NCBI RefSeq assembly: GCF_003010495.1
Contig: NZ_CP027570.1
Location: 1,410,001-1,442,000 of the forward strand
Source: Megasphaera elsdenii DSM 20460
GTDB lineage: Bacteria > Bacillota > Negativicutes > Veillonellales > Megasphaeraceae
DNA length: 32,000 nucleotides
Direction: 5' to 3'
A program made the position numbers and the translations under genes. The notes beneath the pieces are model-generated. The model had not been told where the DNA came from and did no database searches. It saw nothing but the letters and a program-made list of their open reading frames with translations. Below, one piece after another: positions 1 through 32,000 of the stretch. Each line of letters starts with the position of its first letter. The stretch's first letter is position 1.

Positions 1-91
1 ATGTAGGGGACGCCATGTAGGGGACGCCCAGAGGGCGTCCCGCAGTTCGCGTCCCGCAGGCCGCAGTTCGCAGTTCGCAGGGGCGTCCCGC
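1..91. repeat. Short-word repeat and hairpin block: 14-nt direct repeat atgtaggggacgcc x2 (1-28), hairpin gggacgccc-aga-gggcgtccc (21-41), heptamer cgcagtt at 41-47, 62-68, 69-75
   Basis: Read directly from the sequence; the window edge may truncate the block. Confidence 0.7.
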
Positions 92-140
92 GGCTCCCCT
101 GATAGGGGAGCTGGCCGCCGAAGGCGGTCTGAGAGGTTGC
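92..140 (+). repeat. Half-unit of the multi-hairpin repeat family, subfamily B (ggctcccctgataggggag-ctggccgccgaaggcggtc-tgagaggttgc)
   Basis: Two adjacent hairpins (ctcccct/aggggag; gccgcc/ggcggt) followed by the gagaggttgc tail; near-identical copies at 9204-9252 (reverse strand) and 28608-28656. Confidence 0.85.
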
Positions 141-164
141 TCATCCACTACAAACTTAATACTC

Positions 165-201
165 AAAAAGAGGCTGTCGCACATGCGACAGCCTCTTTTT
201 T
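165..201. terminator. Conserved bidirectional rho-independent terminator cassette aaaaagaggctgtcgc-acat-gcgacagcctctttttt, preceded by ctacaaacttaatactc (148-164)
   Basis: Perfect 12-bp GC-rich stem, 4-nt loop, A-run upstream and T-run downstream; same core at 7578-7613, 9014-9047, 28824-28858. Confidence 0.8.
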
Positions 202-320
202 GTAAACTGACCACGTACCCATAGGCGGGCCGCCCAGCCACGGCTGTCCGTTTTGGCAGCCGTCCTGTGCCTCCCGTTGGTCGGCACCTGACGGGCCAAA
301 AAGGCTTGGGACGGCCCCTA

Positions 321-343
321 CGAACCACGAGCCACGAACCACT
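321..343. repeat. Tandem heptamer words gaaccac/gagccac/gaaccac
   Basis: Direct reading; the same ccacgag word is repeated at 9271-9309. Confidence 0.6.
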
Positions 344-413
344 CTTTCTTCTATATACGCGTAAAACGTATAACCAAAGCTATATCAATGATAAAATAGC
401 ATGAGCACTATGC

Positions 414-442
414 TTGACTTTTATAGCTATAACGGCTATACT
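414..442 (+). promoter_or_regulatory. Sigma-70-type promoter candidate for nifJ: TTGACT-17 nt-TATACT
   Basis: -35 at 414-419 and -10 at 437-442 with 17-nt spacing, about 75 nt upstream of the ATG at 519. Confidence 0.55.
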
Positions 443-518
443 AAAAGTACAAAAAGCGTTAAACGTTATACGAGTCCGGATGAATTTACTTGAATCGCAG
501 AAAAGGGGAGTGTCTCTT

Positions 519-3500
519 ATGATTAAACAAATCGTGAAAACCTTAGACGGCAACGAAGCTACGGCTGATGTTGCTTATAACTTTACAGAAGTCGCTACGA
601 TTTATCCGATTACGCCGTCGTCTCCGATGGCAGAACACGTCGACGTCTGGTCGGCGAACGGCCGCAAGAACCTCTTCGGCCAGCCTGTTAAATTAGTTGA
701 AATGCAGTCCGAAGCCGGTGCTATCGGTGCCGTCCATGGCGCATCGGAAACAGGCAGCCTCTGTTCATCCTTTACGGCTTCACAGGGCCTGATGCTGATG
801 ATTCCGGTCATGCACCGCCTGTCGGGCGAATTGAAACCGGTCGTCCTGCACATCGCCGCCCGTACCGTCGGGACTCACACCATGTCCATCTTCGGTGACC
901 ATTCCGACGTCATGGGCTGTCGTAACACGGGCTGGGCTATGCTCTGTAGTGCCAGCGTCCAGGAATGTGCCGACCTGGCAGCCGTTGCCCATCTGTCGAC
1001 CATCAAAGGCCGCGTGCCGTTCATGCACTTCTTTGATGGTTTCCGTACGTCTCACGAAATCCAGAAAATCAAGATGCTGCCGGCTGAAGAACTGGGCAAG
1101 CTCATCGACCGCGATGCCCTTTATCATTTCAAACACACCGGCCTGAACCCGGAACATCCGGTCATGCGCAGTACCGTTACCAACCCGGATATGTTCTTCC
1201 AGTCCCGTGAAGCCAATAACCCCTGGTATCAGCGCCTGCCCTACATTGTCCAGGACTACATGGACCAGATCAGCGAACTGACGGGCCGTCCGTACCACCT
1301 TTTCGATTACTACGGCGTTCCTGACGCAGAACACGTCGTCATCGCCATGGGCTCTGTCACCGGTGCCATCCAGGAAACGATTGACAAGCTCTGCAAAGAA
1401 GGTAAGAAAGTCGGCTTCATCCAGGTTCATCTCTATCGTCCGTTCTCGCTGGAACACTTCATGAAGGCTATGCCTGACACGGTCCGCACGATTACCGTCA
1501 TGGACCGCACGAAGGAACCGGGTGCTTTAGGCGAACCGCTTTACGAAGATGTCTGCGCGGCTATATCCCACGTCAAACAGGATGTCACCGTCCTGGCCTG
1601 CCGTTATGGCTTGTCGTCGAAAGACGTACCGCCGGCATCGATTAACGCCGTCTTCACCAACATGGATTCGCTCCAGCCGAAGAACCACTTCACGCTGGGT
1701 ATCATCGACGACGTTACCCACCATTCCCTGGCCGACGTACCTATCACGGTCGACACGGAAGGGACCATCAGCTGCAAGTTCTGGGGCTTTGGTTCGGACG
1801 GTACGGTTGGCGCCAACAAGAACTCCATCAAGATTATCGGCGACAACACGGATATGTATGTCCAGGCTTACTTTGAATACGATACCAAGAAATCCGGCGG
1901 CGTCACCAAGTCGCACCTGCGCTTTGGCAAGAAGCCGATCCGGGCCACCTATTATATCAAATCGGCGGACTTCCTGGCCTGCCATAAACAGGCCTACATG
2001 GGCACTTACGATATTGTCAGTGAAATCAAGGATGGCGGCATCTTCCTGCTCAACTGCAGCTGGGATAAAGACGACGTCGCCAACCACCTCAGCAATAAAG
2101 TGAAACGCCAGCTCGCCTCCAAGCACGTCCGCTTCTATATCATCAATGCGACTAAGATCGCTGAAGAAATCGGCCTGGGAAGCAATCGCACTAATACAGT
2201 ATTGCAGGCAGCTTTCTTCAAATTGGCTAACATCCTGCCCATCGACGATGCTGTGAAATACATGAAAGACGCCATTGCCAAGACCTATCTGGCAAAAGGT
2301 GAACAAGTCATCGCCATGAACCAGGCTGCTGTCGACCGCGGCATTTCGGATATCGTCGAAGTCACCGTACCGGAAGAATGGAAAGATTTACCGTCCGACC
2401 CGGTCGTCGAAGATACCCGCGATATTCCGGACTTCATCAAGAAAGTCGTCGAACCGGCTAACCTGCAGCTCGGTGATACCATTCCAGTCAGTGAATTTGT
2501 GCCCTATGCCGACGGGTCTTACCCCTTGGGCACGACGAAATATGAAAAACGCGGCATCGCATCGACCGTTCCTGAATGGGACCTGGAAAAATGCGTCCAG
2601 TGTAACCGCTGCTCCTTGGTCTGCCCGCACGCTGCCATCCGTCCGTACTTGGTAACGGCTGATGAAAAAGCAAAAGCTCCGGCTGACTTCAAGACCAAGA
2701 AAGCCATTGGCAAGGGCTTGGAAGATTATGAATTCCGCATCCAGGTTTCGCCGCTCGACTGCTACAGCTGCAGTGCCTGCGTCAATGCCTGCCCGGCTAA
2801 GGCCCTGACGATGAAACCGCTGGAAACGCAGCGTCATGAAAGCGCCGACTGGGATTATGCCCAGACACTCCCTGAAAAACATACGACCCTCGATAAATTC
2901 TCCGTCAAAGGCAGCCAGTTCCATCAGCCGCTCCTCGAATTCAACGGCGCATGTGCAGGTTGTACGGAAACGGCATACATGAAGATCCTGACTCAGCTCT
3001 TCGGGCCGCGCATGATCGTCGCCAACGCTACGGGCTGTACCCAGGCTTGGGGCTCGGCAATGCCCAGTATCCCGTATACGACGAACTGCGAAGGCTTCGG
3101 GCCGGCTTGGTCGAACTCGGTCTTCGAAGATAACGCTGAATTCGCCCTCGGCATGTCCCTGTCCATGGAACAGCAACGCGATGCCATCCGCATCAAATCG
3201 GAAGAACTCATGGACTTGACAGACGGTGCCCTCCACGACGCCATCAAAGCCTGGATCGATTCCATCGGCGTCGCCAACGAAGGCGAAGTCACAGAAGGCA
3301 TCAGCCGGACGTACATCAAAGAATTGATGGCCGCTCACCTCACAGGCCGAGCTGCGGATTTGCAGAAAGAAATCCTGGCTCATAAAGAACACATCATCAA
3401 GAAGACCATCTGGATGTATGGCGGTGACGGCTGGGCTTACGATATCGGCTACGGCGGCCTGGATCACGTCCTGGCTATGAATGCCAACGTCAACATCATG

Positions 3501-4049
3501 CTCGTCGACACGGAAGTTTACTCCAACACAGGCGGTCAGTCGTCGAAAGCTACGCCAATCGGGGCTGTCGCTCAGTTCGCTGCATCGGGCCGCAAGTTCA
3601 ATAAGAAAGACTTGGGCCGTCTGCTCATGACCTATGGCCACATCTACATCGCTCAGGTCGCCCTTGGTGCCGACCCGAACCAGCTCATCAAAGCCATTAA
3701 AGAAGCAGAAGCCTACAATGGTCCGTCTATCATCATCGCTTATGCACCGTGCATCAACCACGGTATCAAAGGCGGCATGGGCAATGCTCAGCACGAAATG
3801 AAACGCGCCGTAGACTGCGGTTACTGGCACCTCTATCGCTATAACCCGCTGCTCAAAGAAGAAGGCAAGAACCCCTTCATCCTCGACTCCAAAGAACCGC
3901 AGCAGTCGTTCCGCGAATACCTCATGGGCGAAACAAGATACGCTGCCTTGACGAGAACCTTCCCGGACATCGCCGAAGAACTCTTTGCCAAAGCTGAAGA
4001 ATTTGCTAAGAAGAAATATGAAACCTATAAGGAATTGGCTGATCAATAA
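519..4049 (+). CDS. nifJ: Pyruvate:ferredoxin (flavodoxin) oxidoreductase, single-polypeptide PFOR
   Basis: Translation has YPITPSSPMAE near the N-terminus, two 4Fe-4S ferredoxin motifs (CVQCNRCSLVCP, CYSCSACVNACP) and the TPP-binding GGDGWAYDIGYGGLDH. Start moved from ORF-track 414 to the ATG at 519, which follows RBS aaggggag. Confidence 0.95.
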   Translation: MIKQIVKTLDGNEATADVAYNFTEVATIYPITPSSPMAEHVDVWSANGRKNLFGQPVKLVEMQSEAGAIGAVHGASETGSLCSSFTASQGLMLMIPVMHRLSGELKPVVLHIAARTVGTHTMSIFGDHSDVMGCRNTGWAMLCSASVQECADLAAVAHLSTIKGRVPFMHFFDGFRTSHEIQKIKMLPAEELGKLIDRDALYHFKHTGLNPEHPVMRSTVTNPDMFFQSREANNPWYQRLPYIVQDYMDQISELTGRPYHLFDYYGVPDAEHVVIAMGSVTGAIQETIDKLCKEGKKVGFIQVHLYRPFSLEHFMKAMPDTVRTITVMDRTKEPGALGEPLYEDVCAAISHVKQDVTVLACRYGLSSKDVPPASINAVFTNMDSLQPKNHFTLGIIDDVTHHSLADVPITVDTEGTISCKFWGFGSDGTVGANKNSIKIIGDNTDMYVQAYFEYDTKKSGGVTKSHLRFGKKPIRATYYIKSADFLACHKQAYMGTYDIVSEIKDGGIFLLNCSWDKDDVANHLSNKVKRQLASKHVRFYIINATKIAEEIGLGSNRTNTVLQAAFFKLANILPIDDAVKYMKDAIAKTYLAKGEQVIAMNQAAVDRGISDIVEVTVPEEWKDLPSDPVVEDTRDIPDFIKKVVEPANLQLGDTIPVSEFVPYADGSYPLGTTKYEKRGIASTVPEWDLEKCVQCNRCSLVCPHAAIRPYLVTADEKAKAPADFKTKKAIGKGLEDYEFRIQVSPLDCYSCSACVNACPAKALTMKPLETQRHESADWDYAQTLPEKHTTLDKFSVKGSQFHQPLLEFNGACAGCTETAYMKILTQLFGPRMIVANATGCTQAWGSAMPSIPYTTNCEGFGPAWSNSVFEDNAEFALGMSLSMEQQRDAIRIKSEELMDLTDGALHDAIKAWIDSIGVANEGEVTEGISRTYIKELMAAHLTGRAADLQKEILAHKEHIIKKTIWMYGGDGWAYDIGYGGLDHVLAMNANVNIMLVDTEVYSNTGGQSSKATPIGAVAQFAASGRKFNKKDLGRLLMTYGHIYIAQVALGADPNQLIKAIKEAEAYNGPSIIIAYAPCINHGIKGGMGNAQHEMKRAVDCGYWHLYRYNPLLKEEGKNPFILDSKEPQQSFREYLMGETRYAALTRTFPDIAEELFAKAEEFAKKKYETYKELADQ

Positions 4050-4087
4050 GTAAAACACGCTAATGCCATATACACACCCGGAAACAG

Positions 4088-4113
4088 GGCTGCCGAAAAG
4101 GCGGCCTTGTTTT
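4088..4113 (+). terminator. Rho-independent terminator candidate after nifJ
   Basis: ggctgcc-gaaaa-ggcggcc stem-loop (one G-U pair) followed by ttgtttt. Confidence 0.55.
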
Positions 4114-4180
4114 CGTATACTCGGATTCAGATGCGGCAAAGCCGCGACAGACTCAAAAGAAGGACATCGTCTCGTGAACC

Positions 4181-4357
4181 AAGCCTCCCCTCATAGGGGA
4201 GGTGGCCGTCAGGCCGGAGAGGTTGCAGTTCACTAATATCTATCGATAATCAAAAAGCAACCTCTCAGTCAGCTGGCGCTGACAGCTCTCCTATGAGGAG
4301 AGCCGTGGGGAAAGCCTCCCCTTATAGGGGAGGTGGCCGTTAGGCCGGAGAGGTTGC
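4181..4357 (+). repeat. Upstream part of the multi-hairpin repeat array: right half-unit (4181-4226), 30-nt spacer (4227-4256), full 101-nt unit (4257-4357)
   Basis: Unit is gcaacctc + hairpin gtcagc/gctgac + hairpin gctctcct/aggagagc + linker + hairpin cctcccct/aggggagg + hairpin ggcc/ggcc + gaggttgc; matches the units at 4765-5125. Confidence 0.9.
4223..4250 (+). promoter_or_regulatory. Weak promoter-like signal in the first repeat spacer: TTGCAG-16 nt-GATAAT
   Basis: Only this spacer reads gataat; the three downstream spacers read gatgat. A transcript from here would carry unit 4257-4357 as the 5' leader of the DUF559 mRNA. Confidence 0.25.
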
Positions 4358-4385
4358 AGTTCAATATATTTTACAAGGAGGTTCT

Positions 4386-4757
4386 ATGAAAACGCTTCCC
4401 TATTCTAAAGAAAATGTATCATTTGCCCGTTCATTAAGGAAAAATATGACCAAAGAAGAACGTCACTTATGGTATGATTTTTTACGGACGTATCCAGTGA
4501 AATTTTATAAACAACGACGAATTGGTAATTATATTGCCGATTTCTATTGCAAAGAAGCAGGGTTCATCATTGAATTAGATGGTGGGCAACACTACGATGA
4601 AGCCGGTATGGAGTCAGATCAAGAACGGACAGCCGTATTAGAATCCTATGGATTGACGGTCATCCGTTTTACCAATTTAGATATCCATAAAAATTTTAGA
4701 GGAGTTTGCCAAACTATTCATCAATACGTCAATGAGCATAAAGGATGTTCCTGGTGA
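4386..4757 (+). CDS. DUF559 domain endonuclease-like protein (Vsr-like PD-(D/E)xK fold, COG2852 type)
   Basis: Translation shows the family hallmarks: ARSLRKNMTKEERHLWYDFLR, FYKQRRIGNYIADFYC, IIELDGGQH, VIRFTNLDI. Strong RBS aaggagg lies 6 nt upstream of the ATG. Confidence 0.85.
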   Translation: MKTLPYSKENVSFARSLRKNMTKEERHLWYDFLRTYPVKFYKQRRIGNYIADFYCKEAGFIIELDGGQHYDEAGMESDQERTAVLESYGLTVIRFTNLDIHKNFRGVCQTIHQYVNEHKGCSW

Positions 4758-4764
4758 TAAAAAA

Positions 4765-5125
4765 GCAACCTCGCAGTCAGCCTGCGCTGACAGCTCTCCT
4801 ATGAGGAGAGCCATGGGGCAAGACTCCCCTTATAGGGGAGGTAGCCGTCAGGCCGGAGAGGTTGCAGTTCACTAATATCTATCGATGATAAAAAGCAACC
4901 TCGCAGTCAGCCTGCGCTGACAGCTCTCCTATGAGGAGAGCCATGGGGCAAGCCTCCCCTCATAGGGGAGGTGGCCGTCAGGCCGGAGAGGTTGCGGTTT
5001 ACCAATATCTATCGATGATAAAAAGCAACCTCGCAGTCAGCTGGCACTGACAGCTCTCCTATGAGGAGAGCCATGGGACAAGTCTCCCCTCATAGGGGAG
5101 GTGGCCGTCAGGCCGGAGAGGTTGT
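4765..5125 (+). repeat. Three tandem 101-nt multi-hairpin units (4765-4865, 4895-4995, 5025-5125) separated by 29-nt spacers; period 130 bp
   Basis: Direct alignment by eye; units differ by only a few substitutions, and spacers read agttcactaatatctatcgatgataaaaa or a close variant. Confidence 0.92.
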
Positions 5126-5179
5126 CTTTCAAATCCTCCATTTTTTATGATACAATAAAAGAAAAAAGCAGGTGATAGT

Positions 5180-5755
5180 GTGAAGAGAATATGGCTCATC
5201 CGTCATGGCGAAAGTATTGCCAATGCCGGCGAAGCGACGCAGGATCATCGCAATATTCCCTTGTCGGAACTAGGCCTCAAGCAGGCCCAGTCGCTGGCCT
5301 TACAGATTCCCCGGCGGCCGGACCTGATTGTCACGTCGCCTTATCTTCGGGCGCAGCAGACGGCGATGTGTACGATCGGGCGGTTTCCCGATACGGTGAC
5401 GGGAATTTGGGATTGCGTCCATGAATTTGTGTATTTAGCACCGGCGACGTGTGTCGGGACGACGTCGCAGCAGCGGCGGCCGCGGGTCATCAATTATTGG
5501 CGCAAACTCGACCCGGATTACATCGACGGCGAAGGTGCCGAAAGCTATCGCCAGCTCATCGGGCGCATCGAACGGACTTTGTCGTTGCTGCAGCGGCGGC
5601 CAGAACAATTCATCCTGGTCTTTACGCACGCCCAGTTTATCCGCAACCTGCTCTTGGTCTACGAAAATCCTGGCAGGCCGGTAGAAGAATACATGGCTGC
5701 TTTTCGCCGCAGCCGCCCGGTCCATAACGGGCAGATTGTGGAAATTACGATGTAA
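5180..5755 (+). CDS. Histidine phosphatase family protein (phosphoglycerate-mutase-like)
   Basis: N-terminal LIRHGES catalytic motif; GTG start preceded by gcaggtga. Confidence 0.75.
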   Translation: MKRIWLIRHGESIANAGEATQDHRNIPLSELGLKQAQSLALQIPRRPDLIVTSPYLRAQQTAMCTIGRFPDTVTGIWDCVHEFVYLAPATCVGTTSQQRRPRVINYWRKLDPDYIDGEGAESYRQLIGRIERTLSLLQRRPEQFILVFTHAQFIRNLLLVYENPGRPVEEYMAAFRRSRPVHNGQIVEITM

Positions 5756-5771
5756 AGGAAGGGGATTTATT

Positions 5772-6044
5772 ATGGAATTACAATACGGACCGAATAAAAT
5801 CTGGATGGAAAATGAAGCGGGAACGGTCGTGGCTGAAGTGGATTTCGTCGAACGAAACGACGGCAATTACGACATCGTCCATACCTTTGTCGACGACAGC
5901 CTGCGCGGACAAGGTGCCGCAGCTAAACTCGTCAAGGCCGCAGCCGACGAAATCCGGCGGCGTCATAAGAAAACGGCTACCAGCTGTTCCTATGCTGACG
6001 CCTGGTTCCGCCGCCATAAAGACGAACAGGATTTACTTGGCTAA
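5772..6044 (+). CDS. Small GNAT-like N-acetyltransferase (YjdJ-type single-domain GNAT)
   Basis: About 90 aa with VDDSLRGQGAAAKLV (acetyl-CoA loop-like) and a C-terminal SCSYA motif; start moved to the ATG at 5772 after RBS aaggaagggga. Confidence 0.6.
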   Translation: MELQYGPNKIWMENEAGTVVAEVDFVERNDGNYDIVHTFVDDSLRGQGAAAKLVKAAADEIRRRHKKTATSCSYADAWFRRHKDEQDLLG

Positions 6045-6076
6045 TCAGGACGAAAATCCACTTGATTTATCTAAAT

Positions 6077-6121
6077 GCGGGCAGGATACTCCGACCTATT
6101 AGGTCGAAGAGGAATGCCCGC
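6077..6121 (+). other. Long imperfect hairpin (gcgggca...tgcccgc enclosing cgacct-att-aggtcg); candidate IS200/IS605 left-end subterminal hairpin, or the terminator of the GNAT gene
   Basis: Nested complementarity read from the sequence; no T-run follows, which argues against a simple terminator. Confidence 0.35.
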
Positions 6122-6216
6122 CTCATCTCACTTTCTTATTAACTAGAATTTCAGCAAAAACCATATTACAATATTTTTGATGAAGTAATATACACTTTAG
6201 AAAGGCAGGTGAGAAT

Positions 6217-7396
6217 ATATCCGACCTAACCAAAACGATAAAACTTCGCATACATGTTACTCCTGAACAGGAAGTATTGCTCCGTCAAATGACGGAACAA
6301 TACCGTCAGGCTTGCAACTTCGTGTCTCAATACATCTTCGACAATCAGTTCGACTTGACTTACCAAAGCCTCAACAAGAAACTGTATAGTGACCTTCGTG
6401 GCTTGTTCGGTTTGAAGTCTCAATTAGCCCAGTCTTCTATCAAGACGACGATTGCCAGATACAAGACAGTAAAACAACAGCTCTTCCAAAATCCTTATAG
6501 ATATAAGGATGAGGATGGCCGCTGGCAACGCATCCCTAAGACTTTGGAATGGCTCTGGAACCCCGTATTCTTTCGCCGGCCGCAGGCTGACTTAGTCCGC
6601 AACCGGGACTACAGCTTCGTTGATGACGGGCAAGTCCTGTCCATCAATACACTCGGAAAAAGAACCAAATGTACCTTCGAAGGCGAACATTTCGCTGGAT
6701 ACCTTAATGTTTCCTATCAACTCGGTACTGCCAAACTGGTCGAACTGAAAGGGAGATGGTATCTGCATATCCCTGTTACCAAGGCGGTCGAAGATTTCCA
6801 GAAGGAGTGCGTCCGCCATGTCGTCGGCATCGACCGTGGACTTCGTTTCCTTGCAGTCAGCTATGACGAACAAGGCAAGACGAAGTTCGTCTCTGGTAAA
6901 AAGATTGCCACCAAACAAATCAGCGAAGCGCAAACTCAAAGCCATTTCTGGGCGAGAGAACCGTTGGATGTCTGATGTGAATCATCAGATTTCTAAGACA
7001 CTCGTACAGAAATACGGCAAGGATACGCTTTTCGTGCTCGAGGACCTTGCTGGCGTCAGCTTCGAGGAAAGCAATCTTTCCAGAACCGCGAAACAGAACT
7101 ACGATTTGCGGAGCTGGAGTTTTTACCAGTTGGAGCAGTTCTTGACATACAAGGCTCACGAGAACCGTTCGGAAGTCCTGAAAGTGTCTGCGAAGTACAC
7201 CTCCCAGCGTTGCCCGAAATGCGGTATTATCCGCAAGGCGAACCGCGACCACCATAAGCACCTGTATAGTTGTCAGTGCGGATACAAATCCAACGACGAC
7301 CGTATTGGAGCTATGAATATCCAGCTTCTCGGGACTATGTGGATTTCTGGGGACACCCATCCTCGATATGAACGAGTAACAACTACCTTGGAGTAA
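6217..7396 (+). pseudogene. tnpB: TnpB / IS200-IS605 OrfB-type RNA-guided nuclease, disrupted (no canonical start for the conserved N-terminus; frame break near 6900-6930)
   Basis: Frame 1 encodes (I)SDLTKTIKLRIHVTPEQ...VVGIDRG (RuvC-I Asp, codon 6832-6834). Frame 2 continues KSAKRKLKAISGRENRWMSDVNHQISK...FVLEDL (RuvC Glu), the CPKCG...CQCG zinc finger and NDDRIGAMNI (RuvC-III Asp). No ATG/GTG/TTG lies in frame between the stop at 6181 and the TTG at 6277; no tnpA is nearby. Confidence 0.8.
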
Positions 7397-7505
7397 ACTC
7401 CTTCTCATAAATTTCAGTGTATCAGATTCACTATCAGGCTTCAAGGGGATGATCTTACAGCGGATTTAAATGTCGGCTTATGACTAACGATATAGTTATA
7501 CTGGG

Positions 7506-7566
7506 TTGTAGTTTGTAGAAGAGGGCTTTAAATTAAAAAACTTTCACTAAAAACTACAAACTGCAA
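7506..7566. repeat. Heptamer-word inverted arms ttgtagtttgtag (7506-7518) and ctacaaactgcaa (7554-7566) around an AT-rich loop containing ggctttaaattaaaaaac
   Basis: 13-bp complementarity with one T-G position; same architecture at 9056-9122 and 28737-28823. Confidence 0.75.
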
Positions 7567-7577
7567 ACTTAATACTC

Positions 7578-7613
7578 AAAAAGGCGCTGTCTTCATGCGA
7601 CAGCGCTTTTTTT
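7578..7613. terminator. Conserved bidirectional terminator cassette aaaaaggcgctgtc-ttcatgc-gacagcgcttttttt
   Basis: 8-bp GC stem flanked by an A-run and a T-run; abuts the stop codon of the minus-strand nitroreductase gene (7615) and follows the TnpB relic on the + strand. Confidence 0.8.
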
Positions 7614-7614
7614 C

Positions 7615-8211
7615 TTACTGAAGAACTTTCACCCGTTCTTCGATGGGGACTTTTACGATAGGTTTTGGAGGTTCTGTGGGATGGCCGAAGGGCATCTGGG
7701 CGATGAGCTGCCATTCTTTGGGGACGCCTGTGAGTTTCTTGACTTCGTCGTCGATGAGCGGGTTATAGTGCTGGAGGTTGACACCAAGTCCCAAATCAGT
7801 CAGGGCTGTCCAGACGGCAAACTGCATCATGCCGTTAGCCTGCTGGGCCCAGATGGGAAAATTCTTGGCGTAGAGCGGAAACTGGGAAGCCATGTTATCG
7901 ACGATGGTCGTGTCGTCGAAGTAGAGGACTGTGCCGTAAGCTGCGGCGAAGGAGGTGATTTTGGCTTCGGTCGTAGCGAAATTGGCTGGCGGGACAATCT
8001 TGCGGAGTGTATCCATGGTGATTTTCCAGATGGCATCGTGCGTTTCGCCAAAGGCGATGACGACTTTGCCGGACTGCATGTTGAAGGCCGATGGCACTTC
8101 CCGGATGACATCCTGTATGGTCTGGATGATAGTTTCCTGAGGAATCGTGACGTTTTTATTGAGCGTGTAGTTCGTGCGCCGGTTGGTGACGGCTGTGGTG
8201 AAATAGGTCAT
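7615..8211 (-). CDS. Nitroreductase family protein
   Basis: About 198 aa; N-terminal AVTNRRTNY (nitroreductase R-x-S/T-x-R-like) and overall length and pattern fit the family; assignment by eye only. Confidence 0.65.
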   Translation of the reverse strand: MTYFTTAVTNRRTNYTLNKNVTIPQETIIQTIQDVIREVPSAFNMQSGKVVIAFGETHDAIWKITMDTLRKIVPPANFATTEAKITSFAAAYGTVLYFDDTTIVDNMASQFPLYAKNFPIWAQQANGMMQFAVWTALTDLGLGVNLQHYNPLIDDEVKKLTGVPKEWQLIAQMPFGHPTEPPKPIVKVPIEERVKVLQ

Positions 8212-8317
8212 GAGAGCACCTCCTGAATTTATCTGCGTATTATTAATTAATATTAATTATTATTTATTATTTAAAGTATAGCAAAGTGAAGAAAATAAGT
8301 CAAGAATCATATTTCCC

Positions 8318-8347
8318 TTGACAATGAGGCTTTTTTCATGATATCAT
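8318..8347 (+). promoter_or_regulatory. rpsD promoter candidate: TTGACA-18 nt-TATCAT with an extended -10 TG
   Basis: -35 at 8318-8323, tgaTATCAT at 8339-8347; very AT-rich upstream tract (8230-8275) could act as an UP element. Confidence 0.6.
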
Positions 8348-8407
8348 TTATACATTGCGTAAGCAAAATTTAATTTCTTGAATTACTAATATGAGGTGAT
8401 GTAGAAA

Positions 8408-8995
8408 ATGGCAACGAGGAGAGACCCGCGTTTTAAGGAATGTCGCCGGTTCGGAGTTAATGTGTACGGACACCCTAAGGCATTAAAACGCGTACGTAAA
8501 GATCAGCGTCAGAAAAAAATGTCTGAATATGGCACACAGTTATTGGAAAAACAGAAACTTCGCGCATACTACAATTTGCTCGAACGTCAGTTTGTCCGTT
8601 ATTATGATAAAGCCAAGAAGATGGAAGGCGTTACTGGCCAGAACATGCTGAAATTGCTGGAATGCCGTTTGGATAACCTGGTATATCGTATCGGTTTTGC
8701 AAACTCCATCCGCCAGGCACGTCAGATGGTCAACCACGGCCATATCCTGGTCAATGGCAAACGCTGCGACATCCCGTCGGCACACGTTAAAGTTGGCTCC
8801 GTTATCGCTTTGAAAGAAGCTTCCCGCTCCAACGAAATGTACAAAAAATCTTTCCAGGAATTGAAGACTTTCGATGTACCGTACATTGAAAAGAACTTCG
8901 ACGGCTTCGAAGGCACACTGACCCGTATGCCCGAACGCGACGAAATTCCGGTAGAAATCAACGAAACACTGATCGTCGAATTGTACTCCAAATAA
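8408..8995 (+). CDS. rpsD: 30S ribosomal protein S4
   Basis: Translation [16 protein letters not shown]...[17 protein letters not shown]...[28 protein letters not shown] is typical of S4. Confidence 0.95.
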
Positions 8996-9013
8996 GAGCT
9001 GTTTGATGATAAC

Positions 9014-9047
9014 AAAAGAGGCTGTCGCATTAAGACAGCCTCTTTTT
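9014..9047. terminator. Conserved terminator cassette in inverted orientation: aaaagaggctgtc-gcattaa-gacagcctcttttt, followed by gagtatcaagtttgtag
   Basis: Reverse complement reads ctacaaacttgatactcaaaaagaggctgtc..., nearly identical to 148-201; terminates rpsD. Confidence 0.85.
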
Positions 9048-9055
9048 GAGTATCA

Positions 9056-9122
9056 AGTTTGTAGTTTTTAGTTTGCAGCAAATGGTAAAAAAATTAAAAC
9101 CAGCTTCTACAAACTACAAACT
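9056..9122. repeat. Heptamer-word inverted arms agtttgtagttt (9056-9067) and aaactacaaact (9111-9122) around a loop containing ggtaaaaaaattaaaacc
   Basis: 12-bp perfect complementarity; further ctacaaact words extend to 9136. Confidence 0.75.
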
Positions 9123-9143
9123 CCGTACTACAAACTATAAAGT

Positions 9144-9193
9144 AAAAGGGACTACCGCATGGTGATACAAACCTTCATGCGATAGTCTTTTTT
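9144..9193. terminator. Long-loop hairpin terminator, a variant of the cassette: gactaccgcatg (9150-9161) pairs with catgcgatagtc (9176-9187), then tttttt
   Basis: 12-bp stem with one mismatch and a T-run; homologous to the degenerate copy at 28683-28727 (shared gaaggttt...catgcg...gtcccttt when read on the reverse strand). Confidence 0.6.
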
Positions 9194-9203
9194 GATGTTA
9201 AAG

Positions 9204-9252
9204 GCAACCTCTCGGACCGCCTTCGGCGGCCAGCTCCCCTATAATGGGAGCC
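9204..9252 (-). repeat. Subfamily-B half-unit of the multi-hairpin repeat, reverse orientation
   Basis: Reverse complement ggctcccattataggggagctggccgccgaaggcggtccgagaggttgc matches 92-140 with a few substitutions. Confidence 0.85.
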
Positions 9253-9270
9253 TTTCGTCAAACATTCATG

Positions 9271-9309
9271 CCACGAGTCACGAGCTACTAGCCACGAGCC
9301 ACGAGCCAC
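9271..9309. repeat. Tandem heptamer words ccacgag / tcacgag
   Basis: ccacgagtcacgagctactagccacgagccacgagccac lies directly beside the stop codon (9314-9316) of the minus-strand gene. Confidence 0.65.
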
Positions 9310-9313
9310 AAAA

Positions 9314-10270
9314 CTACCGGCTTTCGGAGAAGTCCAGGCCTTTGTCGGTGGCGTAATAGGTGCCAGGCTTTTCGCCGGCTTCTACGTAGCCTTTTTGCAC
9401 TAAGTCGTCGATGAGGGTTTGGTCAGGCTTTTCTGGGGCAAACATTTCTTCCGGTGTTCCTTCTTCGCGTTCGACAGCTGCGATGAGGGCGGCTTCTTTG
9501 TCGTCTGTCGTCGGCGCTTCTTTTATATAGGCCAAATCTGGCAGGAACATGGGGTATTCTTTATGGGCTGTGAGGAAGAAGCGGCCGATGGCGATGGCCT
9601 GGCTCAAGAGGTTGCCTTCTTCCGTTTCGATGTCCATTTCATCGCAGATGACGTCGAGCTGGTTCGACGGGAAGTGATAGAGCTTCTTGGCGACTTCCAG
9701 CGTATCGGCATAGCGGAACGCCGGGGCATCGATGCCGTAGATGTGCAGGGCGTGGGTCAGGCAGCCCATGACGAACGGCGCGTTGTGGGCGACCAGGGTC
9801 TGTCCTTCGATGAGGTTTTTCAGGCCGGCCTGCCAATATTCGCCGAACTCATCGGCCTTCGAGAGTTCATCCCAGTGGTAGCGGTCTTTCACGGCGGACA
9901 AGTTATTTTCTGGCGGACGGACGTAGAAATAGCGGGTATCCTTCAGTTCGCCGTGGTCAAATTCAGCCAGGGCCAGGAGACAGATGGAATAAGGCTGCTC
10001 ATTGGCCAGTTCCAGGGCGACGGCTGTGAAGTGCTGCGGGAAGCGGCGCAGTTTCCCCTTTTCTTCGATAGGGTATTTATAATAGCCATCGTCGGGCTTG
10101 ATGTCGTACTGGTGCAGGTTTTCGACCTTGACATGTTCCTTCTTGGCCAGTTCTTCTTGAACTTTGGCTTTGCGCCGCCGTTTGCGCAGGGCCGACGTGA
10201 GGGAGTAGAGGACGGCGGCGATGAAGACGAGGGTGACGATCGTCGTGATGATGTGGATCAGGGAATCCAT
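9314..10270 (-). CDS. Membrane-anchored protein with a DnaQ/DEDD exonuclease-like domain whose catalytic motifs look degenerate
   Basis: N-terminal TM helix (IITTIVTLVFIAAVLYSL) and basic stop-transfer RKRRRK. Exo-like blocks are AVALELAN (Exo I position), LVAHNAPFVMGCL (Exo II, HNA.FD with D replaced) and GNLLSQAIAIGRFF (Exo III position). Motif alignment done by eye. Confidence 0.55.
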   Translation of the reverse strand: MDSLIHIITTIVTLVFIAAVLYSLTSALRKRRRKAKVQEELAKKEHVKVENLHQYDIKPDDGYYKYPIEEKGKLRRFPQHFTAVALELANEQPYSICLLALAEFDHGELKDTRYFYVRPPENNLSAVKDRYHWDELSKADEFGEYWQAGLKNLIEGQTLVAHNAPFVMGCLTHALHIYGIDAPAFRYADTLEVAKKLYHFPSNQLDVICDEMDIETEEGNLLSQAIAIGRFFLTAHKEYPMFLPDLAYIKEAPTTDDKEAALIAAVEREEGTPEEMFAPEKPDQTLIDDLVQKGYVEAGEKPGTYYATDKGLDFSESR

Positions 10271-10304
10271 GAAATATCAAATCCTTTTCAATAATTTTGA
10301 GAGC

Positions 10305-10745
10305 CTATTCTTGGAAAAAGTTCATGTCGTAACAGGTACGGAAGGCACGGTTAGCGGCATGGCCGTTGACTGACAGGCGGTCTTTCGTCTTGACTTCCGG
10401 ATTGGGCAGGGCCGAAGTGGACAGGACATTGCCCTGCAAGTCATAACTGACGTCGCCGAGGGTCTGGGTCTTTACGGTCTGGGCTTTAAAATTGTAGAAG
10501 AAATTGTTATCATAACCTTGGACCGTATTGTTGGCATAATCATAGGTCACGACAGTAGCCCGGATGATATAGTACGGCGGATCGTAGCGGACGGACTGAA
10601 TGGTGTTCATGTCGATATACGATTCGGTCGTGTCGTTGTGACCGACTTGGACGAAGCGGGGATTATCGTCGAGAAAGGTAGCCGATGCCATAAAGCTGAA
10701 CAGGCAGGCGAAGGTAACGGCCAGGGTTGCGATTTTTTTTAACAT
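10305..10745 (-). CDS. Small secreted protein of unknown function
   Basis: Start moved to MLKKIATLAVTFACLFSFMASA (signal-peptide-like) after RBS aaaggaag; lies 34 nt upstream of, and co-oriented with, 9314-10270. Confidence 0.55.
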   Translation of the reverse strand: MLKKIATLAVTFACLFSFMASATFLDDNPRFVQVGHNDTTESYIDMNTIQSVRYDPPYYIIRATVVTYDYANNTVQGYDNNFFYNFKAQTVKTQTLGDVSYDLQGNVLSTSALPNPEVKTKDRLSVNGHAANRAFRTCYDMNFFQE

Positions 10746-10903
10746 AAGATTACTTCCTTTCTGGCTGCCTTGTTTACAAGAGGGGCAGCCGTAGTTTATA
10801 TTTATATTATATAAGAATTGCCAGACATTACAAGAACATATATTTTTCAAGTAGGACTTTTGCCCTTTCAGGTCGAATAGTATAATTATAAGAGGTGATC
10901 ATA

Positions 10904-11527
10904 TTGGATGTGATATATATTGGTCTGCCATTTTTCTTTTGGCAGGAAGACGAGTCGGAGCACGGCCTTGATGTTCACGTGACGGAAGGTTTTCAGAAAC
11001 TGGATTTCCACGTGTATCCCCTCAATGCCGGCGACGATGCGGAGGAAATCTGTTCCGCCTATAATTGGCATACGTCTTTTGTCGATGAAGAGGCCGATAT
11101 GGCCCCGTCAGAAGAATTTATTTCAGAGCACGTCTTGTGGGACGACTTCCGCCTGCTGTACATCTCGGCAGCGGCGGCTACTTCCGACGATGAGTACACG
11201 CAGTTCGTCTGCCATACGGCAGAACAGGCTAAAGAGAGCGGCCTCGTCGTCGCAGCCGAAGTCGTGGACTGCGATTTCGATGAAGATGACCCATACCCCT
11301 GGCGGGATAAGGCGACGGTCCTCTGGTCCCGCAGCGAGGTCCTGCCATCAGGCGGCCCGGCCTGTGCCGTGCGCCTGGCCCTGGGGGACGGCATCACCGT
11401 TGCCAGTCAGGACGGGGAACGGTCCTATGAGGTTCAGGTCGTCAGTGAATGTTTTATCCCTGCGTTCTTACAAGGATTGCTGGAAGGGCGCGATCCCTTT
11501 TCTATCATAGAATCTTATGTGTCTTAA
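10904..11527 (+). CDS. Highly acidic hypothetical protein
   Basis: Long ORF with coding-like composition and many D/E runs (DEDESEH, DEEADMAPSEE, DCDFDEDDPYPW). The TTG at 10904 has RBS agaggtga 5 nt upstream; the ORF-track GTG at 10895 is the alternative. Confidence 0.5.
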   Translation: MDVIYIGLPFFFWQEDESEHGLDVHVTEGFQKLDFHVYPLNAGDDAEEICSAYNWHTSFVDEEADMAPSEEFISEHVLWDDFRLLYISAAAATSDDEYTQFVCHTAEQAKESGLVVAAEVVDCDFDEDDPYPWRDKATVLWSRSEVLPSGGPACAVRLALGDGITVASQDGERSYEVQVVSECFIPAFLQGLLEGRDPFSIIESYVS

Positions 11528-11545
11528 GTTAGGAGGTTATTCATC

Positions 11546-12037
11546 TTGAATAGTAAAAAAATGGAAGAACATCCCTTGCGGGCGGCGATTCTCACAATCA
11601 GTAACAGCCGCAGCTTTTCTGACGATACGAACGGCCTGCTCATTCAGTCGGCTTTGGCCAACTACGGCCATCAGGTCGTCGACTATCAGATTGTCAAAGA
11701 CGACAAGGCCGAAATCGAACGCCATCTCCATGAATGGGTCTGCAGCGTCGACCTGGTCATCACCAGCGGCGGTACGGGCCTGGCCAAGCGCGACGTGACC
11801 ATCGAAACGGTGGAACCCCTGTTCGATAAGAAAATTCCGGCCTTCCAGTCGATGATGACGTATTTTGCCTATCGCCGGGCCTGCGGTGTACAGGCCATGG
11901 CCTACCGGACGACGGCTGGCATCATCCACCAGTGCCAGGTCTACTGCCTGCCGGGACTGCCGAGCCTCATCAAGATCGGTATGGAAAAAGTCATTTTGCC
12001 GGAAGTCTTTCATTTGTATTCGGAAATCAAGAAGTAA
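11546..12037 (+). CDS. MoaB/MogA-family (MoCF biosynthesis domain) protein
   Basis: ITSGGTGLAKRDVT motif typical of the MogA/MoaB fold; TTG start 9 nt after AGGAGG. Confidence 0.7.
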   Translation: MNSKKMEEHPLRAAILTISNSRSFSDDTNGLLIQSALANYGHQVVDYQIVKDDKAEIERHLHEWVCSVDLVITSGGTGLAKRDVTIETVEPLFDKKIPAFQSMMTYFAYRRACGVQAMAYRTTAGIIHQCQVYCLPGLPSLIKIGMEKVILPEVFHLYSEIKK

Positions 12038-12613
12038 ATGGAAACATCTAACATCATCCTTGTCACCGGCGGGGCGCGGAGTGGTAAAAGCGCCTTTGCC
12101 GAACGCTATGCTGCCGCCCTTCCCGGGCGGCATGCTTATGTGGCGACAGCCCGCATCTTCGATGAAGAAATGGCCCGGCGCATCGCCGCCCACCGCCGGC
12201 GCCGGCCGTCATCGTGGCAGACCTGGGAAATCCCGGAAGACCTGCCGGGGACGATGGAACGGTTGTGCCGGTCGTCAGATGTGGTCCTCGTCGACTGCCT
12301 GACTCTTTATTTTTCTAATTATCTCTTTGCTCACGACGGTGAAGCCGATGAAGTCCTCATCGACGGGGCCCTGGCTGAACTGAAAACTGTCATGGCCGCC
12401 TTTCGCCAGGCTGGCGTGACGGCTATCTTCGTCACCAACGAGCTGGGCTGCGGCATCGTTCCCATGGAGCATGTGAGCCGTTTGTACCGCGACCTCATCG
12501 GCAAGATCAATCAGGCTGCGGCAGCCGAAGCCGATGAAGTCTATTTGTCTGTCTGCGGGATTACGACGGAGCTGAAACAGCGGGCTGTCCGTCTGCCGGA
12601 GGTGAAACGATGA
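12038..12613 (+). CDS. cobU: Adenosylcobinamide kinase / adenosylcobinamide-phosphate guanylyltransferase
   Basis: P-loop VTGGARSGKSAFAE, size about 190 aa, position directly upstream of cobS. Confidence 0.85.
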   Translation: METSNIILVTGGARSGKSAFAERYAAALPGRHAYVATARIFDEEMARRIAAHRRRRPSSWQTWEIPEDLPGTMERLCRSSDVVLVDCLTLYFSNYLFAHDGEADEVLIDGALAELKTVMAAFRQAGVTAIFVTNELGCGIVPMEHVSRLYRDLIGKINQAAAAEADEVYLSVCGITTELKQRAVRLPEVKR

Positions 12614-13362
12614 AAGCTTTTCTCATTGCCTTGCAGTTCTTATCGCGTATCCACCTGGCCTCGCAGAGCGTCTGGCGCGATGAGGACTTTGGCCGGTCTG
12701 TCTTGTTCTTTCCCGTCGTCGGCTTGATCATCGGCTTACTCCTGGCGGCGCTCTACGGAGCGTCGTCTTTCCTTTTCGACGCTTTTGGCCGGTCGGCCCT
12801 GGTCGTCGCCTTCTGGTTCTACCTGACCGGCGGACTCCACGCCGATGGCTATATGGATACGGCGGACGGCCTCTTTTCCGGCCGCAGCCGCGAACGGATG
12901 CTGGAAATCCTCAAGGACAGCCGCGTCGGCGCCGGCGGCGTAACGGCCTTCGTCTTCCTGGTCCTCCTGAAAGTGGCTTTCCTCAGCCAGCTGACGCCAG
13001 ACGCAGCCCTGCCAGCCCTCATCGGAATCCCGGCAGCAGCCCGCTTCGGGACGCTGATCAGCATCTTCCAGTTTCCCTATGCCCGACAGCAAGGGCTGGG
13101 GAAGGCTTTCGTCACCTATGCGCCAGCCCATACCGTAGCGAAAGCTTTCGTACTGGCCCTGGTGCCGGCTTTCCTTTGCGGGCCTTTTTACCTGGGCCTG
13201 TTAGGGGCGGCCATGCTGTTGTCCTTGTGGGCTAATTTCCATATTAGCCGCAAACTGGGCGGCGTGACGGGCGATACGTATGGTGCCGTCCTCGAAGGCA
13301 GCGAAATGGCCCTGCTCCTGGTGACGGCTGTCGGTAGCAGGCTGGCCGATTTCTTGCTATAA
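12610..13362 (+). CDS. cobS: Adenosylcobinamide-GDP ribazoletransferase (cobalamin synthase)
   Basis: Polytopic membrane protein with GGLHADGYMDTADG and GGVTGDTYG motifs typical of CobS; ATGA overlap with cobU. Confidence 0.85.
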   Translation: MKAFLIALQFLSRIHLASQSVWRDEDFGRSVLFFPVVGLIIGLLLAALYGASSFLFDAFGRSALVVAFWFYLTGGLHADGYMDTADGLFSGRSRERMLEILKDSRVGAGGVTAFVFLVLLKVAFLSQLTPDAALPALIGIPAAARFGTLISIFQFPYARQQGLGKAFVTYAPAHTVAKAFVLALVPAFLCGPFYLGLLGAAMLLSLWANFHISRKLGGVTGDTYGAVLEGSEMALLLVTAVGSRLADFLL

Positions 13363-13414
13363 TGAAAGGGTACGAAGGTTGAATCACTTATAGGAAAATA
13401 CACGGAGGAACACG

Positions 13415-14068
13415 ATGATAAAATTATATTTAGCACGTCATGGCGAAACAGCAGGTAATGTCCAGCAGTGGTACCAGGGGTCGACTGATGTACCCCTCAA
13501 TGACCATGGACTGGAACAGGCGAAATGCCTGGGAGAATTTTTCCGCCATGTCCATCTCGACGCCGTCTACAGCAGCACGCTCCAGCGCGCCAAGACGACG
13601 GCCGAATGTGTAGCCGCGCCGCACCATTTGGACGTCATCGCTTATGACGAACTGAAGGAAGCTGATTTCGGCGTCTGGGAAGGCCATACATACCAGGAAA
13701 TCACGACCCAGTGGCCGGGTGAACTGGAAGCGGTCTATGCTTCGGACGGGACCTTGCCGGCCCGGGGCGGTGAATCGTTCTGCCAGGTCCGCGACCGGAC
13801 ACTGAAGAAGACACGGGAAATCTTGTCGCATCACAAAGATGGCGACAGCGTCTTCATGGTATCCCACGGGGCGGCAATCCGCTGCCTGATCTTTGGCCTG
13901 CTGGGCCTCGATATGAAGCGTATCTGGTGCTTCCAGCAGTTCAACACGGCTTTTAACATCATCGAATATTATGGCGACCGCAATGTCATGACCCTCATGA
14001 ACTGCACGCAGCATCTGGAAGGCCTGACGGGGTATCAGCCCCAGTGGGACAAGATGCCGTCGCTCTAA
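13415..14068 (+). CDS. cobC: Alpha-ribazole phosphatase-type histidine phosphatase
   Basis: LARHGET catalytic motif, SHGAAIR second His motif, position after cobS. Confidence 0.7.
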   Translation: MIKLYLARHGETAGNVQQWYQGSTDVPLNDHGLEQAKCLGEFFRHVHLDAVYSSTLQRAKTTAECVAAPHHLDVIAYDELKEADFGVWEGHTYQEITTQWPGELEAVYASDGTLPARGGESFCQVRDRTLKKTREILSHHKDGDSVFMVSHGAAIRCLIFGLLGLDMKRIWCFQQFNTAFNIIEYYGDRNVMTLMNCTQHLEGLTGYQPQWDKMPSL

Positions 14069-14077
14069 GGAGGTATT

Positions 14078-14797
14078 ATGGCAAAGACTATGCGCCTCGA
14101 TAAGCTCCTGGGCCATACGGGCTGGGGGACGCGGCGGGAACTGAAGGAATTGTGCAAAGGCGGCCATGTGACCATGAATGGTACCGTCTGCCTCGACAGC
14201 AGCCAGAAAGTCGACCCGGCAGCTGATGTGATTGCCGTCGACGGTCAAATCGTGGGCTACGAAGAACATATCTATCTCATGCTCTATAAGCCGGCCGGCG
14301 TCGTATCGGCGACGGAAGACAACGTGTCGCCGACGGTCATCGGCCTCTTGCCGCGCCAATATCAGGGCGCCGGCCTGTTCCCGGTCGGCCGCCTCGATAA
14401 GGATACGACAGGCCTCCTGCTCATCACCAACGACGGGACCTGGGCCCATGGCATTACGTCGCCCAAGAAGCACATGGACAAGATATACGATGCCGTCGTC
14501 GAAGGCGATATCCCACCTGATATGGGCCAGCGCTTTGCCGATGGCATCGTCCTTGACGATGGCCTGCACTGCCTGCCGGCCAAGGCCGTCCAGACCGGCC
14601 CCCAGTCCCTTACGGTCGTCGTCCAGGAAGGAAAGTTCCATCAGGTCAAGCGCATGTGTGCTGCCGTCGGCCTGAAGGTCGTCCAGCTGCACCGCCGCTC
14701 CGTTGGCAGCGTCGTCCTCGATGAAGGTTTGGAGCCGGGCCAGTTCCGCCCGCTGACCGATGAGGAGCGGGAAGCCTTGAAAGGACGGGGCCGGTGA
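14078..14797 (+). CDS. Pseudouridine synthase, RsuA/RluB family, with N-terminal S4 domain
   Basis: MRLDKLL...S4-like N-terminus and catalytic GRLDKDTTGLLLITNDG. Confidence 0.85.
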   Translation: MAKTMRLDKLLGHTGWGTRRELKELCKGGHVTMNGTVCLDSSQKVDPAADVIAVDGQIVGYEEHIYLMLYKPAGVVSATEDNVSPTVIGLLPRQYQGAGLFPVGRLDKDTTGLLLITNDGTWAHGITSPKKHMDKIYDAVVEGDIPPDMGQRFADGIVLDDGLHCLPAKAVQTGPQSLTVVVQEGKFHQVKRMCAAVGLKVVQLHRRSVGSVVLDEGLEPGQFRPLTDEEREALKGRGR

Positions 14798-14872
14798 TTT
14801 GCAATTCCACCTTTTCAGCAGGCGGAAAATATGGTATTATAAAATATGATTGAATTAATATAGGGTGATACT

Positions 14873-15940
14873 ATGATAGAACAACGAATTGCCCGCCTGC
14901 GCGCTTTCCTGCAAGAACACGATGCAGACGGCGTCATTATCGTCCAGCCGGAAAATCTGCGTTATTTCAGTGCCTTTACAGGCGGTGAAGGCGCACTGGT
15001 CATTGGACTGGATCAGGCTGTATTGTGGACTGATTCCCGTTATACGGAACAGGCTGCCAACCAGTCCGGAACCTGGTACGATATCAAAAACCACCACAAT
15101 GCCTTATCGTCATCCATCCGCTCGTCCTTGAACGACATGGAAATCGGCGTGGCAGGTTATGAAGAAAATTTCCTGACTCATTTCATGTACGAAAATATTT
15201 CCGATGGAGCTTTATGCGGCTTCCTGCCCTGTGATTTGACCAGTCTGCGGGCTGTGAAGGAACCGTATGAGCTGAAGGCGACGCGCAAGGCCAGCAATAT
15301 TGCCGACCGGGCCTTTGCCGATTTATTGCCGTACATCAAGCCTGGCGTCACGGAAAAGGAACTGGCTGCCCGCCTGGAAAGCAATATGCTGCTTCTCGGG
15401 TCGGAAGAAAAGTCCTTTACGACTATCGTCGCCTCAGGCAGGCGTTCGGCCATGCCTCACGGTACGGCCAGCCCGAAAGTCATCGAAGCCGGTGATTTTG
15501 TTACCTTCGATTTCGGTGCTGTCTGGGAAGGCTACCATTCGGACATCACCCGGACTGTCGTCGTCGGCAAGGCGTCGCAGACCCAGAAGGATTTCTATAA
15601 TCTCATCCTGGAAGGGCAGAAGCTGGGCGTATCCCTCGTCAAGGCCGGCGTTTCCCGCCGCGAAGTCGATTTTGCCGTGCGCAATTACTTCGCCCGCTAT
15701 CACGTCAGCCAGTATTTCACTCATTCCCTGGGCCACGGTACGGGCCTGGAAATCCATGAACAACCGGTCCTGTCGCCGAAATCGACAGGCGTACTCGAAG
15801 AGAATATGATAGTCACGGTAGAACCGGGACTGTACATAGAAGGCAAGTTCGGCGTCCGCATTGAGGATTCCGTTGCCGTTACAGCCAACGGCTGTGAAAT
15901 TTTAACCAAAACACCCAAAGAATTGATGGAGCTGTTATAG
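14873..15940 (+). CDS. M24-family Xaa-Pro aminopeptidase/dipeptidase
   Basis: Metal-ligand blocks [36 protein letters not shown]...RIED; classical position upstream of efp. Confidence 0.85.
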
Positions 15941-15953
15941 GAGGAGTTTACAC

Positions 15954-16511
15954 ATGATTACAAGTAATGATTTCAGACCAGGCGTAACTATCGAAATCGA
16001 CGGCCAGGTATGGCAGGTCGTTGAATTCCAGCACGTAAAACCGGGCAAGGGCGCTGCTTTCGTCCGCGCTAAGATCAAGAACCTCGAAACGGGCGCTGTT
16101 GTCGAACGTACCTGGAATGCTGGCGAAAAAGTACAGGACGGCCACGTTGACCGCCGCCAGATGCAGTACCTCTATGAAAATGAAGGCATGTACTGTTTCA
16201 TGGATAACGAAACATACGAACAGATTGAATTGAACAAAGACAACCTCGGTGACGCTGTCCATTTCCTCAAAGAAGAAATGAACGTTTCCGTCATGATGTT
16301 CAAAGGCAAAGTCATCGGCATCGATCTCCCGGCTGCTGTTGAACTGAAAGTCGTTGAAACCGATCCGGGTGTCCGCGGTGATACAGCGACAGGCGGCAGC
16401 AAACCGGCCAAACTGGAAACGGGCTATGTCGTCAAAGTACCGCTCTTTATCAATGAAGGCGAAGTTCTCCAGATCGACACGAGAACCGGCCAGTATATCG
16501 GCAGAGCATAA
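15954..16511 (+). CDS. efp: Translation elongation factor P
   Basis: [10 protein letters not shown]...[20 protein letters not shown]...[18 protein letters not shown] is typical of EF-P. Confidence 0.95.
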
Positions 16512-16520
16512 GGTATCCAA

Positions 16521-16552
16521 GGGGCTTCGCACGTGCGACAGCCCCTTTTGTG
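16521..16552 (+). terminator. Hairpin related to the conserved cassette (ggggcttcgca-cg-tgcgacagcccc + ttttg) between efp and asp23
   Basis: Stem with one bulge and a short T-run; could be a partial terminator or attenuator inside the gene string. Confidence 0.5.
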
Positions 16553-16571
16553 GACTAAAGGGGTGATTCCC

Positions 16572-16940
16572 ATGGAAACAACTGAAGTGAATGAATGGGG
16601 AAGTATCCATATTTCCCAGCGCGTCATTGCATCCATTGCGGCCCTGACCGCGGCCAAAGCGGCTTATGTCGCCGACTTGGGAATGAATATTGCCGAAGCG
16701 GCGGCCGAGAAATTAGGACGTACCCTGCCGGGGCGCGGCGTCGATGTCACCATCGAGGGCCAGCGCATCGAGCTGACGGTCCGCCTGGTCATCCGCTATG
16801 GCTGCCGTATTCCCGACGTAGCCCTGGAAGTGCAGAAGTCCGTCAAGGATGCCGTCGAAAAGGCGACGGCCTGCACGGTTACGGCGGTCCACATCATTGT
16901 ACAGCAGTTGGTTTTCGAGGAGGATCGTCACGATGGATGA
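16572..16940 (+). CDS. Asp23/Gls24-family stress protein
   Basis: ISQRVIASIAALTAAK...V.V.I..YG..I..VA..VQ..V pattern; start moved to the ATG at 16572 after RBS aaaggggtga. Confidence 0.75.
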   Translation: METTEVNEWGSIHISQRVIASIAALTAAKAAYVADLGMNIAEAAAEKLGRTLPGRGVDVTIEGQRIELTVRLVIRYGCRIPDVALEVQKSVKDAVEKATACTVTAVHIIVQQLVFEEDRHDG

Positions 16941-17229
16941 AGAACAGGATTTTGCCTATGCCGTCAGTGAAAAGGCCCTGCGCCATATCGCCGAGACGGC
17001 CGGCCGCGAGGTGCCGGGCGTCGTCGCCATCCGCAGCCGCAGCGTATCGGTCGCAGGCGGTATCGTCCGTGTCCATCTGGCTGTCCGTGCCCGTTATGGC
17101 GGAGATTTGCACCATCTGGCCTTAGCTGTCCAGCAGCGGGCAGCCGCTGTGATTGAAGAGATGGCTGAACCGGAGGGACTCGATATTTCCGTCACCATTG
17201 AAGACCTGGCCTTTCCGCCAGCTGAATAA
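16933..17229 (+). CDS. Second, shorter Asp23/Gls24-like protein
   Basis: VSEKALRHIAETAGREVPGV...HLAVRARYGGDLHHLALAVQQRAAAVIEEM; ATGGATGA overlap with the preceding gene. Confidence 0.6.
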   Translation: MDEEQDFAYAVSEKALRHIAETAGREVPGVVAIRSRSVSVAGGIVRVHLAVRARYGGDLHHLALAVQQRAAAVIEEMAEPEGLDISVTIEDLAFPPAE

Positions 17230-17252
17230 GTTATGAACACAGGAGGAAACTC

Positions 17253-17699
17253 GTGAGCAGACATAAAGCGCGCCAGCAGGCGCTCGAACTTTTATATTCC
17301 CGTGAATTTCACGGAGAAAACGATATCCAGTACAGCGAACAGGAAATCCTGGAAAACGATTACGTCACGACCGATACCTTGACCGAAGACGGTCCGGAAC
17401 TGAGTGACCAGGAACGCGATGCCTATTGCACGTATCTCGTCGAAACGACGACGGAACACCGCGATGAACTGGATGACATCATCCGCTCCTTTGCCAAGGG
17501 CTGGGACATCGAACGGATGAACCGCACGGACCGCAACATCCTGCGCCTGGCCTTGTGCGAACTCGTGTACCCGAAAGAAACGCTGGCACCGTCCATCGTC
17601 CTCAACGAAGCCGTCATCCTGGCCAAGGAATTTAGCGGCGATAAATCGGCACGGTTCGTCAATGGCATCTTGGGTGCCTATGTAAGGTCGAAGGCCTGA
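17253..17699 (+). CDS. nusB: Transcription antitermination factor NusB
   Basis: RHKARQQALELLY..., DRNILRLALCEL, NEAVILAKEF, FVNGILG blocks; GTG start after aggagga. Confidence 0.9.
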   Translation: MSRHKARQQALELLYSREFHGENDIQYSEQEILENDYVTTDTLTEDGPELSDQERDAYCTYLVETTTEHRDELDDIIRSFAKGWDIERMNRTDRNILRLALCELVYPKETLAPSIVLNEAVILAKEFSGDKSARFVNGILGAYVRSKA

Positions 17700-18652
17700 T
17701 GGACGTCTTTCTCGGCATCGATACGAGTTGTTACACGACGTCCCTATGCCTCGTCGATGACGCTTATGAAGTCGTCGCCGACGAACGCATCATCCTGAGC
17801 GTCGCAAAGGGCGGCCGTGGCCTGTCCCAGTCCAACATGGTCTATCAGCATACGCGGAATCTGCCGGTTCTCTTTGAACGGCTGGCAGGCATCCTGTCTC
17901 GTGCTCATATCCGGGCCATTGCCGTGACCGACCAGCCACGGCGCCGTGATGATTCCTATATGCCGGCTTTTTTGGCCGGTCTCGGTTATGCCCGGGCCCT
18001 GGCAGCCGTCTTAGGCGTCCCTTTATACCGCCTGAGCCATCAGGAAAATCATCTTCTCGCCGTCCTGCGCAGCCTGGGCCATATCGGTACGGATCCTTTT
18101 TACGGCATCCACTTGTCCGGCGGGACGACGGACCTGCTGCGGGCCGTCCCGGATGAACGGGGCCTCGACATCACCCGCATCGGCGGTACCAGCGATATCA
18201 GTGCCGGCCAGTTCATCGACCGCATGGGCGTGGCCCTGGACCTGCCGTTTCCGGCGGGCATCCATGTCGATAAGCTGGCTCAGACGGTAAATCCGCCTGT
18301 CAAAGGAGCCCATGTCTTCTGCCGCGATGGCCAGGTCAGCTTTTCCGGGCCGGAATCGCAGGGACAGCGGCTCGTGGCTTCCGGCGGGGAAGACCCGGCC
18401 CGCCTTTGCAGCTGGACACTGTCGACGGTCTGGCGCGGCCTGGAGAGCCTCCTCGATTACGCGGCAGCCGATGGCATGAAACATCTCGTCGCTGCCGGCG
18501 GCGTCATGTCCAACGCCTATTTGCGCCATCAGATGAGCGATTATTGCCGCTGCCATGGCATACGCCTGGATCTGGCTGCCGATGGCTTCAGCGCCGATAA
18601 TGCCTCGGGCGCAGCCTTCTGGGCTGCCGTACAGGAAGGGAAGAAATCATGA
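17699..18652 (+). CDS. Divergent Kae1/TsaD (glycoprotease, M22) family protein
   Basis: GIDTSCYTTS N-terminal ASKHA motif and HQENH in the place of the TsaD HxEGH metal site; 1-nt overlap (TGATG) with nusB. Confidence 0.65.
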   Translation: MDVFLGIDTSCYTTSLCLVDDAYEVVADERIILSVAKGGRGLSQSNMVYQHTRNLPVLFERLAGILSRAHIRAIAVTDQPRRRDDSYMPAFLAGLGYARALAAVLGVPLYRLSHQENHLLAVLRSLGHIGTDPFYGIHLSGGTTDLLRAVPDERGLDITRIGGTSDISAGQFIDRMGVALDLPFPAGIHVDKLAQTVNPPVKGAHVFCRDGQVSFSGPESQGQRLVASGGEDPARLCSWTLSTVWRGLESLLDYAAADGMKHLVAAGGVMSNAYLRHQMSDYCRCHGIRLDLAADGFSADNASGAAFWAAVQEGKKS

Positions 18653-19857
18653 AATATGCATCGGTTACGGACGTCGTCCGCCGCATCAAAGAGGATATCC
18701 ACGGTGATTACCGCCTGCAGAGCCTTGCCATGGAAGGGAATATCATCGGCCTCAAGCGGGCGTCGAACGGCCATTATTATATGAATATCCGCGATGATCA
18801 GTGTTCCATCCGGGCCATTGTGTTCCGCAGCCGCGTGACGGCAGCGGTCCGGGCGGTCCGCGAAGGGGACCATGTCGTCGTCATCGGCGCCGTCAATGTC
18901 TATGAAAAAGGCGGCGCCCTTTCCTTTATCATTGAACAGCTCTTTTCTCAGGGTACCGGGTCCTTGCAGGCCCAGTACGAACGCATCAAGAATGAACTGG
19001 CCGCCCAGGGTTATTTCGACAGCAGCCACAAGAAGGAGCTGCCGCGGTTCCCCTGGCGCGTCGGCGTCCTGACGTCGAAGACGGGGGCCGTACTCCACGA
19101 CATCTATAAGATTGCCGGCGAACGCAATCCCTATGCCGACATCGTCCTCCATCCCATCCCCGTCCAGGGCGACGGCGTCGATACGGCCATTGCCGCTGCC
19201 ATCGAAGCGATGGGCCGGCGCAAGGACCTGGACGTCCTCATCGTCGGCCGCGGTGGCGGTTCCATGGAGGATTTGTGGTGCTTCAACAGCCCGGCCGTGG
19301 TCAAGGCCATTTATGGCGCTAAGGTGCCGGTCATTACGGCTATCGGTCATGAAACGGACACGACCCTGGCTGACTACGCAGCCGATGTGCGGGCGGCGAC
19401 GCCGACCCATGCGGCGGAAATGGCTTTCTTCGATGTCCGTGAAGCGGAACTGGACCTGGCTGCCCTGGCAGACCGGGCTTATGAACGGGTCATGGCCTGC
19501 ATCGAAGACCGCCAGCGACTGGTCGAACAGGCGGCAGGCCGGCTCAACTTGAAGCACTATGATGCTTTCCTGGCGATGAAAGAAACCCATCTGTCGGGCC
19601 TGATGCAACAGGCGGACCGGCAGCTGCAGCTCCAGTTAGAACAGAAACAGGGAAAGCTGAATACCCTGACGGCGTCTTTGCAGGCCCTGAATCCGGCAGC
19701 CCTCGTGCGCCGCGGATACGGCCAGCTCATGCAGCAGGGCAAGATCCTTACAGATATCCACAGCGTGTCGCAAGATTCGCCGCTGACGATACAAGTCGTC
19801 GACGGGACGATTACGACGGCTGTTAAAGAGGTGGACATATATGGCAAGAACGACTGA
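18649..19857 (+). CDS. xseA: Exodeoxyribonuclease VII large subunit
   Basis: N-terminal OB-fold region and VGRGGGSMEDLWCFN motif; ATGA overlap with the upstream gene. Confidence 0.9.
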   Translation: MKYASVTDVVRRIKEDIHGDYRLQSLAMEGNIIGLKRASNGHYYMNIRDDQCSIRAIVFRSRVTAAVRAVREGDHVVVIGAVNVYEKGGALSFIIEQLFSQGTGSLQAQYERIKNELAAQGYFDSSHKKELPRFPWRVGVLTSKTGAVLHDIYKIAGERNPYADIVLHPIPVQGDGVDTAIAAAIEAMGRRKDLDVLIVGRGGGSMEDLWCFNSPAVVKAIYGAKVPVITAIGHETDTTLADYAADVRAATPTHAAEMAFFDVREAELDLAALADRAYERVMACIEDRQRLVEQAAGRLNLKHYDAFLAMKETHLSGLMQQADRQLQLQLEQKQGKLNTLTASLQALNPAALVRRGYGQLMQQGKILTDIHSVSQDSPLTIQVVDGTITTAVKEVDIYGKND

Positions 19858-20095
19858 TAAATTGAAGAGTTTTGAAAGCAATTATGAAAAATTGGAACAG
19901 CTCGTACAGGAACTGGATGCTCCAGACCTGACGCTGAAGCAGTCCCTCGATTTATATGAAAAGGCCATCAAATTATCCCAGTCCTGCGAAGGAGCCCTGG
20001 AATATGCCCGCCAGAAAGCGCAGGCCCTGGCCGACGTCCGGGACGATAAGGATGATAGCGGCGAAGAACCGATCGAAGGGGTGCTGGACTTATGA
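19841..20095 (+). CDS. xseB: Exodeoxyribonuclease VII small subunit
   Basis: 84 aa with FESNYEKLEQLVQELD...LDLYEKAIKLSQSC pattern, overlapping the xseA 3' end. Confidence 0.85.
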   Translation: MARTTDKLKSFESNYEKLEQLVQELDAPDLTLKQSLDLYEKAIKLSQSCEGALEYARQKAQALADVRDDKDDSGEEPIEGVLDL

Positions 20096-20976
20096 CTTTC
20101 CAAGATTATCTGGCAGCGCAGCGGAAACGCGTCGATGATTACCTGGCCCAGGTATTGACGACAGAACAGCCGCGTTTTTCCAAGCTTTACGAAGCTATGA
20201 ACTACAGCCTCCTGGCCGGCGGTAAGCGCATCCGTCCGATCCTCCTGCTAGCGACAGTAGAAGCCCTGGGGCAGGATGCCGCACCTTATACGGGGCTGGC
20301 CTGTGCCCTGGAATGTATCCATACGTATTCGCTGATCCACGACGACCTGCCCTGCATGGATGATGACGATCTGCGCCGGGGCAAGCCGACGAATCATGTT
20401 GTCTACGGGGCGGGTCTGGCGACCCTGGCCGGTGACGGCCTGCTGACCTTTGCCTTCGAGCTCATGGCCAGCCAGAAAGGCATTGCACCGGATAAATTGA
20501 ACCGCTGTATCGCCGTCATCGCAAAAGCGGCCGGCCCGGCCGGCATGGTCGGCGGCCAGGCTTTCGATTTGGCATCTGACGGAGACATGGCCATCGGTCG
20601 GGAGGGTATGGAACTCCTGCACCGTTCCAAGACAGGCGTCATCTTCAAGGCCGCTATCGATATGGCCGCTATCGTTACCGAGGCTTCGCCGCAGCAAAAG
20701 CAGGCTTTGGATGCCTATGCATCGTACATGGGCCTGACCTTCCAGATTACCGACGATATCCTCGATGTCGTCGGCGACGAAGCCCTGCTGGGCAAACCCG
20801 TCGGCAGCGATGCCCGCAACGACAAGGCCACGTATGTGACTATCTTTTCCCTGGACGAAGCCCGGCGCATGGCCTGTGAAGCGGCAGATAAAGCCGTCCA
20901 GGCCCTGGAACCGTTAGGGCCGAAAGCCTGTTTCCTCAAGGAATTGGTCGAGCATCTGCTGGTTCGCGTTCATTAG
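20092..20976 (+). CDS. ispA: (2E,6E)-farnesyl diphosphate synthase (polyprenyl synthetase family)
   Basis: First Asp-rich motif HDDLPCMDDDDLRRG and second FQITDDILD. Confidence 0.9.
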   Translation: MTFQDYLAAQRKRVDDYLAQVLTTEQPRFSKLYEAMNYSLLAGGKRIRPILLLATVEALGQDAAPYTGLACALECIHTYSLIHDDLPCMDDDDLRRGKPTNHVVYGAGLATLAGDGLLTFAFELMASQKGIAPDKLNRCIAVIAKAAGPAGMVGGQAFDLASDGDMAIGREGMELLHRSKTGVIFKAAIDMAAIVTEASPQQKQALDAYASYMGLTFQITDDILDVVGDEALLGKPVGSDARNDKATYVTIFSLDEARRMACEAADKAVQALEPLGPKACFLKELVEHLLVRVH

Positions 20977-20997
20977 TGTGAGAGGGGTATTACATTT

Positions 20998-21801
20998 ATG
21001 CAGCATAAAGAAAGATTAGACGTGCTTCTCGTCAGCCGCGGCTTGTCTGAGAGCCGGGAAAAGGCCAAGGCGACCATCATGGCCGGCTTGGTCTTCGTTG
21101 ACAATCAGCGCGTCGATAAGGCGGGTACGAAGCTGCCCGTCGATGTAGAAATCACGGTCAAAGGGAATCCGATCCCTTATGTCGGCCGGGGCGGCCTGAA
21201 ATTAGAAAAAGCCATGGAAACGTTTCCCATCGATTTGACGGGCAAGACTATGATGGATATCGGCGCCTCGACAGGCGGTTTTACGGACTGCGCCCTCCAG
21301 CGCGGGGCGGCCAAGGTCTTTGCCGTCGATGTCGGCTATGGCCAGCTGGCCTGGAAGCTGCGGACCGATGACCGCGTCGTCAATATGGAACGGACCAATA
21401 TCCGCAACGTCACCGTCGCAGATATCGGCGAACCTGTCGATTTCATTTCCATTGACGTATCCTTCATTTCCCTGCTGAAAATCATGCCGGCTGTGGAACC
21501 GCTGCTCAAAGAAGGCGGTACCATGGTCACTCTCATCAAGCCTCAGTTCGAAGCGGGCCGGGAACACGTCGGTAAAGGCGGCATCGTCCGCGATATCCAG
21601 GTTCACCGCGACGTCATCCGCCACGTCACGGACGGCATCGCCGCCTGCGGTTTGTCGCCGCTGGGCCTGACCTTCTCGCCCATCAAAGGGGCTGATGGCA
21701 ATATAGAATATCTCTTGTACAGCCGTAAAGACAATCCCTGCCATAACGATATCACTGACGCCGTTGTCGATGACATCGTCGGTAAATCTCATGAAATGTA
21801 G
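20998..21801 (+). CDS. tlyA: TlyA-family rRNA 2'-O-methyltransferase
   Basis: N-terminal S4-like RLDVLLVSRGL..SREKAK and FtsJ-type SAM motif DIGASTGGFTD. Confidence 0.88.
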   Translation: MQHKERLDVLLVSRGLSESREKAKATIMAGLVFVDNQRVDKAGTKLPVDVEITVKGNPIPYVGRGGLKLEKAMETFPIDLTGKTMMDIGASTGGFTDCALQRGAAKVFAVDVGYGQLAWKLRTDDRVVNMERTNIRNVTVADIGEPVDFISIDVSFISLLKIMPAVEPLLKEGGTMVTLIKPQFEAGREHVGKGGIVRDIQVHRDVIRHVTDGIAACGLSPLGLTFSPIKGADGNIEYLLYSRKDNPCHNDITDAVVDDIVGKSHEM

Positions 21802-21810
21802 GTGATCCCC

Positions 21811-22683
21811 ATGCGTATCGGTATTTTCCCGAACCTCGTCAAACGCGAAAGTGCTGCCATCGTCCAGCAGATGATCAAAATTTGCGAAAAATATGGCATT
21901 GAATACTATCTGCCGGCTTATGTCAGCGAGAGCCGCCAGCCGGCCTATCAGCGCATCGGCGCTGAACACCTGCGCCCACGCATGACGATTTACAGCACCA
22001 TCGACGTAGCCATGGTCCTCGGCGGCGACGGGACCATTCTCAAGATGGCCAAACAGTTTGCCGAAGCTGACATCCCGGTCTGCGGCATCAATCTCGGCTC
22101 TCTGGGCTTCCTTTACGAAGTCGAGACCAAGAACCTGGAAAAGCGCATGGAAGATATCCTGGCCGGCCGCTATTTCCTGGAAGAACGGATGATGCTCCAT
22201 TCGGAATTGTGCTATGAAGACGGACTGGTCCAGTCCCTGCCCGATGCCCTCAACGACATCGTCATCGGCCACGGCAATGTAGGTAAGCTCATCCGCATCG
22301 ATCTCAGCATCAACGGCCATTTCATCCAGCAGTATCCCGGCGATGGCCTCATCGTAGCGACGGCGACGGGGAGTACGGGCTATACCTTCTCCAGCGGCGG
22401 CCCTATCGTCGCGCCCAGCGTGCCCTGCATCATGGTCACGCCCATTTGCCCGCACTTGCTGCTCAAAGTACCCCTGGTCCTGCGCGATGACGACCAGGTA
22501 TCGGTGACGGTGGCCAACAGCCGCAACAGCGTCCGCGTCTCCGTCGACGGCATGATGGACCAGGAACTGATGCGCAATATGACCCTTCAGGTCCGCAAGT
22601 CCGACCACGTCCTCAAGATCATCCGCTTCAACAAGAACTATTTCTACAGCAATTTATTTACGAAAATGATGGGAAATGATTAA
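21811..22683 (+). CDS. nadK: NAD kinase
   Basis: GGDGT motif (VLGGDGTIL), NLGSLGFL, ATATGSTGY. The ATG at 21811 is preferred over the ORF-track GTG at 21802 because gtaggtga sits 5 nt upstream. Confidence 0.9.
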   Translation: MRIGIFPNLVKRESAAIVQQMIKICEKYGIEYYLPAYVSESRQPAYQRIGAEHLRPRMTIYSTIDVAMVLGGDGTILKMAKQFAEADIPVCGINLGSLGFLYEVETKNLEKRMEDILAGRYFLEERMMLHSELCYEDGLVQSLPDALNDIVIGHGNVGKLIRIDLSINGHFIQQYPGDGLIVATATGSTGYTFSSGGPIVAPSVPCIMVTPICPHLLLKVPLVLRDDDQVSVTVANSRNSVRVSVDGMMDQELMRNMTLQVRKSDHVLKIIRFNKNYFYSNLFTKMMGND

Positions 22684-23284
22684 TATGTATCCATTCCGCA
22701 ATGCCGTTACCGTCTCTCATATGATGATGGAACCCTATGCCCGCCAGGCTCATGTCCTCGTCGACATGACCTGCGGCAATGGCCATGATACGGCTTTCCT
22801 GGCCCGTCTCATGCCGGACGATGCCGTCCTCTACGCCTTTGATATCCAGCCCTGTGCCATTGACCATACGCAGCAGCGCCTGCAGCAGGAAGGGCTGGAC
22901 GGGAAGCACGTCGTCTGCACCTGCGGTTCTCACGACGAACTCCTGGCCCGGATACAGGAAAACGTGGATTTAATGGTATTCAATCTGGGCTATTTGCCGT
23001 CAGGCGACCATAAAATCCATACAAATTGTGAAATAACACTAAAAGCTATGAAAATAGGCTTGAATAAAATTGCGATAAATGGGATAATTATGATAGCAGC
23101 TTATCCCGGTACCGAAGCCGGGGCTCGCGAAGAACAAGCGCTGCGGTCGTATTTACAGACCATACCCCAGCAGGACTTCCATATTTCGTCCTGGCAGCCC
23201 GTCAATGAGGTGCATTGTCCACCCGTATTATATATTGTACAGAAAAGAGGGAAACGTCATCATGAAGAGATTCCGTTACACTAA
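22676..23284 (+). CDS. mnmM: YtqB/MnmM-family class I SAM-dependent methyltransferase (tRNA mnm5s2U34 methyltransferase family)
   Basis: VDMTCGNGHDTAFLA, YAFDIQ, FNLGYLPSGDH, PPVLYIVQK match my recollection of B. subtilis YtqB; the start could be the ATG at 22685. Confidence 0.75.
   Translation: MINMYPFRNAVTVSHMMMEPYARQAHVLVDMTCGNGHDTAFLARLMPDDAVLYAFDIQPCAIDHTQQRLQQEGLDGKHVVCTCGSHDELLARIQENVDLMVFNLGYLPSGDHKIHTNCEITLKAMKIGLNKIAINGIIMIAAYPGTEAGAREEQALRSYLQTIPQQDFHISSWQPVNEVHCPPVLYIVQKRGKRHHEEIPLH
23060..23088 (+). promoter_or_regulatory. Internal promoter candidate TTGAAT-17 nt-GATAAT inside mnmM, about 175 nt upstream of argR
   Basis: Lies in a 90-nt AT-rich patch (25 G/C counted in 23011-23100) within otherwise GC-rich coding sequence. 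Confidence 0.35.
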
Positions 23285-23717
23285 GATTAAAGAAATTGTC
23301 CAGTCCCGTCCCATCGAAACGCAGGAAGAATTAGCCAAGGCCTTGCAGGAAGAAGGCATCGAAGTCACACAGGCTACGGTTTCCCGCGACATTAAAGAAC
23401 TCATGCTCATCAAGGTTCCGACCAGTGACGGCCATTACCGCTATGCCTTGTCGCCGGAACAGAATATGCTCATGTCCAAGAACCGCATGGCCCGCCTGTT
23501 CCAGGACTCCATCGTCCGCGTCGATTCGGCGTATAACCAGATCATCGTCCACACCCTGCCCGGTTCGGCCAATCCCATTGCCGCCGCGATCGACCACGCC
23601 CGCTGGGAAAATGTCATCGGCACCCTGGCCGGCGATGATACGGTCCTCCTCATCGTCAAGGACACGGAAACGGTTCCGAAACTGGTCAAGCTTATCGTAT
23701 CGCTGATGAAGGAATGA
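23262..23717 (+). CDS. argR: Arginine repressor
   Basis: RYTKIKEIV....I.TQEEL...L...GI.VTQATVSRDIKEL winged-helix N-terminus and C-terminal GTLAGDDTVL; start moved to the ATG at 23262. Confidence 0.9.
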   Translation: MKRFRYTKIKEIVQSRPIETQEELAKALQEEGIEVTQATVSRDIKELMLIKVPTSDGHYRYALSPEQNMLMSKNRMARLFQDSIVRVDSAYNQIIVHTLPGSANPIAAAIDHARWENVIGTLAGDDTVLLIVKDTETVPKLVKLIVSLMKE

Positions 23718-23724
23718 GGCCCTT

Positions 23725-25407
23725 ATGCTGCAGTCCCTGCACATCCACAATTTTGCTCTGATTGAAGACCTGCACCTTACTTTTGGCGACGGGGTGACGA
23801 TTTTTACTGGCGAGACAGGCGCTGGCAAATCGATTCTCCTCGACGCCATCGGTATGCTGGCAGGCAAACGCGCATCGGCATCGTTCGTCCGCCACGGGAC
23901 GGACTCGTTCCTCGTCGAAGGCGCGTTCTTTTTTTCTGCGTTGCCTGAAGGGCTAGAACAGCTCCTGGAGGCCAACCACATCGAAGTCGATGAAGGCCAG
24001 CTCATCATTTCCCGCCAGTTCCCGCGCAGCGGCCGCGGGACCATCCTGGTCAACGGGACGCTGGTACCGACGGCGACCCTGCGGCGGCTGGGCGAGTACC
24101 TGCTGGATATCCACGGCCAGTTCGACAACAGCCTGATTTTCAACCCGTCTTATCACGTGGCTATCCTCGACGGCCTTACGGCAGACGTCCGTCAGGCCCG
24201 TCAGGACTACGACGGATTATACCGCCAGTGGCATGAGACGGAAGGGGAAATCAAGGCTTTGCGCCATGACGAAAGTGAAAAGGCGCGGATGCTCAGTATC
24301 CTGGCGTTCCAGATCAAGGAAATCGAGGGAGCCGCCCTGAAAGAAGGGGAAGACGACGAACTGGAGCAGAAAATCAACAAGGCGTCCCATGCCGAACATA
24401 TTAAGGATAATCTGAAGGAGGCCATGTTCGCCCTGGAAGGGAGTGAACGCCAGCCCGGCGTCATCGAGCAGATCGAGACCATCCACCGCAGCCTGGAAAA
24501 GGCCTCAGCTTACGATGAAGCCTTCAGTGCCCTGGCTGGGAAAGTCGAGACCTTGTCGTATGAAATCGAAGACGTTCACGACGGCCTTTTGCGCTATGCC
24601 GATTCTTTCGACTTCGATGAACGGGCCCTGGATGCCATGCAGTCCCGCCTGGCGTCGATTGAAAAGCTCAAGCGCAAGTACGGTTTCACTGTCGCCGATA
24701 TCCTGCAATTCCTGGCCAAGGCCAAGGCCGATTATGAACGGCTCGACCAGTCCGAAAGCCATCTGGCCAAGCTGGAAGAGAAACTGGCCCGTGAAGCCGA
24801 AGCCGTGCGCCAGCAGGCCCAAGTCCTGGCCGCTGCCCGCCGTGAGGCCGACAGCCAGTTCAGCAAGGCCATGACGGCGACGCTCAATAAGTTGGGCATG
24901 CTGAACAGCCGCATCGCCTTCCATATCGAACCGATGAAGGACATCACACCGGATGGTTCCGCCGGCATCGAGCTTTATTTCTCGGCCAATACGGGCGAAG
25001 CCATGCAGCCCTTGGCGAAAATCGCCTCGGGCGGCGAAGTATCGCGTATTGCCCTGGCCCTGAAGACGGCCGGCCCCGAACGGACGACGGGCAAGACCAT
25101 GATTTTCGATGAAATCGACGTCGGCATCAGTGGCCAGACAGGCCTGCAGGTCGCCGACCATATCCGCCAGCTCTCCGGGCAGGGCCAGGTCTTCTGCATT
25201 ACCCACCTGCCACAGACGGCGGCCATTGCCGACCACCATTACTTCATTTATAAGAAAGAAATGGACGGCCGCACGGTTACCCAGGTCCGGGGCCTCTCGG
25301 AGGGGGAACACGTCCTGGAAATCGCCCGCATGTTCGCCGGCAACGATACGACCAAGGCCAGCATCGAAGCGGCCCGCCAGATTGTAAAGCAAGTCAAGGG
25401 CAGGTAA
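23725..25407 (+). CDS. recN: DNA repair protein RecN
   Basis: Walker A FTGETGAGKS, long coiled-coil middle, signature ASGGEVSRIALALK, Walker B MIFDEIDVGISG. Confidence 0.93.
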   Translation: MLQSLHIHNFALIEDLHLTFGDGVTIFTGETGAGKSILLDAIGMLAGKRASASFVRHGTDSFLVEGAFFFSALPEGLEQLLEANHIEVDEGQLIISRQFPRSGRGTILVNGTLVPTATLRRLGEYLLDIHGQFDNSLIFNPSYHVAILDGLTADVRQARQDYDGLYRQWHETEGEIKALRHDESEKARMLSILAFQIKEIEGAALKEGEDDELEQKINKASHAEHIKDNLKEAMFALEGSERQPGVIEQIETIHRSLEKASAYDEAFSALAGKVETLSYEIEDVHDGLLRYADSFDFDERALDAMQSRLASIEKLKRKYGFTVADILQFLAKAKADYERLDQSESHLAKLEEKLAREAEAVRQQAQVLAAARREADSQFSKAMTATLNKLGMLNSRIAFHIEPMKDITPDGSAGIELYFSANTGEAMQPLAKIASGGEVSRIALALKTAGPERTTGKTMIFDEIDVGISGQTGLQVADHIRQLSGQGQVFCITHLPQTAAIADHHYFIYKKEMDGRTVTQVRGLSEGEHVLEIARMFAGNDTTKASIEAARQIVKQVKGR

Positions 25408-25442
25408 TGCCCTTGACTTGCGATTCGACATTGCTTTGCGGG

Positions 25443-25471
25443 TTGACGAATGTCCGCGATAGGTATATAGT
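25443..25471 (+). promoter_or_regulatory. Promoter candidate for dapB-asd-dapA: TTGACG-17 nt-TATAGT
   Basis: -35 at 25443-25448 and -10 at 25466-25471; roughly 55-nt leader to the ATG at 25530. Confidence 0.55.
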
Positions 25472-25529
25472 TAAATATAATTTCAAAAATCAGAAGTCCC
25501 ATCAAAAGGGACTCACAGGAGGGATAGAT

Positions 25530-26327
25530 ATGCTTCGTGTATTAGTTAACGGTGCCGATGGCCGCATGGGCAGCCAGGTCGTCAAAGCCGTCTTTGAAGA
25601 CCCGGAACTGGAAGTAGCCGGTGGCATCAGCATTACTCATGTCGGCGAAGATGTCGGTGACATCGCCGGTGTCGGCCACTTAGGACTGACCATCCGCGAT
25701 GACCTGGGCGCTGCCCTCGATGACATCAAACCGGATGTCGTCGTCGATTTCACCACGCCGAAAGTCATCTTCAACAACGCTAAGACCTGCATCGAACACG
25801 GTGTCAATATGGTCGTCGGCACGACGGGCCTGACCGCTGAACAGCGTCATGAACTCCATGCCCTGGCTCTGGAAAAGAAGACGAGCATCTTCATTGCCCC
25901 GAACTTTTCCATCGGCGCTGTCCTGATGATGAAGCTCTCGACAGAAGTCGCTCCGTATCTGCCGGATGTCGAAATCATCGAACTCCATCACAACAATAAA
26001 CTGGACGCTCCGTCCGGCACGGCCATCATGACGGCCGATAAGATCGATGCGGCCCGCAAAGAAGCTGGTGTACAGCCGGCTCCGGACAAGACCCATGAAA
26101 GCCTCGATGGCGCCCGCGGTGCTTCCGTAGATGGCATCCCCATCCACAGTGTCCGCCTTCCGGGCTACATCGCTCATCAGCAAGTTTTATTCGGGGGATA
26201 CGGCGAACTGCTGACGATCCGCCACGATTCGATGGACCGCAAGTCCTTCATGCCTGGCGTCGTCTTAGCCGTCAAGAAAGTAAGCTCTCGTCCGGGCTTG
26301 ACCTTTGGACTGGAAAACTATTTATAA
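25530..26327 (+). CDS. dapB: 4-hydroxy-tetrahydrodipicolinate reductase
   Basis: VNGADGRMG NAD(P)-binding motif and ELHHNNKLDAPSGTA signature; start moved from 25407 to the ATG at 25530. Confidence 0.92.
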   Translation: MLRVLVNGADGRMGSQVVKAVFEDPELEVAGGISITHVGEDVGDIAGVGHLGLTIRDDLGAALDDIKPDVVVDFTTPKVIFNNAKTCIEHGVNMVVGTTGLTAEQRHELHALALEKKTSIFIAPNFSIGAVLMMKLSTEVAPYLPDVEIIELHHNNKLDAPSGTAIMTADKIDAARKEAGVQPAPDKTHESLDGARGASVDGIPIHSVRLPGYIAHQQVLFGGYGELLTIRHDSMDRKSFMPGVVLAVKKVSSRPGLTFGLENYL

Positions 26328-26355
26328 AAAGAACCATTAGGGGAGGAAGTTTGTT

Positions 26356-27393
26356 ATGACAAAAGAACCGGTAGTAGCGATTTTAGGTGCCACAGGTGCC
26401 GTAGGCCAGGAATTTATCCGCTTGATCGAAGAACGAAAATTCCCGTACAGCAAGTTGAAGTTATTAGCATCGTACCGTTCGGCTGGCAAGAAAATGACTG
26501 TCAACGGGGAAGAATATACCGTTGAAGAAGCCAAACCGGAATCTTTCGACGGTGTCGACATCGGCTTGTTCGCCGGCGGCTCGATCAGTAAAGAATTGGG
26601 ACCTGAAGCTGCTAAACGGGGCTGCATCGTCATCGACAACTCCAGCACGTTCCGCATGGACCCCAACGTACCGCTCGTCGTACCGGAAGTCAATCCCGAA
26701 GACATCGCCTGGCACAAGGGCATCATTGCCAACCCGAACTGCTCGACGATCATCATGCTCATGGCCCTCAAGCCGATTCATGACTTGTCGCCGATCAAAC
26801 GCATTATCGTCAGCACGTACCAGGCCGTTTCCGGTGCCGGCAAAGAAGGTATCGACGAACTGCGCGATGAAACGGAAGCCTACCTCAAAGGGGAAGAAAT
26901 GCAGCCGAAGATTCTGCCCAGCAAGAGCCTTCCCAAGCATTATCCCATCGCTTTCAACCTCATCCCGCAGATCGATAAATTCGTAGAAAAAGACTACACC
27001 AAAGAAGAAATGAAGATGGTCAACGAAACGCACAAGATGCTCCACGACGACTCCATCGCCATTACGGCTACGACCGTCCGCGTACCGGTCTTCCGCAGCC
27101 ATGCTGAATCGGTCTATGTCGAAACGGCCGATGAACTGACTGTCGATGCCGTCCGCAAAGCCATCGATGCGTTCCCCGGTGCCCAGGTCCAGGACAACCC
27201 GGCTGAAATGGAATATCCTATGCCGCTGTTCACGTCGGAAAAATACGACTGCTACGTCGGCCGTATCCGCAAGGACCTGTATAATCCGAAGGCCATCAAT
27301 CTCTGGGTATCGGGCGACCAGATCCGCAAAGGCGCTGCCCTCAATGCCCTGCAGATTGCCGAATACATGCTGGCTCACGACATGATCCACTAA
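26356..27393 (+). CDS. asd: Aspartate-semialdehyde dehydrogenase
   Basis: GATGAVGQ Rossmann motif, active-site NPNCSTI, SGDQIRKGAALNA. Confidence 0.93.
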   Translation: MTKEPVVAILGATGAVGQEFIRLIEERKFPYSKLKLLASYRSAGKKMTVNGEEYTVEEAKPESFDGVDIGLFAGGSISKELGPEAAKRGCIVIDNSSTFRMDPNVPLVVPEVNPEDIAWHKGIIANPNCSTIIMLMALKPIHDLSPIKRIIVSTYQAVSGAGKEGIDELRDETEAYLKGEEMQPKILPSKSLPKHYPIAFNLIPQIDKFVEKDYTKEEMKMVNETHKMLHDDSIAITATTVRVPVFRSHAESVYVETADELTVDAVRKAIDAFPGAQVQDNPAEMEYPMPLFTSEKYDCYVGRIRKDLYNPKAINLWVSGDQIRKGAALNALQIAEYMLAHDMIH

Positions 27394-27420
27394 GTACGAA
27401 GGATGGGAGATGAACCTTTT

Positions 27421-28302
27421 ATGTTAACTTTTCCAAATGTGATTGTTGCCATGGTCACGCCGTTCCACGAAGACGGTTCCGTCAATTATGAAGCGGCTGT
27501 TGAACTGGCTAAGAAATATGCTGATGAAGGCTCGGCCATCCTCGTCGGGGCTACGACGGGCGAAGGGGCTGTCATGACGGAAGAAGAAAAGCTCAAGCTC
27601 TTCCAAGTCACGGCAGATGCCTTGAAAGACAAGACCCTGGTCATGGGCAATGTCGGCACCAACAATACGCTCCAGACTATCGAAATGGCCAAGAAGGCCA
27701 AAGATACGGGCGTCGACGTCCTGCTGTGCATCGTCCCGTATTACAATAAACCGAACCAGGAAGGCTGTTATGCTCACTTTGCTGCCATCGCCAAGTCGAC
27801 GGACCTGCCTATCTTCATTTATAACGTACCGGGCCGTACAGGCGGCAAAATCGAACCGCAGACGGTCTGCCAGCTGGCTCATGACTTCCCGAACATCATC
27901 GGCCTCAAAGACGCCAGCGGCGACCTCGATTATGCCGGCTACGTCGCAGCCAATGCACCGGAAGGTTTCCACCTCTACAGCGGTGACGACAACCTGACCC
28001 TGCCCATCGTCGCTGTCGGCGGCGAAGGCGTCATTTCCGTAGCTGCCCACGTCATCGGCAAGGAAATGAACGAAATGATCCAGGCCCATAAAGACGGCGA
28101 CGTCAAGAAAGCCGCTGCCCTCCATCAGAAATACCTGCCCTTCATGAAAGGCTGTTTCTGCACGGTCAGCCCGGTCCCGGTCAAGACCATGCTCAACATG
28201 CTCGGCTTCCCGGCTGGACCCTTCCGCCTGCCCTTGGTAGACGCTACGCCGGAAATCAAGGCCAAATGTGAACAATACCTGAAAGATATCGGTCGGCTAT
28301 AA
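27421..28302 (+). CDS. dapA: 4-hydroxy-tetrahydrodipicolinate synthase
   Basis: AMVTPF, GATTGEG, YNVPGRTG, GLKDASG motifs; the ATG at 27421 gives a canonical N-terminus (ORF-track 27403 is possible). Confidence 0.9.
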   Translation: MLTFPNVIVAMVTPFHEDGSVNYEAAVELAKKYADEGSAILVGATTGEGAVMTEEEKLKLFQVTADALKDKTLVMGNVGTNNTLQTIEMAKKAKDTGVDVLLCIVPYYNKPNQEGCYAHFAAIAKSTDLPIFIYNVPGRTGGKIEPQTVCQLAHDFPNIIGLKDASGDLDYAGYVAANAPEGFHLYSGDDNLTLPIVAVGGEGVISVAAHVIGKEMNEMIQAHKDGDVKKAAALHQKYLPFMKGCFCTVSPVPVKTMLNMLGFPAGPFRLPLVDATPEIKAKCEQYLKDIGRL

Positions 28303-28337
28303 GCGCTGATAAATAGAAACCGCTCCGACCTGTACTC

Positions 28338-28384
28338 AAGCCTCCCTTTATAGGGGAGGTGGCCCAACGGGCCGGAGAGGTTCC
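28338..28384 (+). repeat. Subfamily-A half-unit of the multi-hairpin repeat (aagcctccctttataggggaggtggcccaacgggccggagaggttcc)
   Basis: Same order of hairpins and tail as 4181-4226. The second hairpin is ggccc-aac-gggcc instead of ggcc-gtca-ggcc, so it is still self-complementary. Confidence 0.8.
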
Positions 28385-28414
28385 TATGAATTTGGTTTTA
28401 TATTAAAAAAAGCC

Positions 28415-28443
28415 TTGACATATTTCCGATTTCTTGTTATGAT
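28415..28443 (+). promoter_or_regulatory. tRNA-Arg promoter candidate TTGACA-17 nt-TATGAT
   Basis: -35 at 28415-28420 and -10 at 28438-28443; the tRNA 5' end is about 29 nt downstream. Confidence 0.6.
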
Positions 28444-28471
28444 ATATGAGTCGTCAGGAACGACAAGACAT

Positions 28472-28548
28472 GACTCGGTAGCTCAGCTGGATAGAGTGAC
28501 TGACTACGAATCAGTAGGTCTAGGGTTCGAATCCCTACCGGGTCACCA
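28472..28548 (+). tRNA. tRNA-Arg (anticodon ACG), CCA encoded
   Basis: Hand-folded cloverleaf: acceptor gactcgg/ccgggtc (one G-U), D arm gctc/gagt, anticodon arm actga-ctACGaa-tcagt, T arm taggg-ttcgaat-cccta, 3' a-cca; 77 nt. Confidence 0.92.
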
Positions 28549-28551
28549 TAG

Positions 28552-28584
28552 AAAAAAGCTCACGCATTTTGCGTGAGCTTTTTT
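28552..28584 (+). terminator. Rho-independent terminator after tRNA-Arg
   Basis: aaaaaagctcacgc-atttt-gcgtgagctttttt, a perfect 9-bp stem plus A/T extensions. Confidence 0.85.
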
Positions 28585-28607
28585 GTTGTGTTTGATGTGT
28601 GATGAAA

Positions 28608-28656
28608 GGCTCCCTTTATAGGGGAGCTGGCCGCCGAAGGCGGTCTGAGAGGTTGA
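28608..28656 (+). repeat. Subfamily-B half-unit of the multi-hairpin repeat
   Basis: ggctccctttataggggagctggccgccgaaggcggtctgagaggttga matches 92-140. Confidence 0.85.
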
Positions 28657-28682
28657 TTTTTACCAGCCCCTAGCCACTTAAA

Positions 28683-28727
28683 AGGGGCTGTCGCACGAAG
28701 GTTTTTGCCATCATGCGAAGTCCCTTT
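28683..28727 (+). repeat. Degenerate copy of the long-loop terminator cassette (ggggctgtcgcacgaaggtttttgccatcatgcgaagtcccttt)
   Basis: Homologous to the reverse complement of 9144-9193; stem complementarity is imperfect. Confidence 0.5.
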
Positions 28728-28736
28728 CTCTTTAAT

Positions 28737-28823
28737 GTTTGAGGTTTGATGTATGATGTTTGAGGCGATTGCTTTAAATTTAAAACCATCCACATCAAAC
28801 ATCAAACTTTCAACTTCAAACTC
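28737..28823. repeat. Heptamer-word inverted arms (gtttgagg/gtttgatg words at 28737-28765; catcaaa/cttcaaa words at 28791-28823) around a loop containing gctttaaatttaaaacc
   Basis: tgatgtttga (28754-28763) is exactly complementary to tcaaacatca (28796-28805); further partial pairing is possible in several registers. Confidence 0.75.
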
Positions 28824-28858
28824 AAAAAGAGGCTGTCTTCATGCGACAGCCTCTTTTT
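28824..28858. terminator. Conserved bidirectional terminator cassette aaaaagaggctgtc-ttcatgc-gacagcctcttttt
   Basis: Abuts the stop of the minus-strand lipoprotein gene (28862); same core as 165-201. Confidence 0.85.
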
Positions 28859-28861
28859 ATA

Positions 28862-29413
28862 CTATTTCTTCAGATTCGGCGTGCAATCGATGATGATGCT
28901 GCCCGGTTGTTTCATGACTGTGAAATTTCCCTTTGTCGAAGACAGGGCTTTTTCCAAAGTCTTGCTGTGCCATTTTTCGACGCCCATCTGGGAGCCGCCG
29001 ACCTCTTTCGACGAAGCCGACTGTTTCTGAGCATCTTCCGGCAGAAGGTCACTGATGTTGACGTTTTCACCATCTTTGACTTTGATGGTTACCGTCACGG
29101 CCCGGCCGTTCTGGAAGACGACTTGGTAGCGGCCATTGTGGAAGACGCGGATCGTGTCGCCCTGAGAATAGGGGTGGCCCCATTCGTTTTCCCAATCGGC
29201 CTGGGTATCGCCGATGGTGGGCAGGTTGGCGACCGGTGTTTCTTTGGTATCGGTCTGGCTCTTCGTGTCCTGGCCCTGCTTGGTTTCTCCCGGCTGTTGC
29301 TGCTGGGTCTGGGTCTGCTGTTTCTGCGGCTGCGAATTGGTCGGCGATGCCGGCGTACATCCGGCAGCTACCAGGGTGAAGAGCAGAAGGACAAGGGTAA
29401 GATAACGTTTCAT
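28862..29413 (-). CDS. Lipoprotein of unknown function with a Q/T-rich linker
   Basis: Signal peptide plus lipobox MKRYLTLVLLLFTLVAAGC; RBS aaggagg; 12 nt downstream of the helicase gene. Confidence 0.75.
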   Translation of the reverse strand: MKRYLTLVLLLFTLVAAGCTPASPTNSQPQKQQTQTQQQQPGETKQGQDTKSQTDTKETPVANLPTIGDTQADWENEWGHPYSQGDTIRVFHNGRYQVVFQNGRAVTVTIKVKDGENVNISDLLPEDAQKQSASSKEVGGSQMGVEKWHSKTLEKALSSTKGNFTVMKQPGSIIIDCTPNLKK

Positions 29414-29425
29414 AAGTAGACCTCC

Positions 29426-30685
29426 TTAGCGGCGCCGGCGGTTGTCTCCGCCCTTATGGCGCTGTTTATGGCGTTTTTCTTTCGTTGTCTGGTAAGTGCT
29501 GGCCGGCAGTTTGTCCCGATACGTCTTTTTCCGCTTCGGCGGTTTGCTGCTGGCCTTGACTTTGACTTGTCCCGTCAGGGTATATTTCGTGATCGTCGCA
29601 TGGATGTTGTGTTCGATGCGGCGGACCCAATTTTCATCGGCTGCCGTGGCAAACATGATGGACAGGCCTTCATTGCCGGCACGGCCGGTGCGGCCGATGC
29701 GGTGGATGTAGTAGTCGACGTCATGGGGGACATCGAAGTTGAAGACATGCGTGATCCCTTCGATGTCGATGCCGCGGGCTGCGATATCCGTGGCGACCAG
29801 GATCTGCGTCTTGGCTTTGGCAAAGTCGCGCAGGACCTGATTGCGGCGGCCCTGAGACATATCGCCGTGGAGTTCACCGATGTTGAAGCCCTTGGCGATG
29901 AGTTTGCCTGCCAGGAGGGAGGTCCGTTCCTTAGTGTTGCAGAAGACGATGGCCAGATAGGGATTCATTTCTGTCAGCATCTGGCAGAGTTTCGGCAGTT
30001 TCTGTTCTTCTGTCATCATGTAGATGCGCTGTTCGATATTTTCCAGGGCAATCGTCTGGCCTTCGAGGATATTGAGGACCAGCGGGCTCTGCATGTGCTT
30101 TTTGGCCAGGCCTTTGATCTTGTCCGGAACCGTAGCCGAGAAGAAGAGGAGCTGCCGCCGTTTCGGCGTCAGGCCGATGAGGGTATCGACATCTTCTAAG
30201 AAACCGGCCTGCAGCATCTGGTCCGCTTCGTCGACGATGACCCGGCGGACGCCGCTCAGGTCGAGGGAATTGCGGCGGCAGTGGTCGAGCAGGCGGCCCG
30301 GCGTACCGATGATGACGTGAGGATGGCGGTGCAGTTTCTGGAGCTGGTTCTCAATGGTCTTGCCGCCGATGAGGCTGAGGACGTCGACGCCCAGTTCCGG
30401 TGCCAGGGTATCGGCGACGTCGGCAATCTGGCGGGCCAGTTCCCGCGTCGGCGCCATGACCAGGACTTGTTCGGCGTGGATATCTGTCTTGACCTGCTGC
30501 AGTGACGGCAGGAGAAAGGCAAAGGTCTTGCCCGTACCGGTCTGGGCCTGGGCCAGGATGTCCCGGCCTTTGAACAAGGGGGGGATGGCCTGTGCCTGGA
30601 CGGCCGTGGGTTCATTGATGCCCTGCTTGTGCAGGAGTTCACAAATCTTCGGCGTAATGCCGAGTGATTCAAAATTCTTTGTCAT
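29426..30685 (-). CDS. DEAD-box ATP-dependent RNA helicase with a basic C-terminal tail
   Basis: Q motif PTAVQ, Walker A AQTGTGKT, VDEADQM, SAT, HRIGRTGRAG. Confidence 0.92.
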   Translation of the reverse strand: MTKNFESLGITPKICELLHKQGINEPTAVQAQAIPPLFKGRDILAQAQTGTGKTFAFLLPSLQQVKTDIHAEQVLVMAPTRELARQIADVADTLAPELGVDVLSLIGGKTIENQLQKLHRHPHVIIGTPGRLLDHCRRNSLDLSGVRRVIVDEADQMLQAGFLEDVDTLIGLTPKRRQLLFFSATVPDKIKGLAKKHMQSPLVLNILEGQTIALENIEQRIYMMTEEQKLPKLCQMLTEMNPYLAIVFCNTKERTSLLAGKLIAKGFNIGELHGDMSQGRRNQVLRDFAKAKTQILVATDIAARGIDIEGITHVFNFDVPHDVDYYIHRIGRTGRAGNEGLSIMFATAADENWVRRIEHNIHATITKYTLTGQVKVKASSKPPKRKKTYRDKLPASTYQTTKEKRHKQRHKGGDNRRRR

Positions 30686-30729
30686 GTATGTCCCTTTCTA
30701 TGCGAACTAAAATTACTTCTTATTATTTC

Positions 30730-30758
30730 TATTTTACACAAAAGCCAGGGCTTGCGCA
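30730..30758 (-). promoter_or_regulatory. Promoter candidate for the helicase operon: TTGCGC-17 nt-TAAAAT (minus strand)
   Basis: The reverse complement of 30730-30758 gives the hexamers with 17-nt spacing. Confidence 0.4.
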
Positions 30759-30761
30759 AAC

Positions 30762-30790
30762 TTTTCTTTCCTTTTGGGATATGGTATACT
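30762..30790 (+). promoter_or_regulatory. Promoter candidate for the membrane-protein pair: extended -10 TGgTATACT with a weak -35
   Basis: tatact at 30785-30790 with tg at 30782-30783. Confidence 0.4.
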
Positions 30791-30832
30791 AAAGTGATTT
30801 CGTTTGCGTTGTTTTAGGAGGTCTTGCAGAAA

Positions 30833-31255
30833 ATGAGTTGGTGGCGCGATATTTTGCGGCAAAGTGTCTTCATGTGTTTCTTTATCATTCCCATCCCGAT
30901 CGGAGCCTATACCATTCACAGCGGTTCCAGTGCCGTCGTGGCCATGGTCAGTTATGTCTTTTTGTCCCTGGTCATCCCCGTCGCCTACGTGGGCTGCCAG
31001 GATGCGTCTTTTGGCCCTCAGGGCGGGCGGATCCGCCGCTGGGTCATGGCCCTCATGTGGTTCATCGTCTTTGCGGCTATCGGGGCTTTTACGGCTTTCA
31101 TGGGCGTCTATTGGAAGGCAGCTCCTTTCTGGGAATGGCCGACCATTGGCCGCGACGTCGTCTTCATCGCCGGCATGTATGGGGAAATCAGTCTGACCAT
31201 GCTCCTTGCCTTTGTCGTCTCCCAGCTTTTGCCAGGCCGAAAGGAAGTAAAATAA
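30833..31255 (+). CDS. Small polytopic membrane protein, unknown function
   Basis: Four hydrophobic segments in the translation; AGGAGG at 30816-30821. The minus-strand ORF 30734-31363 is judged spurious. Confidence 0.6.
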   Translation: MSWWRDILRQSVFMCFFIIPIPIGAYTIHSGSSAVVAMVSYVFLSLVIPVAYVGCQDASFGPQGGRIRRWVMALMWFIVFAAIGAFTAFMGVYWKAAPFWEWPTIGRDVVFIAGMYGEISLTMLLAFVVSQLLPGRKEVK

Positions 31256-32000
31256 TGGATCATTTACAAAAACAGAAGTGGCATGACCGGCTGCTGGCCA
31301 TCGTCTGGGCGGCCTGCGGTATCCTGCCATTGCCTTTCGGGGCCTTTGCTTCGGATAAGCCATATATCGCCTCAGCGTCGATTCTGGCCTTTTTTATCTT
31401 GTCCTTTGCTGTTCCCTTGTGGCTGGGGCATCGCCGCCGTCGTGCGGGCAGAGACGATGATTATGCTTCGGCTGGGGCGACCCTCTATGGCGGGGCTGTC
31501 GTCCTGATCATTGCCGTCGGCTTGCTCAACGGTTTGACCGGCTGGGACTGCTGGCATGATTATCCTGTCCGCGTCGGCTTATTCGCCTTGTGGATGCTTT
31601 TGACCATCGGTGCCCAGTACCTGGCTGCCAGGGCCGTCGATTTCTGGCTGCAGCGCCGCCGGAAATACTGGTATTCCCAATTCCTGGACCCTATCATCTA
31701 CAGCCTGCCTCTGCCGTGTGCTATCCTGGGTATGTTCCTCTTTCCGGCTGTCAGTGACTCTTCGGTGACGCAGAGCCTGGTCGTCGGCGTCATGGCCATC
31801 ATGGGTTTCTGCTTCATCGGCATGAGTATCTTCGTCATCGCCACCTTCGCGCTTTATTTCTTCCCGTACAAACGCTATGGTTATAGCCGCAAGGAGCGCC
31901 TGGTCCATATCGTGGCCATCGTCGTCATGGTCCTCATGTGGGCCCTGGTCCAGCATATCCTCTTCGATAGCCAGATCCACGTCTTTACGTACATCTTCAA
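31255..32000 (+). CDS. Polytopic membrane protein, unknown function, 3'-partial (runs off the window)
   Basis: Not in the supplied ORF track because no stop lies in the window. I translated frame 1 by hand from the ATG at 31255 (MDHLQKQKWHDRLLAIVWAACG...) and found it open to 32000. Multiple hydrophobic helices; TAATG overlap with the preceding gene. Confidence 0.6.
   Translation, partial: MDHLQKQKWHDRLLAIVWAACGILPLPFGAFASDKPYIASASILAFFILSFAVPLWLGHRRRRAGRDDDYASAGATLYGGAVVLIIAVGLLNGLTGWDCWHDYPVRVGLFALWMLLTIGAQYLAARAVDFWLQRRRKYWYSQFLDPIIYSLPLPCAILGMFLFPAVSDSSVTQSLVVGVMAIMGFCFIGMSIFVIATFALYFFPYKRYGYSRKERLVHIVAIVVMVLMWALVQHILFDSQIHVFTYIF

Follow-up and report, generated by a model that had tools for sequence, protein, structure and literature searches.

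A DUF559 nuclease gene embedded in an array of inverted hairpin repeats in Megasphaera elsdenii, with a layout resembling that of REP/RAYT systems

The stretch of DNA analyzed here (the window) covers 32,000 nucleotides of Megasphaera elsdenii DSM 20460. Between a pyruvate:ferredoxin oxidoreductase gene and a histidine-phosphatase gene, it carries an array of hairpin-forming repeats in which a DUF559 reading frame of 372 bp is the sole ORF (Table 1). Tandem Repeats Finder reported a period of 130 nt over positions 4755-5124 (2.8 copies, 95% matches), and a repeat search of the window found five 130-nt copies, starting at 4121, 4252, 4760, 4890, and 5020; both bear out the 130-bp period given in the initial annotation, and direct reading of the units, half-unit (4181-4226), spacers, and fourth gap agreed with all of its coordinates. 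Four units of 101 nt are present, and the unit is predicted to fold into a closing stem with four hairpins (-61 kcal/mol, z = -5.0), with 0 shuffled sequences equally stable. The half-unit pattern occurs eight times in the window versus 0.00 expected. Thirteen half-unit modules were counted in total: nine in the array and four solo copies, the latter at the four other intergenic sites where half-units had been noted before. The intergenic DNA of this region is a patchwork of several short repeats unrelated to one another.

Three of the gaps in the array are spacers reading AGTTCA-CTAATATCTATCGAT(G/A)AT(C)AAAAA. The fourth gap (4358-4764) begins with AGTTCA and ends with TGATAAAAAA, and contains the AAGGAGG ribosome-binding site and the ORF. 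The spacer sequence corresponds to the 5' leader of the gene (AGTTCAnTAnTAT) fused to its 3' trailer (GATGATAAAAA). Since the spacers keep both leader and trailer, these slots are best read as ORF-deleted copies; the earlier description of filled and empty slots therefore holds, a spacer being the expected remnant of an internal deletion that removed the ORF. At the start of the array, module R0 is missing in the sister genome MGYG-HGUT-00612. A promoter scan found no sigma-70-like promoter in front of the DUF559 gene.

Table 1. Features of the repeat array and solo modules in the window.
Feature	Position	Strand	Description or basis	Model R1 score (bits)
Module R0	4180..4226	+	Array start; hairpin CCTCCCCT/AGGGGAGG, hairpin GGCC/GGCC, tail GGAGAGGTTGC; full-length match	51.4
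Spacer 1, 30 nt	4227..4256	+	Leader-trailer join without ORF; direct reading and alignment
101-nt unit	4257-4357		Modules L1 and R1
Module L1	4257..4307	-	Inverted copy; minus-strand match	47.8
Module R1	4311..4357	+	Directly upstream of gene, tail toward ORF	53.5
Gene leader	4358..4385	+	Ribosome-binding site AAGGAGG; direct reading
DUF559 ORF	4386..4757	+	123 aa, Vsr-like PD-(D/E)xK nuclease fold; PF04480
101-nt unit	4765-4865		Modules L2 and R2
Module L2	4765..4815	-	Directly downstream of gene, tail toward ORF	40.6
Module R2	4819..4865	+		38.5
Spacer 2, 29 nt	4866..4894	+	ORF-less slot; direct reading and alignment
101-nt unit	4895-4995		Modules L3 and R3
Module L3	4895..4945	-		40.6
Module R3	4949..4995	+		51.4
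Spacer 3, 29 nt	4996..5024	+	ORF-less slot; direct reading and alignment
101-nt unit	5025-5125		Modules L4 and R4
Module L4	5025..5075	-		36.8
Module R4	5079..5125	+	Array end, followed by the promoter-like site	49.3
Promoter-like site	5128-5156		Histidine-phosphatase gene
Solo module	89..140	+	Intergenic; second-hairpin variant GGCCGCC/GGCGGTC	52.1
Solo module	9204..9255	-	Intergenic	46.8
Solo module	28337..28384	+	Intergenic	52.1
Solo module	28605..28656	+	Intergenic, 3' of a tRNA gene (28472-28545)	55.5

Each module is ~50 nt long: AAAG comes first, then a polypyrimidine/polypurine hairpin (CTCCC/GGGAG core), then another hairpin whose sequence is free, and last a G-rich tail (GAGAGGTTGC). 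A covariance model, R1, was trained on upstream half units from diverse lineages. The left halves of the units match this model full-length on the minus strand, at 37-48 bits, so that what had been taken for one four-hairpin unit of 101 nt consists of two modules in inverted orientation. Thus, the four multi-hairpin units proposed initially stand as to their coordinates but not as single entities, and the two half-unit subfamilies proposed alongside them are, by their matches to the model, variants of one module. Pairing is strongly conserved in the hairpins, with 98.3% of cells paired versus 83% in shuffles and ~50% in slid controls, and compensatory changes were seen at 9 of 13 pairs (189 cells). 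The module hairpins are under selection for pairing. Beside the gene, the modules also meet the reading frame itself: the tail supplies the ribosome-binding site GGAGG, located 7 nt 5' of the ATG in many lineages, and the end of the ORF runs into the downstream module.

The ORF product matches Pfam PF04480 (DUF559) over residues 10-115 with 99.8 bits (cut-off 20.6; E = 9.9e-29) and PDB entry 3HRL with E = 4e-19. Its predicted fold (mean pLDDT 74.5) has 3HRL and the homing endonuclease I-Bth0305I (3R3P) as best structural matches, the latter with a Foldseek E value of 8.5e-5 and TM-scores of 0.62/0.76. Residues D52, E63, D65, and H69, the putative catalytic residues, are invariant across 21 homologues and present here, and dN/dS between species is 0.05-0.25. 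Together, the low dN/dS, the invariant residues, and the fold shared with I-Bth0305I indicate, as far as sequence can tell, that the gene is functional. No transposase family was matched in Pfam and the protein family libraries; defence, phage, and NCBI family libraries returned generic nuclease similarity only. The plasmid collection yielded no close homologue of the gene, with 47% identity for the best match. The family is large, with at least 8000 candidate homologues in one search, and many metagenome contigs carrying a DUF559 gene are only 500-1000 bp long. We know of no function assigned to DUF559, despite the solved structure 3HRL and a member in E. coli K-12, ycjD.

When strains of M. 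elsdenii were compared for filled or empty slots and for copy-number change, as the initial annotation had proposed, we found 0-3 units upstream and 1-4 units downstream of the gene, a number that was different in nearly every strain, and one gene-less allele. The strain without the gene still has a unit, and its allele corresponds to a microhomology deletion rather than a clean excision. ORF-less slots beside the gene persist in all strains compared. Since copy number varies in nearly every strain, unequal recombination best explains the tandem copies; repeated transposition is not needed. Sister Megasphaera genomes have one DUF559 gene each versus at least 34, 62, and 71 modules, and many other loci carry ORF-less inverted module pairs separated by 0-51 nt. 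Solo modules lie at the same places in species that are ~92-94% identical, and no recent module insertion or excision was detected in orthologous blocks of four Megasphaera genomes, among which the array was the sole difference. The solo subtype with the most copies is contained in a longer repeat peculiar to it and could have other means of movement.

Beyond Megasphaera, DUF559 homologues of 55-65% identity in other Firmicutes are flanked by inverted pairs of the same module. Among 40 DUF559 clusters, at most 90% identical to one another, a module lies upstream of the gene in 27 and an inverted pair with tails toward the ORF in 18-20, while no module was detectable in 7; most homologues have a single module per side, inverted, and no array. 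Module density was 4.75/kb within 170 nt of the ORF versus 0.18/kb elsewhere in the same loci, a 26-fold enrichment; the initial annotation had proposed testing for enrichment beside DUF559 paralogs. Inverted arms of 45-60 nt stood far above shuffles in ~25 of the 40 lineages. The conserved block starts with AAAG(C/G)CTCCC and ends with GGGAGCCTTT, occurs in at least seven unrelated genomic contexts, and has the module ends as its boundaries, at which no direct repeat indicating a target-site duplication was found in the contexts compared. One such block is the Ruminococcus-type element, located in the purH-purD interval. This site is filled in three loci (L122-L124) and empty in four (L223-L226), with neither gene nor module there in relatives whose PurD is 96%, 92%, and 87% identical; the spacer is different in each lineage, which precludes an exact reconstruction of the ancestral junction. 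Hence, the gene and its inverted module pair are a discrete genetic unit that is gained or lost as a block across Firmicutes. Two candidate independent contexts for an identical protein were rejected: Pectinatus proved to be an IS insertion into a module and M. sueciensis a tandem duplication. Intergenic sites of this kind have also taken up an IS element and other palindromic inserts.

In Deinococcus, Pectinatus, and one Clostridial lineage, the modules face the opposite way with respect to the ORF. We therefore rejected a strict transposon model with fixed end orientation. The relation between an autonomous element and its MITE-like derivatives, as first proposed, retains its filled and empty slots but loses its strict form.

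DUF559 homologues in other genera and phyla likewise adjoin such repeats: flanking hairpin-plus-tail repeats were present at all seven distant loci examined (E. coli ycjD, Neisseria, Deinococcus, Sphingomonas, Azospirillum, Synechocystis, and Photobacterium), and related units thus exist in other phyla. The initial annotation would have been contradicted had such homologues never adjoined the repeats, and this check therefore came out in its favor. At the Deinococcus locus, an inverted repeat of 56 nt shows 95% complementarity, and the Photobacterium locus has a three-copy array of 148 bp. E. coli YcjD and Neisseria NGO0050 (PDB 3HRL) are homologous to the M. elsdenii protein, with 44% and 38% identity, respectively, and their genes are flanked, like that of M. 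elsdenii, by hairpin-plus-tail repeats, which in E. coli and Neisseria are dispersed at 15-25 per genome; unlike the two-hairpin module, their repeat has one hairpin and is undetected by model R1. Both genes are single-copy, whereas the repeat has a median of 15 copies per E. coli genome and 21-25 copies in N. gonorrhoeae. The ycjD-flanking repeat is a candidate member of the BoxC family, first described beside envM/fabI. Its size of ~50-56 nt and its median of 15 copies are compatible with BoxC, the comparison being one of size and copy number. To our knowledge, several families of short interspersed repeats, BoxC of E. coli among them, have had no known enzyme or origin for ~30 years. BoxC copies in E. 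coli number 22-32 (PMC2267715). DUF559 genes are 14-fold enriched among predicted invertible segments (PMC9881135), which flanking inverted repeats would explain. A search of the literature on DUF559, YcjD, COG2852, Vsr-like proteins, and BoxC found no paper tying the protein family to the repeats.

On balance, we lean toward reading the locus as a gene for a DUF559 (Vsr-fold) nuclease that lies within an array of the repeat cognate to it, in a REP/RAYT-like manner, with enzyme and repeats probably forming one previously undescribed system. The layout first noticed at this locus recurs at genome scale, in that each genome has one DUF559 gene, inverted flanking modules, and dozens of dispersed module copies. 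The association of gene and repeat points to a protein that may bind or cut the hairpins or drive their spread. We envisage that, in M. elsdenii, the unit was amplified head to tail and that extra copies lost the ORF through internal deletion, while unequal recombination between the direct repeats would keep altering copy number and could also delete the gene. The nuclease would recognize the module when folded, in single-stranded or cruciform form, and nick or cut there; through repair of the break, modules and on occasion the gene as well would be copied elsewhere or into module pairs already present. PD-(D/E)xK hydrolases alone cannot perform strand transfer, so that module spread would have to pass through host repair. 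The three ORF-less slots beside the gene are still empty, which argues against efficient homing. A genome would thereby end up with one enzyme gene, retained by vertical descent, and tens of modules scattered through it.

The initial annotation had offered control at the RNA level as an alternative. Here, the modules would be structured untranslated regions, acting as terminators, stabilizers, or a 5'-3' clamp masking the ribosome-binding site, and would restrain a potentially toxic nuclease, with the solo copies being ordinary terminator or stabilizer elements or decayed remnants. The hairpin covariation and the tolerance of G:T wobbles would fit such a role, as would the complementarity between the GGAGG-bearing tail and CAATCCCTC, the stretch that begins the downstream module and overlaps the stop codon; moreover, as no promoter was detected for the gene, read-through transcripts from the oxidoreductase gene would carry the array. 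However, the wobbles fall on the strand of the module itself, whichever its orientation (22 G:T versus 3 A:C), and the downstream modules showed no mRNA-sense pattern in this test. Nor was there a clear sense bias of solo modules relative to neighboring genes, at 22 versus 15 with crude gene calls that placed 28 of 110 modules in doubtful ORFs. Selection on the hairpins in the mRNA sense was thus supported neither by the wobble test nor by the orientation test with its crude gene calls. The flips in module orientation and the tens of module copies distant from any DUF559 gene also speak against RNA control, and Rfam has no matching family: searches of the window, of the array at a relaxed threshold, and of 13 homologous loci gave only chance-level hairpin matches. 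The wobble and orientation tests have weakened this alternative, and we now consider it unlikely.

Another reading would give the nuclease no specific recognition of its surroundings. The modules would be REP-like repeats of the ordinary kind that owe their spread to other machinery or to errors of replication or recombination, and DUF559 would lie between them only because insertions and rearrangements are frequent at palindromic repeats. The mosaic character of the local intergenic DNA and the IS element and palindromic inserts in similar places are in keeping with it, and recombination alone accounts for the changes in array size. Yet the same module design recurs beside DUF559 at every distant locus sampled and in most Firmicute lineages, and its enrichment beside the ORF, the match of block boundaries to module ends, the ORF start and stop built into modules, and the purH-purD sites that lack gene and modules alike make such passive proximity improbable. 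It is more improbable still that the transcribed repeats are cut into small RNAs that neutralize the nuclease, as ToxI does with ToxN in type III toxin-antitoxin loci, for although a small nuclease gene here adjoins a tandem array of structured repeats and the Photobacterium homologue has an array as well, the DUF559 repeats, unlike those of ToxIN, lie inverted on both sides of the gene, mostly without an array, the fold is that of a DNA nuclease, array length varies freely with a unit retained in the gene-less strain, and PADLOC assigned the protein to none of the toxin or defence families it covers, giving just a weak match of the nuclease domain to a methyl-directed restriction enzyme (E = 2.7e-5).

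Returning to the cognate-repeat reading of the M. elsdenii locus, we tentatively extend it: small DUF559 proteins (YcjD, NGO0050, and thousands of Firmicute homologues) could be the cognate enzymes of bacteria-wide repeats with hairpin and G-rich tail, probably including BoxC, and so constitute a second, RAYT-independent repeat-plus-enzyme system in which a structure-specific PD-(D/E)xK nuclease breaks folded repeats and host repair spreads or maintains them. DUF559 is among the most widespread uncharacterized nuclease families, and a link to repeats would suggest its function. If the proposal is right, both partners gain a testable function and orphan repeats such as E. coli BoxC gain an enzyme; the REP/RAYT arrangement would have evolved more than once, with unrelated enzymes; and both the breaks in metagenome assemblies around DUF559 genes and the appearance of these genes as invertible segments would be explained.

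Several known systems share part of this design. Vsr, the very-short-patch repair endonuclease, belongs to the same superfamily branch, and some sources so name the DUF559 protein; unlike Vsr, however, it gives a weak structural match (E = 0.2), lacks the Vsr N-terminal region, and has no cytosine methyltransferase gene adjoining it at the locus. With the homing endonuclease I-Bth0305I it has in common the catalytic fold and a small, selfish-looking gene in intergenic DNA, whereas homing endonuclease genes differ in that DUF559 lies outside any intron or intein, its putative target is a multi-copy hairpin repeat, and adjacent empty slots are unfilled. Like an insertion sequence, the block of ~475 bp has one ORF between imperfect inverted repeats of ~50 bp and is wholly present or absent between relatives, and the ORF-less inverted pairs of 100-150 bp resemble MITEs. 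Unlike insertion sequences, it involves no known transposase family, showed no target-site duplication, and has a single ORF-bearing copy in each genome; its ends are reversed in some lineages and are conserved as covarying folded hairpins and not as duplex binding sites. The closest parallel is REP/REPIN with RAYT (TnpA-REP). Both have a single-copy, vertically inherited enzyme gene between inverted short hairpin repeats, and the DUF559 module, too, is dispersed tens of times between genes as singlets and inverted doublets; the tandem arrays, with modules in alternating orientation and two kinds of conserved linker, recall BIME-2 of Proteobacteria. The module differs from REP in its two hairpins and G-rich tail, in having no GTAG-type 5' tetranucleotide, and in carrying the ribosome-binding site and stop codon of the gene. 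RAYT is a Y1 HUH transposase of the IS200/IS605 superfamily, whereas DUF559 is a PD-(D/E)xK (Vsr-fold) hydrolase of ~120 aa, and its chemistry therefore cannot equal that of RAYT. The M. elsdenii locus would thus represent a REP/RAYT layout in which a hydrolytic PD-(D/E)xK nuclease replaces the Y1 HUH transposase.

Direct re-reading of the sequence bore out the initial annotation's description of 4181-5125 as a 130-bp-period array of 101-nt units with a DUF559 nuclease gene in one of its slots. Over 5.8 kb, the window is 99.98% identical to record HE576794.1 of M. elsdenii DSM 20460. A repeat search of the window aligned five 130-nt copies in the array, and the half-unit pattern occurs eight times in the window, where none is expected. 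The unit folds into four hairpins inside a closing stem (GCAACCTC/GAGGTTGC) with a folding energy of -61 kcal/mol (z = -5; 0 shuffles folded equally well). A promoter scan found no promoter-like site in front of the gene.

Features of the DUF559 locus and of other repeats and elements, in window positions
Feature	Position	Remarks
Pyruvate:ferredoxin oxidoreductase gene	ends 4049	flanks the DUF559 locus on one side
DUF559 ORF	4386-4757	123-aa protein; PF04480, E = 9.9e-29
130-nt period	4755-5124	95% identity (Tandem Repeats Finder)
Histidine-phosphatase gene	starts 5180	flanks the DUF559 locus on the other side
TnpB (IS605 OrfB / Cas12f-like) gene	6277-7396	two overlapping ORFs
Short tandem runs (heptamers and 14-15-mers)	1-80, 320-342, 7546-7569, 9107-9141, 9270-9309, 28737-28765, 28795-28826	
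88-nt repeat	7525-7612, 28771-28858	78% identity; heptamer runs and terminator hairpin (GGCTGTC...GACAGCC, then a T run)
Related terminator copies	166-202, 9014-9047	

We built a covariance model (R1) from an alignment (A4) of 20 upstream half units of diverse lineages, whose consensus forms two hairpins with pairing kept through changes on both sides in 8 of 13 pairs. R1 finds 13 copies of this module in the window, 8 of them on the plus strand. Of the 5 minus-strand copies, four correspond to the left half of each unit, matched full-length at 37-48 bits. While the coordinates of the 101-nt unit stood, its reading as a single multi-hairpin entity therefore gave way to two inverted copies of one module. 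The module spans ~50 nt and consists of AAAG, hairpin 1 (CCTCCCYT/ARGGGAGG), a second hairpin of free sequence and the tail GGAG(A/G)G(G/A)TTG. In a set of 93 distinct modules taken from other loci, pairing held in 98.3% of cells, compared to 83% in shuffles and ~50% in slid controls, with 189 double-change cells; fitting the alignment to the model somewhat inflates this pairing, and the margin is still large. Judged from these alignments, covariation shows the selected form to be a folded single strand or a cruciform. A three-way covariation was also seen in A4: the base pair that closes hairpin 1 (C-G or G-C) varies together with the tail (CGGAGGG or CTGAGGG), and the end bearing the ribosome-binding site mostly belongs to the former type. 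The similarity of the tail to the 3' arm of hairpin 1 makes an alternative pairing possible.

With R for a plus-strand module, L for an inverted one and s for a 29-30-nt spacer, the order along the array is R s (L R) GENE (L R) s (L R) s (L R). An equally valid parse, (R s L)(R GENE L)(R s L)(R s L) R, gives one ORF-bearing inverted pair and three ORF-less pairs, head to tail. The filled slot has the sequence GAGGTTGC-AGTTCAATATATTTTACAAGGAGGTTCT-ATG...TGG-TGATAAAAAA-GCAACCTC and the empty slots GAGGTTGC-AGTTCACTAATATCTATC-GATGATAAAAA-GCAACCTC. The proposed distinction between filled and empty slots thus holds: the spacers keep the leader and trailer of the gene, the ORF is missing, and they are ORF-deleted copies.

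Proteins of the DUF559 family with 55-65% identity to this one abound in Ruminococcus, other Clostridia, Pectinatus and Megasphaera, and many are encoded on very short contigs. We grouped 80 metagenome loci and the loci of three named homologues into 40 clusters at 90% identity. By nhmmer, a module lies within 150 nt upstream of the ORF in 27 of the 40 clusters, 18-20 have an inverted pair with its tails facing the ORF, and 7 have no module. The covariance model finds 224 modules in 380 kb of collected loci. Module density is 4.75/kb beside the ORF compared to 0.18/kb in the remainder of the same loci; homologues do adjoin such repeats, as the suggested link between nuclease and repeat implied. 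Most commonly, the tail GGAGGGATTG ends 2-5 nt ahead of the ATG and provides the ribosome-binding site, and the downstream module starts CAATCCCTC within the last codons of the ORF, which is why many homologues end QSLSQ or QSLRQP. Since conservation begins exactly at AAAG(C/G)CTCCC and stops at GGGAGCCTTT in at least seven unrelated contexts, these sharp limits define a block of ~475 bp. The conserved unit is one DUF559 ORF with inverted hairpin modules, accompanied by ORF-less derivatives. Beside a Pectinatus DUF559 gene (L118:520-1393; L-numbers denote collected comparison loci), an rve-family insertion sequence sits inside the second hairpin of the module.

The same design recurs across phyla. 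Seven DUF559 hits were chosen, before their flanks were viewed, from a plasmid collection that includes some mislabelled chromosomes, and at all seven a hairpin with a CTCCC/GGGAG-type core and a G-rich or C-rich tail adjoins the gene. Model R1 did not detect the single-hairpin versions at these distant loci, so the likeness rests on direct reading and repeat search. In Deinococcus, a 56-nt inverted repeat with 95% complementarity encloses a 361-nt interval; in Sphingomonas, a 115-nt unit stands to either side of the gene; in Azospirillum, an inverted pair lies upstream of it and a single copy downstream; and in Photobacterium, three 148-bp tandem units lie downstream. The gene of Neisseria gonorrhoeae, from whose protein family PDB 3HRL came, is flanked on either side by a 72-nt direct repeat. 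In E. coli, ycjD runs into the first of three repeat copies in the ycjD-fabI spacer. This repeat has a median of 15 copies per genome in 5401 of 5426 genomes, and the Neisseria repeat 21-25 copies per chromosome, while the DUF559 gene is single-copy in both. The BoxC family was first described next to envM/fabI. Its published size and copy number agree with those of the E. coli repeat (PMC2267715), which by place, size and copy number probably belongs to that family. Directly upstream of the module pair beside the Azospirillum gene (L209:30-200), Rfam gives a match close to threshold for the Caulobacter sRNA CC2171 (69.7 bits vs a gathering score of 75).

Modules also occur away from the gene. 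One genome per species was scanned for the exact pattern, which gave 115 blocks, almost all of them in Megasphaera. Three sister genomes (species ~92-94% identical to the window) hold at least 34, 62 and 71 modules, all lower bounds, against one DUF559 gene each; this dispersed family with a single gene per genome agrees with the REP/RAYT-like layout first proposed. The majority of these modules are solo, and inverted pairs with tails inward are found at many other loci, around spacers of 0-51 nt unrelated to the gene. The commonest solo subtype forms the core of a longer conserved repeat, TGATGAAATCTCGCAACGGGCCGCA-module-AAGGTCGGCCCCTACGCACAAGGCCG, present at no fewer than 20 sister-genome loci (e.g., L005, L019, L031, L036, L041 and L048), which points to a distinct composite element amplified recently. 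For the representative genome of M. elsdenii the scan gave at least 3 blocks, none homologous to the window, yet the window itself, which comes from the type strain, contains 8 exact matches within its 32 kb; masking or a true strain difference may be involved. Short tandem runs of different heptamers (ACGAACC, ACTACAA, CTACAAA, GCCACGA, GTTTGAG and TCAAACT) and of 14-15-mers adjoin intrinsic terminators and solo modules in the window, identical heptamers flank solo modules in sister genomes, and the intergenic regions resemble patchworks of several types of repeat. The TnpB gene is split into overlapping ORFs and is therefore likely to be a frameshifted pseudogene; versions of 384 aa and 341 aa exist in other M. 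elsdenii strains, and the whole ~1.5-kb segment is absent from the sister species.

The array turns over rapidly between strains. Ten M. elsdenii contigs with an identical histidine phosphatase carry 0-3 full units ahead of the gene and 2-4 behind it, in an architecture unique to each contig except for two that match the window. One strain (L215:2735-3010) has lost the DUF559 gene at the locus and retains a single L-R unit, the deletion junction lying at a TAT microhomology between the first module's loop and a spacer. The filled/empty and copy-number polymorphism raised in the initial annotation is thus present, as varying unit number and one gene-less allele. In the three sister species the same gene occupies the same site and is flanked by a single unit on either side. 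Such patterns are consistent with slippage or unequal recombination between direct repeats, and repeated insertion is unnecessary. The gene is under purifying selection (dN/dS 0.05-0.25 between species). One Megasphaera sueciensis genome (L120:3001-4123) has two tandem DUF559 genes with modules at a 754-bp period; other strains of that species have one gene.

Between relatives, presence and absence are block-wise. An element of the Ruminococcus type separates purH from purD; in relatives with PurD 96%, 92% and 87% identical, the two genes are adjacent (87-278 nt apart), with no DUF559 gene and, even with search filters off, no module anywhere in these loci. Insertion in one lineage is the simplest reading; the ancestral junction is not reconstructable because the spacer differs in every lineage. 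The closest DUF559-less relative (L223:1722-2000) has a different ~190-nt palindromic insert (GCGCACTCTCAGCGGAGC ... GCGGAGCTGAAAGAGTGCGT) in this spacer, and unrelated elements have therefore hit the same spot.

By sequence, the closest solved relative of the protein is 3HRL (E = 4e-19). The structure predicted for the protein (mean pLDDT 74.5) matches 3HRL and, among homing endonucleases, the catalytic domain of I-Bth0305I, with Vsr itself a weak match. Residues D52, E63, D65 and H69 do not vary among 21 homologues. PADLOC gave no link to known defence systems. We infer that the nuclease acts on the folded module, recognising it and breaking the DNA at that point; repair of the breaks would then maintain or spread the modules and the gene.

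RNA-level control of a toxic nuclease, the strongest of three alternatives, is nonetheless unlikely. If mRNA were the selected molecule, the opposite wobble bias would be expected in downstream modules; in module orientation we counted 22 G:T vs 3 A:C, small numbers from a model that favours G:U, with an equal bias upstream and downstream of the gene. The orientation of solo modules towards adjacent genes is not clearly biased to the sense direction (22 vs 15), and 18 lie between convergent vs 7 between divergent genes, all by crude gene calls. Together, this is mild evidence for action of the module at the DNA level. A passive neighbourhood in repeat-rich DNA is more doubtful still; both it and RNA-level control explain the cross-phylum recurrence and the dispersed copies less well than nuclease action on the module does. 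A type III toxin-antitoxin-like arrangement also explains these two points less well and is very improbable.

In the papers found that mention DUF559, ycjD or COG2852, the family is not linked to repeats. DUF559 genes are enriched among predicted invertible segments (PMC9881135), which the flanking inverted modules would explain. The pairing is directly testable in E. coli. Among known systems, the initial comparison with an autonomous element and its MITE-like derivatives survives in the ORF-less copies, whereas a strict IS/MITE reading is weakened: end orientation flips, target duplications were not seen at the block boundaries, there is one DUF559 copy per genome, and neighbouring slots stay empty. 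Homing endonucleases offer a precedent for the fold and meet the same problem of empty adjacent slots. REP/RAYT with its BIME-type arrays is the closest analogue to the proposed working of the DUF559 system, which is not a member of that group because the enzyme class differs, and which appears to be an undescribed form of pairing between a repeat and its cognate enzyme.
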